This document shows, piece by piece, positions 1 through 64,000 of a DNA stretch of 64,000 nucleotides (positions within the stretch are counted from its first letter, which is position 1; every line of letters starts with the position of its first letter). Below the pieces are notes generated by a model. It did not search any database and had not been told where the DNA came from. It saw only the letters and a program-made list of their open reading frames with translations. The stretch is from the sequence record NC_135728.1; one strand, 5' to 3'. A program made the translations under genes and the position numbers. The DNA is from a phage.

Positions 1-534
1 AACCTTGACGAGTGTAACGTTTGGCAACCCAAAAGGAAACTTGTTAGGGTCAAACTTGAAACTGGCACGTAGCCAACTGATCCCTCTACCTATCATGTCG
101 GGTGACCATGATGGGCAGTGTGTACCCATGAAAGGATCAGATGTTTTTCTGTCGTTATGTAGCTCCCACGATACCAGATCTCCATACGAGGAAATAGGAT
201 TACCGTCGATGAGTATGTCTTCTATACCTTCCAGAGGATGATTAGCAAGAACAATGGCACAATGGAGGGTTCTGTCTCTGTCCTGCTCCAAAAACGCAAG
301 CAGCCCAGACGTGCGTGTCTTCCCATACACTACAGAGCAGGGTGCAGCAGAAGATCTGAGAAGCTTTTGTCTATCTTGCTGACTTCTGTAAGATTTGTTG
401 CCCTCAAAAATCTTATCCAGAGTTCTGGTGGTAACAGTGTTCAGGCTGTCAGCCAGAGCTGCCTTGGATGCGTTCCAGTCATAACTTGAAGATCTTGCAG
501 AAGCAACGATGTTATCAATCATTGCAATTGGCAT
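1..534 (-). CDS. hypothetical structural protein, N-terminal ~177 codons only (gene runs off window start); possible tail-tip/host-specificity-like protein
   Basis: Minus-strand frame open from ATG at 534-532 to position 1; ATG overlaps the stop of the upstream gene (TAATG coupling); absent from the ORF track because no stop lies in the window. Confidence 0.45.
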   Translation of the reverse strand, partial: MPIAMIDNIVASARSSSYDWNASKAALADSLNTVTTRTLDKIFEGNKSYRSQQDRQKLLRSSAAPCSVVYGKTRTSGLLAFLEQDRDRTLHCAIVLANHPLEGIEDILIDGNPISSYGDLVSWELHNDRKTSDPFMGTHCPSWSPDMIGRGISWLRASFKFDPNKFPFGLPNVTLVKV

Positions 535-971
535 TAATACCTCCAGACATCAACAACGATAGAATCTTTCATGTCGAACATAAAGACCCCTTTATCACCT
601 TTCGCCCAAATCTGGTTGTTCCAGAACACACCAGCGGTGAGCCCGTTCAGACCTTCGAAAATGACAATATCTCCACGCTGAACCTGTTTAGGAGTATCCA
701 GCCGAGTCATAAAGAGATCAAAAATAGTAGGCAGGTGTGTGGTTTTGAAACGGAGCATGCACCATCTTTTGCTTTCCAACTCTGTTTTATACGTTCCTTC
801 GAAGTTAGAAAGAAAATCTGTTCCGTACTGGGCATCAACACACTTAGCTGCAAAGGTGCAACAATCGTGGAATCCCCATTCAAAAGGTATGGTGGCCTCT
901 TCGTCAAACACTTTCCACAATCTTTCTTGCCAATCCACTAAACGAGGGTGTGTGCTCATTAAACCTCCCAA
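534..971 (-). CDS. hypothetical protein (145 aa), possible cysteine-peptidase-like tail-associated protein
   Basis: ORF track; tight overlaps with neighbours indicate an operon; HDCC and GDIVIF motifs loosely resemble the NlpC/P60 fold. Confidence 0.45.
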   Translation of the reverse strand: MGGLMSTHPRLVDWQERLWKVFDEEATIPFEWGFHDCCTFAAKCVDAQYGTDFLSNFEGTYKTELESKRWCMLRFKTTHLPTIFDLFMTRLDTPKQVQRGDIVIFEGLNGLTAGVFWNNQIWAKGDKGVFMFDMKDSIVVDVWRY

Positions 972-1525
972 ATGATCGGGCGGCTCGCCACCTGATCCAC
1001 ATATTTAAAAAATCTGTCATTATCGTTTCTTGAGCTGTGGCTTTCCTCCGTGTACCTATAAGGAAAACCTCTTAACCAACTGTTGAAGATGGAAGAGATG
1101 GATATGGACAAAGCACTATTCTCACCTGTCTGAATAGCCATATCTGTTATAAGGCCGTCAAACAAGCCATTAGTTGTAACAGGCAGACCATTCTCCATAG
1201 CGGTAATGTACAACGTGGCACGACAACCAGAATACTCCGTCTTCAGCAGATCACCAACATACTTAGGATCAAACCCGTTCAATGTTGCTACCACAGATCC
1301 GAAGTTGGTGGCATCTTTCTCAGACACAGCAGTTAATGTTGCTGATCCACCTATCCCTATAAAATGTTGCCCCTCAATTACTACAACACCAGTGCCTGAG
1401 CACACCCTGACAGTTCCTGTCGGTAGCTCCAGCTTTGCAGCAATTAAGATCTCAACACCATCAAGCTCCAGCTTTTCAAGAAATAAATTATCTAATGGCG
1501 CTCTGATCATCTTAGAAATCCTCAA
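959..1525 (-). CDS. hypothetical protein (188 aa), tail-module associated
   Basis: ORF track; 13-nt overlap with downstream gene, same strand as tail genes. Confidence 0.45.
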   Translation of the reverse strand: MRISKMIRAPLDNLFLEKLELDGVEILIAAKLELPTGTVRVCSGTGVVVIEGQHFIGIGGSATLTAVSEKDATNFGSVVATLNGFDPKYVGDLLKTEYSGCRATLYITAMENGLPVTTNGLFDGLITDMAIQTGENSALSISISSIFNSWLRGFPYRYTEESHSSRNDNDRFFKYVDQVASRPIIWEV

Positions 1526-2102
1526 AGAAGTTGATAACTATATTATCACCTTTTTGCATAGCATCGACTTTTTGCTTAATTTTATAAATATCTCTGATAT
1601 GAAACCTACCCTTTGGGGATTGAGTTATTATCTTCATAGTATCCCCTGCGGCAATAGGTTTCCTAAGTCTTGGAGATATGCTTATAACAGCAGCCCCAAC
1701 ACCATCGCTGCGTACTGGAGCTGTTACTACTTTCAACTCATCGTTCACAGATATTTTATCACCAGCTCTGGCTATGTCTCTGTTTGGCTCCCACCCGACC
1801 GTCTTCAAAAAATCGTCGTTACCAGTAGGCCCAAGAGCGATTGGCTCATTAGCTGTTACCGAGTGACCGTAAGTTTTAATGAGAAATATGTTCCCATCTT
1901 TATATACCTGATCAACAAAGCTCTTAAGCTCTAACAACTGTGACTCGCTGATATTGGAAACCGTCAAAGTGCCTTTCCAGTTAGGTGTGGCATAGGTTAC
2001 TTTTTGCGTTTTACCTGTAAACGGACTTTTAAACGTAACAATATCTGCTAGCAGCTCCAATCTAATATCTGGAAGGTATCTAGGCCTTTCCCATAAAAAC
2101 AT
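1512..2102 (-). CDS. hypothetical protein (196 aa), tail-module associated
   Basis: ORF track; operon arrangement. Confidence 0.45.
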   Translation of the reverse strand: MFLWERPRYLPDIRLELLADIVTFKSPFTGKTQKVTYATPNWKGTLTVSNISESQLLELKSFVDQVYKDGNIFLIKTYGHSVTANEPIALGPTGNDDFLKTVGWEPNRDIARAGDKISVNDELKVVTAPVRSDGVGAAVISISPRLRKPIAAGDTMKIITQSPKGRFHIRDIYKIKQKVDAMQKGDNIVINFFEDF

Positions 2103-2164
2103 TGTGCCTCCAGGTTAAACAATCATGATAGTTATTTTACCAGATTTTAAGTTAATACGCAATA

Positions 2165-2194
2165 TAAACAAAAAGCCCCCGCCGAAGCGAGGGC
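2165..2194 (-). terminator. rho-independent terminator (GC hairpin with UUCG loop followed by U-run on minus strand)
   Basis: Plus-strand aaaaa-gcccccgccgaagcgagggc; on the minus strand a GC stem with TTCG tetraloop then T-run, just after the stop of the 2200-2532 gene. Confidence 0.6.
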
Positions 2195-2199
2195 AATAC

Positions 2200-2532
2200 T
2201 TAAAATACTTCCAAGGTAGACGCTGGAGGGTCGAACATGTTCAATTTCATCGACTCTACAACTTTTCCGCTTTTTGAGATAATGTTTTCTGCACCTTCGT
2301 CCAGAGTTAAAACATTAACATAAAACAATTCGCTTTTCTCACAAACAGGATAGACAACCATGTTGCCAAACTCATCTTCTGCCTCATAGGTATCTCCCGT
2401 CTCTGTGTAAACAAAGCCAGCAACCTCTACAAGAAGTGTGTTTTGCAACACCTCATTTTCGTAAAAGCCGATTTCATCCATGAAACCGTTGAAGTCCTCC
2501 CTGTCAGTGAACCCGAGGGTAAAGGTATTCAT
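2200..2532 (-). CDS. hypothetical protein (110 aa), possibly fibre assembly/tail accessory
   Basis: ORF track; start-stop overlap with upstream fibre gene at 2532. Confidence 0.45.
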   Translation of the reverse strand: MNTFTLGFTDREDFNGFMDEIGFYENEVLQNTLLVEVAGFVYTETGDTYEAEDEFGNMVVYPVCEKSELFYVNVLTLDEGAENIISKSGKVVESMKLNMFDPPASTLEVF

Positions 2533-5500
2533 TATTCAACACTCTCCATCATAAGTTGGGTATCTGTCAGCGCAGAGTTCCAAACTCTTATGTCCTTAAT
2601 ATGACCAAACAAATGTCTTTCTCCTGTTGCCGTTTGACCACCGATACGGATGAAAGCTCCTCCTGCCAGGAACTCCCAAGAAGACTGTGTTTCAGTGCTC
2701 ACCAGTCCGTTAGCAAAAGAGCAAGTTTTACCGTCTTCTTTTATCCTGAACCCCATCTTCAGTTTACGCGCTTTAGCCATCTCGTAGACACGTCTGTTTG
2801 ACCCTCCAATATCGCAGTATGGATACCCATCCTCTGCAATATTTGTTGCAGAACCAAACCCGAGAATAAAAGCTGCGCTCGTCTGGTGTCCTTCTGTGTC
2901 TATAACCCTAGGGGCTGCGTTAGGAGCTTTGCCCCAACCTCTCCAGTTAGCATCCACAGTAGCGGCGATAGTGAACGGTCTAGGTGCTAAGTTATCCGTC
3001 ATCGGGAATTTGCAAAGGTCTGCCGCTCTAGTTACAGGTGAAGATCCTGTGGGAATAAACGAGGACTCGCAAGAACCTAACTCAAATTGAGGTATTGCAA
3101 CATCAACCCAATCCCCTACAACATGCTGAGCACCTTCAGGTGGAGAAATCTGGAACTGGCACCCGATATTCTTGTCAGAGGCCACTGCCTCAAACGTAGC
3201 GGCAATCCTTACCCAAGCAGGTCCGGCTGTTTGCCATCTCTCAGCTTTTACTTTAATTCTCCCAGCTGCACCACCTGTTGTTTTAACTTCAAGTGTTGAC
3301 AGGTTAACATAAGCGTCACCTTGGAATACTGTGGTGGATCCGTCATACATGTCGAATCTTACACGTAATCTCTGGTTCGCTTTACCTCCCCTTGCAATAA
3401 TAGACCCAGTACAGAATTTCTCAGCACCTGTCACATCGGCACCTCTGGTGGCTGGAACTGTAGCAAGGTTTAACGCTGTTGTTTCCACACCGGATGCAGT
3501 GTTTACTGTAAATCTTGCACCTTTTGTGCCGTTGGTGTTTGTTACAGTACCACCAACAGTAATCTGTTGACTGGCTCCCCATTTACTAGGGTCTTCACTG
3601 TTAAGCATTAGGTTTGTCCTTTGCCCTTCAATAAGCAGACCATCTCTTTCAAACCGAGGATGATCGTTCTGAGCAGTAACCATCACACCGCGTTTAGAAA
3701 AGTATGTTGCTGTAGAAGGTCTGGAGAATACCATCTCTCCCTCACCAAGTGCAGGTTTTAAGTTGGAGGTCAAAGGTAACCAAAGATCAGGCATAACTGG
3801 GGCGGTTGTGCTTTCCGGGAAGCTTGTTCTCTTCCAAGGACTCCAAGCCATTCCACTACCAGTGTTATTATAATACCTTTCCCATGTTCCACCAAGGTAC
3901 ATCTTGTAGATCTGAATACAGCCCGTGCCCTCGTTAGCAGAGTTTCTAAGCACAATCAGCGTACCAGCCATCTGCTGTCCAGGCGGGTAATGTCTTTCAG
4001 CTGTAGCGTTAGCATTCGCCTCTTGATGGTAGATACCTTCACGATCTGCTTTATAATCGTTAAGGTCGCTATTCCCCAGTCCTTGACCACGGTGCTGAAT
4101 AACCTTGTTCCACGCTCTGTGATTTCCCTGCTCTATGGAACGGGTATATAGCTGATCTAATCGACCTGCTATCTGGAAAGCATAGTTCCCAGAGAATGCC
4201 ACAGACAACCCGCCAACAACCATCGAACCTTCAGGCCCGTTAACATTACCAGCCATTATTTTAGAAGGGTTGTTATTCCCGAACTGGTTGTTCCAGTCTG
4301 CACCTGTGTGGCATACAAAACCACCAGGAGCTGAGAAAGTGCCATCTTTGTTGAAGTTGTAGAATCTATGGGATGAACCAACAACATCTCTAACAATGAC
4401 CTGACCAGCCTCTGGGGTAGACCTGAACTCTGCCTGACCTTTGAGACCAGCACCATTACCGCATTTAGAGGTAAATGTACCGTTAGTTAAGTCCTCTGTC
4501 CCATCTGATGCACACTGGAATCCTGCATTAGAGAATAAAGCCTTTCTAGGGCTGCCGTAGCACAAATAGTCAAGACCGTCTGCCCATAGCTCGACTTTTG
4601 GCATATTCATTTTGCTCATCACAGCATAGCGTTCAGCAGTGCCTATATAGTGCCACTGTGTACCGCCGCCAGTGTAGAATCCAGAGGTACCTTTGAAGTC
4701 AACAATAGGTCTGGTGTTGGTATTGTTATCTCCAAGAACAGCAAGATTCAAATCTGCCGACTGGAGAGGTGCAACAAACTTAACCCCGTCCTGATTGTTT
4801 GTTACAGAACCAACCTGGTAGTCTTGTTCTTTGGTAAACACCTCTAAAACATTTCTACTTGCGTATATGCTGACAGGGAAAGCACGCGCCTCTGCATAGA
4901 AAGCAACATATTCTTGTTTACCCCTTGTTGGAGCAACCATCCCAAGAATTGCTTTTTCATTCTGGTAGAAATTTACTACTCCGTAGAAAGAGTCCCCTCT
5001 ATCTGTCCACCCACCAGTTCTATAATGACACTGTAAGGTAGCACAGTTCATGGGGTCACCACCAGATGACGACCTAGTAACTATGGTAATATCGGTGCCA
5101 GTAGCTGGAGCATAATACGGATCTGTTCTAACTATAATTGGGTAGTATTTCCCATCTTCCATCCCTGCGGTTCTTGGCAGCGTTAAGAAATCTTTTACGC
5201 CTGCAGCTATAGGAACTCTAAACAGATTCTGAGCCTCTGCCAAAGTTGTAGCCCCAGTACCACCTGCGGCTTGCGGTAAAGGTTCCCACTTGGCCTTCCG
5301 GTTGTTATAAACACCCCATTCCAGAGTGCCGTTACCGGATTCATCCATCCCGCCATCCCAGATGACCATCTTGGCGGCTTTCTTGGATCCCCAGAAGCCT
5401 CTTTCTGCTCCTGAACTACGGATCCACTCTCCGAGTCCCCAGTTTGTCAGCTGACCAGTAAGATCCCCAACCTGCATGTATTTAGGGCAGTCTAGCACGC

Positions 5501-6971
5501 CGTCTTCTCGGAAACCTAAATATCTATGGGTTTCAGATCCTTTTGCACCTTTGTGCAGGTGGATTGTCAACCAAGCCTTATTGTCGTTTCTTACCTCAGA
5601 ATAGATCCTATAACCATGCTCAAGAACACCATCAGTATTATATTTATCTCCATGGAGAATACCTGAGGCAGATTTAACATCTCCAGAGTATTGAGCTAAG
5701 TAAAGGTGCCCGAAGGCTGGTGAGTTGTTTTTACCAAGGCCGATATGAGATCTGAAGGTATCATCGTTACGAGGTCTGACCATCGGCTGCCATGCAGTCC
5801 ACTGATTTGTGTTGGCCTGATAGGTTCTCAAATACCAAACATCTACGTTAGAGAATGGATAGTATTCCTGACGACAACCTGCACCGCCGTTAGCATTGTT
5901 CTGCCAAACAATCAGGTGACCAGCACCAGAACCTGCTGGGTAACCATTTGCCTCGGTGGCATTGGCAGTCATGGGCTGGTAGTATACACCATCCTGATTG
6001 CCAGTCAAATTGTTAATATTGAAATTTGCCTCAAGGGCTGCACGTTGTTTATAAAAAGTTCCTAAATTAATACGTGCACCTGCGGCATCTCTGGCACCTG
6101 TACCACCTTGCTCTATAGCAAGAGGTTGCCATGAAGATGTCTGTTGGTTCCACATGCCCCAACGACCTGTTGCATCAAGCTGCAAGTACCCGGCTGTGTT
6201 TACATCATCACCAGCACGAATAACGGTTCTTGTTGGGTTGTTTGCCTCTAGGCGTTTAAATTCATCACGAAGTGCTATTCTTTTTGTTGTTGCTACACCG
6301 TTGGTTACTGCAATGGTGTACATAGCTCCGGAGGTAGCGCCACGGAAAATACCATCAACAGTTGTAGTATCACGACGAGATACCACACCGTTCAGGAATT
6401 TTTCACCAGCTGCTACGGAAGGGTAGTTAGTAGTTCTTCCCTCTTCAATAACTGCAGGGCCAACAAAATTGACAAGGTGAATAACATCGCCTACAGTGTG
6501 CACGGTACCAAAATCTACCCGCTGTGCAAGTGCTTTAGCATCGTTGGCGGTCTTAACTGTAACATCCATTACATCCTGGACAGACTGACCTTCAGCTGTC
6601 ATAATCATGGATGCGCCAATAGTTGATTCCAGCTCCTCTCTTAATGATGGATCTGTATATACCATCCATGCAGCATCAGTAATCCCACCATCGGAGTACG
6701 GTGAAGATAGTGCAGGAACGGTGTGCGGAAATTCGCCTTTCCAACGCAGGTAGAGGTCTTCCTCTTCGAAGTAGGCAAAATCCATTGGGCCGTTTAACTT
6801 ACCACCTTCCTTAAAGGAGATTACATGAGAAACAGTCCCATCCACATGGACAACATCGCCAATTTTTACACGACGAGTCAGGTCTGGTTGTTGAACAACC
6901 AGGTAATCATCCTCTGTCACTGCGGTAGTGGCAGGAAGAGATTCAATTCTGACAACTTTAATATCAGCCAT
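2532..6971 (-). CDS. long tail fibre protein (1479 aa)
   Basis: Very large ORF in tail module; internal duplicated segments (NNANGGAGCRQEYY / NSANEGTGCIQIYK); C-terminal lectin-like region; N-terminal motif shared with the 9606-10274 protein. Confidence 0.75.
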   Translation of the reverse strand: MADIKVVRIESLPATTAVTEDDYLVVQQPDLTRRVKIGDVVHVDGTVSHVISFKEGGKLNGPMDFAYFEEEDLYLRWKGEFPHTVPALSSPYSDGGITDAAWMVYTDPSLREELESTIGASMIMTAEGQSVQDVMDVTVKTANDAKALAQRVDFGTVHTVGDVIHLVNFVGPAVIEEGRTTNYPSVAAGEKFLNGVVSRRDTTTVDGIFRGATSGAMYTIAVTNGVATTKRIALRDEFKRLEANNPTRTVIRAGDDVNTAGYLQLDATGRWGMWNQQTSSWQPLAIEQGGTGARDAAGARINLGTFYKQRAALEANFNINNLTGNQDGVYYQPMTANATEANGYPAGSGAGHLIVWQNNANGGAGCRQEYYPFSNVDVWYLRTYQANTNQWTAWQPMVRPRNDDTFRSHIGLGKNNSPAFGHLYLAQYSGDVKSASGILHGDKYNTDGVLEHGYRIYSEVRNDNKAWLTIHLHKGAKGSETHRYLGFREDGVLDCPKYMQVGDLTGQLTNWGLGEWIRSSGAERGFWGSKKAAKMVIWDGGMDESGNGTLEWGVYNNRKAKWEPLPQAAGGTGATTLAEAQNLFRVPIAAGVKDFLTLPRTAGMEDGKYYPIIVRTDPYYAPATGTDITIVTRSSSGGDPMNCATLQCHYRTGGWTDRGDSFYGVVNFYQNEKAILGMVAPTRGKQEYVAFYAEARAFPVSIYASRNVLEVFTKEQDYQVGSVTNNQDGVKFVAPLQSADLNLAVLGDNNTNTRPIVDFKGTSGFYTGGGTQWHYIGTAERYAVMSKMNMPKVELWADGLDYLCYGSPRKALFSNAGFQCASDGTEDLTNGTFTSKCGNGAGLKGQAEFRSTPEAGQVIVRDVVGSSHRFYNFNKDGTFSAPGGFVCHTGADWNNQFGNNNPSKIMAGNVNGPEGSMVVGGLSVAFSGNYAFQIAGRLDQLYTRSIEQGNHRAWNKVIQHRGQGLGNSDLNDYKADREGIYHQEANANATAERHYPPGQQMAGTLIVLRNSANEGTGCIQIYKMYLGGTWERYYNNTGSGMAWSPWKRTSFPESTTAPVMPDLWLPLTSNLKPALGEGEMVFSRPSTATYFSKRGVMVTAQNDHPRFERDGLLIEGQRTNLMLNSEDPSKWGASQQITVGGTVTNTNGTKGARFTVNTASGVETTALNLATVPATRGADVTGAEKFCTGSIIARGGKANQRLRVRFDMYDGSTTVFQGDAYVNLSTLEVKTTGGAAGRIKVKAERWQTAGPAWVRIAATFEAVASDKNIGCQFQISPPEGAQHVVGDWVDVAIPQFELGSCESSFIPTGSSPVTRAADLCKFPMTDNLAPRPFTIAATVDANWRGWGKAPNAAPRVIDTEGHQTSAAFILGFGSATNIAEDGYPYCDIGGSNRRVYEMAKARKLKMGFRIKEDGKTCSFANGLVSTETQSSWEFLAGGAFIRIGGQTATGERHLFGHIKDIRVWNSALTDTQLMMESVE

Positions 6972-7006
6972 TCTTTCTCCTGAAAGGGGGCAAACAGCCC
7001 CCTATG

Positions 7007-9604
7007 TTAAAGGTACAATCCACGGTATTGAGCATAAAGGCCCAGACCGCGAAGGATTTCGCCAGAGTGATAGCCAACCGGATCAGAAACTGCCCAGCAG
7101 CCGTTTAAAACATTATCCCCATTAATGAAGTGGTGCTTTTGCAGTAGCTTCACACAGGCCTCTACAACAATATCTATTTGGGGTATTGTCTCTGAATACC
7201 CGCACAGACCTAGCCAGCAGCAACCTGCAAGCCATTCACCTACCACCCACATCCTGTCGCCTCTATCTTGATAAGAATATCCCCCAGAGGTGTTAAAGTC
7301 TGTAGGTAGGTTTCCTGAATGAGATGACTGGAATCTGTTGAGAAACCATGCCCATTTCTGGCAGAACAGGAATAATCTTTCATCAACAGGTTCTTTATGT
7401 TTCTTGAGCTCATAGATTGTGCGGCACGCAGCAACAAAAGATCTTGACTGGAGTTTAGAGTTATCTACCATCTCCCACCAACCAGTCAACCCTTCATTAC
7501 CTCTTTGCCATACATAACGTGAGGCAACTGGACCCTCTGTCTTAAATGTATTATTATACCAGACTTGAGCGTCATACAGAAAGCCTATTGTATTTGACAA
7601 TCTATGGCGATCTATGTTTTCTGCACCCATGCAGTATACTGCTGGGTATTGCATGCCAGGGTAGGGCCAATTTGGCTTTTCCTCTAAGAGATAGTTTTCC
7701 TTATCTATCACCTTTCCGGCAGGGAACACACCTGGTGTGTGCCTGTATGCACCTTGCTTGTAGTTTCTGACATAGCAATCACCAACCTTAGCGGTTGATT
7801 CTGTCTTGCTTGCCATCCATACGCTAAACCATATTAGATAAGCATCCCTATCTGCAATATAGAACTGCGGCAGCGTGTTTACGCAGTACAGATCAAACAA
7901 GCCATTGCCTATCTGCCTGTCGCTTAGGCTGAAATCTACAGAGGTGAGTCCCTTAGGATTAGCAAAGAAAGGTTTAATCTCTTCTTCGGTGTGATGAGGT
8001 TGTGTCGGATCTAGTTTGAAATCTCCTAGAGTAAGAGTTTCTGTTATCCATTGTCCATTAGTGGCATATAGATCAGCATACCATAACCACCTATCTTTGT
8101 CAAGAAATTTGACCCTTACCATCTCATCATCTGATCGATAAGTTACTGAGTTTAAAGAAATCTCTCTCCCAAAATTGAAAGTTACTTTACCTCTTGCTAT
8201 ATTACAACGGGTGAAGTTGTCAGAGTGGTTGTAAATGTCGGTATCATACTGCATACTAACACTAGCGCCACCGCTTACGACAATGTTTTCCTCTTTAGGT
8301 AAGAGATACGGATTACCGTCTTTACCAACTACCTCTACGAAATCAGTAACCTTGGCAACTATTTCTGTTACCTCTGCCCCTCCAAAAGGAACCCCTATCC
8401 TGTACTGTTTTTTGTTATTGTTGCCATCATTAAGGATGAAATGTGGCTGGAACAGAACCCCTTCTCCTCCGAAATTCATAACAATTTCAGCATCTCTGCC
8501 TATTTTGTATGTAGTCCCTTTTTGAATTATTTCGCAAGGCTGGCGTGCGTTCATTCTAAAATTGATATACCCGTCACTGTCCCTGCTCATGGCAGGAACT
8601 GTTCCTGCAACAAGGCAAGTACCATCTGTAAACGGTGCCTTAATCAACGTGGTCTTCCTAAACAGTTTGTCGTAGGCGTTTATATCACTGAAATTAAGCA
8701 ATTTGTTGTAAGACTGTTTAAACGCGGTGTAATACTTTTCCTCACCTGTCAAGGTGTAGAGTTGATAACAAGCGTCACACCACATTTCTTCCCCGTCCAA
8801 CTCTGGGGCCTGATTATCTGCAACCACGTTTATAGGATTTACAATTACAGGGGATCCTGCAGGTATCACCGATCCGCCCTGCTCTTGAGGTAATCTTACA
8901 CAATAGGTCACCTTGTGGCTGCCTGTAACACCCTTATCTTGTAATTGGATTGTGCCGAACTCTACAGACGTATGACCACTGTCGGCTATGCTACCGTTAG
9001 CCCAATAGCGGTTACCATCCCATGCTATGTACCACTCAACCCCCCAACTTAATCCGGATGTTGTCCAATCTGGGTTAGCATCTGTGCCACCGTAAACATC
9101 GGAGTCTACAGTATCTCTTCCTAACACACCGTTATACGCTTGGAATGCCTTGTCAAGGTATTCCCCCCATGTCGGAGATCCAGCTGGGATTTTTCCTCTA
9201 CCGTTGGTAAAAGACACCACCACATCTTTAAACCCACCATGTGATGGAACCCCATCTGTGGATAGAGGGTAGTGGGACAATCTTTGCATTTTACTTTCTA
9301 CTGCATATGCACCCAGAAGATGACTATTGTAAGCTTCCCAAGCATCTTTTGCCCTATCCAGATAGAAATCGCTTTTCGATGCCCTGTATGCTTCAATGTA
9401 TCCCAGAATCAACACAGCTTGGGACTCATGCATTGCCCAATCATTATTTATCTTATTACCTGCCCACCCTGCAGCTATAAGACCATCAGGGTTTACTAAC
9501 TTATTTTGAGTATGGGTGTTGGTAATACCTGTGTTGTTATCGAGGCACTTCCTGTGCCCCTCAATCATCTGAAATACGTTATCAATGTTGTGTTGAATAC
9601 GCAT
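7007..9604 (-). CDS. tail fibre/tailspike-like protein (865 aa), possible carbohydrate-active domain
   Basis: Large ORF between baseplate and fibre genes; composition suggests a glycoside-hydrolase-like fold (weak, by eye). Confidence 0.4.
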   Translation of the reverse strand: MRIQHNIDNVFQMIEGHRKCLDNNTGITNTHTQNKLVNPDGLIAAGWAGNKINNDWAMHESQAVLILGYIEAYRASKSDFYLDRAKDAWEAYNSHLLGAYAVESKMQRLSHYPLSTDGVPSHGGFKDVVVSFTNGRGKIPAGSPTWGEYLDKAFQAYNGVLGRDTVDSDVYGGTDANPDWTTSGLSWGVEWYIAWDGNRYWANGSIADSGHTSVEFGTIQLQDKGVTGSHKVTYCVRLPQEQGGSVIPAGSPVIVNPINVVADNQAPELDGEEMWCDACYQLYTLTGEEKYYTAFKQSYNKLLNFSDINAYDKLFRKTTLIKAPFTDGTCLVAGTVPAMSRDSDGYINFRMNARQPCEIIQKGTTYKIGRDAEIVMNFGGEGVLFQPHFILNDGNNNKKQYRIGVPFGGAEVTEIVAKVTDFVEVVGKDGNPYLLPKEENIVVSGGASVSMQYDTDIYNHSDNFTRCNIARGKVTFNFGREISLNSVTYRSDDEMVRVKFLDKDRWLWYADLYATNGQWITETLTLGDFKLDPTQPHHTEEEIKPFFANPKGLTSVDFSLSDRQIGNGLFDLYCVNTLPQFYIADRDAYLIWFSVWMASKTESTAKVGDCYVRNYKQGAYRHTPGVFPAGKVIDKENYLLEEKPNWPYPGMQYPAVYCMGAENIDRHRLSNTIGFLYDAQVWYNNTFKTEGPVASRYVWQRGNEGLTGWWEMVDNSKLQSRSFVAACRTIYELKKHKEPVDERLFLFCQKWAWFLNRFQSSHSGNLPTDFNTSGGYSYQDRGDRMWVVGEWLAGCCWLGLCGYSETIPQIDIVVEACVKLLQKHHFINGDNVLNGCWAVSDPVGYHSGEILRGLGLYAQYRGLYL

Positions 9605-9605
9605 C

Positions 9606-10274
9606 TTAGATAGCTCCTGCGATAATCAGTGCTCCGTACCAAGTTAACCCGTTGTCGTAGGTTTCCAACTTGAAAATGTCTGTTGCACCAGCTGTAAATG
9701 TTAGGATAGGATCTCTTCCGTAGGCCCATTTAACATTATCAGGCCAATAGACTTTGTTGCCGCCAGCGGTCTGAGTAATGCATACGGTTATAGTTCTCGC
9801 CACCCCTTCAAGACCTTCTGTTTGATTTTCAAAAGAGATTGTGGTATTTGAAGTTAGTCGAACTTTAAAGGTGTCTGCAACTTCAAGATCCATATCAAGC
9901 TGACCACCGATAGATCCGTAATCAACTATCCTGCCAGAAGAAGTTGCAGCAAGCTCACCAAAAACAGACCATGCTTTTGCAGACACACCCCCAGCACCCT
10001 CTACAGTGGAGTCTGGGAGGATTATTTTAGGATAATCCCCGTTCCACGTGTAGTAGCGCTTGGTCTCTGGATCATAGGCAAAGTCCTTCTTGCTCTTAAG
10101 ATAACCACCCTCTGTGAAATAGATTATTTTAGTAATGCTGAGATCGTTGACAACATCATCAATCTTAGCCTTTCTTGTCCCATCAGTCTGGTTGACAACC
10201 AAGAAGTCATCACTCAGGACTGTTTCTGCATCTTCAAGATCTGGAATTGGTATTGTAGGATAAGCTACAGCCAT
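9606..10274 (-). CDS. tail fibre-related protein (222 aa) sharing the N-terminal attachment motif of the long fibre
   Basis: N-terminus LSDDFLVVNQTDGTRKAKIDDVV parallels DDYLVVQQPDLTRRVKIGDVV of the 1479-aa protein. Confidence 0.5.
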   Translation of the reverse strand: MAVAYPTIPIPDLEDAETVLSDDFLVVNQTDGTRKAKIDDVVNDLSITKIIYFTEGGYLKSKKDFAYDPETKRYYTWNGDYPKIILPDSTVEGAGGVSAKAWSVFGELAATSSGRIVDYGSIGGQLDMDLEVADTFKVRLTSNTTISFENQTEGLEGVARTITVCITQTAGGNKVYWPDNVKWAYGRDPILTFTAGATDIFKLETYDNGLTWYGALIIAGAI

Positions 10275-10283
10275 GATTTCTCC

Positions 10284-11000
10284 TTAGTTAACATCAATAG
10301 CACGACCAGACTGGTTGGCAATAGCCTCATCATTGGAGGTAGCAATAACACCAGAGTATTCGCGCTCATCTGGAGCAAGCGTCCAGGTATTGCGGTTAAT
10401 GGTTTGTTCTGCCTCAGTCATCAGCAGATCTTTATCCTGAGTCAACAGAGAGCCTACAGGGATCGGGTTTTCCATCTCAGGACCAGCATACTGGTTCCAC
10501 CATGTGGCATCTCCGGTTCTAGGCAATCTGAAGTTAATCAGGTAGTACAGTTTATTAGCCCACTTAATCCAACCTTCATCATCACAGAGAGAGGTTGTCC
10601 CAGAATCAGGCTGTGGGTAGGTAAACTGATCAAGACCTACGAAAGCCAGCCTTACAATCTCGTTCTCTTTGGTAACAACCTCAAAGAACGCTTGGTATGT
10701 TCTCGATCTTCGATCCATAGTAGACTGGAAGTTTATGATGTTTAGCACATCCGGCTCTTGTCTTGCCACTTCCATGATCTTGTTATCAAGAACAGTCTTC
10801 ATGACCTTCTTACTGAGAAAGTCCATATAAGGGAAGCCAAACAACTCGTCAAAGTACCAGCTCCCCTTCCACGTATTAAACCTCATCCACAAGCGCTGGC
10901 GCAGACTTACCTGGTTTGAATCTATCAACTCAAGACCTTTGTCTATCGCCAAATCGCCTGTCTGTGGGTCCATCAATATATCACTATAAAGCGTAGCCAT
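10284..11000 (-). CDS. baseplate protein (238 aa), putative
   Basis: ORF track; position between central spike and fibre genes. Confidence 0.4.
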   Translation of the reverse strand: MATLYSDILMDPQTGDLAIDKGLELIDSNQVSLRQRLWMRFNTWKGSWYFDELFGFPYMDFLSKKVMKTVLDNKIMEVARQEPDVLNIINFQSTMDRRSRTYQAFFEVVTKENEIVRLAFVGLDQFTYPQPDSGTTSLCDDEGWIKWANKLYYLINFRLPRTGDATWWNQYAGPEMENPIPVGSLLTQDKDLLMTEAEQTINRNTWTLAPDEREYSGVIATSNDEAIANQSGRAIDVN

Positions 11001-11012
11001 GAAAGCCCTCTA

Positions 11013-11690
11013 TTAGTGCGGTCCACTTGTCTCGCCATCAGGGCAAGAGTGGGTATGACCTTTATATTCTGCATAGAATGAATCCAAATCCACACCAGCA
11101 GCAGTTATAATTCTACCAGATGGGTCTATTGTGGCACCATTCATTCTGATATTTCCATCCACAGCAGCTCGCAAATTGGCAGCACCGTTAGTGAAAGAGA
11201 ACTCCCCGCTGCTGTCGCACCGTAATGTCCCACCAGGTGTTTGAAGCTCAAAATCGCCAGAAGGTGTCAGTTTAAAATAAACCCTATCATTCCATAACTC
11301 TACGTTATCAGGATCGATCTGTAAAGCGTTCGAGTCTGAATGAACAGAGGTGATTGCCCACCCAGGAAACAGGCCGTGAGTTTGTTGATCATCGTTATTG
11401 TTTTCATTTCTCTCTGAAAACTGCAATCCTACAACATCTCCAGCCTTAATAGGAAGTGTTAACCTTGCCTTTCCGCTGTTTGCAGACATCACCTGAATTG
11501 GAACGTCATAGATAAGAGGGTATCTCTCTACATCCCCGTCATCAAACGTAGTTTCAGCTATTGGCTGCACGGCTGCAGAAGGTATACTGTAGTCTACACT
11601 GACAACCCTGGCCCTGATACTGGTGTGGTAGTCCCTCATTATTTTTTCTATAAAAGATCTTACAGCAGCATCTTTCCTATTTATTGCCAT
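11013..11690 (-). CDS. baseplate central spike protein (gpV/gp5-like) with C-terminal HxH apex
   Basis: 225 aa; N-terminal OB-fold-like region (GDVVGLQFSERN); C-terminal GHTHSCPDGETSGP resembles metal-binding spike tips of P2 gpV-type spikes. Confidence 0.6.
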   Translation of the reverse strand: MAINRKDAAVRSFIEKIMRDYHTSIRARVVSVDYSIPSAAVQPIAETTFDDGDVERYPLIYDVPIQVMSANSGKARLTLPIKAGDVVGLQFSERNENNNDDQQTHGLFPGWAITSVHSDSNALQIDPDNVELWNDRVYFKLTPSGDFELQTPGGTLRCDSSGEFSFTNGAANLRAAVDGNIRMNGATIDPSGRIITAAGVDLDSFYAEYKGHTHSCPDGETSGPH

Positions 11691-12694
11691 TATACCTCCT
11701 CAGTTTTGTCAACAACTCCACCCACTGTTTCCCCAAGGCCAAGCTCTGTAGTGTAATCACCACCTTCTATGGTGCCCTTATGATGCACCGTGATCACCTT
11801 ATAGAAGCCTGTATATTGCTTGCTTTTAAGATAAATAGTGGACTCTGGGAGGATAGCTCCGTTAAGGCATGTGGTTACAGTAAGGCCAACATCCTCTCTC
11901 GGGTTTTTCTTTTTCTTTTTAGATGTCGAACCACCTTTGGCAGCAGCTTTAGCTCTTCGTTTTTTAGCAGGTTCTGGGTTTTTAGGAGTAGGAGATCCGT
12001 GCATCCCAGACTCTGCACTTATTTCAAACACAGAGTCCTTGAACCTTTTTCCAACCTTGGTCCAATACAAAGCCCCATCCTGAACGCTAAATGTTGAGTT
12101 GGTCAGCCTTGCAAACCTGCGGAGGTTCTCTGCAGTGTTTCCAGAGAAAGCCATAGAGTATTGCAAAGTCTGGTTTCCAAAACCAACAACCCTACCCTTT
12201 GGCAAGTTCATATCCTTCAGTAGGTCATTAAGCACAGAGTTCAGAGGTGTGCCTTTCTGATAAGATCTTGTGCTTTGGCACTTAATGATGTTCTCAGTGC
12301 CATCCCCAAAGATGAACTTAGTTTTTCTGGTCGGACCTTCCCATCTGTCTTCAACAAACTCCACAGTTCCGGAGAATATCAACTGGTTCTCATTATCATA
12401 GCCAGCTTCAAACATAACTGCAAGGGCATCAGCCTGATGCATATCCAAATAGTTAACTGTATCGTCAGACAGGTTGTAAACTGTCACATAACCTTTGTTT
12501 GGCTCTTTGGTATTGTCCTTTTGTATGTCAAACTCTATATTGGCAGCACCAGTGTCCGAGCTAACTTCATAAACTCCGGAATCACTCTCCCCTTTCTTTT
12601 CAACAGATTTTGGGATATTGGTTTTTGATTTGCCGCCATGTTCTACAGGACGACCAAACAATAATCGCCATGTTCTACGTCTGTACTCTGCCAT
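11690..12694 (-). CDS. baseplate protein (334 aa), putative
   Basis: ORF track; start-stop overlaps both neighbours; contains a basic tract AKKRRAKAAAKGGSTSKKKKKN. Confidence 0.4.
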   Translation of the reverse strand: MAEYRRRTWRLLFGRPVEHGGKSKTNIPKSVEKKGESDSGVYEVSSDTGAANIEFDIQKDNTKEPNKGYVTVYNLSDDTVNYLDMHQADALAVMFEAGYDNENQLIFSGTVEFVEDRWEGPTRKTKFIFGDGTENIIKCQSTRSYQKGTPLNSVLNDLLKDMNLPKGRVVGFGNQTLQYSMAFSGNTAENLRRFARLTNSTFSVQDGALYWTKVGKRFKDSVFEISAESGMHGSPTPKNPEPAKKRRAKAAAKGGSTSKKKKKNPREDVGLTVTTCLNGAILPESTIYLKSKQYTGFYKVITVHHKGTIEGGDYTTELGLGETVGGVVDKTEEV

Positions 12695-13074
12695 TATTCT
12701 AACCCTTGCTGTTCCTTGTAAAGATCAACCGGGGTGCCGTATACAAGCTGTAGCTCAGATCTCGCCCCAAGGTTATATCTTCCAACCCTGCCCCAATATT
12801 GATCGTCTTTAAACGACAGCGCCATCAGTCTACCTTTCGGTAAATCATCTCTGTAATGCAGTCCGTCTAAAATATCTTGACAAGCTGTTACTTTTCTGGT
12901 TACTAAAGGGCTGTCACCTACTGGACCAAGAGATAACCACCAGGACTCATCCCTCTCATTCCATTGCATACGCATTTCATACGTTTCATTGTCTAAAACA
13001 ACACGCATGGTTTGATCAGGAAAGCCATCAATGTCCCACACAAAAGTGATTACACACCAATCTTTAAGCTCCAT
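12694..13074 (-). CDS. hypothetical baseplate/tail protein (126 aa)
   Basis: ORF track; operon position. Confidence 0.4.
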   Translation of the reverse strand: MELKDWCVITFVWDIDGFPDQTMRVVLDNETYEMRMQWNERDESWWLSLGPVGDSPLVTRKVTACQDILDGLHYRDDLPKGRLMALSFKDDQYWGRVGRYNLGARSELQLVYGTPVDLYKEQQGLE

Positions 13075-13085
13075 TGCTGTTCCCC

Positions 13086-13997
13086 TTATTTTCCGTTAAC
13101 TTTGTCGTAGTTTCCCTGCTCTGACGGAACTATAGTGGAAGGTCTTCCATATTCCTGATAGTACCAATCGGCAGCGGACTGGGTAACACCGTTTTCATCT
13201 GTCCACATCATAGACTTGTATGGCTGCCACTCTTCTGCAGCATTTGTGGATGCAGTGTCTGCAAATGCCCCTGTATCTCTCTTGTTACCTACATTACTAC
13301 CATTCTTACAATCGTTGACAGCACCTTTTTGCTGGGTCTTCCCAACTTTTTTAGGATTGCTGTACACTGTTGCATTAACAACTTTGTTCAAGTAAAATGT
13401 GCGGAATTCTGTAAGTTCTACATCAAACACCATTGCAGCTCCTTCACCAACAGACTTGTTGGCAGAAAGGCTGGTTATGATATAGTTCTCAAGGAGTCTC
13501 TCCTCGGTAACCAAGGAAACCAACTGTCGCTTATTGATAATCTCAGTCAAAGCCTCCAATGCAGCTCCTGGTCTCATAGATGCTGCAGGGTTTTTAGAGT
13601 CAGTATTCCTATCAATGTAGTTTTGCTCATAAATTATATGTGGGGATGTATTTACCCTGCCAGTAAAAGAAAATACACCATCTTTAATTACAGCGTGGTC
13701 TGACATGGTAGATTTATCTTCCACTGCAAAACCAGTTTTATCAACAGAATGTTTGAAAGAATAGTTCTCAACCTGGTCGAAGATAATGGCAAGATCGTTA
13801 GTAAAGTTTTTACCCTTCATCTCCGTATTGCGACCACCATAGTTAAGACCGCTGACAAACATAGTGTACTTTACATCACCTTCAGTTTGCTGCTCAGCCT
13901 TTTCAGCCTTTGGAGACTTAACCTCTTGAGGCTTGTACAGATCTTTTTCATCAACTATATTATTTGGCATAACCTCTCCAGGACACTCCGATACCAT
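13086..13997 (-). CDS. hypothetical tail protein (303 aa), immediately downstream of tape measure
   Basis: ORF track; synteny with tail modules. Confidence 0.4.
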   Translation of the reverse strand: MVSECPGEVMPNNIVDEKDLYKPQEVKSPKAEKAEQQTEGDVKYTMFVSGLNYGGRNTEMKGKNFTNDLAIIFDQVENYSFKHSVDKTGFAVEDKSTMSDHAVIKDGVFSFTGRVNTSPHIIYEQNYIDRNTDSKNPAASMRPGAALEALTEIINKRQLVSLVTEERLLENYIITSLSANKSVGEGAAMVFDVELTEFRTFYLNKVVNATVYSNPKKVGKTQQKGAVNDCKNGSNVGNKRDTGAFADTASTNAAEEWQPYKSMMWTDENGVTQSAADWYYQEYGRPSTIVPSEQGNYDKVNGK

Positions 13998-14048
13998 TTA
14001 GATATTGTATCATAAAATAGCTGTTTTTACAACACCGATAAAAATAAA

Positions 14049-14066
14049 GGGGGCCGGAGCCCCCCC
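14049..14066 (-). terminator. GC hairpin (gggggccggagccccc) flanked by A/T runs, possible bidirectional terminator/attenuator
   Basis: Perfect 5-6 bp G/C stem between the tape-measure stop and the next gene start. Confidence 0.45.
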
Positions 14067-14074
14067 GCAGTTTA

Positions 14075-16414
14075 TTACCAAAGATCTGTTGACATAAAGT
14101 TAATATCTTTGCTATTCTCCCACTCAAGTTTTGCATCAAGTATTTTGCTAAACTCACCTTCATCTATAGAAATGGTGATTTTACCATCGCTGATCTCCAA
14201 AGGTAACATTTCCATGGTTCTCAGTTGAGAGGCAAAACCAGGGCCACCAGGTAGCGGAAGGGTTCCACCAGGTAAAGTGTCTAGAGGATTAACAAACCCG
14301 TTGCCACCCGATACTATATCTTTGCGGATCATGTCACTAATAGTATCCAGCTGTTGATTTCTCTCACTGAAAGGGTTGAAACGATCATTAACCATAGCCC
14401 CAGCACTCAATAATGTCCCAAGTATCCCCAACTTACCTAACATACCGGTACCTTTGATGCCTGGTGCTTTTATTCCACCACCTTTTCCTGCTGCGCCACC
14501 TACAGAACCCCCTGTGGTGATGGCACCAGCGCCAGCAGCTCCAGCTGCACCTTTCAGGGTGCTAAGGAACTTAAAAGTTTTTACAAGCATGGATGCCATG
14601 ACAAACCCTTTTGTAAGAGCGTGCACTACCAGCATAATGGCAGCAGCATACCCTGCCCATTTGGCAGTGCTGAAGGTGTCATGCAGCTCTTCGGAATACT
14701 CCTTCGTCTTAGCTGTTATGAACCCCCATTTGATGCCCCACTCAAGGAAAAACAGGCGGATCTTAACTATAGTGTTGTTTAGCTCACCAACAACCCAGTT
14801 AAGGCCTCTAATAAATCCGCTAACAAAATCACCTGAGGCATCCCACACAAATTGCAGAGTCTCACCTGTGCGGATCAAGGTGTAGTAGAACTCTGTCAAT
14901 TCATCTGCCCAACGGGTGAACAGTTTCTGACGAGACAGTTCTATGAAGGTTTTCAGTCTGTTTTCTGCCAGTACGTTAGACTTCTGCATTCTTTCATAAC
15001 CAGCTGCAGATGCCTCGTTCATGTACTTAGCCACATACTTCATGATCTTAGCTGTTTTAACCTCACCTTTCTTCATCATATCCATGAACTGATCCATGGA
15101 GAGTTCAGAAAGACCAAAAGCCTCTTTGGTGGCCTTGATAAAAGGTTCGTATGCACCAGGTAATGCTTCAGCAAGTTGTTGCTTCAGTTCTTCGGACATT
15201 ACTTGTCCCTTGCCTAGCATCTGTTGGATTGCCATGATACCACGCTGGTATTTTACCTCATCGGCACCATAAGCAGCAGCATACTGGGAGTATGCAGAGA
15301 ACAGCTCATGAACCTCCTGATTTGTCATCTGGTTTTTGGCGTTTACCGCCATCTGGGCGTAACCTTGAAGACCAGATTTGAGATCAAAACCAAGACGCAT
15401 AGCCTCTTGCTGGACAAACGCAACCTCACTGTTGGCTTTGTTTGGATCTCCAGTAACAGCAGTAAGAGCAGCACTTGCACCCTCCATCATGTGACCGGAT
15501 CTGTTAACAGCAGTAAATCCAGAAAAAGCCGTATACGCAGCTGTTGCATTAATAACAGATCTACGTAAGTCTCTCATGGCATCGCCTAGTGTAAGCGTTT
15601 GGTTGGTGGCGCTTTTAAACCCAGACTGCAGCGCTGACAGGTGGGCGTTAAAGGTTGACTTCTTCATCTCCCCGCGAGCAAACCTGGACTCTAACTCTGA
15701 GTATCCTGGCAAGCTTCCACGGAATCCGGCCCCATACTTGGCAGAAAGTCTTATCGCGGAGTTGTAGAGGTGGGTTCTCCTTGCCTCACGATCCGACATA
15801 AGCTTATTATCCATACCAGCTTTACTGTCTCTTCTTAGCTGTCTATGATAACGATTCATAGCGGCTGTCTGAGCTTTCACAAGGTTAGGGTCGGAAGCCA
15901 CACCACCCATATTAGGGTTACCGGGGATATATTTGAAAGATTTGGCATTAGCCAAAACTCTTGCCTTAGGTGCCTTATAACCACCGTAAGACACTGGTGC
16001 AGATTTGGCAGCCTTTTTGGCCTCTTTAGCTTGCTGCTGGTAGAACTTACGCATCCTAGCCATTTCTGGATTTTTAGCGGTAAGATTACCTACAGCTTGT
16101 TTACGTCTCGCATTCTCCCTACGTTCTATTGCAGCCCTTACTGCAGCCTCTTTCTTGGCCTGTGCTACGCTCTCTCTGTGCAGTTTAGCATTTGCCTGAG
16201 ATTGCTGTCTGGCAACCCTCTGCATTGTCTGCTGGGTTTTAACAGCTACCGCCTGCCATCTACTCATGGGGTTGGCTGAGTTAAAATCCTCGCCCAGTTT
16301 CCTGAACTCCCTCCCAATACTGCGAATTTTCTCTACAGCTTTTTTGTAGGAGGAGTTCTCTATCTCAAAGCCAATCTTGTTGACTGTTGTGGCAACTATT
16401 TTGTTTGTAGCCAT
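14075..16414 (-). CDS. tail tape measure protein (779 aa)
   Basis: Long, Ala/Lys/Gln-rich helical protein with a Gly-rich hydrophobic C-terminal segment; follows tube and chaperone genes. Confidence 0.8.
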   Translation of the reverse strand: MATNKIVATTVNKIGFEIENSSYKKAVEKIRSIGREFRKLGEDFNSANPMSRWQAVAVKTQQTMQRVARQQSQANAKLHRESVAQAKKEAAVRAAIERRENARRKQAVGNLTAKNPEMARMRKFYQQQAKEAKKAAKSAPVSYGGYKAPKARVLANAKSFKYIPGNPNMGGVASDPNLVKAQTAAMNRYHRQLRRDSKAGMDNKLMSDREARRTHLYNSAIRLSAKYGAGFRGSLPGYSELESRFARGEMKKSTFNAHLSALQSGFKSATNQTLTLGDAMRDLRRSVINATAAYTAFSGFTAVNRSGHMMEGASAALTAVTGDPNKANSEVAFVQQEAMRLGFDLKSGLQGYAQMAVNAKNQMTNQEVHELFSAYSQYAAAYGADEVKYQRGIMAIQQMLGKGQVMSEELKQQLAEALPGAYEPFIKATKEAFGLSELSMDQFMDMMKKGEVKTAKIMKYVAKYMNEASAAGYERMQKSNVLAENRLKTFIELSRQKLFTRWADELTEFYYTLIRTGETLQFVWDASGDFVSGFIRGLNWVVGELNNTIVKIRLFFLEWGIKWGFITAKTKEYSEELHDTFSTAKWAGYAAAIMLVVHALTKGFVMASMLVKTFKFLSTLKGAAGAAGAGAITTGGSVGGAAGKGGGIKAPGIKGTGMLGKLGILGTLLSAGAMVNDRFNPFSERNQQLDTISDMIRKDIVSGGNGFVNPLDTLPGGTLPLPGGPGFASQLRTMEMLPLEISDGKITISIDEGEFSKILDAKLEWENSKDINFMSTDLW

Positions 16415-16427
16415 GGTTTCCTCATAA

Positions 16428-16464
16428 TAAAAAGGGCCAGATCCCAGAAAAGGAATCCGGCCCT
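16428..16464 (-). terminator. rho-independent terminator (imperfect GC hairpin plus U-run on minus strand)
   Basis: agggccagatcc...ggaatccggccct hairpin preceded on plus strand by an A-run. Confidence 0.5.
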
Positions 16465-16468
16465 TAGA

Positions 16469-16717
16469 TTATCCTCTCCTGCGCTTAGCTTTCGCAGCAG
16501 CTGCGGCAGCCTTCTGCTCCCGCTCCATTTCCCTGTTTTGGACGGTATCTAGGAATTCTTCGATATCAAGATACTCACAGAGCTTCAGGAAATACGCCAT
16601 ATCTGCAAGATTTAGCGATTCAAAATTTTCCCCTTTGAAATTCTTGAGCACTCTGCACCAAAGAAAGTCGAACCAGTTGAGTGAACTGTTCTTGGCTGCC
16701 CACTCACTGGCCCTCAC
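16469..16717 (-). CDS. tail assembly chaperone, downstream frame (possible -1 frameshift extension of the 16729-17202 product)
   Basis: 82-aa ORF in the -1 frame relative to the upstream chaperone ORF, 12 nt after its stop; classic position between tube and tape-measure genes. Confidence 0.45.
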   Translation of the reverse strand: MRASEWAAKNSSLNWFDFLWCRVLKNFKGENFESLNLADMAYFLKLCEYLDIEEFLDTVQNREMEREQKAAAAAAKAKRRRG

Positions 16718-16728
16718 AACAACCTTGC

Positions 16729-17202
16729 TTATTCCTGCTCTTCCGGAGTCTGATCCAGGTTGTTCACCTGCTGAATCATACCCATCTGCTGTAACATCTC
16801 CAGAAGGCTTCCTAAACCGTCTTGTGTGAAAAAACAGCCGTAGTTAACCTCCAGAACCTTACCTGCCAGCTTAATCATCTCCAGCAGATGCCCTGCAAAC
16901 ACAACATCTGGGTTAAGCTTATCCACACCATCTACGGTAATATCTTCGAACAAGATTTTAAATAACTCTTCAATAGAGCTATCATCAAGTTCTTGGAACA
17001 GGTAAGCCAGGGCAGTAGGAAGGACCTCTGCCATATTCTGACCGCCTGAGATAATAGATCCACCGATAGCACCTAGCGGAACAGCCACAATCTTACCGAT
17101 TTTAGGCATGTTTTTCATTGCTTTCATCGGTCCCCAGTGGGTGATCACAAAGTTGTGCCCTGCTAAATCAATCTCTGTTGTAGGTCTAAAGTTTATAGCC
17201 AT
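16729..17202 (-). CDS. tail assembly chaperone (157 aa)
   Basis: Position between tube and tape-measure genes; acidic C-terminus. Confidence 0.5.
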   Translation of the reverse strand: MAINFRPTTEIDLAGHNFVITHWGPMKAMKNMPKIGKIVAVPLGAIGGSIISGGQNMAEVLPTALAYLFQELDDSSIEELFKILFEDITVDGVDKLNPDVVFAGHLLEMIKLAGKVLEVNYGCFFTQDGLGSLLEMLQQMGMIQQVNNLDQTPEEQE

Positions 17203-17313
17203 TTTATAGCATCCTTATTAGTCATGTTGTGCACCATATTTGTGTATTTTACCATGATTATGGTGCATTGTCAATTTAACCTTTCAAGCAATTCAAGAAC
17301 GTGTGTCAAAACC

Positions 17314-17348
17314 ATAAAAAGCAAAAAGCCCCACCCTAAGGTGAGGCT
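17314..17348 (-). terminator. rho-independent terminator after the tail tube gene
   Basis: gccccaccctaaggtgaggc hairpin followed on the minus strand by TTTTTGCTTTTT. Confidence 0.6.
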
Positions 17349-17365
17349 TATGCTAAAGTGTGCCC

Positions 17366-17839
17366 TTAGATAATACCTGCAAGACCTGCGAGGCCAGTGA
17401 GAGCACCAGTAATGTTATCACGGTTGAGCCATGCATCCAGAATACCGATATCCCAGTCCAGTTGACCTACTTCGGTTCCGTAAGTCAGGTCTGGTTGTTT
17501 CTGGATCCAACCGATTGTGGAAATACCAGGGCCCTGGCTACCTTCCAGCAGAACCGGGAAGAATACCAGGCCAGTAATCGATGCCTGTTTCTGCCAGTCA
17601 GAGAGGTAAGCGTTCCATACTGAAGTGTTCTGCAAAGACACAGTCATGACACCAGATTGGTTACGGGACAGAGCCGCAGACATTTCACCATCCACACCGA
17701 CGTGAGGATAAATGTTGTCTTCGTTTCTTGAAACAACAATCTTGGTGTCAGCAGCGAAGCCAGTGACACGCTGCTGCATCAGATACAGTTTGACCTTTTT
17801 AGGGTCATACGCATAAGGAGTTAAAATTTGAGTTTCCAT
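17366..17839 (-). CDS. tail tube protein (157 aa)
   Basis: Small protein directly downstream of the putative sheath gene; synteny. Confidence 0.55.
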   Translation of the reverse strand: METQILTPYAYDPKKVKLYLMQQRVTGFAADTKIVVSRNEDNIYPHVGVDGEMSAALSRNQSGVMTVSLQNTSVWNAYLSDWQKQASITGLVFFPVLLEGSQGPGISTIGWIQKQPDLTYGTEVGQLDWDIGILDAWLNRDNITGALTGLAGLAGII

Positions 17840-17849
17840 CTAGGCTTCC

Positions 17850-19226
17850 TTATTCAGTCATTGCAACAGCATTGGTGGATTTAGAACCAACTTTGTCCAG
17901 AAGGACGTTGATCCGGATACGAACGAAGTGCAGGGCGTTATTATACACCAGTTCTACTTTCACACCTTCCAGAACACGAGCAGCCAACTGATTGGTTGGG
18001 ATTTCTGCACGTTTAGGAACTGTGATGATCGGGTCGTAGAATACATTATTGTCTTCGTCGAAACCTGTCAGGATCGCACCATTCTTAATGCCAGTGTTGA
18101 TTGGGTTGTTCATCAGGACAGACTTGATAACCGGAAGATCATCATCAGACATCTTCATGCTCAGACCCATATTAGATCGGCGATGCATGTATCCAAACAT
18201 AGACTCTTCGGATCTGAATTTAATCCAGTGGGCGAAGCGGATAGCATCTGCATACTGACCAGAAGCACATTTACCTTCCCAGAAAGCACCAACACCGTTG
18301 ATTGTTCTGTAGAAGTTAATGTTGTTCTCCCAAATCGCCATGCGCTGGGTCAAGGTCAGGGATGGTGCAAGAACACCAGGCATCTGTTTTAAGTGTAAGC
18401 TGTCGCCGTAGGACGGATCGTTGGATGCCATAGCACCGATAATACCGCCCTCTGGGAAGTCTTTGTCGGCGCGAGGGTCGTACATACCAATACTGTCATA
18501 TTTTGCAGCTTTCAGTTTAGTGGCAATGTTGCTGTCTTTGCCAGTCACATCTTCTGCAGTAGAGTAGACATGCAGTTTGTAGTTAGCCTGAGCCCACTTA
18601 GCACATGCTTCAATATCTGTGTGGTCTTCATGGCACAAGAAGTACCAATTATCCTGCTCAGCGTTGATCTTGTCGATCACGGTAGAAGGTTTTTCACTAT
18701 TGGCAATGTTTTTGATCGTATAATTACCAGTATGATAACCAACAGTACAATCACCAGTGATGGTGATAACACCTTCGTCTGCCTGCACGGTGATACCGTC
18801 TAAGCTATCATCAGCCTCAATTTTTTCCTTCATTGCCTCTGCGATCTGAGTTGCCCCTGTTCCACCAGAGATAGGGACTATCAAGGCAGTATTGTAGTCA
18901 CCTTTTGCAATAGTCATTACGACATCGGTATCAGCTGCGGCAGCAATACCTTTAAAATCTACAGTGGTCTTTTCTTTGGCCTGTCTGCCGATCATAACGT
19001 ATTGTGGAGGGAATACACCACCAAAAGCTTTTGCTGCAAACTCATACGCTGCAGAGCCTTGTGCGAAACCATCTTCCACCATCTGATCCAGCTCCGCATA
19101 TACGCGAGCTCGCTCAGTAAAGTTATTGTGGATAGCGATGAACAGGGGAGTTTCGAAACCTACAGTGTCAATAGGCTGGGTTCCGAGGTTAACTGTAACA
19201 TCTACCACTTTATCTAAATATGGCAT
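17850..19226 (-). CDS. tail sheath protein (458 aa), putative
   Basis: Sheath/tube/chaperone/tape-measure gene order typical of contractile tails; size appropriate. Confidence 0.55.
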   Translation of the reverse strand: MPYLDKVVDVTVNLGTQPIDTVGFETPLFIAIHNNFTERARVYAELDQMVEDGFAQGSAAYEFAAKAFGGVFPPQYVMIGRQAKEKTTVDFKGIAAAADTDVVMTIAKGDYNTALIVPISGGTGATQIAEAMKEKIEADDSLDGITVQADEGVITITGDCTVGYHTGNYTIKNIANSEKPSTVIDKINAEQDNWYFLCHEDHTDIEACAKWAQANYKLHVYSTAEDVTGKDSNIATKLKAAKYDSIGMYDPRADKDFPEGGIIGAMASNDPSYGDSLHLKQMPGVLAPSLTLTQRMAIWENNINFYRTINGVGAFWEGKCASGQYADAIRFAHWIKFRSEESMFGYMHRRSNMGLSMKMSDDDLPVIKSVLMNNPINTGIKNGAILTGFDEDNNVFYDPIITVPKRAEIPTNQLAARVLEGVKVELVYNNALHFVRIRINVLLDKVGSKSTNAVAMTE

Positions 19227-19298
19227 TTGTTTCCTCTTAATATCTGTGCACGGATATCAAACACGCAGTGTAATCATTACACTACACAATTATAACGA

Positions 19299-19850
19299 TT
19301 ACTGACCACTGTCTGTAACCGCTTTACCAGAATTGGGTGAAGGGAAGTGTGTGGTTATTTCAGCCTTAATTCCCTGAAGATCCTCAAAAGCCCCAATGTC
19401 TGTTTCAACAAACCTTACGTTAAATGTCAGCATCACAGTGGCTCTATTTTCATACGTCTGCTTATTCAACGGCACTCTTTGAGGTGAGATTGTTGAATTG
19501 TTAGAGTAGGCAAAGCACGATCCCAGAGGGAAATACTTGTCATAAAACATTGGAAGGTTTATTGCTTGCAATACTCTGCTAAGTGCAGCATATGCCCTGC
19601 CACGATAAGCTGTTAATAGATAAGTAACAGTGTAGCTGTGGGTGACGTAAGCATTACCCTCCGCATCTTGAAATTCATTATCTTCCCAAGTGGTGGGATT
19701 GATCGCTAAGGTTTGTAAAAGTACAAACTCACCTTCCGGCTTCGGTATGGTAGAGCTTTCTGCCAGAACTACAGTTCTTCCTGTGGCAACCTTGACGAGC
19801 TTAGCAATGGTTGTTTCAAGATCAGAAAAAACTTTTTCGAAAGCTTCCAT
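19299..19850 (-). CDS. hypothetical neck/tail completion protein (183 aa)
   Basis: ORF track; start-stop overlap with upstream gene. Confidence 0.4.
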   Translation of the reverse strand: MEAFEKVFSDLETTIAKLVKVATGRTVVLAESSTIPKPEGEFVLLQTLAINPTTWEDNEFQDAEGNAYVTHSYTVTYLLTAYRGRAYAALSRVLQAINLPMFYDKYFPLGSCFAYSNNSTISPQRVPLNKQTYENRATVMLTFNVRFVETDIGAFEDLQGIKAEITTHFPSPNSGKAVTDSGQ

Positions 19851-20275
19851 CAGTTCTCTCCTTCAGGCTCTTCTACCACAAAAAATCTATATCTCCCGCC
19901 GCCGGAGGTAACATATGCATCGCATTTTAAAACGGTAAACCATTTCAAGTCACCACGGATGTCAGGCAGCTGAATTTGGTCAGCCATTGCATATGTTCCT
20001 TCGTCCGGACTATACAACTTGGTTGAGGAGTAAACTGTAAAAGCCTCGTACTGTCTGTCACCTTCAGGGTTTATTTGAGAGGAGTAATCTTTAGCTGCCC
20101 TTCCTGTCAACGGCTGCACAACACACTCTAAGACATCAAACTCTTCATACTCAAGCTCTAACCCCTCGTTGACAAAAGGACCGCCAACTGTTTTGTTATA
20201 CACTCTGTGGCGACCTTTGAATGTTTTACGAGGTATTAGTCTGTTATTTCCTATCAGCTTATAACCTGCTGCCAC
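19850..20275 (-). CDS. hypothetical head-tail joining protein (141 aa)
   Basis: ORF track; synteny. Confidence 0.4.
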   Translation of the reverse strand: MAAGYKLIGNNRLIPRKTFKGRHRVYNKTVGGPFVNEGLELEYEEFDVLECVVQPLTGRAAKDYSSQINPEGDRQYEAFTVYSSTKLYSPDEGTYAMADQIQLPDIRGDLKWFTVLKCDAYVTSGGGRYRFFVVEEPEGEN

Positions 20276-20290
20276 TCAACCCCCTTATTT

Positions 20291-20761
20291 TTACTGTCCG
20301 ATTTTAAAGGTTGCAGATTCAAGCAGCACATCGTAATGCCGCATAGCCTCGTTGAAGCCCTTTTCTTGTGCCCACTGCTCACTAACAGTAGGATTACTAA
20401 ACTGACCAGCCTCAATAACAAACTGGATAGCTTTGGCCCCTGTGTCCCCCATCTGCTTAAGAATAGCCTCTGCACTTGATCCTCTAGCCATAGCTCTCAA
20501 CAATTTTTCTGTCAAGGTCTGTAGTTGAGTGCTGTGAAATGCAAAGGCTGTCTCCATGAAATTGCGAACAGGCAGCCCGTTCCAACCGAAGTTGTGAATG
20601 GCTGCCAATGTTGCCATATTTAAGCCTGACGGGTGAGGTTCGTCATAAAAGCCGTAGGTTATTGTTTTACTTTCAAGTCTCACAAGTTCTTTGTAGAAGC
20701 TATCTAAACGCTTTAGGTTGAACCTTGTTTGACATTTAACCTTTAGCATTATATCCCTCAC
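20291..20761 (-). CDS. hypothetical head-tail connector/completion protein (156 aa)
   Basis: ORF track; synteny. Confidence 0.4.
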   Translation of the reverse strand: MRDIMLKVKCQTRFNLKRLDSFYKELVRLESKTITYGFYDEPHPSGLNMATLAAIHNFGWNGLPVRNFMETAFAFHSTQLQTLTEKLLRAMARGSSAEAILKQMGDTGAKAIQFVIEAGQFSNPTVSEQWAQEKGFNEAMRHYDVLLESATFKIGQ

Positions 20762-20802
20762 TAATGTATTTTACCACAAAGATACATCAAAAGCAACAAT
20801 TT

Positions 20803-21480
20803 TTAAAAACTGCGTTTGCGTCTTGGGTGGCGAGGAGGTTGGTTATTTAGACCACTGATAGGTGTAATACCCTGGACATCGAACGGCCCGTTGCTGTTTT
20901 CATTAAATTTAACCCGAATTCCTTCATCTACACGAACACCACCAATGATAATCATTCTGCTGTAAGCATCTAGCTCAGAATCTACATAGTCTGGGTGTGC
21001 CAGCAGCCAATCAAGGAAATCTTTCCATTGGGCGTAGGAAGATCCACCACGAATCTCTATGGTCTCATCACCTATTTTTTCCAGACGGGAAGTTATACTT
21101 GCATTACCGCTGGAAACTTCCTGCATCATCAGCCATCGCACAAGCTGCACAAGCACATTGTACTTAAGCAGTGGTAGCTTATCAGGGTCTGCCGGATAAT
21201 TTAGTTTCAGCTTCTCCATATCAAGGAATGTTTTAATTACCTCATCAGGGAGTGTTTCCTCATCAACATTGCCAAGCAATAACCTCATAATATCAATAAG
21301 AGGTTGGTCTGGATCAGGTTCCGGAGGTACAGGATCTTCTTTTGGTGGCTCTTCTGGGGTATCGACTACACCATCATGGTTAGGCGGGGACGGGATAATA
21401 TCTTCATCTTCATACCATGCCATTTGAAAATACCTCGTAAAAATAAAGCCCCATTCCTGATTTGGAAGGGGCCTTAACAA
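20803..21480 (-). CDS. hypothetical structural protein (225 aa), Pro/Glu/Asp-rich N-terminus
   Basis: ORF track. Confidence 0.4.
   Translation of the reverse strand: MLRPLPNQEWGFIFTRYFQMAWYEDEDIIPSPPNHDGVVDTPEEPPKEDPVPPEPDPDQPLIDIMRLLLGNVDEETLPDEVIKTFLDMEKLKLNYPADPDKLPLLKYNVLVQLVRWLMMQEVSSGNASITSRLEKIGDETIEIRGGSSYAQWKDFLDWLLAHPDYVDSELDAYSRMIIIGGVRVDEGIRVKFNENSNGPFDVQGITPISGLNNQPPRHPRRKRSF
21439..21472 (-). terminator. rho-independent terminator
   Basis: gccccattcctgatttggaaggggc hairpin followed on the minus strand by TTTATTTTT. Confidence 0.5.
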
Positions 21481-21482
21481 AA

Positions 21483-22307
21483 TTATGCCAGTGCAGCCTC
21501 AAAATCTTTCATCATATTTTGGAAAGTTTTTGCCTTACTTAAGGTAACACCGTGCTCTTTAGCGAAGGTTTGGAGTGCATCTTTTGAACCACTTTTGTCA
21601 TCTTCGTTGTTAAGAGCTGCGGCCTGTTTAAGGATTTCATCCTTATTCTCAACAGCTGTAGATGCGAAAGAGGCTACAGCCACATCTTGTGGATCTGCTA
21701 CAGGACCTTCACCGTCACCCTCTCCAGGCGGCTCAGGCTCTGGTTCAGGCTCAGGTTCTGGTTCAGGTGCTACTGTAGAAGTCAAACCCAGATTTATAAC
21801 CTGAGAACGTTTCTTAGGCCACTCAATGGTGAAAGTTTGGGTATCTTCTTCATAAACAATGTTGCATTGCTCATCGTTTATGGTCACTTTTTTAGGCATT
21901 CCTGCAGGGTCCCATAGATGGCCCTCTGCCACGGAAACCTTGAAAGCAGCATCTACCTCTTTAAACACTGAAGGGGTAAGTGTAATGTTGACATCACCAC
22001 TTTGAAGTGTTAAAGTGCTTTCATCAAGGTTTTCTGTGAAGAACAGAAGAATAACACCCATACGGATAGTTGAAATACCAGTATCAATTGGCAGACCTGT
22101 ATGTTTTGCAATCTTCTCGAAGAAGTCTACAATCGTTCTACATGGATAGTGAACACTGCCAATAACGAATTCTGTTGGTGGCAGAAGGGCTGATAAACCA
22201 ACATTGATTTCTGGATTATATTGTGCTAAAAATTGATAAAAACTTAACTGATTGTTGAAAACTCTTAATAGAGGATCATACTCAACTGGATATACGGCTC
22301 TCTTCAC
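21483..22307 (-). CDS. hypothetical structural protein (274 aa) with (PE)n linker
   Basis: ORF track; contains APEPEPEPEPEPEPPGEGDGEGP low-complexity linker. Confidence 0.45.
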   Translation of the reverse strand: MKRAVYPVEYDPLLRVFNNQLSFYQFLAQYNPEINVGLSALLPPTEFVIGSVHYPCRTIVDFFEKIAKHTGLPIDTGISTIRMGVILLFFTENLDESTLTLQSGDVNITLTPSVFKEVDAAFKVSVAEGHLWDPAGMPKKVTINDEQCNIVYEEDTQTFTIEWPKKRSQVINLGLTSTVAPEPEPEPEPEPEPPGEGDGEGPVADPQDVAVASFASTAVENKDEILKQAAALNNEDDKSGSKDALQTFAKEHGVTLSKAKTFQNMMKDFEAALA

Positions 22308-22330
22308 GGGGCACTCCTGTTAAACCCTAA

Positions 22331-22364
22331 TAAATAAAAAGGGGAGGGGGAGAACCCCCTCCCC
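22331..22364. terminator. strong GC hairpin (ggggagggggagaaccccctcccc) flanked by A/T runs, bidirectional terminator
   Basis: Perfect G/C inverted repeat immediately downstream of the major capsid gene. Confidence 0.65.
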
Positions 22365-22391
22365 ATATGGGATGAATCACCTCAGTGATTA

Positions 22392-23399
22392 TTAATCACC
22401 TTTCAGAGTTGCTTTAACAACCAGCTCTGGACGGGTGTTAACTGCCAGCATAGAAGTTTCAGATTCAATCTTCTCTTCACGCAGGTATGCAGAGTGTTTA
22501 TACCACATATACAGTTCCTGTGCTGGGGTATTTGCTTCGTTAACATCATCTGCCGGAGCAAAGTGCAGCTGGAACATCTGATCAATACCCATCGGCAGAA
22601 TGCGAGCTTCTTTCTTAGGAATATTGCCAGAGATATCTTCGATAAAGGTGATACCTTTATGTTCGAACACACGATAAACGCTGTCCTGACCGCCAGCACC
22701 CAGACGACGACGCAGAGGTTCCTGAGCAGAGCCGTAGTAGGTGTATGCCAGCTCTACCAGCGGGTGGTGAGTGACTGCACTGAAGAACTCAGGAGAGCAC
22801 AGAGCCACGATACGGTAGCCAGCAGCGTTGTCACCAGCTTGCAGGGCGATATGCAGACGAGCGTCTTCCAGAACTTCCATCGGGTCCTGATCTGCTTTTG
22901 CAGGATCGATCTCAACAGATTTCTGAGACACACCCCACAGAGTGTAGTAATCATACTGGCAGGTAGCGTCACCAGGTGCATAGGATTTACCCAGAATAGC
23001 CTGGAACAGCGCTTTCTCACGCAGTGCTTCATGGGAAACACGGATACGGCGAACAACTCGGGTTACTACGTCCTGAACAGTTTTCGGAGCATCAGGGGTG
23101 AAGTAACGACGGAAGTTCTGAACATCTGCGGCGGTGATGCCTTTGTCCAGAGGGAAGAACGGGATGTTCAGGTTTTTAACCTGAGCACGTTCATTACCAA
23201 CGTAGTTACGCTCACCACCACGACGGCGTGCCGGAATGTCGGTTACAACTTCATCAACACGCTCGATCTGAGCAATCGTTGAGGTGCCGAGACGGGTTTC
23301 GAACAGATCCATACCAGTAATCAGTCGGAATTGGCGCGGAACAAGGTCCAGAGTAGCACCTAAATCAACAATGCCAAATTCATCTTTACGAGTAATCAT
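22392..23399 (-). CDS. major capsid protein (335 aa)
   Basis: Size and position after scaffold and small head protein; followed by a strong terminator, typical of highly expressed capsid genes. Confidence 0.75.
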   Translation of the reverse strand: MITRKDEFGIVDLGATLDLVPRQFRLITGMDLFETRLGTSTIAQIERVDEVVTDIPARRRGGERNYVGNERAQVKNLNIPFFPLDKGITAADVQNFRRYFTPDAPKTVQDVVTRVVRRIRVSHEALREKALFQAILGKSYAPGDATCQYDYYTLWGVSQKSVEIDPAKADQDPMEVLEDARLHIALQAGDNAAGYRIVALCSPEFFSAVTHHPLVELAYTYYGSAQEPLRRRLGAGGQDSVYRVFEHKGITFIEDISGNIPKKEARILPMGIDQMFQLHFAPADDVNEANTPAQELYMWYKHSAYLREEKIESETSMLAVNTRPELVVKATLKGD

Positions 23400-23447
23400 T
23401 TATTTCTCCAAAGTAAAACTTAAATATTTTCCCGAACAATTTAGGGC

Positions 23448-23837
23448 TTACTCATCACCAAGAGTCTGGACGTGAACTTTGTTACCTAAAGCTTCCAACT
23501 TATCCAGAATTCTTTGGTCTGCTTTAGTTCCACCTGCACCTAACAGCATGTCTTTTGCAAAGGTAACACCATGGACGGCAACAACCAGGTTATAGGCTTG
23601 ACCTACTTCTAAAGGTTTTGCAAGATGAACCGTACCAGCATCTTTGACAAGAGCACGGTCAACAAGAACGCCGTACACATCAGAACCGTCTGCGTTAGCG
23701 ATGGTACCTGTTTTTGTTACAACAGTGCCAGCGTGGTGATGCTCTGTCAGTGTTACCTTAATCTCTTTAAAATTGTAGCCAGCATCGCTAGAATCAACTT
23801 TGCCGAGCACGATATCAGAATATTGAGCGGTAATCAT
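23448..23837 (-). CDS. small head protein (129 aa), possible decoration/accessory capsid protein
   Basis: Position between scaffold and major capsid genes. Confidence 0.35.
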   Translation of the reverse strand: MITAQYSDIVLGKVDSSDAGYNFKEIKVTLTEHHHAGTVVTKTGTIANADGSDVYGVLVDRALVKDAGTVHLAKPLEVGQAYNLVVAVHGVTFAKDMLLGAGGTKADQRILDKLEALGNKVHVQTLGDE

Positions 23838-23857
23838 TTATTTCCCCCGTTAATGTC

Positions 23858-24835
23858 TTATTTGGCAGATTCTGCACGTGCACGAGCAAGTGCTTTTGCA
23901 ACGTTTTCAGCAAGAATTTCTTCTGCGGATTTTGCAATATCATCCACAACAGGTTCGCCATCATTACCATGTTCAGTGGTGGCAAACTCTTCTTTGGTTT
24001 TATGCACCTCTGCTTCCAGCTCTTTAATTTTGGCTTGAGCTTTCTCCAGCATAGCTACGATAGGTTCGTTAGCTTTTTCCAGCATGAAGTCAACCAGGGT
24101 TGCATGATCTTCTTCACCAACAAAGCTTAAAGCTTGAGCCTTGGTCAGCATTTTAGCTTTTTCAACTTCAACCTGGGCCTTAATAATTTCTTCAGCTTTA
24201 CTCTGGGTCGCTTTCAGCTCTTCTACTTGCTTCAGCAGGTCCAGGTACTCTTTGGTTTTGGTTACGTCCACCGGATTCTCCTCGGTATTTGCGGATTTTT
24301 CAATATCATCCACCTTGGTAGTTTTATCCACCTCAGCAGGTTCCTGTACCGCCTTAATCAGGTTCCCTTCTTTATCGAAGAGATCAGCGGTTACTTGTTC
24401 AAAAATCTGTTGTGTTTTTAACAGACTGTATTGATCTACCACACTAAGCTGCTTGCCTTCTTTTGCAGCTTTATGAATGGTCACGTTATCACAACGCTCT
24501 TCCAGCCATGCAATACAAGACTCTGCGTCAGCTTGCGCCCATTCCCAATCAGGATGCTCTTTAGCCCAAGCCTCTTCTTCAATCTCAAAGCCAAGCATGT
24601 GTGCAAGTGCTTTAGCATCATCATACCACATATCGAAGAAACGACGCAGGTATTCTTCAAAACTAAGCTCCACAGTAACTTGACGAAGTGCCTTAACAAT
24701 ATCGTCTGTTAACTGCTCAGGCTTAAGATCACTCTTCATCAAAAGAGATACAGGTCTGTTGTTAGCGCTATAGCCTTGCGCCTTGTGGCACAGGGCAATC
24801 CCCTTCTCTTTAATAGTAATCGTTTTTTCAGACAT
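23858..24835 (-). CDS. head scaffolding protein (325 aa), putative
   Basis: Highly charged Glu/Lys/Ala-rich helical sequence; position between portal/protease and capsid genes. Confidence 0.5.
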   Translation of the reverse strand: MSEKTITIKEKGIALCHKAQGYSANNRPVSLLMKSDLKPEQLTDDIVKALRQVTVELSFEEYLRRFFDMWYDDAKALAHMLGFEIEEEAWAKEHPDWEWAQADAESCIAWLEERCDNVTIHKAAKEGKQLSVVDQYSLLKTQQIFEQVTADLFDKEGNLIKAVQEPAEVDKTTKVDDIEKSANTEENPVDVTKTKEYLDLLKQVEELKATQSKAEEIIKAQVEVEKAKMLTKAQALSFVGEEDHATLVDFMLEKANEPIVAMLEKAQAKIKELEAEVHKTKEEFATTEHGNDGEPVVDDIAKSAEEILAENVAKALARARAESAK

Positions 24836-25269
24836 TATTCATTGCCCTCTTCTACAACACTGATCCCGAAGTTTACGTTGGTAATTTCACCAGTTTCTTC
24901 ATCAACATTACCTGTTGCCTGAATGCTTAGGCCACCAACAATGCCAGCCTTCTTAGCTTCCCATAATTCAGGATTATTGTATTTAACTTTAGCAACCCAA
25001 GAGCCAGCCTTGATGACCTGCTCAGTGCCAATCACTACAACATCAAACTCTTCTTGAATCCACGTCTTTTCAATGGTGAAAGCATCTGTAGAGGTCAAGT
25101 GAAAAAGGTTTTCAGAAACTAGTCCTGCGGCGTATGCTGCGTCCCAGTTATCTTTAGCCTTTTTGATGGTGTCTTTACTCATCCACTCACCGTGAGCATC
25201 TTTAGTGTCAGGCTCGTAGATGATTTCGTAGGAAATCATTTCTTCCTGTGGCATCTTATTCCCCATGTG
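24835..25269 (-). CDS. head morphogenesis protein, possible prohead protease (start uncertain)
   Basis: ORF track gives 24835-25410 but that overlaps the portal 3' end; internal Met at about 25269 proposed. Confidence 0.35.
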   Translation of the reverse strand, partial: HMGNKMPQEEMISYEIIYEPDTKDAHGEWMSKDTIKKAKDNWDAAYAAGLVSENLFHLTSTDAFTIEKTWIQEEFDVVVIGTEQVIKAGSWVAKVKYNNPELWEAKKAGIVGGLSIQATGNVDEETGEITNVNFGISVVEEGNE

Positions 25270-25321
25270 GATTATTTTATCACGCCAAAGGAGGTTTTGC
25301 AACCCCCTGTGTTGATAATTT

Positions 25322-26878
25322 TTAATTTTCCATGTTGGATATGGAATTATCTCTGGTTGATGACATCTTAGAAGTGCCGTTACCCGTGGATCCTGCAGCC
25401 ATTCCATCACCAGCTCTACTGATGTCCTGGCCCAAGAGCTTCATCAGCTCTTCCTGATCCATGTCCTCGTCAAATCTTTCATCAAACCCACCTACTTCAA
25501 GAATCTTATTAATTACTGCAGGAGTTTTTGGCAAGTAACCTACAGCACCGATCCTCTGGACAAACTTGGAGAAGCTCTCCATGTCCACCTCTTCAATCAG
25601 ACCAGGTTTCAGTTTAGGCATATCATCATCTTCAAGGATGATACCATTCAATGCCAAAAGCTGTGGAATAAGATCTTTATTGAAGGCTTCAGTGATAATA
25701 TCTATATCACGCTGAACAAAATGACCATGGATAGACTGTTTTGACTCAGACAGAGAGAAGGATCCAACGTTATCGTTACCGAGGTTAATAAAGCCAGCAC
25801 CGAAACGGTCAAGAATCGCCTTCTTACGGGCATCAATCAAATCTTTAGTGGAATACTGCTTACCCATACCGTCAACCCCCTTCAGGGTCATGGAGTAAAG
25901 CTCTTTACCAGACTTATCTCTATCAGACGGAAGTATAAAGAAACTTTGCTCACCACTATGGGCGTTTGCTGCGTCAAGCATAAGATCTGCAACCATTCTC
26001 CCTTCCATTGAATTCGGGTCAATGCTGGCCTTGTTCAAAATATTGGAAGGAATTTTCAGCTCAAGTACACCACCAAGGTCTTTGGAACAGCCAACAACCT
26101 CAAGGTTTTCAATCAGAACTTTCTCACGGAAAGATCTGTAGCAACCTATCATAGGTGACACACCTGCAGGGTTAGATTCTGTTCCTGACAGGGTCATGAG
26201 CATAAGTTTTTTAGCAGGGATGAAAATTTCAGGCTCATTAAAGCCTTTTGAAGGCATTGCAGCAAGAGGTCCAGCCCAGCGTGCATTCTGAGTGTTTAGA
26301 AATGCATTAGGTGACTGATAAATACCTGTCAGTGTTCTACTGTTCTTGTCAAAGACAAACGGCTCTGATCTAGACAGACTGGCCTGAGGTCGGAATGCAA
26401 TTTTATCAATAAGAAGCATCCCGGCATATTTACCTTCTTTCTCTCTGCGGTATACTTTCTCAAACAGTGAAAAACCATACTCGTTAAAGGTAGCTGCGCT
26501 TCTTGCAATATCCCGAAGGGTTTGTTGGTTTGCCAAATTACGCAAAGAATACTCTATAAGCTCTGCAGCTTTCTTAGAGTCTTCACTTTTAACATTATAA
26601 AGGATCTTAAAATCATTAAATGCTTTCGTGATGAAAACGTATTTTGTATCTAAGGCAGTAGCAACTGTGGAATCACATTTCATAGTCTCCACTGTGGCAA
26701 TCAGCTGAGGCCAACGCAATTCCTCAACCATCATAGATTGCGATTCTGCCATAATTTGGGAAAGTGCGCCAGAACCGATCTCACTCATACGAACATTATG
26801 AGTTGGTGCGCCTGCGTTCCCAGATTTATTCACAGTTTTGGCTGTGGCGTTGTGTTTCCTGCGGTTCTTTTTGGACAC
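25322..26878 (-). CDS. portal protein (518 aa)
   Basis: Size and position directly downstream of the large terminase. Confidence 0.65.
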   Translation of the reverse strand: MSKKNRRKHNATAKTVNKSGNAGAPTHNVRMSEIGSGALSQIMAESQSMMVEELRWPQLIATVETMKCDSTVATALDTKYVFITKAFNDFKILYNVKSEDSKKAAELIEYSLRNLANQQTLRDIARSAATFNEYGFSLFEKVYRREKEGKYAGMLLIDKIAFRPQASLSRSEPFVFDKNSRTLTGIYQSPNAFLNTQNARWAGPLAAMPSKGFNEPEIFIPAKKLMLMTLSGTESNPAGVSPMIGCYRSFREKVLIENLEVVGCSKDLGGVLELKIPSNILNKASIDPNSMEGRMVADLMLDAANAHSGEQSFFILPSDRDKSGKELYSMTLKGVDGMGKQYSTKDLIDARKKAILDRFGAGFINLGNDNVGSFSLSESKQSIHGHFVQRDIDIITEAFNKDLIPQLLALNGIILEDDDMPKLKPGLIEEVDMESFSKFVQRIGAVGYLPKTPAVINKILEVGGFDERFDEDMDQEELMKLLGQDISRAGDGMAAGSTGNGTSKMSSTRDNSISNMEN

Positions 26879-26892
26879 AAGCTTTACCCCTC

Positions 26893-26931
26893 AAAACAGT
26901 ATAACAAAATAGCCCTCGTGTTAGAGGGCTA
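26893..26931 (-). terminator. hairpin (tagccctcgtgttagagggcta) with U-rich tail on minus strand; attenuator/terminator between terminase and portal
   Basis: 8-bp stem followed on the minus strand by T-rich sequence. Confidence 0.45.
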
Positions 26932-26980
26932 GTATCTCCGATTAATCTATTCTACCACATCTAATTAAGATTGGCAACAC

Positions 26981-28102
26981 TTAGATAAAACGCTTGAACA
27001 TAGAAGGTGATGAGATTGATGGAATCACACAAGGAAGTGCTACCTCCTCTTTCTCCAGGAAATTAATTGCAGAAGCTACACAGTCAGCCCAGTCGTCTTT
27101 TCTGTTAAATGTTGATCTTTCCCCGTTGAATTTTTCAAGTTCGGTCAGAAATGCTTCCAGAGTATCAGGATGGAAACTGGATTTTACAATCCTCACCATC
27201 CCTTGTTGGGCAAGATTGGCAAAAGGTGAGAACCTTGTCAGTTTAGACTTGTTGGAAGGCATTGGGTCTTCTTCAACCCTGAACCCTTCTGCGAGCAAGG
27301 ATCTGGATGAGGTTAAGAACTCACTCTTACCTGCCTGACCAGGGTCCACAGAGAATACGATTATGCAATCATCACCATCAAACTGCGCCTGTTTCCTGAT
27401 GATCACATCTCGTTCACCAGCCTTTTTACAGAACTTGCCTTCCAGACCTGTGGAATACCTCCCGTCATCCACGTTTTCAGGACAATAATCCCCTGACAGG
27501 TAATAAAAGCCGTCGCTATCTTTACTTACCTTAATACTGGCAGTAAAGTCAGGAAATTTATTGCCAGAAGTTCTCTCGGTTCCTGCCTTATCCCATGCCC
27601 TGCAAGATACTGATCCAAGGGGTACTCTATCGGCATCACGAAGGAAAGATCTTTGAAAATAGTTTGCACCCTCAGGCTTTGCAAACCAGTTACCATGGAG
27701 AAGCTGAGCTTTTTCCAGCTCTGGTAGACCTTCGAGGAAAGCAAGGTATTCTGGGTTGTCTCTCAAACAGACAGGATTATCAAATATTGTTGCGCCTATG
27801 AACGAGAATGACAACGGTCTTGGCTTGATCTCTACACCCAGTCCGTTAACCGTGGTGTATTTCTCTATCAACTCTTCCTTAGAGTCTCCCCAAATAAATT
27901 CACCGTCGCGTCGGATAAAATATCTTTTCTTACCACATTTCTCCGGATCTGGATACCCTTCATCGTCCAACCACCATCTAACCAGTTTGGCAAGCATGTG
28001 TTCTGAATCAGGGTTACAGCTGATAACCATCCTTGATGGATACTTTGACTGAGATCGCAGACGAGACATCAGATAGTCTATCTGCTCCCATTCAAATTGT
28101 GT
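26981..28102 (-). CDS. terminase large subunit, exon 2 (nuclease half); 5' boundary approximate
   Basis: Frame continues upstream of the annotated Met (TQFEWEQIDYL-MSRLRS...); contains MVISCNPD motif; different frame from exon 1, reconciled by removing the intron. Confidence 0.75.
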   Translation of the reverse strand, partial: TQFEWEQIDYLMSRLRSQSKYPSRMVISCNPDSEHMLAKLVRWWLDDEGYPDPEKCGKKRYFIRRDGEFIWGDSKEELIEKYTTVNGLGVEIKPRPLSFSFIGATIFDNPVCLRDNPEYLAFLEGLPELEKAQLLHGNWFAKPEGANYFQRSFLRDADRVPLGSVSCRAWDKAGTERTSGNKFPDFTASIKVSKDSDGFYYLSGDYCPENVDDGRYSTGLEGKFCKKAGERDVIIRKQAQFDGDDCIIVFSVDPGQAGKSEFLTSSRSLLAEGFRVEEDPMPSNKSKLTRFSPFANLAQQGMVRIVKSSFHPDTLEAFLTELEKFNGERSTFNRKDDWADCVASAINFLEKEEVALPCVIPSISSPSMFKRFI

Positions 28103-28421
28103 CGTTTATGTTCGGGCAAGGTCGCTAGTCTTGCCCCGCCATTTTCAGGCAGCTGCATGTCTCCATGCAGACCAGACTATATCTTATAAGCGACAACAAC
28201 CGCTTACCCTCCCGTTTCGAATCGCTTGATTCTACGTCTCTCGACTAGTCGTTGAACGTTCATCCTCTCGGATGCTTCGCTGCGGATTATCTAAATTAAC
28301 ACACTGTTACCCTACCTTCGATCTCTCTTCGAAGCCTCTATCATGTTACCATGACAGGTTGGTGGTGTCAATAATAAAGATTTCCCCGCAATTAGGGAGG
28401 TTTTACGAGAGCTGCAAATTA
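28103..28421 (-). ncRNA. group I self-splicing intron (ORF-less, about 319 nt) interrupting the large terminase gene
   Basis: Minus-strand sense contains the four conserved group I core elements: P AATTGCGGGGAAA (plus 28381-28400 region), Q AATCCGCAGC (28279-28288), R GTTCAACGACTAGTC (28243-28257), S AAGATATAGTCTGG (28172-28185); in-frame stop right after the 5' splice site; intron ends in G. Confidence 0.8.
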
Positions 28422-28847
28422 ACCCTCATCGAAGCAAACCATGGTGTACTCAAGCCCCTGATGGTTAAGCTTATCTTGTACATACTCCATGTGGCAGTAT
28501 TTTACAACAGCTCCCTTTTTGCTTCTATCCCACTTACCAGTGTTCGGATCAAACCGTGGAAAAATGAACTTATGATCCTTCTCTCTGAACTTTGGCTTAA
28601 TGTTTTCAGGCAGATCACTATAAATAGCTACTGCTTTAGGCCATAGTCCACCCTCACCTTCCAACTGTGGGGTTGTTCTTCGGAACATAACCACAGAGCT
28701 GTGGGGGTCATCAATAATTTTAAGTGGCATCAACTGCAAGAGGAACGACTTGCCAGACCCTGCGGCACCTCCGATTACCAAAATATCTGCATCGTTTTCT
28801 AGGATCATCTTCTGCTTTTCAGAACACGGTCCGTAAATCTTAGACAT
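28422..28847 (-). CDS. terminase large subunit, exon 1 (ATPase half)
   Basis: Walker A GGAAGSGKS and Walker B VCFDE; ends at ...VCFDEG followed by an intron-borne stop. Confidence 0.8.
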
Positions 28848-29134
28848 TAACCTCTCTCCTTTGGAAACAGTGTTCTAATATAGTCTTGCAAAATGATCAA
28901 TTTAGCTCTATCATTACTACAAGACAGATTATTATCCCTCATAATGCCAGAATTCACCGCATCTGGCGCACCTTTCTTCAAAGGCATAGCTCTAGCAGGT
29001 GGTTTCATGGCACCTTCTGGGGGTTTAACAATCAACCTTCCTACATCTGGAGTGTCAATCCTATATTCTCTCTCAACGCTGGTTGCACACCCACATAATA
29101 ACAAGCACACAATAAACAGTGTAGCAACTCTCAT
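28847..29134 (-). CDS. o-spanin-like outer-membrane lipoprotein (Rz1-like)
   Basis: Signal peptide with lipobox LLCGC, proline-rich mature region (KPPEGAMKPPARAMP); follows and overlaps by 4 nt the i-spanin-like gene. Confidence 0.6.
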   Translation of the reverse strand: MRVATLFIVCLLLCGCATSVEREYRIDTPDVGRLIVKPPEGAMKPPARAMPLKKGAPDAVNSGIMRDNNLSCSNDRAKLIILQDYIRTLFPKERG

Positions 29135-29529
29135 CGATCCTCCTGATTGATACTCTCATTATAAATATCTATAAGCTGATCAGGGAGTGTTGACTTCTTA
29201 CCTTCAGGTGATTGGAGGTAGATAGTCTGCTTTTCTCTACCTGCCCTCTCAGCTATATTTAATTTATCCTGCAGATCAGAAAGAGATTTTTCAAGGTTTT
29301 TAACCTCCTCTGCGTGGCCCATTTTAATTTTGTCGGCCTGCTTTTGTTGCTGATCAAGGATCCGTTCCCACTTTAACTCTGTTGCTGACACACCCTCTTG
29401 GTAGGCATCATTAAGCTTAGAGTTAAACCAATACACGGCCCCAAGATAAGCTGTACCTATAGCCGCTGCAAAAACTAAACCTTTTATGATCCCTCTATAC
29501 CTACTAAGCCATGTTAAACCTGAAATCAT
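29131..29529 (-). CDS. i-spanin-like protein (Rz-like)
   Basis: N-terminal transmembrane segment followed by a charged coiled-coil-like periplasmic domain; paired with a downstream lipoprotein. Confidence 0.6.
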   Translation of the reverse strand: MISGLTWLSRYRGIIKGLVFAAAIGTAYLGAVYWFNSKLNDAYQEGVSATELKWERILDQQQKQADKIKMGHAEEVKNLEKSLSDLQDKLNIAERAGREKQTIYLQSPEGKKSTLPDQLIDIYNESINQEDR

Positions 29530-29544
29530 TTTAAGGCTCCAGAA

Positions 29545-29580
29545 ACGAAAAAACCCCGCAGCTATACAGCTAACGGGGCG
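29545..29580 (-). terminator. rho-independent terminator
   Basis: ccccgcagctatacagctaacgggg hairpin followed on the minus strand by TTTTTTCGTTT. Confidence 0.55.
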
Positions 29581-29634
29581 GGTTAAAATTGAGTAACCTA
29601 AATAGATCGAAACTAACTAAAAGGAGACTAATAC

Positions 29635-29904
29635 TTATCGAGGCACTCGGTGGATGATTCTAACAGTAACTGCATTTTCATTCATCAAGTATGCATCTAC
29701 ATCTCTGTAAATATAAAACTTCTGCTCACTATCAACAACACAAGCTACCGCCCCTTCAGAGTTGTCTTCAAAAAAGACCACCACTGCATCGCAGCTGAGT
29801 TCATGATATGACTCTCGAAGATTTACAGCCAGAGGATTGAAATCGTCACGAAAATCTACAGTATTGGTTGGATTTACACGCTCTACAATTTTAAGTGTAT
29901 ACAT
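29635..29904 (-). CDS. hypothetical protein (89 aa)
   Basis: ORF track. Confidence 0.45.
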   Translation of the reverse strand: MYTLKIVERVNPTNTVDFRDDFNPLAVNLRESYHELSCDAVVVFFEDNSEGAVACVVDSEQKFYIYRDVDAYLMNENAVTVRIIHRVPR

Positions 29905-29950
29905 TTTAAAGGTTCCTTTCGTTTGTATATGTTTAAAGTATAACTAAAGG

Positions 29951-30027
29951 TGGTCTCCACGGAGTGATTCGAACACTCGACCTCCTGATCCCAAATCAGG
30001 CGCTCTACCAAGCTGAGCTACGCGGAG
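29951..30027 (-). tRNA. tRNA-Pro (anticodon UGG)
   Basis: Manual fold: acceptor CTCCGCG/CGTGGAG, D-arm GCTCAGCTTGGTAGAGC, anticodon loop TTTGGGA, T-loop TTCGAAT, encoded CCA. Confidence 0.8.
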
Positions 30028-30038
30028 TATTTATAATT

Positions 30039-30113
30039 TGGTGGCCCTGGGTGGAATTGAACCACCATCTGGCGATTATGAGTCGCTTGCTTGAACCTTC
30101 CAGCTACAGGGCC
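30039..30113 (-). tRNA. tRNA-Met (anticodon CAU; could alternatively be a lysidine-modified Ile2-type)
   Basis: Manual fold: acceptor GGCCCTG/CAGGGCC, anticodon loop CTCATAA, T-arm GGTGGTTCAATTCCACC, encoded CCA. Confidence 0.75.
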
Positions 30114-30114
30114 A

Positions 30115-30190
30115 TGGTGCTGATGGCAGGACTTGAACCTGCAACCTATTGATTACAAATCAATTGCACTGCCAATTGTGCTACATCAGC
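30115..30190 (-). tRNA. tRNA-Thr (anticodon UGU)
   Basis: Manual fold: acceptor GCTGATG/CATCAGC, anticodon stem ATTGA/TCAAT with loop TTTGTAA, T-arm GCAGGTTCAAGTCCTGC, encoded CCA. Confidence 0.85.
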
Positions 30191-30196
30191 AAAAAG

Positions 30197-30294
30197 GTGC
30201 TAGGCGGTGGAATCGAACCACCTATGTATTCAACGACTACCTCGTCTATTTTCAGGATTAAAAATCCTCGCCCTTGCCAAAGGGCTTACCTAGC
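30197..30294 (-). tRNA. atypical tRNA-like gene (about 98 nt; canonical acceptor and T-arm, aberrant anticodon/variable region, CCA not fully encoded)
   Basis: Acceptor GCTAGGT/GCCTAGC and T-arm GGTGG-TTCGATT-CCACC are canonical; only a 4-bp AGGA/TCCT stem with loop TTTTTAA and a ~30-nt region before the T-arm; positions 8-9 are AA. Confidence 0.4.
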
Positions 30295-30392
30295 TCAGTA
30301 TGTTGACCATGTTGCTAGTCGGCGATGACGACTGTAACATTTGATAATCCGGTTCTGCTTCCGGCTTTCGCTTAATTACAAGGTCAACAATG

Positions 30393-30483
30393 TGGCGGAG
30401 AGTAATGGAATCGAACCATCATCGAGTCATCCTCAATGGGACGGTTTTCAAGACCGCTTGAGCACCATTGCTCCCTACCCTCC
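30393..30483 (-). tRNA. tRNA-Ser (anticodon UGA), class II with long variable arm
   Basis: Manual fold: acceptor GGAGGGT/ACTCTCC, anticodon stem GCGGT/ACCGT with loop CTTGAAA, long variable arm, T-loop TTCGATT, encoded CCA. Confidence 0.75.
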
Positions 30484-30598
30484 TTTATAAATTATACTGA
30501 TAATGACACTGATTTTCGAGCAGTTAGTGACTAGTATAAACGACGATAAATATCAATGCCATTATCTGTATTATTTACGCATCTAAAAAATATAAATT

Positions 30599-30685
30599 TG
30601 GTGGGGAGTGGTGGAGTCGAACCACCCGAGTCGCAATGACAATAGATTTACAGTCTACACCGCTACCTCTACGGGATAACTCCCC
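30599..30685 (-). tRNA. tRNA-Tyr (anticodon GUA), class II
   Basis: Manual fold: acceptor GGGGAGT/ACTCCCC, anticodon stem GTAGA/TCTAT with loop CTGTAAA, T-arm GGTGGTTCGACTCCACC, encoded CCA. Confidence 0.8.
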
Positions 30686-30689
30686 AATT

Positions 30690-30764
30690 TGGCACCCCGT
30701 ACTGGACTCGAACCAGTGTCAACGGCTTAGAAGGCCGCTGCTTTATCCACTAAGCTAACAGGGC
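30690..30764 (-). tRNA. tRNA-Arg (anticodon UCU)
   Basis: Manual fold: D-arm GCTTAGTGGATAAAGC, anticodon stem GCGGC/GCCGT with loop CTTCTAA, T-arm ACTGGTTCGAGTCCAGT, encoded CCA. Confidence 0.8.
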
Positions 30765-30822
30765 ACTGGGTGGCTTTCTTTTACACCTTAGCCGCCAGAA
30801 AAGGTGGGAGACCATGTTTACA

Positions 30823-30852
30823 ATATTACACTGTTAAGCAAAGTTTGTCAAG
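30823..30852 (-). promoter_or_regulatory. sigma70-like promoter upstream of the tRNA cluster
   Basis: Minus-strand TTGACA (plus 30847-30852), 17-18 bp spacer, TAATAT (plus 30823-30828). Confidence 0.5.
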
Positions 30853-30860
30853 AAAATATT

Positions 30861-31199
30861 TTAGCTATTGCTAACAGGCTGTATTTCTGTAGTAAATGGC
30901 ATAAAAGGTGCTGGTTTTTCAGCCTCTTCTACTACCACCTCTTCCTCTTCACCAAACATCTCATCATATTCTTCCTGCATTCGGTCTGCCTTATCAAGAA
31001 CATACTCTGCAATGCTTTGACGAATATTTTGTTTGGTTTTCGGGTCCAACATCAGCTCTCTTAAAACTTTGTGAGCTTCTGGAACCATCGCTATGAAAGA
31101 TTCCTTCATATCAAGGATGTTCTTCTCTAGCTGAATGGCGTTGGACTCCTCTTTCAGAGGTCTGCCTCTACGGCGACGCTTTTTAGTTGTATCCGCCAT
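30861..31199 (-). CDS. small AT-hook-like DNA-binding protein with acidic C-terminal tail (112 aa)
   Basis: Start chosen at internal Met (MADTTKKRRRRGRPLK) with GGAGG RBS 6 nt upstream and its own promoter; RGRP AT-hook motif; C-terminus EEYDEMFGEEEEVVVEEAE. Confidence 0.55.
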   Translation of the reverse strand: MADTTKKRRRRGRPLKEESNAIQLEKNILDMKESFIAMVPEAHKVLRELMLDPKTKQNIRQSIAEYVLDKADRMQEEYDEMFGEEEEVVVEEAEKPAPFMPFTTEIQPVSNS

Positions 31200-31227
31200 G
31201 TTTCCTCCATTATCACGTGATAGGTGG

Positions 31228-31256
31228 ATTTTATCATAGCAAATACTGATTGTCAA
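31228..31256 (-). promoter_or_regulatory. sigma70-like promoter for the AT-hook protein gene
   Basis: Minus-strand TTGACA, 17-bp spacer, TAAAAT, followed by GGAGG and ATG. Confidence 0.55.
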
Positions 31257-31545
31257 GTTCGCCGCAGGGTGGTATTCCCTGCGACTTGTCCAGCGTCCTG
31301 GACCAGCAAGACCCAACAAGTGGGTTACCAGAGGCCTATTACCCGCGCTTCGGCCCGACCTTGTTACAGGTTGGCTGGGGTCACATCGTCATGTGCTGGC
31401 TGCCCCTACCATTTTAAGTGTGGTGCACTATCAAGCCCTCTGAGGGGAACTCAGCTTTCTCCGAACCCTGTTTCAAAGCATCCGGAGATAAAGCCATCAA
31501 ATTCATCTTTAAATTGGATATTCATCATGATACACGAAAACAACC

Positions 31546-31788
31546 TCATTGTAAAGCACAAATAAATAAAACATACTTAATTTGTTTGTTATCAGGCTCA
31601 GGGTAGAAGTAGAAGATCTTGCTATCACCGATCTGAACACCACCATCCCAACAGCATAGCCCATAACCTGTATTCATACAAGCTAAGTCGTTGGCAAAAT
31701 CTATTGCATCATCCAGTGCACGAAATTCACCTTCATCTTCTAAATAATCCTCATTCATGGAACGAAAAACGAGCTTAACCTTAAACAT
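31546..31788 (-). CDS. hypothetical protein (80 aa)
   Basis: ORF track. Confidence 0.4.
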   Translation of the reverse strand: MFKVKLVFRSMNEDYLEDEGEFRALDDAIDFANDLACMNTGYGLCCWDGGVQIGDSKIFYFYPEPDNKQIKYVLFICALQ

Positions 31789-31864
31789 AGCATTACCTGT
31801 AGACCTCGTAAGTTAAAATTGCATCACATCATATTGCAGATCTTATCAGGTAACACTATTTTTG

Positions 31865-32074
31865 TCAACAGATTCCGGCCTTATCCTTCCTGTCTGCGTA
31901 TTCTTTAATCGCAACCTCATCTGCATTAGTGACCAGGTCTTCAAAGTAACTCTCAAGCTCCTCATCAATGTCAGGAGACCAGCTCTTTTTCCTGTCAGTG
32001 TGAATTGCAGACTTGTTGAACTTATTACAGTTCTTTGCTACCGGGTTGTTCATTAAGCGCTCCTCAGCGTTCAT
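31865..32074 (-). CDS. hypothetical protein (69 aa)
   Basis: ORF track; overlaps the start of the downstream gene. Confidence 0.35.
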   Translation of the reverse strand: MNAEERLMNNPVAKNCNKFNKSAIHTDRKKSWSPDIDEELESYFEDLVTNADEVAIKEYADRKDKAGIC

Positions 32075-32642
32075 AGTAAATCTTATTTAACATTACCTCA
32101 TCTTTTGCAGAAAGAATACCGAAATATGCATCACCGAATCTACCTGCAACAACCTCTGCATGATACATCACTTCGTTAATATCGTCAAGAGTGATAACTG
32201 GATGACCGTATCTCTCTGAGTATTGTCTCAGAGTGCGATGTAGAGAGTCATCATCATAGGCAGACTTTTTAATATCGCAAACACGACGAATAGCCTTGAT
32301 GTCGAAAAACCCTGTACGATACCAACCAAGAAAAAGGTTTCGTGCAGTGTCAACATCTACATCAATACCATCAAGAACCTTATCTACAAGATAGCTGTCA
32401 TCCTTTGGACCTGCTTCCTTAGTGCGAATGTAGTTGCCATCTTTTCCAGGTGACAGCTCCTTCTCATCACCAACCTGCATGCCATCATTTGGCGGTGTTA
32501 ACCACTTATCCGGATGCTTACGATCACGAGCGTTAGAATGATTACGCTGGAAACCTGGCTTCCACTTGAAAGTTTTCTCCATCTGTTCTTCATTCTGATA
32601 ACGTTTTGCAATCTTTTCACGGTCATCTTTGCGTGGACTCAT
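32064..32642 (-). CDS. hypothetical protein (192 aa)
   Basis: ORF track; GGAGG RBS upstream of ATG. Confidence 0.5.
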   Translation of the reverse strand: MSPRKDDREKIAKRYQNEEQMEKTFKWKPGFQRNHSNARDRKHPDKWLTPPNDGMQVGDEKELSPGKDGNYIRTKEAGPKDDSYLVDKVLDGIDVDVDTARNLFLGWYRTGFFDIKAIRRVCDIKKSAYDDDSLHRTLRQYSERYGHPVITLDDINEVMYHAEVVAGRFGDAYFGILSAKDEVMLNKIYYER

Positions 32643-33145
32643 AGCTGCCTCCTCTTCAAGTTATAGAAAAACTCACTGTATCGCTTTGTAACGAGCTTTT
32701 CTATCAAACTGGTGCGATTGCCTTACTTGGTATAGTTTATATGGCTGTGGAGCGATTTAGGGGCCTCATTGTCCGTTTCCACACATAAACTTTATCCAAA
32801 CTCGCGCGGGAATCTCTCAACCGACTCCTTACGGCGCTGGCAAGCTTTCGTCGGTGGTCCACATTAGTGCTCGGCCTTTGGCCTGCGCTATCGCTTCGCT
32901 CCCACACATGTTAACAGACCTGCATGTATGCACTTCTGTTATTGTGTGCACTATGGAGGCCCGGCATCTCGCCCCTCGTAGGCGAGTGCCAATGAAGGGC
33001 CGACACTACCTATAGAAAGTAATAAATTTAAAACATGGTACTTAGGATCTAGTATATTCTACATAAGTTAAGTATATGTACTTAGTACCATAAGTACTAG
33101 ATCTTTTATTTTTTATTATTTAGTTATTTTAGTTATATTCTTTAT

Positions 33146-33228
33146 GTGTCCGTATCACGGACAGTTAGTGTCCGTATCACGGACAGATGTGTCCGCGTGA
33201 CGGACAGTAGTGTCCGTATCACGGACAG
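33146..33228. repeat. array of four ~19-bp palindromic repeats (GTGTCCGTATCACGGACAG) at 21-22 bp spacing
   Basis: Copies at 33146-33164, 33168-33186, 33189-33207 (centre variant GCGTG) and 33210-33228; half-sites TGTCCG/CGGACA are perfect inverted repeats. Confidence 0.85.
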
Positions 33229-33302
33229 TTAATAGTTTCTGTTCCATGGTGAACATAAAACATACAAATCCTTATAGTACAGATATTTAAGTTTTTACTG
33301 GT

Positions 33303-33653
33303 CTAACCAGTTGTTGACATTCGAATAACTTCTTCTGGTGGCAAAACTTTGGAAAATGTGCATCTTTTACCTCTCCCTTGTGTGGATGTTTCAACAACTC
33401 CTGCACATTCTAAAGTTTTAACGCACGCTGCTGCTTTTGTTTTCTTTATCCCAACATCTGCTGCAATTTTCCTTGTGCTTGGTGTGAAGTGTGAATTTCC
33501 TCCAAGCTTATACCAGTTGTGCAGGTAGCAGTATACAATCTTGTCATACAAGTCAAGAACAACAACCTCCCCAGTTGTGTCATTCAAAACTTTTGACATA
33601 GATAGTATTTCAAGGGGGACTTTAAGATATAGCAGCTTATCCCCATCTTTCAT
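33303..33653 (-). CDS. putative DNA-binding protein (116 aa)
   Basis: ORF track; helix-turn-helix-like segment (TPSTRKIAADVGIKKTKAAACVKTLECAGVV); 75 bp from the palindromic repeat array. Confidence 0.4.
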   Translation of the reverse strand: MKDGDKLLYLKVPLEILSMSKVLNDTTGEVVVLDLYDKIVYCYLHNWYKLGGNSHFTPSTRKIAADVGIKKTKAAACVKTLECAGVVETSTQGRGKRCTFSKVLPPEEVIRMSTTG

Positions 33654-33700
33654 ATCTCCTGATTCTCCTTGTGTGGCAATTTTCTTTAAAATAGCAGGGA

Positions 33701-34255
33701 TTACTCCCTGCTGTCAATATCAAAACTCATTGCAATACGGTATGCCTCTTCTAATGGTAAGAGTCTCCCCCACACATCCCAACCGACATCAAACTGTCTA
33801 CCAAACAACTGTTGTGTGGTTCCGTGAGCATGACCGAACAGTTGGACTGATCCGTGATGCTTTCTGTTCCACGTTGCAAACTGGTAATGGCTCATACAGA
33901 TCAAATTCTTGTTGTGGCGAAGCTCGTAATAATCTACAACCTCATGACCGAACTCTTTCATAATTCTGACAGTCGTCCTTGTGTCATGGTTGCCACGAAC
34001 AAGAATAATATGTCCGTTCAACATATTTAGAATATCTGGAAGTAAGTTGTTGATATTCTTATCATTAGTGCACGCAATATCTCCCAGGTGGAACACAGTG
34101 TCTGCAGGTGACACAACTGAGTTCCACTCGGTGATGATTCCCGCATTCATACTGTCAAGATTGTGATCATATTGAGATCTGTGTTTTTGACATGAATCAA
34201 ACTCCATGACCCGCTGGTGGAGAAAGTGCGTATCGCTTGTTACAAAGTATTTCAT
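33701..34255 (-). CDS. calcineurin-like metallophosphoesterase (putative RNA 2',3'-phosphatase of an RNA-repair set)
   Basis: Motifs DTHF, GDIA, GNHD, GHAH; start set at internal Met with GAGGAA RBS just after the kinase stop. Confidence 0.65.
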   Translation of the reverse strand: MKYFVTSDTHFLHQRVMEFDSCQKHRSQYDHNLDSMNAGIITEWNSVVSPADTVFHLGDIACTNDKNINNLLPDILNMLNGHIILVRGNHDTRTTVRIMKEFGHEVVDYYELRHNKNLICMSHYQFATWNRKHHGSVQLFGHAHGTTQQLFGRQFDVGWDVWGRLLPLEEAYRIAMSFDIDSRE

Positions 34256-34262
34256 ACATTCC

Positions 34263-34673
34263 TCATTTAAGTTTAATGCAGTTTTTAAGCTGGCGTTCCA
34301 TACGATCCACAACCTTGTCTGGAACATCATGAATGCTTTTATTACCGTGGCGGTTTTCAACCACGATTACGGTATAACTATACCCATGACTGATTGCCAT
34401 GTCAACATATTCCTGCACATGTTTTTCTTTTGTAAACGTATTACTTACCACGATACGGTCGTATCCCATACACATCATATCTTCTACGTTATCTTTGCAC
34501 CATTTTGCTGCGAGTGTTACTTTACTTGCATCCCAGTTGTAATTGCCGTCATCGTCATACCAAAACATGTCATTCTCAAAATGTGGATACAGACCTTCTA
34601 AAGATAGCGCATTTGCCAGTGTTGATTTGCCAGACCCTGGCAGACCACGCACGATATATAGCATTTTAGACAT
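34263..34673 (-). CDS. P-loop polynucleotide kinase-like protein
   Basis: Walker A GLPGSGKST near the N-terminus; start at Met of MSKMLYIVRG with GGAGG RBS 7 nt upstream; ORF-track N-terminal extension judged spurious. Confidence 0.6.
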   Translation of the reverse strand: MSKMLYIVRGLPGSGKSTLANALSLEGLYPHFENDMFWYDDDGNYNWDASKVTLAAKWCKDNVEDMMCMGYDRIVVSNTFTKEKHVQEYVDMAISHGYSYTVIVVENRHGNKSIHDVPDKVVDRMERQLKNCIKLK

Positions 34674-34773
34674 AGCAATCCTCCGTTTTAATTTTAATGA
34701 TAGTATACCTAACTGTTTTGTTAATTTCAAGTGTTGACACCAGGTTGTTTGTGTGGCAGGATAGACTGACAAA

Positions 34774-35709
34774 ATGACAAATGAGGAACGTATGATGAAG
34801 TATTTTAATGCAGATGACCTAGTAGACAAAGGTCTTGTAACCAGTCGGTATTATCCAGATCTTGGATTAAAGATCTATAAATATGCCAGAAAAGTATTCT
34901 ACAACAATCTGTGGCATTTGTCTCCGCGTTTACTGGAGTGCCGAGGTATTGTTGTTGGCAATGAGGGGAATGTTGTGGCATGGCCTTTCACAAAAGTATT
35001 CAACTTAGGAGAAAACTCCACCAACCTACCGGACAGTAAACTTGTTACTGCGGTAGAGAAAAAGAACGGATTCCTCGGTGTGGTATCATCTCATAAAGGT
35101 GAACTATTGTTCTCAACAACCGGGTCTCTTGATTCCCCATATTGTAACCTCGCAAAAGAAACCATCAGGGAGCAATGTGGTAATTTAGATCTTATCAAGA
35201 AGGTTATGGGCAATGAAAACATGACATTCATGTTTGAAATTTGCCACCCTTCAGATCCGCATATTGTTCAGGAAGATCATGGCGCATATTTGATAGGTTG
35301 CAGATATAATGATTCTGGAATAATGCTACCAGAAGCAGCTTTAGATGGGATTGCCAAATACCTTGGTGCAAAACGTCCTCACACTGTGCGTGAAATTCCG
35401 TTCAGCTATGCAAAAGAATTAGCTGCAGAAACAAGAGGTGAAGGGTATATGATTCGTAAGCCTTACTACCCTTATGATCTGCAGCTGAAGATCAAGTCTC
35501 CATACTATCTGGCACGGAAGGCAGTAATGAGGGGTAAAGCTTGGAAGATTTGGGATGATGATATCTTTAAACGTGTTGACGAAGAGTTTTACGGTATGGT
35601 AAAATTTATTCGTAGCAACTATACAGAAGATGTGTGGAATTGCTTATTAGAGCAGGAGCGTCGTGAGATACTGGACTACTATTTCCACAACGAGGACTAT
35701 ATGCAATGA
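34774..35709 (+). CDS. RNA ligase, T4 Rnl1-like
   Basis: Stretches resembling T4 RNA ligase 1 as recalled: LECRGI, KVFNLGEN, nucleotidyl-transferase motif I KKNGFL, LFSTTGS. Confidence 0.65.
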   Translation: MTNEERMMKYFNADDLVDKGLVTSRYYPDLGLKIYKYARKVFYNNLWHLSPRLLECRGIVVGNEGNVVAWPFTKVFNLGENSTNLPDSKLVTAVEKKNGFLGVVSSHKGELLFSTTGSLDSPYCNLAKETIREQCGNLDLIKKVMGNENMTFMFEICHPSDPHIVQEDHGAYLIGCRYNDSGIMLPEAALDGIAKYLGAKRPHTVREIPFSYAKELAAETRGEGYMIRKPYYPYDLQLKIKSPYYLARKAVMRGKAWKIWDDDIFKRVDEEFYGMVKFIRSNYTEDVWNCLLEQERREILDYYFHNEDYMQ

Positions 35710-36056
35710 AGAAGTGGATTGTGTGGCTTGATGATTTTAGAGATCCGTCAGATTATGGACTCCCAGACGCTCTGTGGCTAAAGAATTCTTCTGAGTTTAT
35801 GGATTTTCTTAATGATAAGAGAAAGCTCTACAGACGCGTATCTGAGTGGTATTTTGACAATGATCTAGGTGAAGTGCTTGAAGGGTACGACTGCTTCTCT
35901 GCGCTAGAGGAGAAATTTGTATTCGGAAAGCCACCACTTATTGACAACGTGATTATTTTCGTGCATACTTCTAATCCATCGGCAGCTCGTAAATTTATGC
36001 TTGCTGCTGACTCATTCAAGAAGTTTGGAATAGAGATCAAACAAAACATCTACTAA
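35706..36056 (+). CDS. hypothetical protein (116 aa) within the ligase/Sir2 operon
   Basis: ORF track; start overlaps the ligase stop. Confidence 0.5.
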   Translation: MKKWIVWLDDFRDPSDYGLPDALWLKNSSEFMDFLNDKRKLYRRVSEWYFDNDLGEVLEGYDCFSALEEKFVFGKPPLIDNVIIFVHTSNPSAARKFMLAADSFKKFGIEIKQNIY

Positions 36057-36064
36057 GGACATTT

Positions 36065-36826
36065 ATGCGACGACTGATTATTATCTCCGGTGCTGGTTTG
36101 AGCGCTGAATCTGGTATTCCAACTTTCCGATCTGGTAGCACTGCAATGTGGGAGAATTTCAGCATCGATGAGGTGTGCAACATCCACACCTTTGCCAAGA
36201 ACTACTATAAGGTGCATGACTTTTACAATGCACGTCGTGTAGCTCTGGGCAGTGTTGATCCTAACCTTGCACATCTTCGGATCGCTGAGTGGTATTCCCG
36301 CTGGCCTGGTCGTGTGATCAACCTTACCACCAATGTAGATGATTTGCTGGAGCGTGCTGGTGTAAAACATGAAGATATTTTACATGTCCACGGGTATTTG
36401 CCTGAAATCACCTACGAAGATGCTGAAGGTAACGATGTAATTAAAAATATCGGATACACGGAGGTAGATACAGGCAAGTATACCTGGGTTAAGCCTAATG
36501 TAGTGTTCTTCGGTGAGGTTGCTCCTAAGTATACAGACATGTATGACCTGTTGACATCTCTCACAAGCAATGATATGGTGATCCTGGTAGGTTGTTCTAA
36601 CACAGTTATTAATTTTAACTGGGAATTGTTTCCTGCTACTTGTAAAGGCACAAAACTGCTGATTGTAAACAAGTATGACTCGCAGAGTGCAGATGGAAGT
36701 GGCATTTCACGTAGCGACCTTTATCAATATGAGGATCGCGGGATCCCTGTATGGTTTAACGGTGCTGTTGACGCTTTCTCTGATAAAGCATTTATTGAAA
36801 CTGTAGAAAACTTTATGGAACTTTAA
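36065..36826 (+). CDS. Sir2-family (sirtuin-like) NAD-dependent protein lacking the zinc ribbon
   Basis: Sirtuin signatures GAGLSAESGIPTFR, TNVDDLLERAG, HVHG, VVFFGE, ILVGCS; no CxxC pairs between the HG and FFGE motifs. Confidence 0.7.
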   Translation: MRRLIIISGAGLSAESGIPTFRSGSTAMWENFSIDEVCNIHTFAKNYYKVHDFYNARRVALGSVDPNLAHLRIAEWYSRWPGRVINLTTNVDDLLERAGVKHEDILHVHGYLPEITYEDAEGNDVIKNIGYTEVDTGKYTWVKPNVVFFGEVAPKYTDMYDLLTSLTSNDMVILVGCSNTVINFNWELFPATCKGTKLLIVNKYDSQSADGSGISRSDLYQYEDRGIPVWFNGAVDAFSDKAFIETVENFMEL

Positions 36827-36839
36827 AAGGAGACCTTTA

Positions 36840-37553
36840 ATGCTGAATACTAAACTGATCGACAACCTGGAAAAACTGTCTCAGCCTGAAAACTACCTTT
36901 GGTCTGCCAACTGGGTGGAAAACTGGAACCGTGTGGCAGCTAAAGTGAAAAAATCATACACACCATTCGAATTACAGCTTAGCTTCATTGAGGAAGAGTT
37001 CAATGAGGTTTTGGAAGAGCTGGAGAAAGGTGATGGTGGAGATCACCTGCTAAAAGAGGCCTGCGATCTTCACGTTGTCACAAGTTATGCCGCTTATCTT
37101 GTTAATGACAATCACGAAAAGTGGTCAAACCTGTTTGATAATCCACGAGGTCTTAAGTTCAAGATCGGTGAGTTCTATGATACACTGATCGCTGCGAAAA
37201 ACACATCCAAGCAAAGAGCGTCAGCTTACCGCTTAGCGGAGTTGTCAACAGCTTTGCTGTTCCAGCTTCGCGGAGATGTGTGTGGGATGATGCGGAAGGT
37301 TCTCAAATCTAATGACAGTAAGTTTGCACGGATCAACCATCTACGGCATTCACACGGTGCCAGTGCAGATATGCCTGCTGAACAACTCATCGAGTTGGAG
37401 ATTAAAGATCTTGAGCGTCGTTTTGGTGGTCGCTACGAAGGTTTCGTTGCTAAAGAGGAGTTCTACAACGGCAATAAAGTTATTATATTCCTTGACAGTA
37501 AAGGTAAGATTATGAAGCCTTCGAGCTTCAAGGATGTAACAGAGTATATTTAA
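36840..37553 (+). CDS. MazG-like nucleoside triphosphate pyrophosphohydrolase, putative
   Basis: EExxE-type motif FIEEEFNEVLEELEKG followed by KEACDLHVV, resembling all-alpha NTP pyrophosphatases. Confidence 0.4.
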   Translation: MLNTKLIDNLEKLSQPENYLWSANWVENWNRVAAKVKKSYTPFELQLSFIEEEFNEVLEELEKGDGGDHLLKEACDLHVVTSYAAYLVNDNHEKWSNLFDNPRGLKFKIGEFYDTLIAAKNTSKQRASAYRLAELSTALLFQLRGDVCGMMRKVLKSNDSKFARINHLRHSHGASADMPAEQLIELEIKDLERRFGGRYEGFVAKEEFYNGNKVIIFLDSKGKIMKPSSFKDVTEYI

Positions 37554-37557
37554 CAAC

Positions 37558-37584
37558 ATAGCCGGGATTACCCGGCTTTACTTA
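37558..37584 (+). terminator. rho-independent terminator
   Basis: gccgggattacccggc hairpin followed by TTTACTT. Confidence 0.6.
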
Positions 37585-37615
37585 TTATGGAAAGTATGCA
37601 GTGAGGTAGTCAGTT

Positions 37616-37924
37616 ATGTACAAGCATTCCAGAGATCTTGAAAAAGATGCTGTGTTTGGCGACCAGATGAAGGAGCTGATCAAACTTATTGGTAGAATGG
37701 AAGATAAGTTTGACACTAAAATCTACATCGATAGCAAGATCTTCAACCACAAAATATGGACAAATGTGTGTGTTGGGCTACATGGTGATAAAGATATTGT
37801 AAATTTGGTTGTAATAAAGTTCATAGTGTGGCAGAATAGGACTATACGTTATTCCGATCCACACTTACTTGTTTATCCTATAAAAGACCTACTACAGAAG
37901 GAGGACTGCAATGCCGTTATTTAA
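37616..37924 (+). CDS. hypothetical protein (102 aa)
   Basis: ORF track. Confidence 0.45.
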   Translation: MYKHSRDLEKDAVFGDQMKELIKLIGRMEDKFDTKIYIDSKIFNHKIWTNVCVGLHGDKDIVNLVVIKFIVWQNRTIRYSDPHLLVYPIKDLLQKEDCNAVI

Positions 37925-38180
37925 TCTTGCTAAACCTGTAGAAGCACACCAGTTTGACGGAAGCTCTTCATCAGTATCTGATCTGCAACGGTGGATTGAT
38001 ACTGGTGTGTTTACATCGTCGCCTGTTCGGACCAGAGATATTCGTCGCATGTGTGAGCTTATCGAGCCGTTTGGTAACCTTGTCTTGTACCAGGGAGATT
38101 GGCTAGTTGACTTTATGGGAGACTGGTTGGTAATGAGTAAAGAAGAGATGTTTAAAATTTTTAAGGAAGAGGCCGAGTAA
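37911..38180 (+). CDS. hypothetical protein (89 aa)
   Basis: ORF track; start-stop overlaps. Confidence 0.45.
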   Translation: MPLFNLAKPVEAHQFDGSSSSVSDLQRWIDTGVFTSSPVRTRDIRRMCELIEPFGNLVLYQGDWLVDFMGDWLVMSKEEMFKIFKEEAE

Positions 38181-39463
38181 TGCATCAAATCAAAACAACA
38201 CTGTACGCACTGAACAAAGATGGCAGCTACCAACAGTGGAAAGTATTCACTGATGGCGAAAAGGTTATCGTAGAGTTTGGCAAGCTTGACGGTAAATTGC
38301 AGTACAAAGAGACGGTATGCACACCTAAGAACGTAGGTCGTGCCAACGAGACTACAGCTGAGCAACAGGCCGAGCTTGAGGCTATCAGCAAGTGGGAAAA
38401 ACAAGTCCGCCTGGGGTATGTTGAAAACATGGAAGATTGCGAGCAGGGTGTTGATCTTTTACCCATGCTGGTGCATGACTACCTGAAGCGTGGCAAGGCA
38501 CTTAAATTACCTTGCTGGATCTTGCGTAAGTTAGATGGTCTTCGTCTGCTTGTTGTTTTCCAAAATGGTGAGCCTAAATTTATTTCCCGTGGTAATAAGT
38601 CCTACCCTATTCAAGGAAAGCTTTTAGAGCAACTTCGTTCTTTCCATTCTACCACTAGGATTAAACAACTTGATGGGGAACTATACATTCATGGTCTTCC
38701 TTTGCAGAAAATAGTGTCTCTTGCTAAACGGTGGCGCACACAGGAAGAGATTCAGGCCGAGATCGATAAAGACTATGAGGCAGATAAAAAACGCCGTCAT
38801 GCAGCAATTAAGGCAGGCTTATCAACATACAAAAACTTCAACAAGGTAGATATTCCTGTCGATGTTGAGCCTGTTCGTGATGATTTGCGTTACGGCGGGT
38901 ACTGTAGCTACGATCTGGAGTATCACATTTTTGATATTCCTAGCGACAAGGTGTGGTGGGATCCAGAAACAGAGTCTGGGCGCTGCAAGGATCTTATGGA
39001 TGCAGAGGATACCGTTACCACTCTGATGCTTGATCATATCAAGGTTGTTGACGCAGAGCTTGCGTACACAGTTGATCATTGCGAAGAATCTGTTGGTATA
39101 TTCATGTCCGAAGGATATGAAGGTACTATCATGCGTAATTTCTGCGGTAAATATGAGTATGGTCAGCGAACATCTGAAGCATTGAAATGGAAAAAGTTCA
39201 ACGACGCAGAGGTGAAAGTTATTGACGTTGAGAAAGATAAGAATGATGAAGGTGTTCTTATCTGTGTTGACAAGGAAGGTGTTGTTGTTAAAATGAAGAT
39301 GAAAGGCACGCACGAGGAGCGTAGCTATGACAGGATGCAGGAAATGATCGGCAAGTTTGTCACCTTCAAATACCAAGCAAGGACAGAAGACAACAACTAC
39401 CAATTCCCTGTCGGTATCTGCGTCCGAAATGTTAACCCAGACACTTGGGAGGTGCTTGAATGA
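38180..39463 (+). CDS. ATP-dependent DNA ligase
   Basis: Nucleotidyl-transferase motifs I (RKLDGLR), III (LDGELYIHG), IV (EGYEGTIMR), V (LKWKKF). Confidence 0.7.
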   Translation: MHQIKTTLYALNKDGSYQQWKVFTDGEKVIVEFGKLDGKLQYKETVCTPKNVGRANETTAEQQAELEAISKWEKQVRLGYVENMEDCEQGVDLLPMLVHDYLKRGKALKLPCWILRKLDGLRLLVVFQNGEPKFISRGNKSYPIQGKLLEQLRSFHSTTRIKQLDGELYIHGLPLQKIVSLAKRWRTQEEIQAEIDKDYEADKKRRHAAIKAGLSTYKNFNKVDIPVDVEPVRDDLRYGGYCSYDLEYHIFDIPSDKVWWDPETESGRCKDLMDAEDTVTTLMLDHIKVVDAELAYTVDHCEESVGIFMSEGYEGTIMRNFCGKYEYGQRTSEALKWKKFNDAEVKVIDVEKDKNDEGVLICVDKEGVVVKMKMKGTHEERSYDRMQEMIGKFVTFKYQARTEDNNYQFPVGICVRNVNPDTWEVLE

Positions 39464-39586
39464 TGTAGGAAGGTTCAGCAGGTAACGGTAGCCAATTGAA
39501 TGATGGTTTTCAATCGGCACCTACATAACCACACTGTGTAGTGTTGTTGATTGTGTTAGTTATGAGTAAACTGGAGAGTATGAAAA

Positions 39587-40057
39587 ATGAAACTTGATAA
39601 AAATGTTCAACGAAAAGCTTTCTTGGATATGATCGCATATTCGGAAGGCACAGATAATGGTAGGCAACCCACTAAGGATCGGGGATACGATGTCATAGTT
39701 GGTGGCAAGCTGTTTAGCGATTACAGCAAGCATCCAGGTGTGTACGTTAAGCTAAATGCTAAACTTACCTCCTCCGCTGCTGGTCGTTACCAGGTTTTGG
39801 AGAAGTTTGCTAAACACTACATGGAACAGTTAGGATTGCCAGATTTTGGCCCTGCCAGTCAGGACAAGATTGCGTTGCAACTGATCCGTGAGTGCAAGGC
39901 TCTCGCCGACATTGACGAAGGGCGTATCCACGAGGCTATCCATAAATGCCGTTCCCGCTGGGCTTCGTTACCTGGTGCTGGATATGGTCAGCATGAACAG
40001 AAGATCGAGAAGTTGATCGAGGTGTTTAAAAAGGCAGGCGGTGTTGTCCTTGATTGA
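39587..40057 (+). CDS. endolysin, lambda R-type lytic transglycosylase
   Basis: Near-colinear similarity to phage lambda R as recalled (QRKAFLDM..SEGTDNGRQ..GYDVIVGG..AGRYQ..WASLPGAGYGQ). Confidence 0.9.
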   Translation: MKLDKNVQRKAFLDMIAYSEGTDNGRQPTKDRGYDVIVGGKLFSDYSKHPGVYVKLNAKLTSSAAGRYQVLEKFAKHYMEQLGLPDFGPASQDKIALQLIRECKALADIDEGRIHEAIHKCRSRWASLPGAGYGQHEQKIEKLIEVFKKAGGVVLD

Positions 40058-40060
40058 TCA

Positions 40061-40089
40061 TTGACATAACCACAAGGACGTGGTATTGT
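40061..40089 (+). promoter_or_regulatory. sigma70-like promoter with palindromic spacer (CCACAAGGACGTGG)
   Basis: TTGACA, 17-bp spacer, TATTGT; spacer palindrome recurs at 55792-55822. Confidence 0.5.
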
Positions 40090-40120
40090 TACCTCATAAA
40101 ATGTTTAGGAGGGCTTAACC

Positions 40121-40327
40121 ATGAAAGATTTTCTGTTGGCAATTTTGTTCATGGCAGCATGTCTGGCCTGTGGTGTCGTGTTTGCAGGTGAAACAGCGTA
40201 TCTTGTCGATGTATATCGGGACAATGGTAAACGTATTTGCCTTTATGAGACAAGTCAAGGTGAGCTCTACGAGCTTGTGAAACAAGGCGAGGCTGGATCT
40301 TGTCCTCGCACCCATTTCTTTGAATGA
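40121..40327 (+). CDS. small lipoprotein (68 aa)
   Basis: Signal peptide with lipobox-like LACG; RBS GGAGGG upstream. Confidence 0.5.
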   Translation: MKDFLLAILFMAACLACGVVFAGETAYLVDVYRDNGKRICLYETSQGELYELVKQGEAGSCPRTHFFE

Positions 40328-40336
40328 GGAGAATAC

Positions 40337-40801
40337 GTGGAAGACGGACGTTTAATGAAGTCTGAACGCAGGCTTATTGTGCAACTGATCCCAGAAACAG
40401 CTTGGTATAATAACCTCCGAAACGCTGTGAAGAAGAGTGAGTGGGATAAGATCCGTAAGAAGTGCTACAGAGAAGCCAACTACACTTGCGAGGTGTGCGG
40501 AGGTAAAGGCAGCAAACATCCAGTGGAGTGTCATGAACTTTACACTTTCGAAGAAGGAGTGATCCGTCTTGTCGGACTGATAGCGTTGTGCCCAGACTGT
40601 CACACATCGGTGCATCCTGGGTTAGCAAATATCCGTGGAAAGTATGCTCAGGCAGTTAATCAGTTGGCTAAGGTGAATAAGATCACCAAGGGTATGGCAG
40701 AGGCGTATTACCGAGACTGCTTTGCAGAGTGGCGTGAGCTTAGTAAAGTTCCAGAATGGAAGACTGACTTTTCGTGGATAGAGGGTTACCTTGATGGCTA
40801 A
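40337..40801 (+). CDS. zinc-binding HNH-like protein (154 aa), possible endonuclease
   Basis: CEVCGG ... HPVECHE ... CPDCH arrangement of Cys/His pairs. Confidence 0.4.
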   Translation: MEDGRLMKSERRLIVQLIPETAWYNNLRNAVKKSEWDKIRKKCYREANYTCEVCGGKGSKHPVECHELYTFEEGVIRLVGLIALCPDCHTSVHPGLANIRGKYAQAVNQLAKVNKITKGMAEAYYRDCFAEWRELSKVPEWKTDFSWIEGYLDG

Positions 40802-41084
40802 GAAACCTGTAAAAGAGAAATTTGATAAGACAGCTTTTGTATTCGATACACCTTTGGACGATATCATCAGAGGTATGCAAGCCTTGTATCGGAAGTCTGA
40901 ATCTGAGCAGCTGTCGGAATCAGAGCTTTACTGGTTGGGTTGGTGGGAGCTTAATCTACCTAAAGCTGAAAGCTCTGATCTAAAAACCGTTAAAACGTGT
41001 GCCCAAGAAAATGCTGCACTTGGAATTTACCACAAAAGAAAAAGATCAACAAAAAGCTCTCCAAGAAAGACTAAAAAGTCTTGA
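40791..41084 (+). CDS. hypothetical protein (97 aa), basic C-terminus
   Basis: ORF track. Confidence 0.4.
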   Translation: MMAKKPVKEKFDKTAFVFDTPLDDIIRGMQALYRKSESEQLSESELYWLGWWELNLPKAESSDLKTVKTCAQENAALGIYHKRKRSTKSSPRKTKKS

Positions 41085-41111
41085 CAAATGAGTCTCTGAT
41101 CTGATATTATC
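41081..41111 (+). promoter_or_regulatory. sigma70-like promoter
   Basis: TTGACA (41081-41086), 17-19 bp spacer, ATATTA/TATTAT; followed by RBS AGGAGA and ATG at 41144. Confidence 0.5.
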
Positions 41112-41143
41112 AGTTAACTATTTATTAACTAGGAGAACTAGGT

Positions 41144-41452
41144 ATGCTTAAAATTTTTATTGTTGAAGATAAAGATATCGTCCAGTTGTATGCAAACGAG
41201 AATCACAAAGGTATGATTCTGAAGAAGGCAAAAAACCTTCATGAAAACACAATTCAACCGGGTGATGTAATTAAGATCTGTGGTTATATGATACCAGACT
41301 CCTTGATGAAAATAACCCACCACTGGGGGTCTAATCCGTTCCTTTTTGAAAAGTATTGGGATGTTGAGTCACTTATTGCAGAGAGTGATGATGCATTTCA
41401 TTACAGCATCCAACCATCTTGCAGAATAACTAACAGGAGGGGCTTTGAGTAG
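41144..41452 (+). CDS. hypothetical protein (102 aa)
   Basis: ORF track with RBS. Confidence 0.5.
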   Translation: MLKIFIVEDKDIVQLYANENHKGMILKKAKNLHENTIQPGDVIKICGYMIPDSLMKITHHWGSNPFLFEKYWDVESLIAESDDAFHYSIQPSCRITNRRGFE

Positions 41453-42584
41453 AGAATATCCACTTATTGAATCTGTAGATTGTCTTGCTGATCTTCTCGA
41501 ACCTGACGCTATAGTTTATTATGACTTCGACCAGGTTGCATATCAAGCTGCGGCAAGTTGTGAAAAAAGGACAATTGAGGTAACACACAAAGCCTCCGGA
41601 CGTAAGAAGATGTTTAAAACACGAACAGAGTTCTGGGGGCGGCAGAAAAACACCGTTGGTGGTTGGTTAAAAGCTGAGAATACCAACCGTGAAGCCGCAT
41701 GTAAAAAGGCTGGAAAGGAGTTTATTCCGTGGACACGCGAAGATTTCGATGTCTTGGATATCCAAACCCCTGATCCTGTAGAGAACTGCTTACACACAAT
41801 TAAGTGTAAAGCTAATGCAGTTCTTAACTATCTTGGTATTCCGGAAGAGCGATGTGTCGGGGTGTTGGGAGGCACAGGTAACTTCAGACTAGATCTTCCA
41901 ATGCCGGAAAGATACAAAGCCAACCGTAACAATACTCTTCGACCACTGCTGCTTGGAGATGCAAGACAGTATCTCCAAAAGCAGTATAATGCTCAAGTGA
42001 TCAACGGTATCGAGGCTGACGACTGGTTAGCTATCCAGCAATTTGAAGGTTGGAACCACTACCAAAAAACAGGTAAGTTCAACAAGTTTATTATCTCTAT
42101 TGATAAGGACCAAAGAACACTACCTGGACTTGTGTTCGATCCCATGCGAAACGATAAGGGAGATTTTGTAAGGGAAACCCCTATGCTGATCGATAACGGC
42201 ATGGGAAACATCTTCATGAAGCCTAATGGAGAGGTTGGTGGTTACGGAATGCTGTTCTTCGGATACCAAATGCTGTGTGGTGACTCTGCTGACAACATCA
42301 AGCCGTATCAAGGACTTATCGGTAAGGGTAAGTTCGGGGATGCCTCAGCATTCTACCTGCTGTCTCAGTGCAGCACTCCAAAGGAGATGTGGGTGGCTAT
42401 TATTGATCAGTACAAGAAGTGGTTCCCGAAAGGTGTTGTTAAGTATACTGACTTCAATGGCATTGATCGTAGAATTTCCGTAGGTCAATGGATGAGTATA
42501 ATTTTTGACTGTTTGTATATGAAGCGAACATTCAATGATCAAACAAAACTTGTTAACGTTCTTAGAAATGTTGGAGCAATTTGA
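41445..42584 (+). CDS. 5'-3' exonuclease / flap endonuclease (FEN family)
   Basis: Motifs IEADDWLA and GDSADNIKP typical of 5' nuclease family. Confidence 0.65.
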   Translation: MSREYPLIESVDCLADLLEPDAIVYYDFDQVAYQAAASCEKRTIEVTHKASGRKKMFKTRTEFWGRQKNTVGGWLKAENTNREAACKKAGKEFIPWTREDFDVLDIQTPDPVENCLHTIKCKANAVLNYLGIPEERCVGVLGGTGNFRLDLPMPERYKANRNNTLRPLLLGDARQYLQKQYNAQVINGIEADDWLAIQQFEGWNHYQKTGKFNKFIISIDKDQRTLPGLVFDPMRNDKGDFVRETPMLIDNGMGNIFMKPNGEVGGYGMLFFGYQMLCGDSADNIKPYQGLIGKGKFGDASAFYLLSQCSTPKEMWVAIIDQYKKWFPKGVVKYTDFNGIDRRISVGQWMSIIFDCLYMKRTFNDQTKLVNVLRNVGAI

Positions 42585-42916
42585 TGACTAAAAATGCTGT
42601 AGATAATGCAATTATGGAAGCTGTTTTTGAGGATGATCATACAACAGGGACACTTAAAACAAAAAACACATTTATTGTTGCCACAGGTATGTGGCGGTTG
42701 TACGAAGATGACACTATTGCATACATCTTGTATACTGATGATTACGCAGATGACCGTGTATGGTCTGCTGTTTTAAAAGAGGATTGTGAGCTGATTGAGG
42801 GCGAGCGGTTATGCATGTTCACCAGTGTGGAAACAGATGTTAAGCTTTGCTCTCTCGTCTTGTTCAAAGATAAGGCTTATGCTCCTGATGAAGGAGAGGA
42901 GGATGAGAGAGCATGA
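42581..42916 (+). CDS. hypothetical protein (111 aa)
   Basis: ORF track. Confidence 0.45.
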   Translation: MMTKNAVDNAIMEAVFEDDHTTGTLKTKNTFIVATGMWRLYEDDTIAYILYTDDYADDRVWSAVLKEDCELIEGERLCMFTSVETDVKLCSLVLFKDKAYAPDEGEEDERA

Positions 42917-43542
42917 GAGAGCGTCTATTATCCATAGACCAGTCGTTGACACACACAGCTTGCGTTGTATGGGACGATGGAAAGCCTGTTCATAAGGTTG
43001 TGTTACGAACTCAAAGCTCATCTGCAAAAGAGAAGAAACCAGGGACGGTTTCTTTTGCAACAGCTGCTGAGCGCATTGACTGGATCTGCAAACAGGTCAG
43101 ATATTATATCCACACGCACGGAGTTGACACCGTGGTTATGGAAGGGCTTTCCTTTGGATCACGCGGTGATGCCACACGTGAGCTGGCTGGGCTGTTTTAC
43201 GGTCTTGAAATTATGCTTTGGGATGCCTTAGCTGATTGTGAAAATGACGGCCTGTTTAAGGTCCACACAGTGACACCAACAACTGCCAAAAAGTTTGCTC
43301 GTAGTCATCTTCCTGAAGAACTTGCTTTTGAGGAGAAGAAAAAGCTTGACAAAAAGACAGGTAAAGAGCATACTGTGAAGAAACCTGTTACAATGGATAA
43401 AAAGTTGATGGTTAAGGCCTGCGAAGTATCTGAACCTGGGTTCCTAGATGGGATCAATTTGGTACAAGGTAAGGCCGATCTCGCAGATGCTTATTGGATA
43501 GGCAGGGCTCATCTGGAGGGATTATCGCAAAGCGTAAAATAA
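42913..43542 (+). CDS. RuvC-like Holliday junction resolvase, putative
   Basis: RNase-H-like start LSIDQSLTHTACVV, acidic residue in VVMEGLSFG, C-terminal DAYWIGRAHL. Confidence 0.5.
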   Translation: MRERLLSIDQSLTHTACVVWDDGKPVHKVVLRTQSSSAKEKKPGTVSFATAAERIDWICKQVRYYIHTHGVDTVVMEGLSFGSRGDATRELAGLFYGLEIMLWDALADCENDGLFKVHTVTPTTAKKFARSHLPEELAFEEKKKLDKKTGKEHTVKKPVTMDKKLMVKACEVSEPGFLDGINLVQGKADLADAYWIGRAHLEGLSQSVK

Positions 43543-44099
43543 GAAAGAAAGCTGTCAAAGCCCCAGTTCATAACGGGTGGTTAAAAGATTCTAAGGACAT
43601 AGCCAACTTTCGAAAAGAATTGTCAGAGGAGCAGGATGGTCTTGATCCGATCTTGTGCGAGCCACTTCGTAAGCCTTGTTTAGATCATGATCATCTGACT
43701 GGTCGTTGCAGGGGTGTTTTGTCTCAATGCACTAATACCTTTGAGGGATATGTGCTTAAATACTGGATGAAATACTGTAACGAGTATACAGATTGCAGTT
43801 TATCAGAGGCGTTGCGCCGGATGGCTGACTATTTGGAGAAAGACTACAGCGACTTCCCGCTCCACAAAAACTACAGAGATGATATGACAAAGTTCTTGAG
43901 GAGATGCTCTAAAGCTACGATTATTGCACGAGCAGAATCAGATCTAAATCTTGTCATTAATCCGGAGTGCACCAAGCATGAGGCTATTGAGTTCTACATG
44001 CAGGAGTTTATAAAGAAAACTGAGGAGAGAGATTTCTATGGGGATGAAAAAGGTATTCAATCCTTGCGACTCAGTCCTGATCAGGATGAAATACCGTAA
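43494..44099 (+). CDS. endonuclease VII-like recombination endonuclease (start uncertain)
   Basis: CLDHDHLTGRCRGVLSQCTNTFEG matches the Endonuclease VII zinc/HNH-like signature; ORF start overlaps the upstream gene by 49 nt. Confidence 0.6.
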   Translation: MDRQGSSGGIIAKRKIRKKAVKAPVHNGWLKDSKDIANFRKELSEEQDGLDPILCEPLRKPCLDHDHLTGRCRGVLSQCTNTFEGYVLKYWMKYCNEYTDCSLSEALRRMADYLEKDYSDFPLHKNYRDDMTKFLRRCSKATIIARAESDLNLVINPECTKHEAIEFYMQEFIKKTEERDFYGDEKGIQSLRLSPDQDEIP

Positions 44100-44259
44100 C
44101 TGGAAAGGTGTTGTTGCAGATCGCTGCGTTACTGAGCCTAATTTATGGTTTGGATCTACAGAGTATCATAAAGAAGAGCAGTGGTTGATGCGTGCCTTCG
44201 ATGTAGACAAGGGCGAATATCGTGACTTCGCTTTAAAAGACATTCTTCAGTTTTACTAA
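44038..44259 (+). CDS. hypothetical protein (73 aa or shorter)
   Basis: ORF track; overlaps 3' end of EndoVII-like gene. Confidence 0.3.
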   Translation: MGMKKVFNPCDSVLIRMKYRNWKGVVADRCVTEPNLWFGSTEYHKEEQWLMRAFDVDKGEYRDFALKDILQFY

Positions 44260-44271
44260 GGAATCTTAACG

Positions 44272-45255
44272 ATGATGACAAAGTTAACTCTTGAGCAAAT
44301 TTTAACACTAAAGCAACAGGGATACACTAATAGACAAATTGCTCGTGAATTTTTAGGCCGTGAGTCACGTGAGAGCTGGATCCGACTACAGCTTAAACGT
44401 GCACAAGAGAATATGTCAGAGATTGTAGGAGAAGCAACGGAGCGCTTCCTTGAAGAACACAAAGGTGCTAAAGTTTGGGTGTATGATACAGAGACATCCC
44501 CAACAAACGGCTGGTTCTTTGGGCACTATAAGACCAACATTCAAACCTGTGGTATTGAAGTTATGCCCTATATGCTAACTTTCGCAGGTAAGTGGTTAGA
44601 CAGCCCTAGTGTGGTTGACTGCGCTCTTCCAGATTACAAAATGTGGGATGAAGATATTCACAATGATCTCGAATTGATTCAGGATTTGTGGTATTATCTG
44701 GATAAATGCGATGTCGCAGTAGCCCACAATTCAGGTTTTGACTGCGGGTGGGCCAACCAACGATTTGCATTTCACGGGTTGCCTCCAACAAGCCCCTACA
44801 AAGAGGTTGACACCCTTAAAATGATCAAGAAGGCATTCCGTTTGAATGCAAACACTTTGGAGTATGCATGCAAATACTTCCAACTGGCCAGACAGAAACT
44901 GATTGATCACACATTTGAAATGTGGATCAAGTGTGTCCATGGCGATCTTGAGGCATTTAAACAGATGCGGGAGTATAATGTTGGTGATATCCTGTCTCTG
45001 GAAGGACTGTATTTGCTGGCTCGCCCGTTTGCTAAGCAGCACCCAAACATGTCATTGTACTACCAGGACGAGGAGCCAAAGGTTCGTTGCCCACGCTGTG
45101 GTGGAGAACACTTTCACGAGGAAGAAGCTTTGGCATATACTCAGCTGAGTGCATTTAAAACATACCGCTGCGAAGGTTGTGGATCTGTTGTTCGTGACCG
45201 TAACAACATCCGTACCAGAGAAGAAATGAAAAACACCCTGATTCAGATAATCTAA
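44272..45255 (+). CDS. DnaQ-like 3'-5' exonuclease with N-terminal HTH and C-terminal zinc finger
   Basis: DEDD motifs VWVYDTETS, VAHNSGFDCGW, YNVGDI; C-terminal CPRCGG...CEGCG. Confidence 0.6.
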   Translation: MMTKLTLEQILTLKQQGYTNRQIAREFLGRESRESWIRLQLKRAQENMSEIVGEATERFLEEHKGAKVWVYDTETSPTNGWFFGHYKTNIQTCGIEVMPYMLTFAGKWLDSPSVVDCALPDYKMWDEDIHNDLELIQDLWYYLDKCDVAVAHNSGFDCGWANQRFAFHGLPPTSPYKEVDTLKMIKKAFRLNANTLEYACKYFQLARQKLIDHTFEMWIKCVHGDLEAFKQMREYNVGDILSLEGLYLLARPFAKQHPNMSLYYQDEEPKVRCPRCGGEHFHEEEALAYTQLSAFKTYRCEGCGSVVRDRNNIRTREEMKNTLIQII

Positions 45256-45263
45256 CAATTATA

Positions 45264-45291
45264 GGGAGGCTTGCGCCTCCCTTTTCCTTTT
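45264..45291 (+). terminator. rho-independent terminator
   Basis: gggaggcttgcgcctccc hairpin followed by TTTTCCTTTT. Confidence 0.6.
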
Positions 45292-45300
45292 GGAGGCACT

Positions 45301-46119
45301 TTGAGCAAGAAAGAGTCCAACGACAAATATTACACAAACCCTGAGTATGCAGAATATCTTGTTGGTAAAGTAAAAGACAAGTATGGGAATTGTGCATACG
45401 TTGAGCCTTCTGCTGGAAGGGGTTCTTTTTCAAAACTATTTTCAAAGATACTGTCGTACGATCTAGTACCAGATCCTGAATTTGAAGGACCAACACAGTG
45501 CATTCAGGCAAACTTCTTGGAGGTGCATCCTAAGGCAGATGTCTTCATAGGTAACCCACCATTTGGCAAGAATTCATCTTTAGCTTGCAAATTCTTTAAC
45601 CATTGTGCATCATTGCTAGAGCTTGGCGGGGCTATAGCCTTCATCTTGCCACGGACATTTGAAAAAATATTTTTTGCAAACAAACTGGACATGTCTATGC
45701 ACCTTGTCTACAGCGAAAGGTGCCCTAAGAACTCGTTTTTACTTAATGGCAAACCTTACGACGTGCCATGTGTTTTCCAAATTTGGGAGAAAAAGGCGTG
45801 CAATAGGGATCCTGTAGAGATTGGAGAGAATAAGTTATTTTCTTTTAGCACTCCGGATGACTACGACTTCTGTGTAAGACGTGTTGGGTATAATGCTGGA
45901 AAAGTATTGGGGGATGATGACCCAAAATCTGAAGAATCGACATATTTCATAAAATCTTTAGTTGACGGTGTTGACAGAGTGTTTGCCGAATGCTATTCTT
46001 CTTTTCAAGAAGAAGCAGGTAAGACTGCTGGAATGAAGAGTATAGGCAAGAAAGAACTACAATACATTTTGGAGACCCGGTATGATCAAAAGCATAGACT
46101 TGACCAAAGAACTTACTGA
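45301..46119 (+). CDS. DNA N6-adenine (amino) methyltransferase; start uncertain (TTG at 45301 proposed; ORF-track ATG at 45271 lies inside the terminator hairpin)
   Basis: Motif I YVEPSAGRGSF and motif IV IGNPPFG. Confidence 0.65.
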   Translation: MSKKESNDKYYTNPEYAEYLVGKVKDKYGNCAYVEPSAGRGSFSKLFSKILSYDLVPDPEFEGPTQCIQANFLEVHPKADVFIGNPPFGKNSSLACKFFNHCASLLELGGAIAFILPRTFEKIFFANKLDMSMHLVYSERCPKNSFLLNGKPYDVPCVFQIWEKKACNRDPVEIGENKLFSFSTPDDYDFCVRRVGYNAGKVLGDDDPKSEESTYFIKSLVDGVDRVFAECYSSFQEEAGKTAGMKSIGKKELQYILETRYDQKHRLDQRTY

Positions 46120-46540
46120 TGCAAAAGCTTTTGGTGAGACAGCGGTACAAAGAGGCCAGGCGATGGGACTGGCACTACCTTTCGTCTTAAAAGAGCACTT
46201 TACAGATTTTCAACTTATCAAAGGTGATAAGGGAATGCTTATCCTGGAGCATAAGTTGAGTAAGAAACGCTACAAAGTTGTTTTTAATTCTAAAGCCCCA
46301 ACAAAACTTGGATTCAGAACTTACAATCTCAACCCATCCTATACTAAGGGTGTTGGAAGGGTAGAACAACAGCATTTCAGTGCTAGAGCTTCTTTAGCCC
46401 CTTTGATGCTAAATTTCTCAGGAGTGGCTTTAGGATACCTTGATAAGAAAAGAGTTCTTCATGTCCGTTTCACAGACTTTGTAACGCTTTTAGCTAACAA
46501 CGAAGTTGATGAAAAGGGACGTGTAAAAACAAACTTCTAA
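46082..46540 (+). CDS. hypothetical protein (152 aa)
   Basis: ORF track. Confidence 0.45.
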   Translation: MIKSIDLTKELTDAKAFGETAVQRGQAMGLALPFVLKEHFTDFQLIKGDKGMLILEHKLSKKRYKVVFNSKAPTKLGFRTYNLNPSYTKGVGRVEQQHFSARASLAPLMLNFSGVALGYLDKKRVLHVRFTDFVTLLANNEVDEKGRVKTNF

Positions 46541-46555
46541 TAACGCATAGTATGA

Positions 46556-46759
46556 TTGGAGACCGCAATGACACTAAAGTTAACAATTCCAGACAGCTTT
46601 TCAGAAAACTTTATCCCAGAAATGATGGGTAAGATGCGATCATTGCTTGATCAGATTGAGGAAGCTGTTTGGGAAGACGATGCTGTAGTGGCTAACGAGC
46701 TAGTAGATAAGTGTAAAAGTATTATTGATGCAGTTGAAGAATACTACGGAGGTTTTTGA
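46556..46759 (+). CDS. hypothetical protein (67 aa)
   Basis: ORF track; RBS GGAGA. Confidence 0.45.
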   Translation: METAMTLKLTIPDSFSENFIPEMMGKMRSLLDQIEEAVWEDDAVVANELVDKCKSIIDAVEEYYGGF

Positions 46760-47373
46760 TGGATATTATTGTTCTTAACGCCCCACCCAGCAGCGGTAAG
46801 GATCACATTGCAGATCTCTTGTTGGAAGCTATTCCTAACTCACACCATCGTGAGGTTAAGGAGATGCTCTTCAGCGTGGCAATTAAGGCAGCTGGTGTAA
46901 CTCCTCAACTCTGGAATGCACTTTATGACCGCCACTACAAAGAAGAGCCTTGCCCTTTCTTAATGATAGACGGCAAGCATGTTTCTCCGCGAGAGTGGAT
47001 GATCCATTGTAGTGAAAATCTGATTAAACCTATCTTTGGTGAAGATGCTTTCGGTAAGGCCGCAGTCACATCCTTGAAGAAAGATTTCCCTAAAGGTAAA
47101 GGGGTTGTTGTTTACTCCGATGGTGGATTTAAAGAGGAGCTGGCGTGCCTTAGTGAGTACGCATACAGCACAGGTGGAGATCTGTTGTTGTTCCGTATTC
47201 ACCGTGTCGGATATGACTGGGGAAATGATTCCAGAACCTATCTAAGTCTGGAAAAGAACGGAATAAAAGGGATTGAGTTCGATGTTGTAAATCCTGAAGG
47301 TGCACCTTGGGAATGTGCATCGGAGATTGTGTGCAAGTATATTGATGCTAAAGAGGCCCAAGAAGAATGTTAA
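46756..47373 (+). CDS. deoxynucleoside monophosphate kinase-like P-loop protein
   Basis: N-terminal LNAPPSSGKDHIAD resembles phage dNMP kinase P-loop (SGKDT). Confidence 0.45.
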   Translation: MMDIIVLNAPPSSGKDHIADLLLEAIPNSHHREVKEMLFSVAIKAAGVTPQLWNALYDRHYKEEPCPFLMIDGKHVSPREWMIHCSENLIKPIFGEDAFGKAAVTSLKKDFPKGKGVVVYSDGGFKEELACLSEYAYSTGGDLLLFRIHRVGYDWGNDSRTYLSLEKNGIKGIEFDVVNPEGAPWECASEIVCKYIDAKEAQEEC

Positions 47374-47960
47374 TCGGAATTGATGTAGATTTGACACTGG
47401 TAGATTCAGGAACAGCATGGTGGGAGTGGTTGGAGCGTTTGTATGGTCCAGCCAGTAAGACAGTCGTTAAACCTTCTAATGGGCTGATGTATTACGATCT
47501 GTCAAAGTATTGGCCTGATCGCCCCAAAGAAAACATCATAGGACCTTTTGATTTCTGGAGTGATCCGTTCCTCTACGACTTCCTTAAGCCTGAAGAGGGG
47601 GCTATTGAGGTTATGAAAGATTTGGTGGCTCGCGGTCACAAGCTCGCATTTATCTCGGTATGCAAGAAAGGTCACCTTGCATCTAAATCAAGGTTCTTAA
47701 AGCGTTGGACCAGTGATTTTATGGATCTGGATGATCACACCCAGGGTCACGGCTTCTACGCCACACATTTCAAAGGTAATGTGGCTGTAGATGTTATAAT
47801 TGACGACAGGCATGAATACCTGAACCAATTCGCTTCACGACCTGAAGTTATTAAAATCCTAAAAGACACACCTTATGAGCAATTCGAGGAGTTAAAGGTC
47901 AGTGTTGACTATACCACTAATAGCTGGTATAAAATAGGAAAGTTTTTAGAAGGTATTTGA
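47367..47960 (+). CDS. HAD-superfamily hydrolase (possible 5'-deoxynucleotidase)
   Basis: Motif I IGIDVDLTL (DxDxT) and downstream IIDDR. Confidence 0.5.
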   Translation: MLIGIDVDLTLVDSGTAWWEWLERLYGPASKTVVKPSNGLMYYDLSKYWPDRPKENIIGPFDFWSDPFLYDFLKPEEGAIEVMKDLVARGHKLAFISVCKKGHLASKSRFLKRWTSDFMDLDDHTQGHGFYATHFKGNVAVDVIIDDRHEYLNQFASRPEVIKILKDTPYEQFEELKVSVDYTTNSWYKIGKFLEGI

Positions 47961-47961
47961 A

Positions 47962-48162
47962 ATGGGCAGATGTTCTAAAGGTGGCGATCCTGTAGTCAGA
48001 TACGGTGACTGGCTGGAGGTATATGATCTGGGGGGCAAGCTAGTGTATGCCTCCAGGATCACCCAAGACATGTGCTCTGATATGTTTAACAGATACCTTG
48101 CATTTAAGGCTAACATAAGCCCAGACGAAATTTCCAAAATTAAAACAAGGAGAGCTAAATAA
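47962..48162 (+). CDS. hypothetical protein (66 aa)
   Basis: ORF track. Confidence 0.4.
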   Translation: MGRCSKGGDPVVRYGDWLEVYDLGGKLVYASRITQDMCSDMFNRYLAFKANISPDEISKIKTRRAK

Positions 48163-49145
48163 TGCTAAAACTGTGCACTGCAAAGATTATTGCTGACAGC
48201 ATTTCCGAGAAAGGTAAGCGTATCACCACTTTTGAGCTAGAGTATCCTCGAATTATTCACTCAGAGCTTATGACGCACCGAGTGTTCAGCCGAAACGCCA
48301 TGTCTTCCCGTGCAGTACCTGTCGGCAAGATGCTGCAACAGATTGTGGAGAACCCTGCAATGCCAGTACGCTTCGGTGTAAATAAGCGGGGGATGGAAGA
48401 TGGTGGAGAACACGATCAAAAGATCCGTGTAGAGTACACTGACATGGAGTTAACTCCTGAAGAGTTTTGGAAAGAAGCTGCAAAAAACGCAGCTTGGCAT
48501 GCAGAGAAGTTCGCCCTTGCTGGTTACCATAAGCAAGTATGTAACCGCTTAGTGGAGCCGTTTCAGCGCATGAAAACAGTTGTAACAAGCACAGAGTGGA
48601 ATAATTTCTTCCATCTCCGTTGCTGGCACGATGCGGACCCTACTATTCAGATGTTGGCTAATTGCATGTGGGAGGCTCTTATGAATAGCACTCCTGAAAT
48701 CCTTAAACCTGGTCAATGGCACACACCATATGTAGAGCACGTTTATTTGGACGGCGAGTTTAACTATGCTGTACGTGACACAGAAGGAAAGCTTTGCATT
48801 CTCGATACTGGAGAAGCTCTGTCTATTAGTGCTAGTTGCTGTGCACAAGTATCTTATCGAAATATTGACAGCACGTTTGAAAAGGCAGACAGTGTGGCTA
48901 AAAAATTGATTGGTGGGGATCGTATTCATGCAAGCCCTTACGAGCACCAAGCAACACCTATGGATCACGATAACGCAATGGAACGTTTAAACTACTATCT
49001 ATCTTCATGTGAAATCACACAAGACAGCTGTGTTTGGCAGGAAGGTGTAACCCATCAAGACCGTGATGGTAAATTCTGGTCTGCCAACTTTTGTGGGTGG
49101 GTTCAGCACAGACAACTGCTTAATAACCACTTCGTGAAAGGTTAA
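48162..49145 (+). CDS. thyX: flavin-dependent thymidylate synthase ThyX
   Basis: ThyX signature LMTHRVFSRNAMSSRA (RHR-x7-S type) near the N-terminus. Confidence 0.75.
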   Translation: MLKLCTAKIIADSISEKGKRITTFELEYPRIIHSELMTHRVFSRNAMSSRAVPVGKMLQQIVENPAMPVRFGVNKRGMEDGGEHDQKIRVEYTDMELTPEEFWKEAAKNAAWHAEKFALAGYHKQVCNRLVEPFQRMKTVVTSTEWNNFFHLRCWHDADPTIQMLANCMWEALMNSTPEILKPGQWHTPYVEHVYLDGEFNYAVRDTEGKLCILDTGEALSISASCCAQVSYRNIDSTFEKADSVAKKLIGGDRIHASPYEHQATPMDHDNAMERLNYYLSSCEITQDSCVWQEGVTHQDRDGKFWSANFCGWVQHRQLLNNHFVKG

Positions 49146-49174
49146 TCCTATCACAGCGATAGGTAACTTTTGTG

Positions 49175-49203
49175 TTGACTAATATTATCAGATAATCTAT
49201 AAT
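49175..49203 (+). promoter_or_regulatory. sigma70-like promoter (near consensus)
   Basis: TTGACT (49175-49180), 17-bp spacer, TATAAT (49198-49203). Confidence 0.6.
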
Positions 49204-49204
49204 A

Positions 49205-49705
49205 ATGGCTCACTTTGTTGGTGAGCCAGAAATGGAGACAGATATGAGTAATGTTATGATTCCTAAAAAGACATTTATTTCAGTTACTTTAGATTTCCTA
49301 TCTACCGTACCTGGGTTTAACGTTCGCACACGAAACGGTCTCCGAGCTGCACTCTTCGCCGTAGGCTTTGATTTAAAAAATATTGATGTTCTCCGTGGAA
49401 AAAACGTTCGATGCAAAAATAAGCCAACCCATTATCGAAAGGCAGATGTGTTTGCTGGTGTCATGCGTGCAGACTTTAGATACCCACAAATGTATAACGG
49501 TGTAGATATTTTAGATGTAGATAAAGCACCTGGTGAGGCAATGCTTGTTCAAGATCTTCCGTATGATATCCCAGTAGAAGATCGTGTTAATGTAAGAAAG
49601 TATACAAAACAATCTGAAAAGGCTGAAGATATTCATATTGTTGATGAACCTTTCAATTTTGAAGATCTGCATCGCCTAGAAAAATTATTCGGTATTGAAA
49701 GCTAA
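49205..49705 (+). CDS. hypothetical protein (166 aa)
   Basis: ORF track. Confidence 0.45.
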   Translation: MAHFVGEPEMETDMSNVMIPKKTFISVTLDFLSTVPGFNVRTRNGLRAALFAVGFDLKNIDVLRGKNVRCKNKPTHYRKADVFAGVMRADFRYPQMYNGVDILDVDKAPGEAMLVQDLPYDIPVEDRVNVRKYTKQSEKAEDIHIVDEPFNFEDLHRLEKLFGIES

Positions 49706-49946
49706 GGTGGTGAAGATGAGTCATAGCTCCAAGTGGAAGGATCTTGGTTTTGCAAGTCGGGCAGAGTATGTTGGTTGGCTTTGGTTCAACGGTCTGACAA
49801 ACGATATTAAAATGTATGATGATGTTTATTATGACGAGTATACAGGTAAAATTATAAATATCTCTGTAGAAGAGGATACCTTTATCCAGCAAGATACTGA
49901 TACCTGCCTTGATAAATACGTTAATGAAGTGGAGGAAGCAAATTGA
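49695..49946 (+). CDS. hypothetical protein (83 aa)
   Basis: ORF track. Confidence 0.4.
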   Translation: MKAKVVKMSHSSKWKDLGFASRAEYVGWLWFNGLTNDIKMYDDVYYDEYTGKIINISVEEDTFIQQDTDTCLDKYVNEVEEAN

Positions 49947-52258
49947 TCACCAAGGTAATTAAAAGCAACGGATGTGAAGTGGCATTCGATCCAGAACGTT
50001 TAAATAAGGCAGCTATTTTCGGTGACGACGGTAACGGCAATTGGTCACACATTGCACTGGATGCATACAAACGACTGTATGATGGATGTACGACCAAAGA
50101 AGTTAACCAAGCTATCATAGACTCCTGTGTTAGCCGTAAAGACGAAGCACATTCCCGTATGGCTGGTCGTGTTCTTATTGGTCAGATTTATAAAGAGGCT
50201 TTTGGAGGGTTTACAAAGATCCCTTCATTACCATCATTTTACAATACCATGGTTGAGAAAGGGTATTGGGAGGATATGGGTTATAGCTTTACCGAGCTAA
50301 ATACTTTAGGCGCTGTTATTGACCACAGTAAAGATCTCGGTTACGGCTATGCAGTCCTTAAACAGTTTCGCGACAAATACGGGATCAAGGATACTCTTAA
50401 AGACACCCTGTTTGAATCTCCCCAGATGATGTTTATGGGGATAGCAATGGCTGTCATGAAGAATATGCCGAAAGAACGTCGTATCAACGATGTTGTAAAA
50501 TTATACACTTATCTGTCCGACTTAAAGATCAATGCCCCGACACCGTACTTAAACGGGCTGCGCACAGGTAAGACAGGGTATGCATCTTGTTGTGTAATAA
50601 AAGCTGACGATACAGCAAAATCTATTGGTGTGGCACGTGAAGTTGCGTACACTATGACGGTTAACCAAGCAGGTATCGGCTACTATTTATCATCAAGATC
50701 TGCAGGCGATGGTGTTCGTGGTAACACTATTAAACACATGGGTAAGATTCCATATTATCGAGGTATTGATGCTGGGGTTAAGGAGAACAGACAACAATCA
50801 CGTGGCGGTTCTGCAACAGTATCATTCCTTGCACTGGATCCGCAGATTGATGAGCTAATCCGTTTGAGAAACCCTATGACTGTTGCTTCAAAAAGAATCA
50901 ACACCATGGACTACTCTATAGGTATTAACAGGTCGTTTATCAACCGTGTGGCTAAGAATTTAGATTGGATGCTTGTTTCTTATAAGCACGCGCCTCAACT
51001 GCATGAGGGTATCTTCACCATGTCTATGGAGGAGTTTGATGCAGAGGTTGATCGTATCGCTAAAGATGACAGTATTCCTAAAACATGGATCCGAGCTAGA
51101 GATCTTGCTGTTGAGCTGATCACGCAGCGTACTGAGGTGGGAAGACTGTACGTATACTGGACAGATGAGATGAATAGACATACACCTTTTAAAGATGTGA
51201 TCTATTCAAGTAACCTGTGTGCAGAAATAGCCCTCCCGACAAAAGGCTATTCAGATATGCGTAATATCTTCAAGTACGATGCTGATGATGGCGAGGTTGC
51301 ATTGTGCTTCCTGTCATCTCTTGTAGCTGGAAGGGTTACCCCAGAGGAGTATGAGGATGTTGCATATTACACGGTGCTTATGATTGACAATGTTATGGAA
51401 ATCATGACATATCCGTATGAAAATATGGAGAGCACTGTTAAAAAACGCAGATCCATCGGGGTTGGCCTTACCAACGTTGCACATTTTATTGCCAGCCATA
51501 AGGTTACTTACGGATCTCCTGAAAGTAAACAGCTTGTTCACGATCTTGCAGAACTTCACAGCTACAGCTTGCATAAGGCAAGTTTACGGTTGGCAAAAGA
51601 GCGTGGTGTCTGCGAGTGGATGCATAAAACAAAATATCCAGAAGGTTGGTTACCAATCGACACCTATAACAAAGAGGTCGATAGCGTGGTGAAAGATCCT
51701 TCTCTTAAACAGGATTGGGAAGGGTTACGTAAAGAAATCATTGAAAATGGTGGGCTACGTAATAGCGTTCTTGAAGCATATATGCCTAATGAAAGCTCTT
51801 CGCTGGCAACAAACACCACTAACGGGGTTTATCCTGTCCGTGAGCACATTATCTTTAAAAAATCGCCACAAGGGCAGGTGCTGTTTATCGTTCCTGAATA
51901 CGATGAGCTGAAAGAGTATTACACTTCGGCTTGGGACGTTGATACTAACGACATGATCGATATGTATGCTGTGATTCAAAAATTCACAGGCCAGGCAATC
52001 AGCGCGGATTTATACATAGACTACACCAAGTTGAAAGATGGTAAAATTTCAATGAAGGAGCAGCTAGGGTACCTTATCCGTGCCACTAAATTCGGGATGA
52101 AGACATGGTATTATTTAAACTCCAGGGTTGGTGCTGGTGACTCCTTGGCAGAGGAACTTCATGCCAAGAAACAAGCTGAAGATGAAACCAGAAAGAACTA
52201 TCCTTTGATTGCAGATAGTTCAGTTGAAGATCCGTATTGCGAAAGCTGTGCATTGTAA
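49943..52258 (+). CDS. nrdA: ribonucleotide reductase class Ia alpha subunit
   Basis: N-terminal ATP-cone (VIKSNGCEVAFDPERL), active-site NLCAEIALPT, C-terminal CESCAL cysteine pair. Confidence 0.9.
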   Translation: MITKVIKSNGCEVAFDPERLNKAAIFGDDGNGNWSHIALDAYKRLYDGCTTKEVNQAIIDSCVSRKDEAHSRMAGRVLIGQIYKEAFGGFTKIPSLPSFYNTMVEKGYWEDMGYSFTELNTLGAVIDHSKDLGYGYAVLKQFRDKYGIKDTLKDTLFESPQMMFMGIAMAVMKNMPKERRINDVVKLYTYLSDLKINAPTPYLNGLRTGKTGYASCCVIKADDTAKSIGVAREVAYTMTVNQAGIGYYLSSRSAGDGVRGNTIKHMGKIPYYRGIDAGVKENRQQSRGGSATVSFLALDPQIDELIRLRNPMTVASKRINTMDYSIGINRSFINRVAKNLDWMLVSYKHAPQLHEGIFTMSMEEFDAEVDRIAKDDSIPKTWIRARDLAVELITQRTEVGRLYVYWTDEMNRHTPFKDVIYSSNLCAEIALPTKGYSDMRNIFKYDADDGEVALCFLSSLVAGRVTPEEYEDVAYYTVLMIDNVMEIMTYPYENMESTVKKRRSIGVGLTNVAHFIASHKVTYGSPESKQLVHDLAELHSYSLHKASLRLAKERGVCEWMHKTKYPEGWLPIDTYNKEVDSVVKDPSLKQDWEGLRKEIIENGGLRNSVLEAYMPNESSSLATNTTNGVYPVREHIIFKKSPQGQVLFIVPEYDELKEYYTSAWDVDTNDMIDMYAVIQKFTGQAISADLYIDYTKLKDGKISMKEQLGYLIRATKFGMKTWYYLNSRVGAGDSLAEELHAKKQAEDETRKNYPLIADSSVEDPYCESCAL

Positions 52259-52264
52259 TTTTAA

Positions 52265-52280
52265 AGGGGCTTCGGCCCCT
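52265..52280 (+). terminator. GC hairpin with UUCG loop after nrdA (attenuator/terminator)
   Basis: aggggcttcggcccct followed by GTCTT. Confidence 0.35.
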
Positions 52281-52297
52281 GTCTTAGAGGTAGAATA

Positions 52298-53386
52298 ATG
52301 GCTGTATTTAATGCTGAGAACACTGCTCATAAAACTGGTGACTATCCGCTGTTTTTAGGACAGCAAATGGGTATGTACGACTCTATTAACAAAAAATATC
52401 CACAACTGTTCGAACTGTACAAAAAACAAAAAGAACAAGACTGGGCAGAGGATGAAGTGGATTTGTCGCAATCTATTTCAGATTTTGTAACATGCTCCAA
52501 GTCAACTTATGACGTGATGGTGCAGACCTTGATGTGGCAATGGGAGGCTGATAGCGTTGCGGCAAGATCGATCATCTGCCTCTTTTCACCATTCATCACT
52601 AATAGTGAGCTTTTCACTCTATTGATGAAACAGTCAGAGATTGAAGTTCTTCACGCACTAACCTACTCAGAGATTGTTAGACAATGCCTTCCTAATGCTC
52701 GGGAGATTATAGAAGAGATTCAGGAAAACCAGAACGTACTGAGCAGATCTGGAGTTATTGTCAAATACATGCAAGAGCTTGAGGTTATTGGTGCAAAATA
52801 TCGACTGGATCCTTTTAGTGTTGAAGAAGATACTGTGCGGAAATGCATTCTTAGAGCGCTTTTTGCACTTTTAGCTCTAGAAAGTATTGAGTTTATTGCA
52901 AGTTTTGCATGCACTTTCGCAGTAGCTGAACAGGGTATTTTTGTTCAGGTGGCACAGCTTGTTCAAAAAATCATGCTTGACGAAATGCTACATTCGAAAG
53001 GTGATTTTGCCATCATTGATATCCTGCTTAATGATCCAGCATGGGAGAAAAGCTTCCTTGAGATAAAGGGAGAGTTAAAAGAGATTCTTGATGAAGTACG
53101 GACCAAGGAGTACGGTTGGAGTGACTATATTTTCAGCGAAGGAAGAGCGATTATAGGTCTTAACTCACCGTTGCTTAAAGAATGGGTTGACTATAACTGC
53201 TCACCGATTTATGATTACTACGACATCGACAAAGACTTTGTGCCGCCAACAAAGGACCCGCTACCGTTTATGCAGGTGTGGATGAAACCTTCATTGCAAC
53301 AGACGGCTAACCAGGAAATGTCGAACACCGACTACCGAGTCAACACAACTGTTAACGACGCTGAAGAAGAAATTTGGGAGTTTTAA
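52298..53386 (+). CDS. nrdB: ribonucleotide reductase class Ia beta subunit
   Basis: Size, position after nrdA, ferritin-like helical composition and acidic C-terminus. Confidence 0.85.
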   Translation: MAVFNAENTAHKTGDYPLFLGQQMGMYDSINKKYPQLFELYKKQKEQDWAEDEVDLSQSISDFVTCSKSTYDVMVQTLMWQWEADSVAARSIICLFSPFITNSELFTLLMKQSEIEVLHALTYSEIVRQCLPNAREIIEEIQENQNVLSRSGVIVKYMQELEVIGAKYRLDPFSVEEDTVRKCILRALFALLALESIEFIASFACTFAVAEQGIFVQVAQLVQKIMLDEMLHSKGDFAIIDILLNDPAWEKSFLEIKGELKEILDEVRTKEYGWSDYIFSEGRAIIGLNSPLLKEWVDYNCSPIYDYYDIDKDFVPPTKDPLPFMQVWMKPSLQQTANQEMSNTDYRVNTTVNDAEEEIWEF

Positions 53387-53389
53387 TAT

Positions 53390-53668
53390 ATGAGCTGTGA
53401 AAAATCTTTTTTCTTTATTATTTACGGTAAAGATAACTGCCCACATTGTGTAAGAGCAAAAGAATTTGCAGTCAGTAAAGGTCTGCCTTTTGTATATAAG
53501 ACACTTGGAGAGGGATACACAAAAGAAGAGCTTATTGAGAAGTGTAGTCCAATCGTCCCAAGAACGTTACCGCAGATCTTCTTAGAAAGCGATCTTGATA
53601 GTGTCCATGTAGGTGGTGCCGACGATTTCATCTCTTTTGTTAAGAATGATTTTGGAGAGAAAAAGTGA
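53390..53668 (+). CDS. glutaredoxin/NrdH-like redoxin
   Basis: Redox-active CPHC motif near the N-terminus; placed between nrdB and nrdD. Confidence 0.75.
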   Translation: MSCEKSFFFIIYGKDNCPHCVRAKEFAVSKGLPFVYKTLGEGYTKEELIEKCSPIVPRTLPQIFLESDLDSVHVGGADDFISFVKNDFGEKK

Positions 53669-55788
53669 AAGTTGTAAAACGGGACGGTAGAGAAGAGGTC
53701 TATAACGGAATTAAGGTGATCAAGGCGGCAGAGTCCGCCTTACTTGAGTCTGGACATACTGAAGAAGAAGCTTACCGGATCGCCTGCGCGGTTAATGAAG
53801 TTGTTGCTAACAATCTACCAACCGACCAGTGCACGATCTCTGTAAAAAATATCCATATCCTTGTTGAAGACGCTCTTATGGATATGGGTTTAAAATGTGC
53901 AGCCAGAGAATACATCCAGTATAGGCAGACAAGAGATAATAACAGAGAGGCAGGTGGAAAACTGCTTGCAGATATTAGTGGCTTCTTGGATCGCACTTGT
54001 GATGAATTTACAAAAGAAAACGCAAATAAGCCTACCAACCATGTACACACTCATCGTGACCTGCTTGCAGGCATCCTTAGCAAACACCTTGCATCAACAC
54101 AGATCCTGCCAGACCGTGTCTCCGAAGAGCACAATAAAGGCTTCATCCATGTGCATGATCTTGATTATTTGATCAGTCCGTTAACAAACTGTTGTTTGGT
54201 AAATTATCCAGATATGCTGGAAAACGGATTCAACATTGGTAACGCCCATGTCAGTAAGCCGAAGTCAATAGGGGTTGCAACAACAATCCTTAGCCAAATC
54301 TCTAGTGCGGTAGCTAGTGCTCAATATGGCGGTCAGACTATGAGCCATATTGATCATTATCTGGCACAGTATGCTGAAGCAACCTATGAGAAGAACCTTA
54401 AATTTTGCCAGGAACATTGGTTGCCAGATGCTGAGACTGTTGCAATGCAAATGACAGATAAAGACGTATTTGACAGCATGCAGACTTTGCTCTATCAAAT
54501 CAATACGTTAACTTCTGTCAACGGGCAAACTCCATTCATTACATTAAGTTTGGGTCTGGACACCTCAGTATTTGGTAGAATGATTACCAAAAACTACTTG
54601 AAAGTCCACAAAATGGGTCTTGGTGAAGAACGTATCACACCTGTGTTCCCTAAAGTGCTGTTCTTCCTAGAAGAGGGTGTCAACATGAACCCTGGAGATC
54701 CTAACTATGATTTGAAACGATTAGCTCTGGAATGCTCTGCAGAGCGGATTTATCCTGACTTTGTTTCTGTTCCACTAAATCGTAAAGTGACAGGCTCGAC
54801 AGATGGCAAAGTAACGAGCATGGGTTGCCGGAGTTTTCTTAGCAAATACAATGACTTGGAAACAGGTGAGGAGAAATACCTCGGCAGATTCAATTTGGGT
54901 GTTGTTAGTCTTAACCTACCAATGATTGCGGCAAAAGCTAAGACGGAAGGTGTTGATTTCTTTGCCGTTCTTGACGAATACCTGGATCTTGCATACGAGG
55001 CTCACCTTGTAAGGGTTAACCGTCTAAAAGGAACAAAGGCAGGGCAGAACCCTATCATGTGGTGTGAAGGTGCTCTTGCTCGCCTGGATCCTGAAGAGAG
55101 TATTGATAAACTCTTCTATGACGGGTACGCTTCCATCAGTATTGGGTATATTGGTGTGTATGAAACCTGTCAGATTTTGGGCAGGGAGGGTGACAAGGCT
55201 TTAGCTCTTGGAATACTTCAGCACATGAGAGATGCTTGCGAGCGATACAAGAAGGAAAGTAGACTAGCGTTTAGCTTGTACGGCACCCCTTCTGAGAGTC
55301 TATGCTATAAAGCTGCAACCTGTCTGGATCGTGAATATCCTGAAGTGTTGAAGCACGAGCATGAATATCTCACCAACAGTTTCCATCAGCCAGTGTGGAT
55401 CAATAGCTCTCCTTTTGATAAGTGGGAATATGAGGAAGGTTTTGCTATGATCTCCTCTGGTGGCAACATCGGGTACGTAGAGACACCAAATCTGAAAAAC
55501 AACTTAGATGCTTTAGAGGCTCTTGTTGACTTCGGGTATAAACACATTATGTATTTTGGTATTAACCAACCTGTGGATAAATGTCTCAAGTGTGGTTTCT
55601 CTGGTGAGTTCAGTGCAACAGCTAAAGGCTTTGTATGCCCAGAGTGTGGAAACCATGAAGAGGGAACGATCAGTGTGATCAGACGTGTATCCGGGTACCT
55701 GTCTAGTCCAAACTCCCGTCCTTACAATAAAGGTAAGCAAGCGGAAGTTATCGAGCGGGTTAAGCACTATGGAAGTTGTAGTTGCTGA
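53665..55788 (+). CDS. nrdD: anaerobic ribonucleotide reductase (class III)
   Basis: N-terminal ATP-cone, C-terminal glycyl-radical motif RRVSGYL, zinc site CPECG. Confidence 0.9.
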   Translation: MKVVKRDGREEVYNGIKVIKAAESALLESGHTEEEAYRIACAVNEVVANNLPTDQCTISVKNIHILVEDALMDMGLKCAAREYIQYRQTRDNNREAGGKLLADISGFLDRTCDEFTKENANKPTNHVHTHRDLLAGILSKHLASTQILPDRVSEEHNKGFIHVHDLDYLISPLTNCCLVNYPDMLENGFNIGNAHVSKPKSIGVATTILSQISSAVASAQYGGQTMSHIDHYLAQYAEATYEKNLKFCQEHWLPDAETVAMQMTDKDVFDSMQTLLYQINTLTSVNGQTPFITLSLGLDTSVFGRMITKNYLKVHKMGLGEERITPVFPKVLFFLEEGVNMNPGDPNYDLKRLALECSAERIYPDFVSVPLNRKVTGSTDGKVTSMGCRSFLSKYNDLETGEEKYLGRFNLGVVSLNLPMIAAKAKTEGVDFFAVLDEYLDLAYEAHLVRVNRLKGTKAGQNPIMWCEGALARLDPEESIDKLFYDGYASISIGYIGVYETCQILGREGDKALALGILQHMRDACERYKKESRLAFSLYGTPSESLCYKAATCLDREYPEVLKHEHEYLTNSFHQPVWINSSPFDKWEYEEGFAMISSGGNIGYVETPNLKNNLDALEALVDFGYKHIMYFGINQPVDKCLKCGFSGEFSATAKGFVCPECGNHEEGTISVIRRVSGYLSSPNSRPYNKGKQAEVIERVKHYGSCSC

Positions 55789-55791
55789 TAC

Positions 55792-55822
55792 TTGACAAAA
55801 GCCACAAGGATGTGGCATATTA
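55792..55822 (+). promoter_or_regulatory. sigma70-like promoter with palindromic spacer (CCACAAGGATGTGG)
   Basis: TTGACA (55792-55797), spacer palindrome, CATATT/ATATTA; followed by RBS GGAGG and ATG at 55852. Confidence 0.5.
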
Positions 55823-55851
55823 TTGACACACAGTGAGCTAGGAGGTACAGT

Positions 55852-55968
55852 ATGTCTAAAGGTATTTATAAAATTTGCAAGTGTGGTTGTCGTTGCAATC
55901 TTCGTTGGTGCAAGGCACTTGATGATTTTATTTGGCATTGCCCTGAATGCGATGCGGAGTACTTATAA
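55852..55968 (+). CDS. small cysteine-rich protein (38 aa), possible zinc ribbon
   Basis: Not in ORF track (short); ATG with strong RBS (GGAGGT, 7 nt); encodes MSKGIYKICKCGCRCNLRWCKALDDFIWHCPECDAEYL. Confidence 0.5.
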   Translation: MSKGIYKICKCGCRCNLRWCKALDDFIWHCPECDAEYL

Positions 55969-56119
55969 GCATAAGGGGTCGAAATGCGGAAATCTATCAA
56001 GAAAATCAAGATAAGATTGTTGGTACTGAAGCGTAAGTATAAAAAGTTATACGGCTTCATTAAATGGACTTTTATAGGTTTATCTTGAATAGAAGCACAC
56101 CACAGAAGAGAGGTTCCTT

Positions 56120-56356
56120 ATGATAGGTGTCTGTGTAAAAGCTAACAGATGGTTTACATTCGGTAAGGATTACGAAATTATCTTTCATTCGGACAGAGCC
56201 ACAACAGTAGAAAGCGATGATGGGTGCTACTGGTTCGTTAGTTACCATGGTGATGGGTATTATAGATCTACTGATTCCAGAGGGGAAGAAGCTGTTTTCT
56301 TAGATAGAGCTTATTGTGGGCCTGAATATCCCTACCTCAAAGAGGATAAGGAATGA
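56120..56356 (+). CDS. hypothetical protein (78 aa)
   Basis: ORF track; start-stop overlaps nrdG. Confidence 0.45.
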   Translation: MIGVCVKANRWFTFGKDYEIIFHSDRATTVESDDGCYWFVSYHGDGYYRSTDSRGEEAVFLDRAYCGPEYPYLKEDKE

Positions 56357-56826
56357 ATGTTGTTAATATTATAGAGTGTAGCATGGTTGACGGCCCAGGC
56401 ATTAGGACAACGGTGTTCTGTTCTGGTTGCCCACATCACTGTGTCGGTTGCCAAAACAAAAGTGTTTGGTCACCAGCTAAAGGTGAACCGTTAACAAATG
56501 ACACTATTGAGAGTATACTTCACTCTATAGAGCCGAAACATATTACTGGCGTTACATTATGCGGTGGCGAACCTTTAGCGCCTTACAATATCGATGGTAT
56601 GTACTCGATCATTCGCGCTATCCGTGAACGCTTCGGCAACACAAAAACTATCTGGGTGTACACAGGGTATTTGTTTGAAGAGGTTCCCGATCACATTAAA
56701 GATAGTGTCGATTACATTATGGATGGTAAGTACGAAAAAGATAACCCTACCAAAAAAACCTTCAGAGGTAGTGATAACCAAAGAATGTTTAAAAAGGTAG
56801 CAGGCGGTTGGGTTCAGGTTGACTAA
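56353..56826 (+). CDS. nrdG: anaerobic ribonucleotide reductase activating protein (radical SAM)
   Basis: N-terminal CSGCPHHCVGC cysteine cluster; follows nrdD. Confidence 0.85.
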   Translation: MNVVNIIECSMVDGPGIRTTVFCSGCPHHCVGCQNKSVWSPAKGEPLTNDTIESILHSIEPKHITGVTLCGGEPLAPYNIDGMYSIIRAIRERFGNTKTIWVYTGYLFEEVPDHIKDSVDYIMDGKYEKDNPTKKTFRGSDNQRMFKKVAGGWVQVD

Positions 56827-56829
56827 TTG

Positions 56830-56859
56830 TTGACAAAGCTTTGTTAAGTTGGTTATAAT
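56830..56859 (+). promoter_or_regulatory. sigma70-like promoter
   Basis: TTGACA (56830-56835), 17-18 bp spacer, TTATAAT; followed by RBS GAGGAGG and ATG at 56883. Confidence 0.6.
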
Positions 56860-56882
56860 TAGGAAAGCAGAGGAGGTGCCAA

Positions 56883-56996
56883 ATGGCTAAAAAAGCCTTG
56901 AAGAAGGCGTACAAAAAAGAAATTGCGCTTGAGCTTAAGAAAAAACACAAGCGTGAAAAGAAACATCATGAGGATGAAGAGGGGGTGCAACAGTGA
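56883..56996 (+). CDS. small highly basic protein (37 aa)
   Basis: Not in ORF track (short); strong promoter and RBS upstream; MAKKALKKAYKKEIALELKKKHKREKKHHEDEEGVQQ. Confidence 0.45.
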   Translation: MAKKALKKAYKKEIALELKKKHKREKKHHEDEEGVQQ

Positions 56997-57343
56997 CACA
57001 AGAACGTATCGATTTGGCTAATAAGTTTGTAGATCTCATTTTGCCACGGTTAGTTACTCAACATGCAGACGCTATTTCTACTAATCTTGATGGCTTACGC
57101 CTAATGCTGAATCGCACAGATGACCCTCGTATTCGGGCTGATTTAGAAGCCTCTGCCAACAAACTGGAAAAGTTCTTGCAAGTAGACACGCAAGAAGCCT
57201 TACACAAGATTATGGTGGAAGGTTTCTCTAAAGAATTTACCATTAAAGAGCTTAAGGAGCTGATCCACCAAGAAGAGATGAATATCCGAGTTCAGGCTGT
57301 TGCAAGCAGCATGGAAGCGGCTATTGAAAAACTGTTGCAGTAA
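56993..57343 (+). CDS. hypothetical protein (116 aa)
   Basis: ORF track (GTG start overlapping upstream stop). Confidence 0.45.
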   Translation: MTQERIDLANKFVDLILPRLVTQHADAISTNLDGLRLMLNRTDDPRIRADLEASANKLEKFLQVDTQEALHKIMVEGFSKEFTIKELKELIHQEEMNIRVQAVASSMEAAIEKLLQ

Positions 57344-57381
57344 AAGTACTTGACACATCTCAATCTGAAAGGAGTCCCAAC

Positions 57382-58170
57382 ATGGGTCGAGCTAAAGAAA
57401 CAAAACGCATGCGTGATGAAGCTAGAGAGGCTCGCAAATCTGATCGCCTGCGTAAGGCTGCTGAGAAATTTGCTGACGAACGAGAGCACACAGCTCCAGC
57501 TCTCCGACCAATGAATAAAAAGCAGCAAAAGTATCTTGATTATCTAGGGTCACGTAAGATTATTATTGTAAACGGTGTGTTTGGATCCGGTAAGACATTC
57601 ATGGCATCTGCATATGCAGGTGATCTTCTGCGTAAGAACGAGATTGATAAGATCATTGTTGCACGTCCTTACGTTCAGACAGGAAAGACTTCAGGATTTA
57701 AACCTGGAAATGCAATGCAGAAACTGTGGCCCTATCTTAGAAGCATGATGGACACGATTTGTCGTCGTGTTGGCAAAGGTGCTTTTGCCGCAATGCTGGG
57801 AGACGGTCAGAACAGCCGTATCGAGATTTGTGAGGTTGAAAGCATTCGTGGTCGTAGTTTCGATGAGCGATGCTTTGTCCTGATTGACGAGGCACAGCAA
57901 ACTAACCCTGAAGAAATGTTGTCAATTATCACAAGGATCTCTGATCAGGCCACTCTTGTAATTATGGGAGATAATAGTCAACGTGACATCCCTGGTAAAT
58001 CTGGCCTTGCATGGGTGACAGATTTCTTTACTCGTCATCCAGATCCTGAGGTTGGAATGATCAGCTTTGATAGTCCAGACGATGTCGTTCGTTCCGGGTT
58101 GGGTCGTCAGATTGCACTCAATCTTATTGAGGATCGTGCAAATCATATTTGGACCCCTGTTTCCGAGTAA
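57382..58170 (+). CDS. phoH: PhoH-like ATPase
   Basis: Walker A GVFGSGKTF and Walker B-like FVLIDEAQ in PhoH arrangement. Confidence 0.8.
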   Translation: MGRAKETKRMRDEAREARKSDRLRKAAEKFADEREHTAPALRPMNKKQQKYLDYLGSRKIIIVNGVFGSGKTFMASAYAGDLLRKNEIDKIIVARPYVQTGKTSGFKPGNAMQKLWPYLRSMMDTICRRVGKGAFAAMLGDGQNSRIEICEVESIRGRSFDERCFVLIDEAQQTNPEEMLSIITRISDQATLVIMGDNSQRDIPGKSGLAWVTDFFTRHPDPEVGMISFDSPDDVVRSGLGRQIALNLIEDRANHIWTPVSE

Positions 58171-58214
58171 CACAGAAGGGTGGTTATTCCACCCTTAGAT
58201 ATCTAAAACAGTTG

Positions 58215-58243
58215 TTGACAAATAGGTAAGCTTTAGATATTAT
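58215..58243 (+). promoter_or_regulatory. sigma70-like promoter
   Basis: TTGACA (58215-58220), 17-bp spacer, TATTAT (58238-58243); RBS AGGAGAAGGAG before ATG 58269. Confidence 0.6.
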
Positions 58244-58268
58244 TATCGGACAAGGAGAAGGAGATAGT

Positions 58269-58580
58269 ATGGCTACAGTACAAGAGAAACTGAATAAAAT
58301 ATACTGCCTGTTTGTCTATAACGGCGAGACAATTCTGGCATATAAAGGATCCAAGAATGTATGGATCAAGGACAGTGGTGGTAATATAATCAACTTAGCG
58401 TTGCTACGTGAGCGCCGACACAGATTCTTTATCGAGTCTCGGATTATTGAAAGCAGCACCTGCTACAGAACAGGCGATAAAGTAATTGTTGACAATGATA
58501 CGTGGTATGTGGTAGACTGGCAATCATTGAGCTGTGATGCTTCTGACAATCGTAAGTATTCTATAGTGATTGCTAAATAA
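58269..58580 (+). CDS. hypothetical protein (103 aa)
   Basis: ORF track with promoter and RBS. Confidence 0.5.
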   Translation: MATVQEKLNKIYCLFVYNGETILAYKGSKNVWIKDSGGNIINLALLRERRHRFFIESRIIESSTCYRTGDKVIVDNDTWYVVDWQSLSCDASDNRKYSIVIAK

Positions 58581-58639
58581 AGGTAAATGTGAATCAGGTT
58601 TAATAAATAGCTTTCAACTTCCAATATTAAGGATTTCTC

Positions 58640-59689
58640 ATGAATTTAACACCTCGCAGCACCATGGTACACGGCATGAAAGAAAAACAGAACGGTTTCG
58701 AACCTATGAGTAATAAAATGTTTGGTATGCCAGGTGGTATTATGGAAACATACAGCTACCCAACACCAGTTGTTGACCACGTTCTTTATATCGACGATTT
58801 GGAAGACTTACAAGATCATATGTCTCGTCTACAGACGATCCGTATGGCTCAGCCGGAAGAAAGCATTCGGGTGATCATCAATAGCCCTGGGGGTTGCGTG
58901 CACATTGCAATGGCTTATCTGCAGGCATTCCGTGAGTCTCAGGCAAGCGTTGTTGCACATGCTGAAGGGATGTGCTGCTCTGCGGGAACAATCTTATGGC
59001 TGGGTTGCAAAGAGCGCACTGTTGCTCCGGACACAGAGTTTATGTTCCACTACTACCAAGGTGGCACCTATGGTAACGGTGTGAACATGAATACCCAGAT
59101 CAACTACTGGAAGAAACGTTTTGAACGCCTGATCGAAAAATACTACGGTGGGGTGTTAACAGAAGATGAGATCGCATCCATCACAGCTGGCGGTGAAGTG
59201 TGGTTAGATGGAGAAGAGCTGGCATCTAGAACTGGTGCTATCATTCTGGACGATGAAAACATTCAGCGCATTCAGAATGGACAGAAACCGAAAAAGCTTT
59301 TGGCAAAAAGTGATGAAGAAGGTGTGCTAGGCGAAGCAGGCCTGCCAGAGATTCACCAATGCACATCTCTGGACGAGCTGGTTCATGCTGTTGAGTCTGC
59401 AAAAGCAAATGGTATGAAAGATGATGTTCACACTGTGTTCCTGAATCTGCAGATGGAAAGTGGCGAGACAGTCAGGATCGCCCTGGGTGAAATTACTTCA
59501 GAAGATCTGCAGCGATTCTCTGTCGTCGAACTTCAGGATATTCTGTCTCAATTGAAGACTACTCTGAACGGCGGTGAAGAGGTTAAGGTGAAAGACAAGA
59601 CCCGCAAGCGTCTGATGGACAATATCATTAAAACAGCAAAAGAGCTCAATGAAAAAATCCTGGGTTCAGGAATTGTCGAAGAAGCTTAA
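58640..59689 (+). CDS. ClpP-like serine peptidase with acidic C-terminal extension
   Basis: ClpP-type motifs INSPGG and GMCCSAGT (Ser nucleophile context). Confidence 0.55.
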   Translation: MNLTPRSTMVHGMKEKQNGFEPMSNKMFGMPGGIMETYSYPTPVVDHVLYIDDLEDLQDHMSRLQTIRMAQPEESIRVIINSPGGCVHIAMAYLQAFRESQASVVAHAEGMCCSAGTILWLGCKERTVAPDTEFMFHYYQGGTYGNGVNMNTQINYWKKRFERLIEKYYGGVLTEDEIASITAGGEVWLDGEELASRTGAIILDDENIQRIQNGQKPKKLLAKSDEEGVLGEAGLPEIHQCTSLDELVHAVESAKANGMKDDVHTVFLNLQMESGETVRIALGEITSEDLQRFSVVELQDILSQLKTTLNGGEEVKVKDKTRKRLMDNIIKTAKELNEKILGSGIVEEA

Positions 59690-59700
59690 ACATTAATTCT

Positions 59701-59727
59701 AAAGCCCTCTTCGGAGGGCTTTTATGA
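59701..59727 (+). terminator. rho-independent terminator
   Basis: aaagccctcttcggagggcttt hairpin with UUCG loop followed by T-run. Confidence 0.6.
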
Positions 59728-59740
59728 TCTGGAGATTTGC

Positions 59741-60274
59741 ATGACTTGTGCTAGAAAACCTGATGAACAACGTAACGCATACGATGAGTATGTGACACCG
59801 GAGTGGTGTGCAGAAGGGCTGTATGACCTTATTCCGTTCCCAGAGGACTGGACCTACTTAGAGCCTTGCAGGAATAGTGCCTCAGGTGTGTTCTACTCCC
59901 GTATGCCGTTAGGATCTGCATGGGGAGAAATCCAAGAAGGTGTTGACTATCTGAATACAGAATACAACCATGTTGACTGTATTATCACCAACCCACCATA
60001 CAGTCTGGCCCGTGAGTTTGTAGACAAGGCGTTGAAAGATGCTGACGTAGTTATTATGCTTTTGCGTCTTAATTTTCTGGAAAGCAAAGCCAGATTTGAA
60101 TGGTGGCTTGATAATGCACCTACCACTGTGATCACAATATCTAAGCGTCCATCATTTCAATCAAATGGTAGAACTGACGGGCAAGCATATGCATATTTTG
60201 TGTGGGATAAGAAAAACCGTTTAGACTTGCCGCCATTTATGTGGTTGGCACCCCCAGAGGTAGACCTGAAATGA
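59741..60274 (+). CDS. DNA methyltransferase (amino-methyltransferase, NPPY motif)
   Basis: IITNPPYS catalytic motif; second methyltransferase in the window. Confidence 0.55.
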   Translation: MTCARKPDEQRNAYDEYVTPEWCAEGLYDLIPFPEDWTYLEPCRNSASGVFYSRMPLGSAWGEIQEGVDYLNTEYNHVDCIITNPPYSLAREFVDKALKDADVVIMLLRLNFLESKARFEWWLDNAPTTVITISKRPSFQSNGRTDGQAYAYFVWDKKNRLDLPPFMWLAPPEVDLK

Positions 60275-60555
60275 AAATGAGTGCTAAGGACAAATTACAC
60301 CAACTGGCGCTAAAACGTCCTGTAACGCTTCCTGACGAGCTTAACTCTATTTATGATGCGATTGTAGGGGAGATACAAAATAAAGCGTTAGCAGGCTTTC
60401 TGGGATGCGGATTTTCGATAAATCTACCCTCGCATCTCTCAGATTACTTCCCGCATATTGTTGGGGATTTGAGGGCAGGAGGTCTGCAGGTAGATGTTGT
60501 TGGCATCTCTCCAGAGAAAAATAACACGGTTGCCTACTTGACAGTAACTTGGTAG
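60271..60555 (+). CDS. hypothetical protein (start adjusted to ATGA overlap with upstream stop)
   Basis: ORF track 60241-60555; internal Met at 60271 overlaps the methyltransferase stop. Confidence 0.4.
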   Translation: MKMSAKDKLHQLALKRPVTLPDELNSIYDAIVGEIQNKALAGFLGCGFSINLPSHLSDYFPHIVGDLRAGGLQVDVVGISPEKNNTVAYLTVTW

Positions 60556-60566
60556 TTGTGTATTGT
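60538..60566 (+). promoter_or_regulatory. sigma70-like promoter
   Basis: TTGACA (60538-60543), 17-bp spacer, TATTGT. Confidence 0.45.
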
Positions 60567-60829
60567 TGTTATCAACAAGGGGGTCATTTATGTACAAGTC
60601 ATTTTCAATTTACTCAAGACAGGCGAAACATTACACAGAGATTCTAATCACTCAGAAAAAATCTGTAGAAGGTGAGTGGGAATATCATCATAAAATGTTG
60701 CGTCCAGACTGGGTTTTTGATAGGCTTATTGCTATGATCCCTCTTGGAGAAGTATACCCTCTGACAGGTCATAGGGATGCTTGGGATTTAATTGATTACA
60801 TAGATTCATTTAAGGAGCCTAGTGTATGA
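60563..60829 (+). CDS. hypothetical protein (88 aa)
   Basis: ORF track. Confidence 0.4.
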   Translation: MLLSTRGSFMYKSFSIYSRQAKHYTEILITQKKSVEGEWEYHHKMLRPDWVFDRLIAMIPLGEVYPLTGHRDAWDLIDYIDSFKEPSV

Positions 60830-61224
60830 AGATTGAGATCACTAAAGAAGGTAAGAAAGTGTCTGGCGATTATGCAACAGTAATTCGGGATGTAATGTTC
60901 GAAGTAACCCAGACTGGTACGTCTAAGGTTGGTCAAACGGTAAGTGTGCAAGGTAATATTGCCGCAGGTGAAAAGATAATCATCGTGATCAAAGGACAAG
61001 ACCCTGTGGAAGGAACAGTGGGCCGAGGAGGCTACCTGTGTATTTCTGAAGAACCTCGTATGCTGGTTGCTGATAACTCCACAGGTAAAAAGCGGGTATG
61101 TAACACGGACGAGGTGATGATTATCTATCCAGTCAACCCAGATGATCCGGCAACATGGATTGTGGGAAATGAAATCTTCTCTTTAGAAGAGTTATCCTTC
61201 CCAGCTCCGCGCTCTGTTCAGTAA
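60826..61224 (+). CDS. hypothetical protein (132 aa)
   Basis: ORF track; start-stop overlap. Confidence 0.45.
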   Translation: MKIEITKEGKKVSGDYATVIRDVMFEVTQTGTSKVGQTVSVQGNIAAGEKIIIVIKGQDPVEGTVGRGGYLCISEEPRMLVADNSTGKKRVCNTDEVMIIYPVNPDDPATWIVGNEIFSLEELSFPAPRSVQ

Positions 61225-61263
61225 TAATTTATCTTACCAGGGACGGTAGAAGTAGGAGGTAGC

Positions 61264-61497
61264 ATGAAAGTTAAATTTCTTACAGATTTAGGGTACCCTT
61301 CCTTGGTTGACTGTGTTGGTAAAATTGTGGAAGCAAAACGGCTATCTGCAAACGAGAATGTTGTCATGGTTAAGGGAAAAGATTTATTAGCTGCAGGTGC
61401 AGAGTCTGGCAGGGTCTCTCCTGACTATACGTATTACCTGTCTTTAAGTAATCTACCAGAACGAGGCGGCAAAGGCCTTGAAGTTGTGGAGGAGTGA
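61264..61497 (+). CDS. hypothetical protein (77 aa)
   Basis: ORF track; RBS AGGAGG. Confidence 0.45.
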   Translation: MKVKFLTDLGYPSLVDCVGKIVEAKRLSANENVVMVKGKDLLAAGAESGRVSPDYTYYLSLSNLPERGGKGLEVVEE

Positions 61498-62027
61498 CAG
61501 GTATGCTTCTGATTAACTGGGAAGACCTCTATGGGGACAAAGACCCTGTTGCGTTTGTTGATCGTAGATGGAGATATACTGAAGAACAACTGGCTGCAAA
61601 AAATTTAACTGCAAAACGCAGAAAGATCATCCAGTGCAAGTATAAATACGCACAGTTTGCTGCAAAAGTGTCTCCCCAAATCGAGAGCTTTGTGCTTAAA
61701 TTGTATGACGAGTACCTCAAATTCAAACTGGATTTTGTACAGGTATACCGTGCACAGATACGCCCAGATACCAGCATTTGTAGATGGAAGGTTGTTTGTG
61801 ACGGTAAAGATTTGCCACTCAGCTTGACAATTGAGCAGCGTTGGGGGTATCATGAGTGCGGTCTGTATGAGACTTGGGATGTCATTGTAGATCCTGCTAA
61901 GTACCTGAACACAGAGGAGCTGGAATATATCAATAAGGTTATTCTCGATATGTTTTTCAGATACACCTGTGAAAACTCTGAGAAAGAACGGGATAATTTT
62001 CTTGACACCATCAGCAACCATCTGTAG
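61494..62027 (+). CDS. hypothetical protein (177 aa)
   Basis: ORF track. Confidence 0.45.
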   Translation: MTGMLLINWEDLYGDKDPVAFVDRRWRYTEEQLAAKNLTAKRRKIIQCKYKYAQFAAKVSPQIESFVLKLYDEYLKFKLDFVQVYRAQIRPDTSICRWKVVCDGKDLPLSLTIEQRWGYHECGLYETWDVIVDPAKYLNTEELEYINKVILDMFFRYTCENSEKERDNFLDTISNHL

Positions 62028-62057
62028 TATACAATTTAACCTACAAAGGGAGGGCTA

Positions 62058-62294
62058 ATGAGTATAAATGTTGTGCTAATAGGTTACCTGGTAATAGCAG
62101 TTATAACAGCGGTATTCTTGACAGGTATATGCATCGTGTCTAGACGAAGGGTGAAGTTTGATGATTTTATCACCATCATCACTGCTGCACCTTTTTGGCC
62201 TATTGTTATCTTCATCGTAATAATGTGCCTAGTTGATTACTACAAGAATATCCGTAAGGAGAAAAAGGAGAGTAGGGATGGAGACCGCGCCTAA
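62058..62294 (+). CDS. small membrane protein with two predicted transmembrane segments (holin candidate)
   Basis: Two hydrophobic stretches (VVLIGYLVIAVITAVFLTGICIV and ITIITAAPFWPIVIFIVIMCLV) and charged C-terminus. Confidence 0.4.
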   Translation: MSINVVLIGYLVIAVITAVFLTGICIVSRRRVKFDDFITIITAAPFWPIVIFIVIMCLVDYYKNIRKEKKESRDGDRA

Positions 62295-62430
62295 AACTGT
62301 TTATACTGTTCTTAAAGAGATTGCGTTCTACGCAGATCTTAGCCAGGCACCTTTATGGGAAAAGAGCATGTATTTAAAATGGTGCGTTAATTTATGGAGA
62401 CCTTCCAGTGTTTCAAGCCATGTTTATTGA
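62278..62430 (+). CDS. hypothetical small protein (50 aa)
   Basis: Internal Met of ORF 62233-62430 preceded by strong RBS (AAGGAGAGTAGGG). Confidence 0.3.
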   Translation: METAPKTVYTVLKEIAFYADLSQAPLWEKSMYLKWCVNLWRPSSVSSHVY

Positions 62431-62513
62431 GATGCTATCTGGGGTATTGTTACTGGTAGCCATCTTAGGTGGTGCAGTTCTGATGTATAACTATCTTGAA
62501 AAAGGAGACAGCA

Positions 62514-62699
62514 ATGGCAAAAAATAAATCTTTAGAGCAGGCTGAAAACCTTCTCCACGAGCTAGTAAAGGAGTGGAAAGTTGAATACTCAGATTTTAAT
62601 GCACGAGAGGGTGAAGATTATTGGCCTACGGAGCGCTCAGAGGGCGAATGGTATCAAGATTTTATAGAGTGGTTATATCAGACGTGTGATGAGGGGTGA
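62514..62699 (+). CDS. hypothetical protein (61 aa; start at second Met with RBS)
   Basis: ORF track 62496-62699; AAGGAGA RBS precedes the ATG at 62514. Confidence 0.4.
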   Translation: MAKNKSLEQAENLLHELVKEWKVEYSDFNAREGEDYWPTERSEGEWYQDFIEWLYQTCDEG

Positions 62700-63157
62700 C
62701 GATGTTTGTTAAATATGTAAAAACGTGCCTCAACAGTCTTGGCAGAGAGCATTGGTACACCTTACTTGAAAAAGGAGAAATTTTAACAAAATCTGGAAAG
62801 ATAACTTTGATACCCTTGGACGATAAAGACCCGTCACTCCTTGTCATAGATGATTACGTTACAGGTGTGTCGTACGAGGTCTCTGTGGAGAGGTTAATAC
62901 GCAGATCTGGAGGTCCTTATGACCGAAGAGAGTATGTTTTCGATTCTGTTACAGAGAAGGAAGATCCGTCTCTAATGTTCAGGATGGTAATCAGAGATAT
63001 GAGGTCATCTATAGACAGGATCGTAAAGGACATTAAGGAGCCTTTTAGGGTAAAAGTTAAGAAGTTTTTTGATTCTAAGATTAACATACTTGCCGTTGTG
63101 CTAGGCGTAATTCAACTTCTGTTAATTTTGCACTATCTTGAACTGTTGTTTAAGTAG
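62696..63157 (+). CDS. hypothetical protein (153 aa), C-terminal hydrophobic segment
   Basis: ORF track. Confidence 0.45.
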   Translation: MTMFVKYVKTCLNSLGREHWYTLLEKGEILTKSGKITLIPLDDKDPSLLVIDDYVTGVSYEVSVERLIRRSGGPYDRREYVFDSVTEKEDPSLMFRMVIRDMRSSIDRIVKDIKEPFRVKVKKFFDSKINILAVVLGVIQLLLILHYLELLFK

Positions 63158-63217
63158 TGTGCAATAAGGCACAAAGGATGTGCCATAACTAAATAAACTA
63201 AGAAAGAGGTAGAGAGA

Positions 63218-63565
63218 ATGCCAAAGATTAAATCGATATTAATGTGGGTAGCTGTTGTGGCTTTTGTAGGATACTGGACTTGGGAAACTGAATTAAAAGA
63301 TATCGGATATACCAGTCTTGAGAACAAGGCGTGCATTGGCATAACCGATGCATTCAGGCAAAATGCTATGGATCACGAATGTGTCGATGCAGACATAGAT
63401 GAGAAACTGTCTAAGGACAAAGACTTCTACCACGGGTATGCTTTGCTTGATAGTGGAGACACTGTAGAGTTCTGGTCGTGGTTCCGTAAAGATGGAACAA
63501 TAAAAACAGCAGTAAAGATCTCTAACAAAGAGTTAATGCTGTTGCAGCAGAAGGAGGCTCAATGA
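63218..63565 (+). CDS. hypothetical protein (115 aa) with N-terminal transmembrane/signal-anchor segment
   Basis: ORF track; hydrophobic N-terminus ILMWVAVVAFVGYW. Confidence 0.45.
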   Translation: MPKIKSILMWVAVVAFVGYWTWETELKDIGYTSLENKACIGITDAFRQNAMDHECVDADIDEKLSKDKDFYHGYALLDSGDTVEFWSWFRKDGTIKTAVKISNKELMLLQQKEAQ

Positions 63566-63849
63566 TCTGGATATCCTATGCTGATGGCACCATGCTGTAT
63601 ACTGCAGGTACCAGATATGAGGTTCAGGAGAACGATAAAAAATTTATCGTAAGAACATTTGACAAGGACGACAACCTTTTGCTAGAATTAACTTACAAGG
63701 TTGGGGATGTATCTAGCATCCAGTTGGATTGCGGTCATAAAGATAACCCACTCAAGAAACCTGGGGTAGGTAAAGCTTCAGAAAAACGCCTGTCTCGTAT
63801 TGCAGAAAGCGTTTCTGCACAAAAATCTAAGAAGGGGACTAGAAAATGA
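63562..63849 (+). CDS. hypothetical protein (95 aa)
   Basis: ORF track. Confidence 0.4.
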   Translation: MIWISYADGTMLYTAGTRYEVQENDKKFIVRTFDKDDNLLLELTYKVGDVSSIQLDCGHKDNPLKKPGVGKASEKRLSRIAESVSAQKSKKGTRK

Positions 63850-64000
63850 AAAACTTACGTTTTAACACTTATTACTACAACACATTGAATGATTTGTATT
63901 ATATTGTTCGAAGTAAAAGTCCTGAAACAGTCCTATTCTGCCGCGAACCTTTCAAAGGGGAGGAAGTAGAGTCTGAGATGAATGTTAGCCATATTACCTC
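63846..64000 (+). CDS. hypothetical protein, 5' part only (runs off window end)
   Basis: ATG at 63846 overlapping the upstream stop; open frame to the window end. Confidence 0.3.
   Translation, partial: MKNLRFNTYYYNTLNDLYYIVRSKSPETVLFCREPFKGEEVESEMNVSHIT

Follow-up and report, generated by a model that had tools for sequence, protein, structure and literature searches.

A zinc-ligand-less sirtuin encoded among predicted RNA-repair genes in an rV5-like phage

The sirtuin gene and its operon

The window analysed here, a stretch of 64,000 nucleotides from sequence record NC_135728.1, is 97–99% identical to V5-like phages and represents an rV5-like Vequintavirus infecting E. coli. It contains a compact operon comprising, in order, an Rnl1-type RNA ligase, a cREC protein, a sirtuin, and a MazG-like protein, closed by a terminator-like hairpin (Table 1). 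The genes are closely packed, with the cREC start overlapping the ligase stop by 4 nt, followed by gaps of 8 and 13 nt at the next two junctions. Divergent from this operon lie a P-loop kinase (gene start taken from the annotation of phage Murica) and a metallophosphoesterase. The preliminary description had named an RNA ligase and a MazG-like protein as operon partners of the sirtuin; both are real, but the cREC gene (PF20274) between the ligase and the sirtuin had been overlooked. Seven phage tRNA genes are also found ~4–6 kb from the sirtuin.

Table 1. Features of the sirtuin locus, with positions given in window coordinates.
Feature	Position	Strand	Evidence
Calcineurin-like metallophosphoesterase (DTH, GDI, GNHD)	33701-34255	-	Metallophos, 24.1 bits (cut-off 21.5)
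P-loop (GLPGSGKS) polynucleotide-kinase-like protein	34263-34673	-	AAA_33, 36.8 bits (cut-off 27)
Rnl1-type (T4 gp63-like) ATP-dependent RNA ligase, operon gene 1	34774-35709	+	RNA_lig_T4_1, 55.5 bits (cut-off 28.3)
cREC (cyclic-phosphate-processing receiver-like) protein, 116 a.a., LDD acidic motif	35706-36056	+	PF20274 cREC_REC, 51.1 bits (cut-off 27)
Zinc-ligand-less class III-like sirtuin, 253 a.a.	36065-36826	+	ATG ORF; Pfam SIR2, phrog_2162, AF2, Foldseek
MazG-superfamily, all-alpha NTP pyrophosphohydrolase-like protein, last operon gene	36840-37553	+	phrog_671 'nucleotide pyrophosphohydrolase', E = 1.5e-21
Intrinsic-terminator-like hairpin (7-bp stem, 6 G-C pairs), end of operon	37560-37577	+	Coincides with annotated terminator of phage Murica
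ATP-dependent DNA ligase	38180-39463	+	Pfam DNA_ligase_A_M and OB_2

In addition to these domain matches, the RNA ligase matched phrog_562 (E = 1e-65) and contains a candidate motif I lysine at K96 (KKNG), while scoring under the NCBIfam cut-off of the T4 RnlA equivalog. The cREC protein matched phrog_1479 (E = 8e-33) and belongs to a family whose function is a prediction (PMC9503650, PMC7824862). The MazG-like protein of the window gave no Pfam, NCBIfam, or PDB sequence match, and its homologues gave a weak PRA-PH Pfam match. The kinase matched phrog_2071 (E = 4e-57) and phrog_505 ('polynucleotide kinase', E = 1.6e-9), and the metallophosphoesterase (phrog_547, E = 1e-52) is a candidate 2′,3′-cyclic or 3′-phosphate end-healing enzyme. 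Judged by their domains, these neighbours cover the whole of RNA end healing and sealing (5′-kinase, metallophosphoesterase, cREC, and Rnl1 ligase), which points to RNA (tRNA) repair. The host-takeover or anti-defence role first suggested for the sirtuin was too vague, and counter-defence applies only insofar as damage by host ribonucleases is reversed. The DNA ligase accompanies the module in 14–15 loci, lying +750 nt from the sirtuin in ten loci and immediately downstream of it in Mydo-type phages; its membership of the functional unit is uncertain.

The sirtuin gene itself is real and intact. Its product matched Pfam SIR2 (PF02146) at 97.6 bits (cut-off 24, E = 1e-27) over profile positions 1–178 of 180, and phrog_2162 ('Sir2') at E ~1e-108 (9e-109), scores that far exclude a chance match. 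The profiles gave SIR2 only, rather than a non-sirtuin Rossmann family, and the Pfam search detected no KptA/Tpt1 homology. The full set of Sir2 NAD-binding and catalytic motifs claimed in the preliminary description was located in the ORF, namely the NAD-loop motif GAGLSAESGIPTFR (residues 9–22, nt 36089–36130), TNVDDLLERAG (residues 89–99), HVHG (107–110), and VVFFGE (146–151). The key residues are G9-A10-G11, S16, F21, and R22 in the NAD loop, Y54 and R57 in an anion pocket, T89-N90-V91-D92, and the catalytic H109. Among 29 diverse clade members, G9-A10-G11, S16, F21, R22, N90, D92, and H109-G110 are unchanged; with the size of the family (946 homologues by word index and 7700 representatives at E ≤ 1e-3), this clade-wide invariance indicates an enzyme under selection. 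The lysine-tunnel residues of canonical sirtuins are also retained (F21, V91, H109, V146, F148-F149, and the FGE loop). The class III YxxR motif, formed by Y54 and R57, is invariant among the aligned clade members and seen in 161/174 zinc-less sequences; it is the class III pocket that binds an anionic group, the counterpart of Y102/R105 in SIRT5.

Class III relatives and the loss of the zinc ligands

The nearest relatives of the phage sirtuin, by both sequence and fold, are class III deacylases and not defence NADases. Among PDB sequences, E. coli CobB and SIRT5 matched best (E = 6e-21 and 1e-20, respectively). An AF2 model (pLDDT 89.4, pTM 0.88) has a Rossmann large domain and a small domain that superpose on solved sirtuins, and Foldseek returned CobB as the top hit, with CobB, Sir2Af1, and SIRT5 all at a probability of 1.00 (TM 0.72–0.83). 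With these three proteins the phage sirtuin shares about 25–27% identity, the fold, the NAD-binding and catalytic residues, the YxxR anion pocket, and the FGE loop. It differs from the class III deacylases in having no zinc ligands, TTNVD in place of TQNID, and GCSNxVINF in place of GTSxxVYPA, and in being phage-encoded within an RNA-repair operon. It also falls under the NCBIfam equivalog cut-offs, with a best subfamily score of 122.7 (cut-off 243) and a CobB equivalog score of 103 (cut-off 320).

The preliminary description had also doubted that the protein is a typical NAD-depleting defence effector, and this view holds. Defence Sir2 NADases (ThsA, DSR1/2, Sir2-HerA, and SPARSA; SIR2_2-type) belong to the same superfamily and likewise have no zinc site, but they lack the whole β-module, which the phage sirtuin keeps, and occur as fusions or pairs with sensor or partner domains. 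Searches with the sirtuin gave neither a PADLOC family at E ≤ 0.01 nor a SIR2_2 Pfam match, and the AF2 model and Foldseek placed it nearest CobB, with no SIR2_2-type fold. It is a single-domain protein, with no SLOG, HerA, Argonaute, or long N- or C-terminal domain fused to it or encoded in the operon. Given the absence of PADLOC and SIR2_2 matches, the CobB-like fold, and the lack of a partner domain, a defence-type NADase identity was rejected. A SirTM-type macrodomain partner was also absent, with no Macro match among 10 neighbouring proteins; the missing macrodomain was likewise noted by Iyer et al. (PMC9503650).

The Cys4 zinc site of canonical sirtuins is absent from the β-module of the small domain. 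The only cysteines in the protein are C38, C177, and C193, and the 35-residue insert between H109-G110 and V146 contains none, as originally claimed; the aligned segment of E. coli CobB contains four, compared to zero in residues 111–145 of the phage protein. Close homologues carry 0–2 cysteines in this insert in 119/119 cases, while zinc-bearing relatives show a CxxC...CxxC pattern. In the phage sirtuin, Y117/A120 stand in place of the first CxxC, and a deletion has removed the second knuckle. The initial wording, a sirtuin without the zinc ribbon, is therefore only partly accurate, as the ligands are gone but the β-sheet module is retained: the AF2 model keeps three strands (residues 110–118, 124–128, and 142–146), and the central (I/V)GY hairpin is common to the phage sirtuin and zinc-bearing relatives. 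The loss of zinc is coupled to a change from TQNxD to TTNVD, mostly within one clade; in the NAD pocket, Q89T and GTS→GCS are specific to the clade. A Lactobacillus enzyme, Sir2La, is said to be a characterised zinc-free deacylase; this was unconfirmed in the literature searched and is not relied on here.

Neighbourhoods in other phages and the earlier prediction

The gene and its neighbourhood have been known since 2022. The sirtuin is annotated as 'Sir2-like/NAD-dependent deacetylase' in >100 phage records, and Iyer et al. 2022 (Viruses 14:1977; PMC9503650, section 3.7.3) described the same neighbourhood as their sirtuin-centred RNA-repair type 2, with Escherichia phage V5 as the prototype and Proteus phage Mydo as a second prototype. 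From independent comparative genomics, they predicted that the sirtuin takes a KptA/Tpt1-like role, removing RNA 2′-phosphates in an NAD+-dependent manner. The content of the type 2 neighbourhood is identical to that seen here, with all six components (sirtuin, T4-like RNA ligase, cREC, nucleotide kinase, MazG-superfamily protein, and calcineurin-like phosphoesterase) within 33701-37553. Neither the loss of the zinc ligands nor the TQN→TTN change is mentioned in that paper (text searched for zinc and cysteine). What we add to prior knowledge is the survival of the β-module despite the knuckle substitution and deletion, the coupling of zinc loss to TTNVD, and a tally of RNA-end neighbours over three architectures. 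Our literature search, outside whose reach many subscription-journal papers lie, returned no experiments on phage sirtuins or on sirtuin 2′-phosphotransferase activity.

The same gene set occurs in Mydo-like 145-kb phages with another gene order and strand layout, and this recurrence favours selection on the linkage over inherited synteny. In T5-like phages, the next gene downstream of the sirtuin encodes a HAD_SAK_2 'Swiss Army Knife RNA repair' phosphatase, and no ligase is adjacent. In jumbo phages, the sirtuin is found near 2H, Nudix, cREC, and PIN-PhoH genes; the gene directly upstream scores higher against Acb1 (anti-CBASS, 60.8 bits) than against generic 2H (23.6 bits), with Nudix and cREC genes next after it. 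On a T4-like contig, the sirtuin lies beside RlaP (an RNA-repair nucleotidyltransferase), NADAR, and HD genes. Overall, an RNA-end- or ADP-ribose-processing neighbour was present within 4 kb in 47/65 zinc-less viral loci, spanning three architectures, compared to 3/15 zinc-bearing relatives, with the caveat that locus counts are not phylogenetically independent. Four remote zinc-less representatives lie on short contigs or have unannotated neighbours.

The linkage is not universal. No recognisable RNA-repair neighbour was seen at 18/65 zinc-less loci, and a group of ~148-kb phages (12 loci) counts against universality, having no recognisable RNA-repair neighbours and instead encoding DUF7275/7277, a glycosyltransferase, and an AAA_28 protein. 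Conversely, related phages carry the cREC-metallophosphoesterase-Rnl1-kinase-ligase-MazG module without an adjacent sirtuin, and in related phages the cREC/Rnl1 module lies beside NAMPT and PRPP synthetase (NAD+ salvage genes). Seeds for NAMPT, PRS, NADAR, RlaP, 2H, Nudix, and HAD_SAK found nothing by tblastn in the window plus 50 kb of a sister genome, in which almost all genes are 'hypothetical'.

Candidate functions of the sirtuin

The reading we favour, tentatively, is that the sirtuin is an active NAD+-consuming enzyme and part of a pathway through which the phage repairs RNA, probably tRNA. A host metal-independent ribonuclease would cut tRNA or other RNA, leaving 2′,3′-cyclic phosphate and 5′-OH ends; the 5′ end would be phosphorylated by the P-loop kinase, the cyclic phosphate opened by cREC and/or the metallophosphoesterase, and the break sealed by the Rnl1 ligase. 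Any 2′-phosphate left on the RNA could then act as the nucleophile of the sirtuin on C1″ of NAD+, with release of nicotinamide, and the ribose 2″-OH, activated by His109, would attack the phosphate to yield 2′-OH RNA and ADP-ribose 1″,2″-cyclic phosphate. This would amount to the Tpt1/KptA reaction on a sirtuin scaffold, with the ADP-ribose cyclic-phosphate by-product possibly broken down by cREC and the MazG-like pyrophosphatase. While the domain identities, the intact catalytic residues, the operon structure, and the recurrent linkage to RNA-end and ADP-ribose genes are established, we infer the chemistry throughout, the identity of the substrate, and the sequence in which the steps occur.

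Several lines of evidence favour this RNA-repair reading, namely the invariant catalytic set, the tight operon, the recurrent linkage and neighbour tally (47/65), the Y54-x-x-R57 anion pocket, and a parallel with Tpt1 chemistry. In both sirtuins and Tpt1, a nucleophile attacks C1″ and the ribose 2″-OH then attacks to give a 1″,2″-cyclic species. The departures of the clade from deacylases (zinc loss, TTNVD, GCS, and NCBIfam scores under the cut-offs) add to this, as does the same prediction reached by Iyer et al. (PMC9503650). The proposed likeness to Tpt1/KptA lies in NAD+-dependent 2′-phosphate removal after ligation, in a context of an RNA ligase, a 5′-kinase, and cyclic-phosphate-opening enzymes. 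However, Tpt1/KptA has an ART-superfamily fold, while the phage protein has a sirtuin Rossmann fold and no sequence homology to it, so the relation would be one of analogy and not membership. Comparable logic is seen in T4 Pnkp and Rnl1 and in bacterial Pnkp(-Hen1), where a 5′-kinase, a 3′-end phosphoesterase, and an ATP-dependent RNA ligase act against anticodon-nuclease damage; in the phage studied here, these functions are split over separate small proteins, with additional cREC, sirtuin, and MazG-like genes that are dispensable to T4.

Other observations weaken the RNA-repair reading. By sequence and fold alike, the sirtuin is nearest to protein deacylases, and the lysine tunnel is kept, so an RNA phosphate would need to reach C1″ through a channel suited to a lysine side chain. 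T4 and Clostridium Pnkp remove cyclic phosphates completely, and if the metallophosphoesterase did the same, no 2′-phosphate would be left. The 18/65 loci with no RNA-repair neighbour and the module lacking an adjacent sirtuin also count against it, as does the fact that KptA was never seen in the slot of the sirtuin: three remote cREC neighbourhoods, a small sample, contained neither KptA nor a sirtuin. The sirtuin is acidic (pI 4.9, clade median 5.1), unlike typical RNA-binding enzymes, which weighs weakly against an RNA substrate; given that CobB and the neighbouring RNA enzymes are acidic too, pI is uninformative on RNA versus protein as the substrate.

The main rival, which we consider somewhat unlikely, is a conventional CobB/SIRT5-like protein lysine deacylase, probably acting on acidic acyl groups (succinyl/malonyl) and keeping phage or host proteins active. 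The best sequence matches (CobB and SIRT5), the best folds (CobB, Sir2Af1, and SIRT5), and the conserved Y54-x-x-R57, FGE loop, and hydrophobic tunnel residues all agree with it, and one zinc-bearing relative, in a cellular context, adjoins a lipoate-protein ligase, a setting typical of deacylase/lipoamidase sirtuins. CobB reactivates acetyl-CoA synthetase, and on this model a possible variant is that the sirtuin deacylates the catalytic lysines of the neighbouring RNA and DNA ligases, both of them adenylate-forming. The sirtuin borders the RNA ligase in this phage and immediately precedes the DNA ligase in Mydo-type phages, which also speaks for the rival. The absence of an adjacent ligase in T5-like members speaks against it. 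The lost zinc ligands argue against a deacylase, given the statement that canonical sirtuins need this module for deacetylation (PMC12700824). So do the NCBIfam scores far under the cut-offs and the clade-specific Q89T and GTS→GCS changes, and a lasting linkage to three RNA-end-processing gene sets would be unexpected for a general deacylase.

Quite unlikely, in our view, is a counter-defence role, already raised in the preliminary description, in which the sirtuin targets NAD+ or compounds derived from it instead of RNA or protein. It might destroy or mimic immune signals based on ADP-ribose, or modify a host defence factor by ADP-ribosylation. This reading draws on the Acb1-like gene directly upstream in jumbo phages followed by Nudix and cREC, the NADAR and HD genes beside the T4-like relative, the NAMPT and PRPP synthetase genes near the cREC/Rnl1 module in related phages, and the proposal that cREC processes cyclic ADP-ribose-type molecules (PMC7824862). 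Set against these are the missing PADLOC match and SIR2_2-type fold, the single domain with no sensor, partner, or SirTM-like macrodomain partner, and a window with no NAD-salvage, NADAR, 2H, or Nudix gene, whose neighbours are specifically RNA end-healing and sealing enzymes; moreover, an unregulated NADase would damage the phage itself. Finally, an RNA-directed sirtuin with another chemistry, such as deacylating RNA (N-acetyl-aminoacyl-tRNA from GNAT toxins, ac4C) or capping its phosphate ends with an ADP-ribosyl group, shares the RNA-repair context and would suit the intact amide-deacylation active site and the nearby tRNA genes, but is conjectural and very unlikely; end-healing neighbours suit broken strands better than modified bases or aminoacyl groups.

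Returning to RNA repair, the zinc-less clade may, as a tentative proposal, represent the first sirtuins with nucleic acids as physiological substrates, either RNA 2′-phosphotransferases or RNA-end ADP-ribosyl transferases convergent on Tpt1/KptA, with the loss of the second knuckle and the Q→T change possibly opening the lysine-sized tunnel to an RNA phosphate. The protein is tractable, with 253 residues in a single domain, culturable E. coli phages (the BASEL collection and rV5), and close T5-like relatives. Should it prove a plain deacylase, a canonical-type sirtuin would work without zinc, which bears on the claimed need for the zinc module in deacetylation. If the prediction is true, an enzyme for Tpt1 chemistry would have evolved independently a second time, and the protein would be the first RNA-acting sirtuin, widening the repertoire of the sirtuin scaffold; phages would then spend NAD+ on repairing RNA cut by host defence nucleases, and tRNA-targeting immunity would be tied to the phage–host conflict over NAD+.

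The sirtuin gene and its operon

The phage sirtuin named in the preliminary description corresponds to an ATG-initiated ORF of 253 a.a., with the four motifs quoted there at residues 9–22, 89–99, 107–110, and 146–151. Judged by profile searches, its Sir2-family assignment is beyond doubt, with matches to Pfam SIR2 (PF02146; 97.6 bits, cut-off 24) and the phage family phrog_2162 'Sir2' (E = 9e-109); the PADLOC defence models gave zero matches. A 2.9-kb region of the window is 97–99% identical to Escherichia phages EmilHeitz, naswa, FFH2, Murica, and V5, and the window is that of an rV5-like coliphage (Vequintavirus). Matches to this region come from 120 phage records, where the sirtuin gene is variously labelled 'Sir2-like protein', 'NAD-dependent deacetylase', or 'cobB'. 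Eighteen 'Campylobacter phage' records (host C. jejuni) are ~98% identical to nt. 34700–37600 over the full 2.9-kb query (compared using GenBank MG065654, MG065666, and MG065676), the name on these unannotated records probably reflecting mislabelling or contamination.

As had been proposed, the sirtuin shares an operon with an RNA ligase and a MazG-like protein, being the third gene of a compact unit. The kinase and metallophosphoesterase genes diverge from it across a ~100-bp intergenic region, and, taken together, these genes and the operon make up a full set for healing and sealing RNA ends, with three genes in addition. In the whole-window profile, GC skew is negative over 1–34 kb and positive beyond, the switch at ~34 kb coinciding with the point of divergent transcription between kinase and ligase. 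Two small ORFs (102 and 89 a.a.) co-travel with the RNA-repair module in 11–12 loci despite rearranged gene order. The window also carries seven tRNA genes. Beside a tRNA-Ser, ARAGORN reported a 'tRNA-???' of 99 nt whose anticodon has four bases (atcc), labelled 'tRNA-OTHER Asp|Gly' in the phage Murica record; the Rfam tRNA model scored below gathering at both, and the 99-nt feature might be a degenerate tRNA, a frameshift suppressor, or one that contains an intron.

Features of the window and of the viral loci compared with it
Feature	Sequence	Position (nt.)	Strand	Remarks
Seven tRNA genes	window	29951–30764	−	
'tRNA-???'	window	30196–30294	−	99 nt
tRNA-Ser	window	30393–30483	−	
Calcineurin-like metallophosphoesterase	window	33701–34255	−	DTH, GDI, GNHD
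P-loop polynucleotide-kinase-like protein	window	34263–34673	−	GLPGSGKS
Rnl1-type RNA ligase	window	34774–35709	+	Pfam RNA_lig_T4_1; candidate motif I at K96
cREC	window	35706–36056	+	PF20274; 4-nt overlap with ligase stop
Sirtuin	window	36065–36826	+	8-nt gap after cREC
MazG-superfamily protein	window	36840–37553	+	13-nt gap after sirtuin
Terminator	window	37560–37577	+	G+C-rich hairpin 3′ of MazG-like gene
Small ORF	window	37616–37924	+	102 a.a.
Small ORF	window	37911–38180	+	89 a.a.; phrog_14585
Sirtuin-less module	L090	1376–4107		
Sirtuin-less module	L091	642–3539		
Sirtuin-less module	L093	1140–4037		
2H protein	L063	5509–5952		directly upstream of sirtuin
Arginase/agmatinase-family protein	L069	4806–5720		255 bits
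RlaP, zinc-less sirtuin, NADAR, unknown gene, HD-domain gene	L083	4917–8415		T4-like contig

Fold, zinc site, and NAD pocket

The best PDB sequence matches of the sirtuin were E. coli CobB (E = 6e-21) and SIRT5 (E = 1e-20). Structural comparison, as suggested in the preliminary description, was run on a confident AlphaFold2 model built from a 29-sequence alignment (pLDDT 89.4, pTM 0.88); Foldseek ranked CobB, Sir2Af1, and SIRT5 highest (TM 0.72–0.83, ~25–27% identity), and structures of the ThsA or DSR type were absent from the top ranks. The NAD/catalytic residues (G9-A10-G11, S16, F21, R22, N90, D92, and H109) are invariant among diverse clade members. The same holds for Y54 and R57 of the class III 'YxxR' motif, which in SIRT5 and CobB serves to bind an anionic group. 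While fold, NAD/catalytic residues, and YxxR are common to these enzymes and the phage sirtuin, the latter reached only 122.7 with its best NCBIfam CobB/deacylase model (cut-off 243) and 103 with the CobB equivalog (cut-off 320). Falling far under every such cut-off, it was rejected as a CobB orthologue, and is, on sequence criteria, a divergent class III-like sirtuin.

Sirtuins carry a Cys4 zinc site in an insert after the catalytic HG, and four cysteines are present in the part of E. coli CobB that aligns here. In contrast, the 35-residue insert of the phage protein, between H109-G110 and V146-VFFGE, has none, its three cysteines being C38, C177, and C193. Close homologs have 0–2 cysteines in the insert (119/119), and the full CxxC...CxxC is present in remoter viral relatives (40–45% identity). 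Three β-strands are still modelled in the insert by AlphaFold2 (110–118, 124–128, and 142–146), and a central (D/N)(I/V)GY hairpin and the insert-ending K-P-N are conserved in zinc-bearing and zinc-less proteins alike. When aligned with the nearest zinc-bearing proteins, the first CxxC corresponds to Y117/A120, and the second knuckle falls in a ~9-residue segment deleted from zinc-less proteins. With strands and hairpin kept and the CxxC pairs substituted or deleted, the zinc module persists without its ligands, so that the earlier phrase 'without the zinc ribbon' holds for the ligands but not for the module.

An exhaustive profile search with the sirtuin returned 7700 representatives at E ≤ 1e-3 (169 at E ≤ 1e-30). 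In 136 full-length representatives, zinc status was tightly coupled to the residue preceding the catalytic-pocket Asn, with Q (TQNxD) in 74 proteins and another residue in 11 where the insert held 4 or more cysteines, versus 9 and 42, respectively, where it held 0–2 (Fisher p = 3e-16, phylogeny-uncorrected). Coupling was also seen to GTS→GCS/GAS/GSS (p = 3e-8, likewise uncorrected). A rough neighbour-joining tree, in which the clade of the phage sirtuin comprises 40–42 representatives (95–97% zinc-less), suggests that zinc loss was mainly one ancestral event. Since Iyer et al. (2022; PMC9503650) make no mention of zinc or these substitutions, both appear to be new, if minor, findings.

Genomic context across viral loci

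We tallied neighbours within 4 kb at 80 viral loci encoding sirtuin relatives, which lack phylogenetic independence, using iterative searches seeded with each neighbour type. Among the 65 zinc-less loci, 29 (T5-like) carried a HAD_SAK_2 'Swiss Army Knife RNA repair' phosphatase (directly downstream of the sirtuin in L010, the locus examined), 13 the Rnl1, kinase, phosphoesterase, and MazG set with or without cREC, three (jumbo contigs) a 2H(Acb1-like)–Sir2–Nudix–cREC–PIN-PhoH row, two the phosphoesterase alone, and 18 no recognisable neighbour; the HAD_SAK_2 and 2H/Nudix/cREC/PIN-PhoH types were confirmed by Pfam. Such neighbours occur at 47/65 zinc-less loci versus 3/15 zinc-bearing viral relatives (phylogenetically non-independent), two of these three, L069 and L075 (large viral contigs, 266–608 kb), again adjoining an Rnl1 ligase. 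An arginase/agmatinase-family protein lies between ligase and zinc-bearing sirtuin in L069, and at the equivalent position in L075. In Mydo-like 145-kb phages, the Rnl1 set is all co-directional with its gene order changed, and a DNA ligase lies immediately downstream of the sirtuin. The weight of this evidence lies in a linkage that survives three different architectures and reshuffled gene orders.

In the jumbo-phage locus L063, the 2H protein matched anti-CBASS Acb1 much better (60.8 bits) than the generic 2′-5′ RNA ligase/2H family (23.6 bits), and may therefore target cyclic-nucleotide signals, not RNA ends. A remote zinc-less sirtuin in L083 is flanked by RlaP, an RNA-repair nucleotidyltransferase, and by NADAR plus HD genes, the sirtuin–NADAR pair recalling the writer/eraser pairs of nucleic-acid ADP-ribosylation. 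One zinc-bearing relative adjoins a lipoate-protein ligase in a cellular locus.

The cREC, phosphoesterase, Rnl1, kinase, DNA ligase, and MazG-like (PRA-PH) set of related 145–152-kb phages (L090, L091, and L093) lacks both an adjacent sirtuin and KptA; having a sirtuin next to it is thus not obligatory for the module, and in-situ replacement by KptA was demonstrated in none of the three. Next to these modules, NAMPT-family (PF04095) and PRPP-synthetase genes are transcribed divergently, putting NAD+ salvage alongside RNA repair. No NAMPT, PRS, NADAR, 2H, Nudix, HAD_SAK, or RlaP homologs were found in the window.

Candidate functions

A KptA/Tpt1-like sirtuin, using NAD+ to remove RNA 2′-phosphates, has been predicted, with accessory enzymes proposed either to open the cyclic phosphate or to break down ADP-ribose cyclic phosphate (PMC9503650); cyclic-phosphate processing by the cREC family is itself a prediction only (PMC9503650, PMC7824862). 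Our literature search for an experimental test of 2′-phosphate removal by the sirtuin found none. The family, fold, intact catalytic residues, zinc-ligand loss, operon structure, and recurrent linkage are established here, and we infer the substrate and every reaction step. We tentatively rank first an NAD+-dependent enzyme that takes part in RNA repair by the phage, with a Tpt1/KptA analogue as its likeliest form. This prediction is tempered by the sirtuin-less modules, by the absence from the window of the homologs listed above, by the conserved lysine tunnel and, weakly, by the acidity of the clade (median pI 5.1), CobB and the neighbouring RNA enzymes being acidic too. T4 Pnkp removes the cyclic phosphate fully, and if the phage phosphoesterase acted likewise, no 2′-phosphate would be left. 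Ranked second, and only somewhat less likely, is a protein deacylase of the CobB/SIRT5 type, which may serve the ligases encoded nearby; the canonical lysine-tunnel residues are conserved, so a protein acyl-lysine substrate is entirely plausible. Action on NAD+ or NAD-derived immune signals, in third place, is improbable, and other RNA-directed chemistry, in fourth, more improbable still.

The sirtuin is already known, as its gene, clade, and neighbourhood were published with this phage type as prototype. Added here are the anatomy of zinc loss, the NAD-pocket substitutions coupled to it, counts of genomic contexts with the exceptions included, and sirtuin-less module versions adjoining NAD+-salvage genes. 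Whether a sirtuin can act on RNA is an interesting biochemical question, and one that is cheap to test.

Follow-up and report, generated by a model that had tools for sequence, protein, structure and literature searches.

A MazG/HisE-like protein encoded beside a Sir2 gene in an rV5-like coliphage belongs to a phage family whose genes lie mostly near DNA ligase or DNA polymerase

Results

The MazG-like gene and its neighbors

The window examined in this study, a 64,000-nucleotide stretch of phage DNA (NC_135728.1), comes from an rV5-like E. coli phage of the genus Vequintavirus and is about 99% identical to phage EmilHeitz. At positions 36840–37553 of the + strand lies an ATG-initiated gene for a 237-residue MazG/HisE-like all-alpha NTP pyrophosphohydrolase, the orthologue of rV5 gp081 (ORF85). 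A Shine-Dalgarno sequence, AAGGAG, can be read directly at 36827–36832 (+), 7 nt 5′ of the ATG. The two peptides on which the first-pass annotation had based its MazG-like assignment, FIEEEFNEVLEEL and KEACDLHVV, are present in the translation as residues 49–61 and 72–80, respectively. The 2.8-kb segment from 34774 to 37600 is 98.9% identical to the Escherichia phages EmilHeitz and naswa and shares 97–99% identity with over 100 rV5-like Vequintavirus genomes, that of rV5 included; the conservation of the MazG-like gene itself is 96–100% across more than 100 rV5-like phage genomes. Because the reading frame is conserved in this way and has homologues in a family of 163 clusters that is conserved over its full length (see below), we conclude that it is a real gene and not a chance open reading frame.

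Database names for this gene vary. The product of rV5 gp081 is a nucleotide pyrophosphohydrolase in RefSeq and a hypothetical protein in most GenBank records. Several entries (among them GenBank MN850595 of naswa and MK883717 of ECP26, and UniProt A0A7H0XDZ2) label the MazG-like gene a "putative Sir2-like protein"; this label is wrong and looks like an annotation that slipped from the adjoining gene. About 20 records in the series MG065650–MG065690 are filed as Campylobacter jejuni phages and share 98% nucleotide identity with rV5-like and phAPEC8-like phages of E. coli. Their Campylobacter host looks doubtful, and contamination or mislabelling is perhaps the cause.

The MazG-like gene is the last of four genes packed closely together on the + strand. 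The string begins with a gene for a T4 Rnl1-type RNA ligase, RnlA (34774–35709; Pfam RNA_lig_T4_1, E = 9e-15; PHROG 562, E = 1e-65). The next gene (35706–36056, +) encodes a protein of 116 residues, previously listed as an unknown, which proved to carry a cREC (cyclic-phosphate processing receiver) domain (PF20274, cREC_REC, E = 2.3e-13). It is followed by the gene for a 253-residue Sir2-family protein (36065–36826, +; Pfam SIR2, E = 1.1e-27; PHROG 2162, E = 9e-109), the upstream neighbor of the MazG-like gene. The RnlA stop codon and the cREC start codon overlap by 4 nt in the sequence ATGA, the gap between cREC and Sir2 is 8 nt, and the Sir2 reading frame ends at 36826, leaving a 13-nt gap, so that the MazG-like start lies 14 nt past the last base of the stop codon, which is the distance given in the first-pass annotation. 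That annotation also had the gene ending at a terminator, and a consensus scan indeed places an intrinsic terminator-like hairpin with seven pairs, six of them G-C, and a T-rich tail at 37560–37577 (+), where a terminator is annotated in phage Murica. No credible internal terminator was found within the string. The tight packing of the four genes and the lack of such a terminator make it plausible, judging from sequence, that RnlA, cREC, Sir2, and the MazG-like gene form a single transcription unit. The tight string that had been described is therefore confirmed as a string, and its co-transcription is plausible only.

Two divergently transcribed genes lie on the other side of the RNA ligase gene: a P-loop kinase of the AAA_33/polynucleotide-kinase-like type (34263–34673, −; Pfam AAA_33, E = 1.7e-9) and a calcineurin-like metallophosphoesterase (33701–34255, −; Metallophos, E = 3e-5; Metallophos_2, E = 1.7e-5). 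Downstream of the hairpin, on the + strand, there is an ATP-dependent DNA ligase gene (38180–39463; Pfam DNA_ligase_A_M and OB_2; PHROG 114, E = 8e-83), preceded by a gene for a conserved 89-residue protein (37911–38180; PHROG 14585) that is found between the DNA ligase and MazG-like genes in other genera. This small protein and another, encoded at 37616–37924 (PHROG 7684), accompany the DNA ligase/MazG-like pair across rV5-like genera, the 89-residue one as a rule between the pair.

The locus has been described before. [quoted passage not shown] All six components of their type 2 neighborhood (sirtuin, RNA ligase, cREC, kinase, MazG, and phosphoesterase) were identified at 33701–37553, and the kinase at 34263–34673 corresponds to their nucleotide kinase. 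The Sir2–MazG neighborhood is thus already published, and the gene assignment is already in the PHROG and RefSeq annotation. Our search of the literature for experimental work on rV5 gp081, phage sirtuin RNA repair, and Vequintavirinae pyrophosphohydrolases returned only the in silico work of the Aravind group and a study of the phage protein Atd1.

Several other features of this part of the window were noted. The Sir2-like protein keeps the NAD-binding GAGxS sequence and the catalytic histidine (LHVHG); it has three cysteines and no CxxC pair, and hence does not possess the zinc-ribbon module of canonical sirtuins, in keeping with what Iyer et al. (2022) called a "distinct clade of sirtuins". 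The 100-bp intergenic region between the divergent kinase and RNA ligase genes contains, at approximately 34730–34770, a perfect + strand TTGACA with only a weak −10 element; the consensus scan did not report a promoter here. A cluster of seven tRNA genes detected by ARAGORN includes a tRNA-like gene of 99 nt at 30196–30294 (−) whose anticodon has four bases (atcc); this gene is annotated as "tRNA-OTHER Asp|Gly" in phage Murica and omitted from the rV5 RefSeq record. It may represent a tRNA with an intron, a frameshift suppressor, or a degenerate tRNA.

Conserved residues of the MazG-like family

An alignment of 86 family members (A2) was used to determine which residues of the MazG-like protein are conserved. 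The EExxE metal-binding motif (E52, E53, and E56; 36993–37007, +) has an invariant E53, with E52 and E56 at least 90% conserved, and it aligned with the catalytic helix of HisE and MazG when the family profile was searched against PDB sequences. The ExxD motif (E73 and D76; 37056–37067, +) has an invariant D76, and homologues carry either D or E at position 72/73. Further downstream is the sequence SNDSKF (37308–37325, +), presumed to be a phosphate-binding helix, in which N158 and K161 are invariant. The C-terminal GKIMKP motif (37503–37520, +), with K223 and K226 invariant, is part of a family-specific extension and follows a β-hairpin whose strands are residues 203–209 and 212–218 in the predicted model. 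Besides these six invariant residues, N30, Q46, E52, E56, V79, and P227 are nearly invariant. The family signature can be written WN...Q..L..EE..E...D..CD.FVV.SY...SN.SKF...GRY.GV...GKIMKP.

Superfamily membership and distribution

The window protein by itself matches Pfam PRA-PH with 13.7 bits (E = 0.085), below the 21.3-bit cut-off, and gave only noise against NCBIfam and no match in PADLOC. Its match to PHROG 671, "nucleotide pyrophosphohydrolase", has an E value of 1.5e-21. Among the 86 homologues, 58 match PRA-PH and 19 match MazG at E < 0.01. Searches of PDB sequences with the single sequence and with the A1 profile found no match, and the 86-member profile alone reached HisE (E = 0.0066) and E. 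coli MazG (E = 0.015). The predicted fold has an all-alpha core with a helical hairpin/four-helix bundle that bears the active site, and the acidic EExxE...ExxD signature of the superfamily is present as E52-E53-x-x-E56 and E73-x-x-D76. The Pfam matches of the homologues and the profile matches to HisE and MazG, together with the motif and the predicted fold, agree with the earlier assignment to the MazG/HisE type, and membership of the protein in the all-alpha NTP pyrophosphohydrolase superfamily is well supported.

The predicted model also shows the extended single-chain helical fold of dimeric dUTPases, and the structure that matches it best is 5myd, a dimeric dUTPase of a staphylococcal phage. 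We considered membership in the dUTPase_2 sequence family and ruled it out, since none of the 86 homologues matches Pfam dUTPase_2 at E ≤ 0.01; likewise, the family profile found no dUTPase among PDB sequences at E ≤ 10. An hhalign comparison with the T4 gp56 dCTPase/dUTPase was insignificant (probability 5%). The family is nearest to HisE/MazG by sequence and nearest to the dimeric dUTPases by architecture.

A word-indexed search of 5.8 billion proteins returned only 16 clusters, and an exhaustive profile search returned about 163 representative clusters (50% identity), nearly all of them 200–260 residues long and matching from end to end. Three long multi-domain matches in the representative search (P0109, P0138, and P0146) were discarded as repetitive false positives, and P0085 has no additional Pfam domain, so the family offers no informative fusions. 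Among 185,579 bacterial and archaeal species genomes, a single 1.9-kb MAG fragment was matched, which offers no cellular gene context for comparison; on the basis of these searches, the family (PHROG 671) is essentially phage-restricted. It is confined to virulent phages.

We also compared the family with Atd1 of Pectobacterium phage PcCB7V, which cleaves ppGpp by hydrolysis and guards cells against the toxicity of TIR-STING and retron-TIR (Ho et al., bioRxiv 2022/Cell Rep 2023). PcCB7V belongs to the genus Certrevirus, which is also in the Vequintavirinae. From the published description, Atd1 is probably QQG33500.1, an 86-residue "phosphoribosyl-ATP pyrophosphatase" encoded two genes from a nucleotidyltransferase. 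Alignment of QQG33500.1 with the window family covered 31 columns, the catalytic hairpin only (hhalign probability 85%), and tblastn with this probable Atd1 reading frame found no counterpart in rV5 or in the window. Atd1 had been considered as an orthologue from the same phage subfamily; this was dropped, given its minimal 86-residue domain, the hairpin-only alignment, and the lack of a counterpart. No nucleotidyltransferase is annotated near the rV5 MazG-like gene, whose neighbors are the RNA ligase, cREC, Sir2, two hypothetical proteins, and DNA ligase. A "GTP pyrophosphokinase" (RelA/SpoT-like) is annotated at 67532–68773 of the PcCB7V record (7533–8774 of our locus L044), that is, in the genome that encodes the ppGpp-hydrolysing Atd1.

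Gene context across 56 loci

Related loci were collected with sub-alignments A3 and A5–A8. This gave 56 distinct loci with a family member, four in annotated phages and 52 in IMG/VR contigs, and their flanks were annotated by iterative searches with the window and locus proteins and with Pfam. In two of the 56 loci, Sir2 is no more than 2 kb from the family gene, and in 14 it is no more than 7 kb away; the two genes are directly adjacent only in Vequintavirus (2 loci and the window). The most constant neighbor across rV5-like phages is the ATP-dependent DNA ligase, found within 2 kb in 38 of the 56 loci; all 38 belong to one broad rV5-like clade, and shared synteny confounds phage neighborhood evidence of this kind. 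A family-B DNA polymerase is within 2 kb in 12 loci, directly downstream in 11 and then followed by UvsX and DnaB. The phages of this polymerase-linked lineage, Pseudomonas phage pf16 and its relatives, are unrelated to the rV5-like group and include contigs with TET/JBP and glycosyltransferase DNA-modification genes. In two IMG/VR contigs of pf16-like or T4-like phages (L042, 2209–7666; L039, 2956–7023), the family gene is the last of a DNA-hypermodification cluster, just before DNA polymerase; the cluster comprises a TET/JBP oxygenase, TET-associated glycosyltransferases, a cytidylyltransferase, an epimerase, and a UDP-glucose dehydrogenase. Single contigs have ThyX (L057) or the ribonucleotide reductase genes NrdA/NrdB (L084) adjoining the family gene; as at the DNA polymerase loci, no gene for RNA repair is close by.

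Gene order within the rV5-like group varies by genus. Mydovirus, Seunavirus, and Erwinia-phage relatives share the order phosphoesterase, RNA ligase, (cREC), kinase, Sir2, DNA ligase, 89-residue protein, MazG-like gene; in the Mydovirus relatives, the Sir2 stop codon overlaps the start of the DNA ligase gene. The block of phi92-like and phAPEC8-like phages has no Sir2, and the MazG-like gene is still found behind DNA ligase. Sir2 and the MazG-like gene are 27 kb apart in phage Eryne, and in the closest outgroup (55% identity) a downstream phosphoesterase is the sole RNA-repair gene within 7 kb. Sir2 homologues were found in 1020 phage records, as compared with 324 for the MazG-like family, and most of the Sir2 records have no family member; hundreds of T5-like genomes possess Sir2 and not the MazG-like family.

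These results show that the constant theme of the context is DNA replication and deoxynucleotide supply. No linkage of MazG to the sirtuin or to RNA repair beyond shared synteny was found across the 56 loci, and the Sir2 adjacency is a genus-specific gene order or rearrangement in Vequintavirus that gives no sign of joint work with Sir2. The first-pass annotation had taken the Sir2 linkage as a hint of a nucleotide-signal or NAD-related counter-defence function over nucleotide housekeeping. Because the adjacency is limited to one genus, because the neighbors elsewhere are DNA ligase or DNA polymerase, and because Sir2 is widespread in phages that do not have the family, the linkage provides no support for an NAD-related or nucleotide-signal role in counter-defence.

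Discussion

Our best explanation, to which we would assign a probability of about one half, is that the MazG-like protein is a (d)NTP pyrophosphohydrolase of the phage replication/deoxynucleotide module, with catalysis, substrate class, and role all inferred. It would be an Mg2+-dependent all-alpha pyrophosphohydrolase that combines the MazG/HisE catalytic helix pair with dimeric-dUTPase-like extra helices and a lysine-rich C-terminal β-hairpin. The enzyme would cleave the α–β phosphoanhydride of one or more (d)NTPs to yield (d)NMP and PPi, and the cleavage would either sanitise the precursor pool by removing dUTP or another non-canonical dNTP, or feed dUMP to the phage ThyX. The rV5 genome has genes for ThyX, for a glutaredoxin, and for both an aerobic and an anaerobic ribonucleotide reductase; its annotation lists neither a dUTPase nor a dCMP deaminase, and E. 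coli Dut as a tblastn query found no match. Judging from predicted fold and gene context, a dimeric-dUTPase-like pyrophosphatase could fill this gap, excluding dUTP and supplying dUMP. Two considerations weigh against a role in the dNTP pool. A phage dUTPase might be superfluous in a host that has its own Dut, and the window gene lies physically within the RNA-ligase/cREC/Sir2 string, a single system in the view of Iyer et al. (2022). The dUTPase variant faces the further difficulty that the family lacks dUTPase_2 matches and shows no significant relation to T4 gp56, so that "dUTPase-like" refers to the predicted fold alone.

The position of the gene in that string brings up the alternative that the protein assists, as an accessory enzyme, in a sirtuin-centered, NAD+-dependent RNA (tRNA) repair pathway. 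The kinase, phosphoesterase, and cREC protein would heal 2′,3′-cyclic-phosphate and 5′-OH ends for sealing by the Rnl1-type ligase, and Sir2 would strip the 2′-phosphate in the manner of KptA/Tpt1; MazG might then split the pyrophosphate of an ADP-ribose-derived by-product, as with the Nudix partner proposed for jumbo phages, or process an NTP or adenylylated end. In line with this scheme, every component that Iyer et al. (2022) list for the "phage V5/Mydo" neighborhood was verified in the window, where the closely spaced genes have a terminator in common and where a tRNA cluster lies about 4 kb away, and phages of Mydovirus and Seunavirus again have the block MPE-RnlA-cREC-kinase-Sir2-DNA ligase-x-MazG. 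However, only 14 of the 56 loci have Sir2 within 7 kb, the recurrences all fall in a single synteny-sharing clade, and the published scheme leaves MazG without a function. The family persists in loci that lack one or more of Sir2, RnlA, cREC, and the kinase within 7 kb (L006–L009, L016, L021/22, L023, and L027), and in the second lineage it is found next to DNA polymerase with none of the repair genes. The chemistry is a further obstacle. MazG-type enzymes use triphosphates as substrates, and we know of no precedent for NDP-X activity in the all-alpha NTP pyrophosphohydrolase superfamily. For these reasons, we think that a part in RNA repair is unlikely.

One could also envision a counter-defence or host-takeover enzyme that destroys (p)ppGpp or (p)ppApp, as Atd1 does with ppGpp, or the ddhNTPs made by viperin, and so blunts the abortive infection that NAD depletion triggers. 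The ppGpp hydrolysis by Atd1 of a Vequintavirinae phage, the adjoining gene for an NAD-consuming enzyme, and the restriction of the family to virulent phages are all compatible with such an activity. Against it, the probable Atd1 reading frame shares only the 31-column hairpin with the family and is not an orthologue, PADLOC gave no match, and the context of the 56 loci is DNA replication and not anti-defence islands or nucleotidyltransferase genes; moreover, a cyanophage MazG was reported to prefer dGTP and dCTP and to leave ppGpp uncleaved. We accordingly hold a counter-defence role to be improbable. Still less credible, and in our estimation very improbable, is the suggestion that the fold was retained mainly for binding or regulation, with catalysis secondary or lost, as in the staphylococcal phage dimeric dUTPases that derepress SaPI islands. 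The top structural match, 5myd, is itself such a signalling protein, but the metal-binding acidic residues and the presumed phosphate-binding residues (N158, K161, K223, and K226) are kept across 86 divergent homologues, which argues for a conserved catalytic site.

A role in the replication module could in principle be combined with a role in the string: a replication-module pyrophosphatase might have moved into the RNA-ligase/cREC/Sir2 operon of Vequintavirus through a second substrate, gained or ancestral, in NAD/ADP-ribose chemistry or the stringent response. We regard this combination as doubtful. If it were true, the enzyme would be part of a phage-encoded, sirtuin-dependent pathway of tRNA repair or counter-defence that is new to biochemistry. 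The value of the present analysis is largely corrective, in that the Sir2–MazG adjacency is poor evidence of a joint NAD-related function. The family stands as a well-defined, phage-only branch of NTP pyrophosphohydrolases whose genes neighbor DNA ligase in one phage lineage and DNA polymerase in another, unrelated one. The more interesting question concerns the adjoining Sir2/cREC/Rnl1 cassette, a predicted RNA repair system with a Tpt1-like sirtuin.

How does the (d)NTP pyrophosphohydrolase proposed here compare with known systems? The MazG/HisE (PRA-PH) enzymes (PF03819 and PF01503; superfamily of Moroz et al. 2005) differ from the window protein in size, the 237 residues of the latter being two to three times the minimal domain. 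The window protein has extra helices (approximately residues 90–145 and 165–195), the invariant SNxSKF, and the C-terminal β-hairpin with GKIMKP; it scores below the Pfam threshold, and its family is phage-only. Its likeness to the dimeric dUTPases (staphylococcal phage Dut 5myd, C. jejuni 1w2y, and L. major 2yay) is one of predicted fold only, with 7–14% identity, and these enzymes do not have the C-terminal β-hairpin of the window family. The T4 gp56 dCTPase/dUTPase is similar in being a phage all-alpha NTP pyrophosphatase that shapes the dNTP pool and is encoded in the replication region of its genome; however, there is no significant sequence relation, and no replacement of cytosine that would call for a dCTPase is known in rV5. 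Atd1 resembles the window protein as a MazG-superfamily enzyme from a phage of the same subfamily, with a demonstrated nucleotide-hydrolysing counter-defence activity linked to NAD depletion, whereas it is a minimal 86-residue protein encoded near a nucleotidyltransferase and the window family is larger, with no such gene nearby. Atd1 is thus a precedent for what the superfamily can do and not evidence on the window protein. Finally, the type 2 sirtuin-centered RNA-repair neighborhood of Iyer et al. (2022) is the same locus, with phage V5 as its prototype. Their study keeps MazG within the neighborhood, whereas in the present survey MazG tracks DNA ligase or DNA polymerase and not the sirtuin.

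Follow-up and report, generated by a model that had tools for sequence, protein, structure and literature searches.

What does a palindrome do between the -35 and -10 elements of phage promoters? The initial annotation of a 64,000-nucleotide stretch of phage DNA (NC_135728.1; the window) described two promoters that share a CCAC...GTGG palindrome in their spacers, proposed a degenerate third copy at about 39520, and interpreted the repeat as a repressor or activator operator embedded in the promoters of a phage-specific regulon. We followed up this proposal by comparing promoters, relatives and other phages, and by analysing the pairing potential of the repeat.

Promoter candidates and their gene neighbourhood

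The window belongs to a Vequintavirus (rV5-like myovirus) and, around the two sites, shares 99.7% identity with Escherichia phage MiataMamis and 99.5% with phage Murica. All genes around the sites are encoded on the + strand, and no DNA-binding domain was found in the genes next to either site. The features are as follows.

39587-40057, + strand: endolysin gene, upstream of site 1
40061-40089, + strand: site 1, predicted sigma70-type promoter-like sequence, TTGACA-TAACCACAAGGACGTGG-TATTGT (-35 at 40061-40066; 17-nt spacer; TGn at 40081-40083; -10 TATTGT at 40084-40089)
40121-40327, + strand: 68-aa ORF (phrog_4641), downstream of site 1
40337-40801, + strand: HNH endonuclease gene, after the 68-aa ORF
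53665-55788, + strand: nrdD, upstream of site 2
55792-55821, + strand: site 2, predicted sigma70-type promoter-like sequence, TTGACA-AAAGCCACAAGGATGTGG-CATATT
55852-55968, + strand: 38-aa Cys-rich ORF (phrog_20137), downstream of site 2 and upstream of nrdG

ORFans and homing-endonuclease genes adjoin both sites, and a 78-aa ORF nearby is common to the window phage and Rtp-like siphoviruses.

The sequence supports sites 1 and 2 as good candidates for sigma70-type promoters with an extended -10 element. Both have TTGACA as -35 hexamer (55792-55797 in site 2) and, judged against TAnnnT at 17 ± 1 nt after a TGn, an extended -10 element that reads TGG-TATTGT in site 1 and TGG-CATATT in site 2; the latter, behind an 18-nt spacer, has a weak hexamer (4/6 match, with C as first base). 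Each candidate starts 3 nt past the stop codon of the upstream gene, and the next ATG follows 31-32 nt downstream. Site 1 corresponds to predicted promoter P090 in the published list for rV5, in which it reads CCACACGGACGTGG (PMC3606486, Table S4), and the annotation of phage V5 lists it as a promoter. Site 2 is a PhagePromoter prediction in phage Gotham and is present in rV5_ev156, yet missing from the published rV5 list. We infer promoter function from the sequence and from the analogy to T4 promoters described below.

The spacers of both sites share CCACAAGGA(C/T)GTGG and are identical at 13 of 14 positions of this 14-mer. Among 34 Vequintavirus promoters, i.e., the 33 published for rV5 and site 2, they are the most alike of all 561 spacer pairs; with shuffled spacers, the best pair reached at least 13/14 with P = 0.007 and at least 12/14 with P = 0.043. 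The observation of two promoter candidates with a common palindrome was borne out (P about 0.01). The pattern CCAC-N6-GTGG occurs five times in the window as compared to 0.86 expected.

Palindromic spacers are not a general habit of these promoters, as the best arm in the spacers of the 33 rV5 promoters averaged 3.64, compared with 3.66 in shuffles, and because of this a 5-bp arm alone is unremarkable. Nor is any CCAC...GTGG repeat enriched in phage promoters: a scan for CCAC-N6-GTGG-TAnAAT found 60 stretches as compared to 99 with scrambled arms, and a set with a free loop and 4-bp arms showed no pairing beyond the imposed arms. As the scrambled control was higher and pairing did not extend, the finding is not one about palindromic spacers at large. 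The scrambled-arm control set contained a palindromic family of its own, TACCACC..GGTGGTA.

Other occurrences in the window were set aside. The sequence at about 39520 has the 11-mer ACATAACCACA in common with site 1 and lacks a GGA loop, right arm, -35 and -10; it is absent from the relative L069, not listed by the covariance model described below at E <= 10, and part of a different, longer hairpin, so that a degenerate third copy at this position was not upheld. The copy at 42681, GCCACAGGTATGTGGC, encodes the peptide A-T-G-M-W, which is the same in the homologue of L005, and the copy at 28691 lies inside a long minus-strand coding region without GGA loop or promoter elements; both were treated as by-products. 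Equating the palindrome with the terminator annotated in Murica would be wrong, as the annotated terminator comes after the 38-aa ORF.

Three hairpins in the window

Transcribed into RNA, both spacers can fold into short hairpins with GGA in the loop, and a third hairpin of this kind is present further downstream.

40069-40084, + strand: site 1 hairpin, ACCAC-AAGGAC-GUGGU, at -27 to -12 of the promoter; GGA at 40076-40078
From 40106, + strand: Shine-Dalgarno sequence UAGGAGG of the 68-aa ORF; GGA at 40108-40110, 32 nt past the site 1 loop GGA
55801-55816, + strand: site 2 hairpin, GCCACA-AGGA-UGUGGC; GGA at 55808-55810
From 55840, + strand: Shine-Dalgarno sequence AGGAGG of the 38-aa ORF; GGA at 55841-55843, 33 nt past the site 2 loop GGA
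63168-63184, + strand: third hairpin, GGCACA-AAGGA-UGUGCC, identified with the covariance model; GGA at 63176-63178
62696-63157 and 63218-63565, + strand: ORFs bracketing the third hairpin

A covariance model, built from an alignment of the family promoters described below, gave high scores in the window to sites 1 and 2 alone, with 32.8 bits (E 7e-7) and 30.9 bits (E 2.4e-6), respectively, both sites having been part of the training alignment. Folded alone, the site 1 hairpin has -7.5 kcal/mol, and it lies outside the minimum-energy fold of its 71-nt context; the site 2 hairpin has -9.3 kcal/mol (z -3.7). A terminator scan flagged site 2 only, and no U-tract follows either stem. Rfam contained nothing relevant at site 1 or site 2.

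The third hairpin, with two outer G-C pairs and a 5-nt loop, scored 13.2 bits in the window (E 0.33; match 63166-63189), which is not significant alone, and 21.7 bits (E 0.004) in its MiataMamis homologue. A Shine-Dalgarno GG at 63208 lies 32 nt past its loop GGA. The surrounding sequence in the window has no usable -35 or -10 (GCAATA ... CATAAC). The window, MiataMamis, Murica and EPFV3 agree at all 17 nt of the hairpin, and both flanks vary, including the would-be -35 and -10. At 63168-63184, the hairpin is conserved and no promoter is conserved around it. A motif search across a whole genome, a check that the initial annotation had suggested, yielded only two promoter copies and this one promoter-less hairpin in the 136.6-kb genome of MiataMamis, the closest relative. 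The promoter-less hairpin had gone unseen in the initial annotation.

Conservation and mosaic junctions in related phages

Site 1 was compared in nine Vequintaviruses and site 2 in seven genomes and EPFV3. The site 1 sequences follow TTGACAT[A/G]A-CCACA-[A/C/T]-GGA-[C/T]-GTGG-TATT[G/T]T; spacer variation is confined to three positions (N, Y and one flank) and substitutions avoid the core, with the downstream leader being far more variable. Site 2 is invariant in the seven genomes. In EPFV3, the left arm of site 2 is changed from GCCACA to GUCACA (C-to-U), and a U.G pair remains.

More distant relatives differ. In a sister clade (L005-L007, endolysin 82% identical), a promoter is present at site 1 with an unrelated spacer and no hairpin. 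The site 1 hairpin is dispensable there, as the promoter persists without it. In Phapecoctavirus and Seunavirus, nrdD and nrdG overlap and site 2 is absent. In phiWec193, DrSchubert and L069, a mosaic junction coincides with the 5' edge of site 1, and in ECML-10 one coincides with the 3' edge of the hairpin of site 2.

Occurrence in T-even and uncultured phages

The motif also occurs in other phages. BLAST of the promoter against phages in GenBank matched hundreds of T-even-type genomes. Two copies of TAGTTTACTTT(A/G)CCACAAGGATGTGGTATAAT are present in T4 itself, one before rIIA.1 and one before nrdC.4, and these are almost identical across about 35 nt; the 15 nt GCCACAAGGATGTGG are identical between site 2 and the T4 copy upstream of nrdC.4. 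The core was also found in Dhakavirus JS98, Jiaodavirus JD18, Winklervirus X20, Karamvirus KaAlpha and Tequatrovirus AugustSocin. It is more than the spacer of the T4 early promoter consensus, which accounts for the right half only.

An exact-pattern scan of IMG/VR for TTGACA-N3-4-CCACA-N-GGA-Y-GTGG, in which no -10 was demanded, retrieved promoters from unrelated contigs, and nearly all matches were followed by a good -10. At least seven such promoters, in addition to degenerate variants, occur in one group of uncultured phages, whose DNA polymerase shares 59% identity with its counterpart in Burkholderia phage Bm1. CACA-N-GGA-Y-GTG is the core common to these promoters of T4, other T-even genera and many uncultured phages. 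It stays fixed, and the hexamers at -35 and -10 track the consensus of each lineage (TTTAC[A/T] in T-evens, TTGACA here). A phage-specific regulon, as initially proposed, does not fit two or three copies per genome and a core that recurs in T4, five other Tevenvirinae genera and uncultured phages. In the fragments compared, no protein was common to Vequintavirus and the uncultured phage group.

Bacterial genomes offer no counterpart. Bacterial and archaeal genomes totalling 596 Gb gave 11 matches in unrelated taxa, none of them followed by a -10, against a rough chance estimate of about 17, and the 32-mer had no match in 5,426 complete E. coli genomes. With matches at chance level only, a host transcription factor site or regulon was rejected. 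We know of no match to DnaA, CRP, NrdR, IscR or other host boxes.

Covariation of the stem and its dependence on the GGA loop

We used a scan in which the core CACA-N-GGA-Y-GTG was fixed, position -26 was forced to be non-C and position -13 was left free. Among the 17 distinct promoters obtained, -26:-13 was G-C in six, A-T in five, T-A in three, G.T in one and mismatched in two, i.e., 14 Watson-Crick pairs and one G.U pair. An alignment of 38 distinct promoters of the family has the following pairs.

-26:-13: CG 21, GC 6, AU 4, UA 3, GU 1, UG 1, other 2
-27:-12: AU 20, GU 13, GC 2, CG 1, UG 1, other 1

In this alignment, pairing holds for 93% of the cells, and the covariation score of 0.300, as compared to 0.101 in shuffles, was reached by none of 500 shuffles; slid controls all had far lower covariation. 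The sequences are not phylogenetically independent, although each type of pair is found in several unrelated contigs. One contig carries promoters with C-G (L078, L079) and one with G-C (L280), and the sixth pair, -27:-12, is likewise compensatory (G-C in site 2 vs C-G in contig L072).

Pairing depends on the loop. Among 86 distinct control promoters with a CACA-N4-Y-GTG spacer and a loop other than GGA, -26:-13 is a Watson-Crick pair in 34%, and the difference between GGA and non-GGA loops is significant at -26:-13 (Fisher, P = 2e-4) and at -27:-12 (P = 8e-6). CACA, GGA, GTG and the three inner pairs are invariant in the wider family because the search patterns fixed them, and only the Vequintavirus alignments and the T-even sites found by BLAST support GGA independently.

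The stem is under selection, jointly with the GGA loop. Frequent G.U pairs and the restriction of pairing to GGA loops point to a hairpin in sense-strand RNA rather than to duplex DNA. The palindrome between -35 and -10 is a real, selected element, and its covariation points to an RNA hairpin rather than a DNA operator. A repressor or activator operator is contradicted by the G.U pairs and the asymmetric GGA, and gains no support from the third copy, which keeps the hairpin while its promoter-like flanks drift. Judged from covariation, some conserved phage promoter spacers are constrained at the RNA level, whatever binds them.

CsrA as a candidate ligand

The phage element can be written as N-N-C-A-C-[A-N-G-G-A-Y]-G-U-G-N'-N', and its closing pairs, loop and degenerate positions match the consensus of CsrA. 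In the SELEX consensus of CsrA, RUACARGGAUGU, ACA and GGA are invariant and GU is nearly so; 51 of 55 ligands formed a short hairpin that carried GGA in its loop, which in most cases had 6 nt and AC/GU as closing pairs, and a CsrA dimer can bridge two sites spaced 10-63 nt apart (review PMC7652899). All three window hairpins have GGA in the loop of a short hairpin and ACA and GU around it: ACA-A-GGA-C-GU in site 1, ACA-A-GGA-U-GU in site 2 and ACA-AA-GGA-U-GU, with one extra A, in the third. A second GGA near the Shine-Dalgarno sequence lies within the bridging range, at 32, 33 and 32 nt for sites 1, 2 and the third hairpin, respectively. Across 41 family members, the median distance from loop GGA to Shine-Dalgarno sequence is 33 nt (interquartile range 32-38), and 36 of the 41 fall within 10-63 nt.

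It is tempting to propose that the element combines a promoter with a CsrA-type hairpin that would be present on read-through transcripts only; this is our best reading, to which we assign almost an even chance. Sites 1 and 2 would be internal sigma70 promoters directly behind the upstream stop codon, with the spacer and the first base of the -10 encoding a sense-strand hairpin of 5-6 bp with an A-N-GGA-Y loop. As -27 to -12 precedes the start point, the hairpin would occur only on read-through RNA and be absent from promoter-initiated RNA. Read-through is plausible because there is no convincing terminator between upstream promoter-like sites and either hairpin. On the read-through mRNA, a host CsrA dimer might bridge the hairpin and the Shine-Dalgarno GGA, and this bridging could repress or otherwise modulate the downstream ORF at the level of translation or stability. 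The internal promoter would give rise to a CsrA-independent mRNA isoform that escapes control. The analysis shows the sequence family, its spread over unrelated phages, the covariation of the stem and its reliance on the GGA loop, and the spacing, and from these sequence data we infer promoter activity, read-through RNA, CsrA binding and regulatory outcome alike.

A knock-down of csrA gave E. coli a broad fitness advantage with several phages present (PMC7553319), which forms a background to the CsrA reading. Several points weigh against it. ACA and GU follow automatically from the 3' arm of the hairpin being the extended -10 motif UGUGG; the independent coincidence with the CsrA consensus is the loop GGA only, roughly 1 in 30. 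Stems of 5-6 bp are longer than the typical 4 bp or fewer of SELEX ligands, the loop of the third hairpin has 5 nt, the sister clade L005-L007 does without the hairpin at site 1, and an ordinary short promoter leader would give the same spacing of 32-33 nt. Most Vequintavirus site 1 alleles read ACACGGACGU and deviate from the CsrA consensus at its two degenerate positions. Across the Vequintavirus genome, ACA.GGA.GT as a decamer shows no enrichment (6 vs 3.7 expected), and some hosts of the uncultured phages may lack CsrA.

Alternative explanations

The main alternative to CsrA is that the RNA hairpin has another role, e.g., as a compact PeSL-like attenuator, 3'-end stabiliser, processing signal or target of another GGA-recognising factor, which we consider unlikely. 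Covariation supports an RNA hairpin irrespective of its binder, and the PeSLs of T4-type phages are known cassettes of promoter and stem-loop, the stem-loops terminating transcription (PMC2839356, PMC4122927). The window hairpins begin 11-13 nt past the upstream stop codon, the terminator scan flagged site 2, and mosaic junctions abut both promoters. However, both stems are weak by their folding energies and lack a U-tract, and the site 1 hairpin is not part of the minimum-energy fold of its context. A purely structural role would, moreover, leave the invariant GGA and the restriction of stem extension to GGA loops unexplained.

A dyad-symmetric DNA operator for a phage or host repressor or activator with a small regulon is highly improbable. 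An inverted repeat between -35 and -10 occupies a classic operator position, as in lambda OL1 and the MerR family, and MiataMamis has one small protein annotated as transcriptional regulator (phrog_639). Yet 13 of 38 promoters have G.U at -27:-12, which is not symmetric in double-stranded DNA, and the conserved GGA centre is asymmetric. The genome has two promoter copies only, the fragments compared share no protein with the uncultured group, bacterial genomes lack promoter-like copies, and spacers of 17-18 nt are unsuited to MerR-type control. T4 DNA carries glucosyl-hydroxymethylcytosine, which makes a duplex-reading protein common to T4 and an unmodified rV5-like phage unlikely and is irrelevant for RNA. 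Improbable, if less so, is an element intrinsic to RNA polymerase, in which TRTGn and a Z-element-like contact at -22 to -18 would reflect convergence on very strong early promoters, the repeat being incidental. RNA polymerase is the sole factor common to all these phages; under a matrix of 15 other T4 early-type promoters, the right arm YGTGG scores best as extended -10 region (P 0.0003-0.002), 'additional regions of consensus' have been ascribed to T4 early promoters (PMC2988021), and the beta' zipper reads the spacer at -22 to -18 (PMC3173786). Under the T4 matrix, however, the left arm and GGA are at chance (P 0.11), known Z-elements read AACCT, AACAT or AATGT and not A-N-GGA (PMC3173786), covariation of -26/-27 with -13/-12 by Watson-Crick and G.U pairing is not expected from contacts with the polymerase, and the third hairpin is kept without a promoter. 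Common descent of a duplicated or horizontally moved promoter cassette, maybe spread by recombination like PeSLs and with a hairpin devoid of its own function, appears improbable to a similar degree. It would account for the near-identity of the T4 copies over about 35 nt and the 15 nt common to T4 and site 2, for mosaic junctions at promoter edges (phiWec193, DrSchubert, L069, ECML-10), and for the adjoining homing-endonuclease genes and ORFans and the 78-aa ORF common to Rtp-like siphoviruses. Descent alone does not produce compensatory pairs, though, and the hexamers are lineage-specific while the core is fixed and spared by Vequintavirus substitutions.

Significance

Composite promoter/stem-loops and CsrA sites are each already known, but the literature searched contained no description of a GGA-loop hairpin that is nested in a promoter spacer and covaries across T4-like, rV5-like and other phages, nor of the sequence strings or of CsrA in phage promoters. 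Extending the CsrA reading to all these phages, we suggest as possible, though rather doubtful, that a dual-use module exists in unrelated virulent phages (T4-like, rV5-like, jumbo and uncultured), in which the promoter spacer doubles as a CsrA hairpin and two mRNA isoforms arise, only the read-through one being CsrA-controlled.

If the hairpin binds CsrA, a major post-transcriptional regulator of the host would act directly on mRNAs of model and therapeutic coliphages (T4, rV5-like). Phage gene expression would then be coupled to the Csr state of the host, or abundant CsrA would be exploited, and the hairpin would be the first known cis-element through which CsrA is tied to the lytic development of phages. 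CsrA binding would also account for some of the extra consensus in T4 early promoters that has lacked an explanation. As a design principle, an RNA site would be hidden in a promoter, so that promoter choice decides whether the mRNA carries the site. Even without CsrA, an RNA-level constraint on spacers matters for promoter annotation and phage engineering. Short RNA oligos and the available genetics of T4 allow a direct test of the CsrA prediction.

Comparison with known systems

Spacer operators such as lambda OL1 in PL and those of the MerR family have an inverted repeat between -35 and -10, as here. The phage element differs from them in its pairing by RNA rules, its asymmetric conserved centre, spacers of 17-18 instead of 19-20 nt, its spread over unrelated phages and the lack of a known cognate regulator. 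With regard to the extended -10 (TGn/TRTGn) and the Z-element, the right arm YGTGG corresponds to TRTGn and GGA falls in the zipper-contacted region at -20 to -18. The sequence from -22 to -18, A-N-GGA, is however not that of a Z-element, and complementarity of the left arm is no requirement of the polymerase.

PeSL cassettes of T4-type phages likewise combine a strong sigma70-like promoter with a stem-loop in intergenic gaps beside ORFans and homing-endonuclease genes. Indel or mosaic junctions lie at the present sites in relatives, and near-identical copies occur within one genome in T4, which recalls PeSLs. PeSL stem-loops are G/C-rich terminators beside the promoter and occur in dozens of copies, whereas the hairpin described here is small and nested at -27 to -12, lacks a U-tract, always has GGA in its loop, and is present in two or three copies per genome. 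The T4 early-type promoters before rIIA.1 and nrdC.4 have the same core, register and placement after a stop codon, with 29-32 nt to the Shine-Dalgarno sequence. They differ from the window sites in their -35 (TTTACT), their perfect -10 (TATAAT) and the modified DNA of T4, and are known here from sequence.

Compared with CsrA/RsmA sites such as those in the glgC leader and the CsrB/CsrC repeats, the phage element has any base at N and often C at Y, lies inside a promoter spacer and is hence isoform-specific, is phage-borne, has stems of 5-6 bp and is a predicted site. It resembles them in having a hairpin with a GGA loop, paired ACA/GU flanks and a second GGA in the Shine-Dalgarno sequence, and, when Y = C, a CsrA/RsmA-like loop of 6 nt, A-N-GGA-Y.

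Mosaic junctions and small reading frames at the two promoter-like sites

The mosaic junctions seen in relatives coincide exactly with the edges of two sigma70-type promoter-like elements, at 40052-40060 for site 1 (40061-40089, after the endolysin gene) and at 55816-55817 for site 2 (55792-55821, after nrdD). In phiWec193, DrSchubert and a further relative (L069), the gene upstream of site 1 codes for a homing endonuclease or for another endolysin. At site 2, divergence in ECML-10 starts directly 3' of the hairpin, with loss of the -10 element, and in CM1 the site is replaced. Two small open reading frames (ORFs) lie between nrdD and nrdG:

55852-55968, 38-aa ORF with two CxxC-type pairs, MSKGIYKICKCGCRCN...HCPECDAEYL
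56120-56356, 78-aa ORF (phrog_3249), between the 38-aa ORF and nrdG

The 38-aa ORF is kept across Vequintaviruses and bears the PHROG label 'ribonucleotide reductase', which is without Pfam support. The 78-aa ORF, which is absent from many Vequintaviruses and shares 71-74% DNA identity with a gene of Rtp-like siphoviruses, appears to be a cassette exchanged horizontally.

Further repeats and hairpins

The initial annotation had counted ACATAACCACA, at about 39520, as a degenerate third copy of the promoter. This sequence falls outside the family of spacer hairpins of the form CACA-N-GGA-Y-GTG (GGA-hairpin family) and is instead part of a long imperfect hairpin of about 17 bp in the ligase-endolysin gap (39511-39553; -18.2 kcal/mol, z -1.7). 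Perfect CCACA-N4-TGTGG repeats occur inside coding regions:

28691-28704, perfect repeat
42681-42694, perfect repeat

The latter encodes the peptide A-T-G-M-W, and the homologue in a relative (L005) reads GCCACAGGGATGTGGC; the repeat is therefore a by-product of the protein sequence.

Two further elements, both from parts of the genome that the window does not cover, were found in the closest relative, MiataMamis (PP925834):

53623-53638, minus strand, GGA-loop hairpin AGCAC-AGGGAG-GUGCU without promoter hexamers
about 32758-32786, minus strand, CTTACATAACCACAAAAGCGTGTTCTACG, sharing 19 of 29 positions with site 1

The GGA-loop hairpin, a further one of its kind, follows immediately on the stop codon of the DNA polymerase gene and precedes the next Shine-Dalgarno sequence by 21 nt. 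The second element, which may represent a decayed copy, lies where an array of minus-strand genes is interrupted for 730 bp, and the record annotates this gap with tiny plus-strand ORFs.

Inverted repeats in other phage promoters

A large family of phage promoters among IMG/VR loci (L146-L244) has the form TTGACA-TACCACC-N3-5-GGTGGTA-TAAT. Their inverted repeats of 8-9 bp occupy the whole spacer, and the free positions show significant pairing. These promoters lack the GGA and are a spacer-hairpin family distinct from the GGA-hairpin family. The promoter-like sequence at 41081-41110 (TTGACA-18-TATTAT), which corresponds to the published predicted rV5 promoter P093, contains the perfect inverted repeat CTGATA-T-TATCAG with the -10 element at its centre. 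The same arrangement occurs in T4, where inverted repeats span the -10 element in several early-type promoters.
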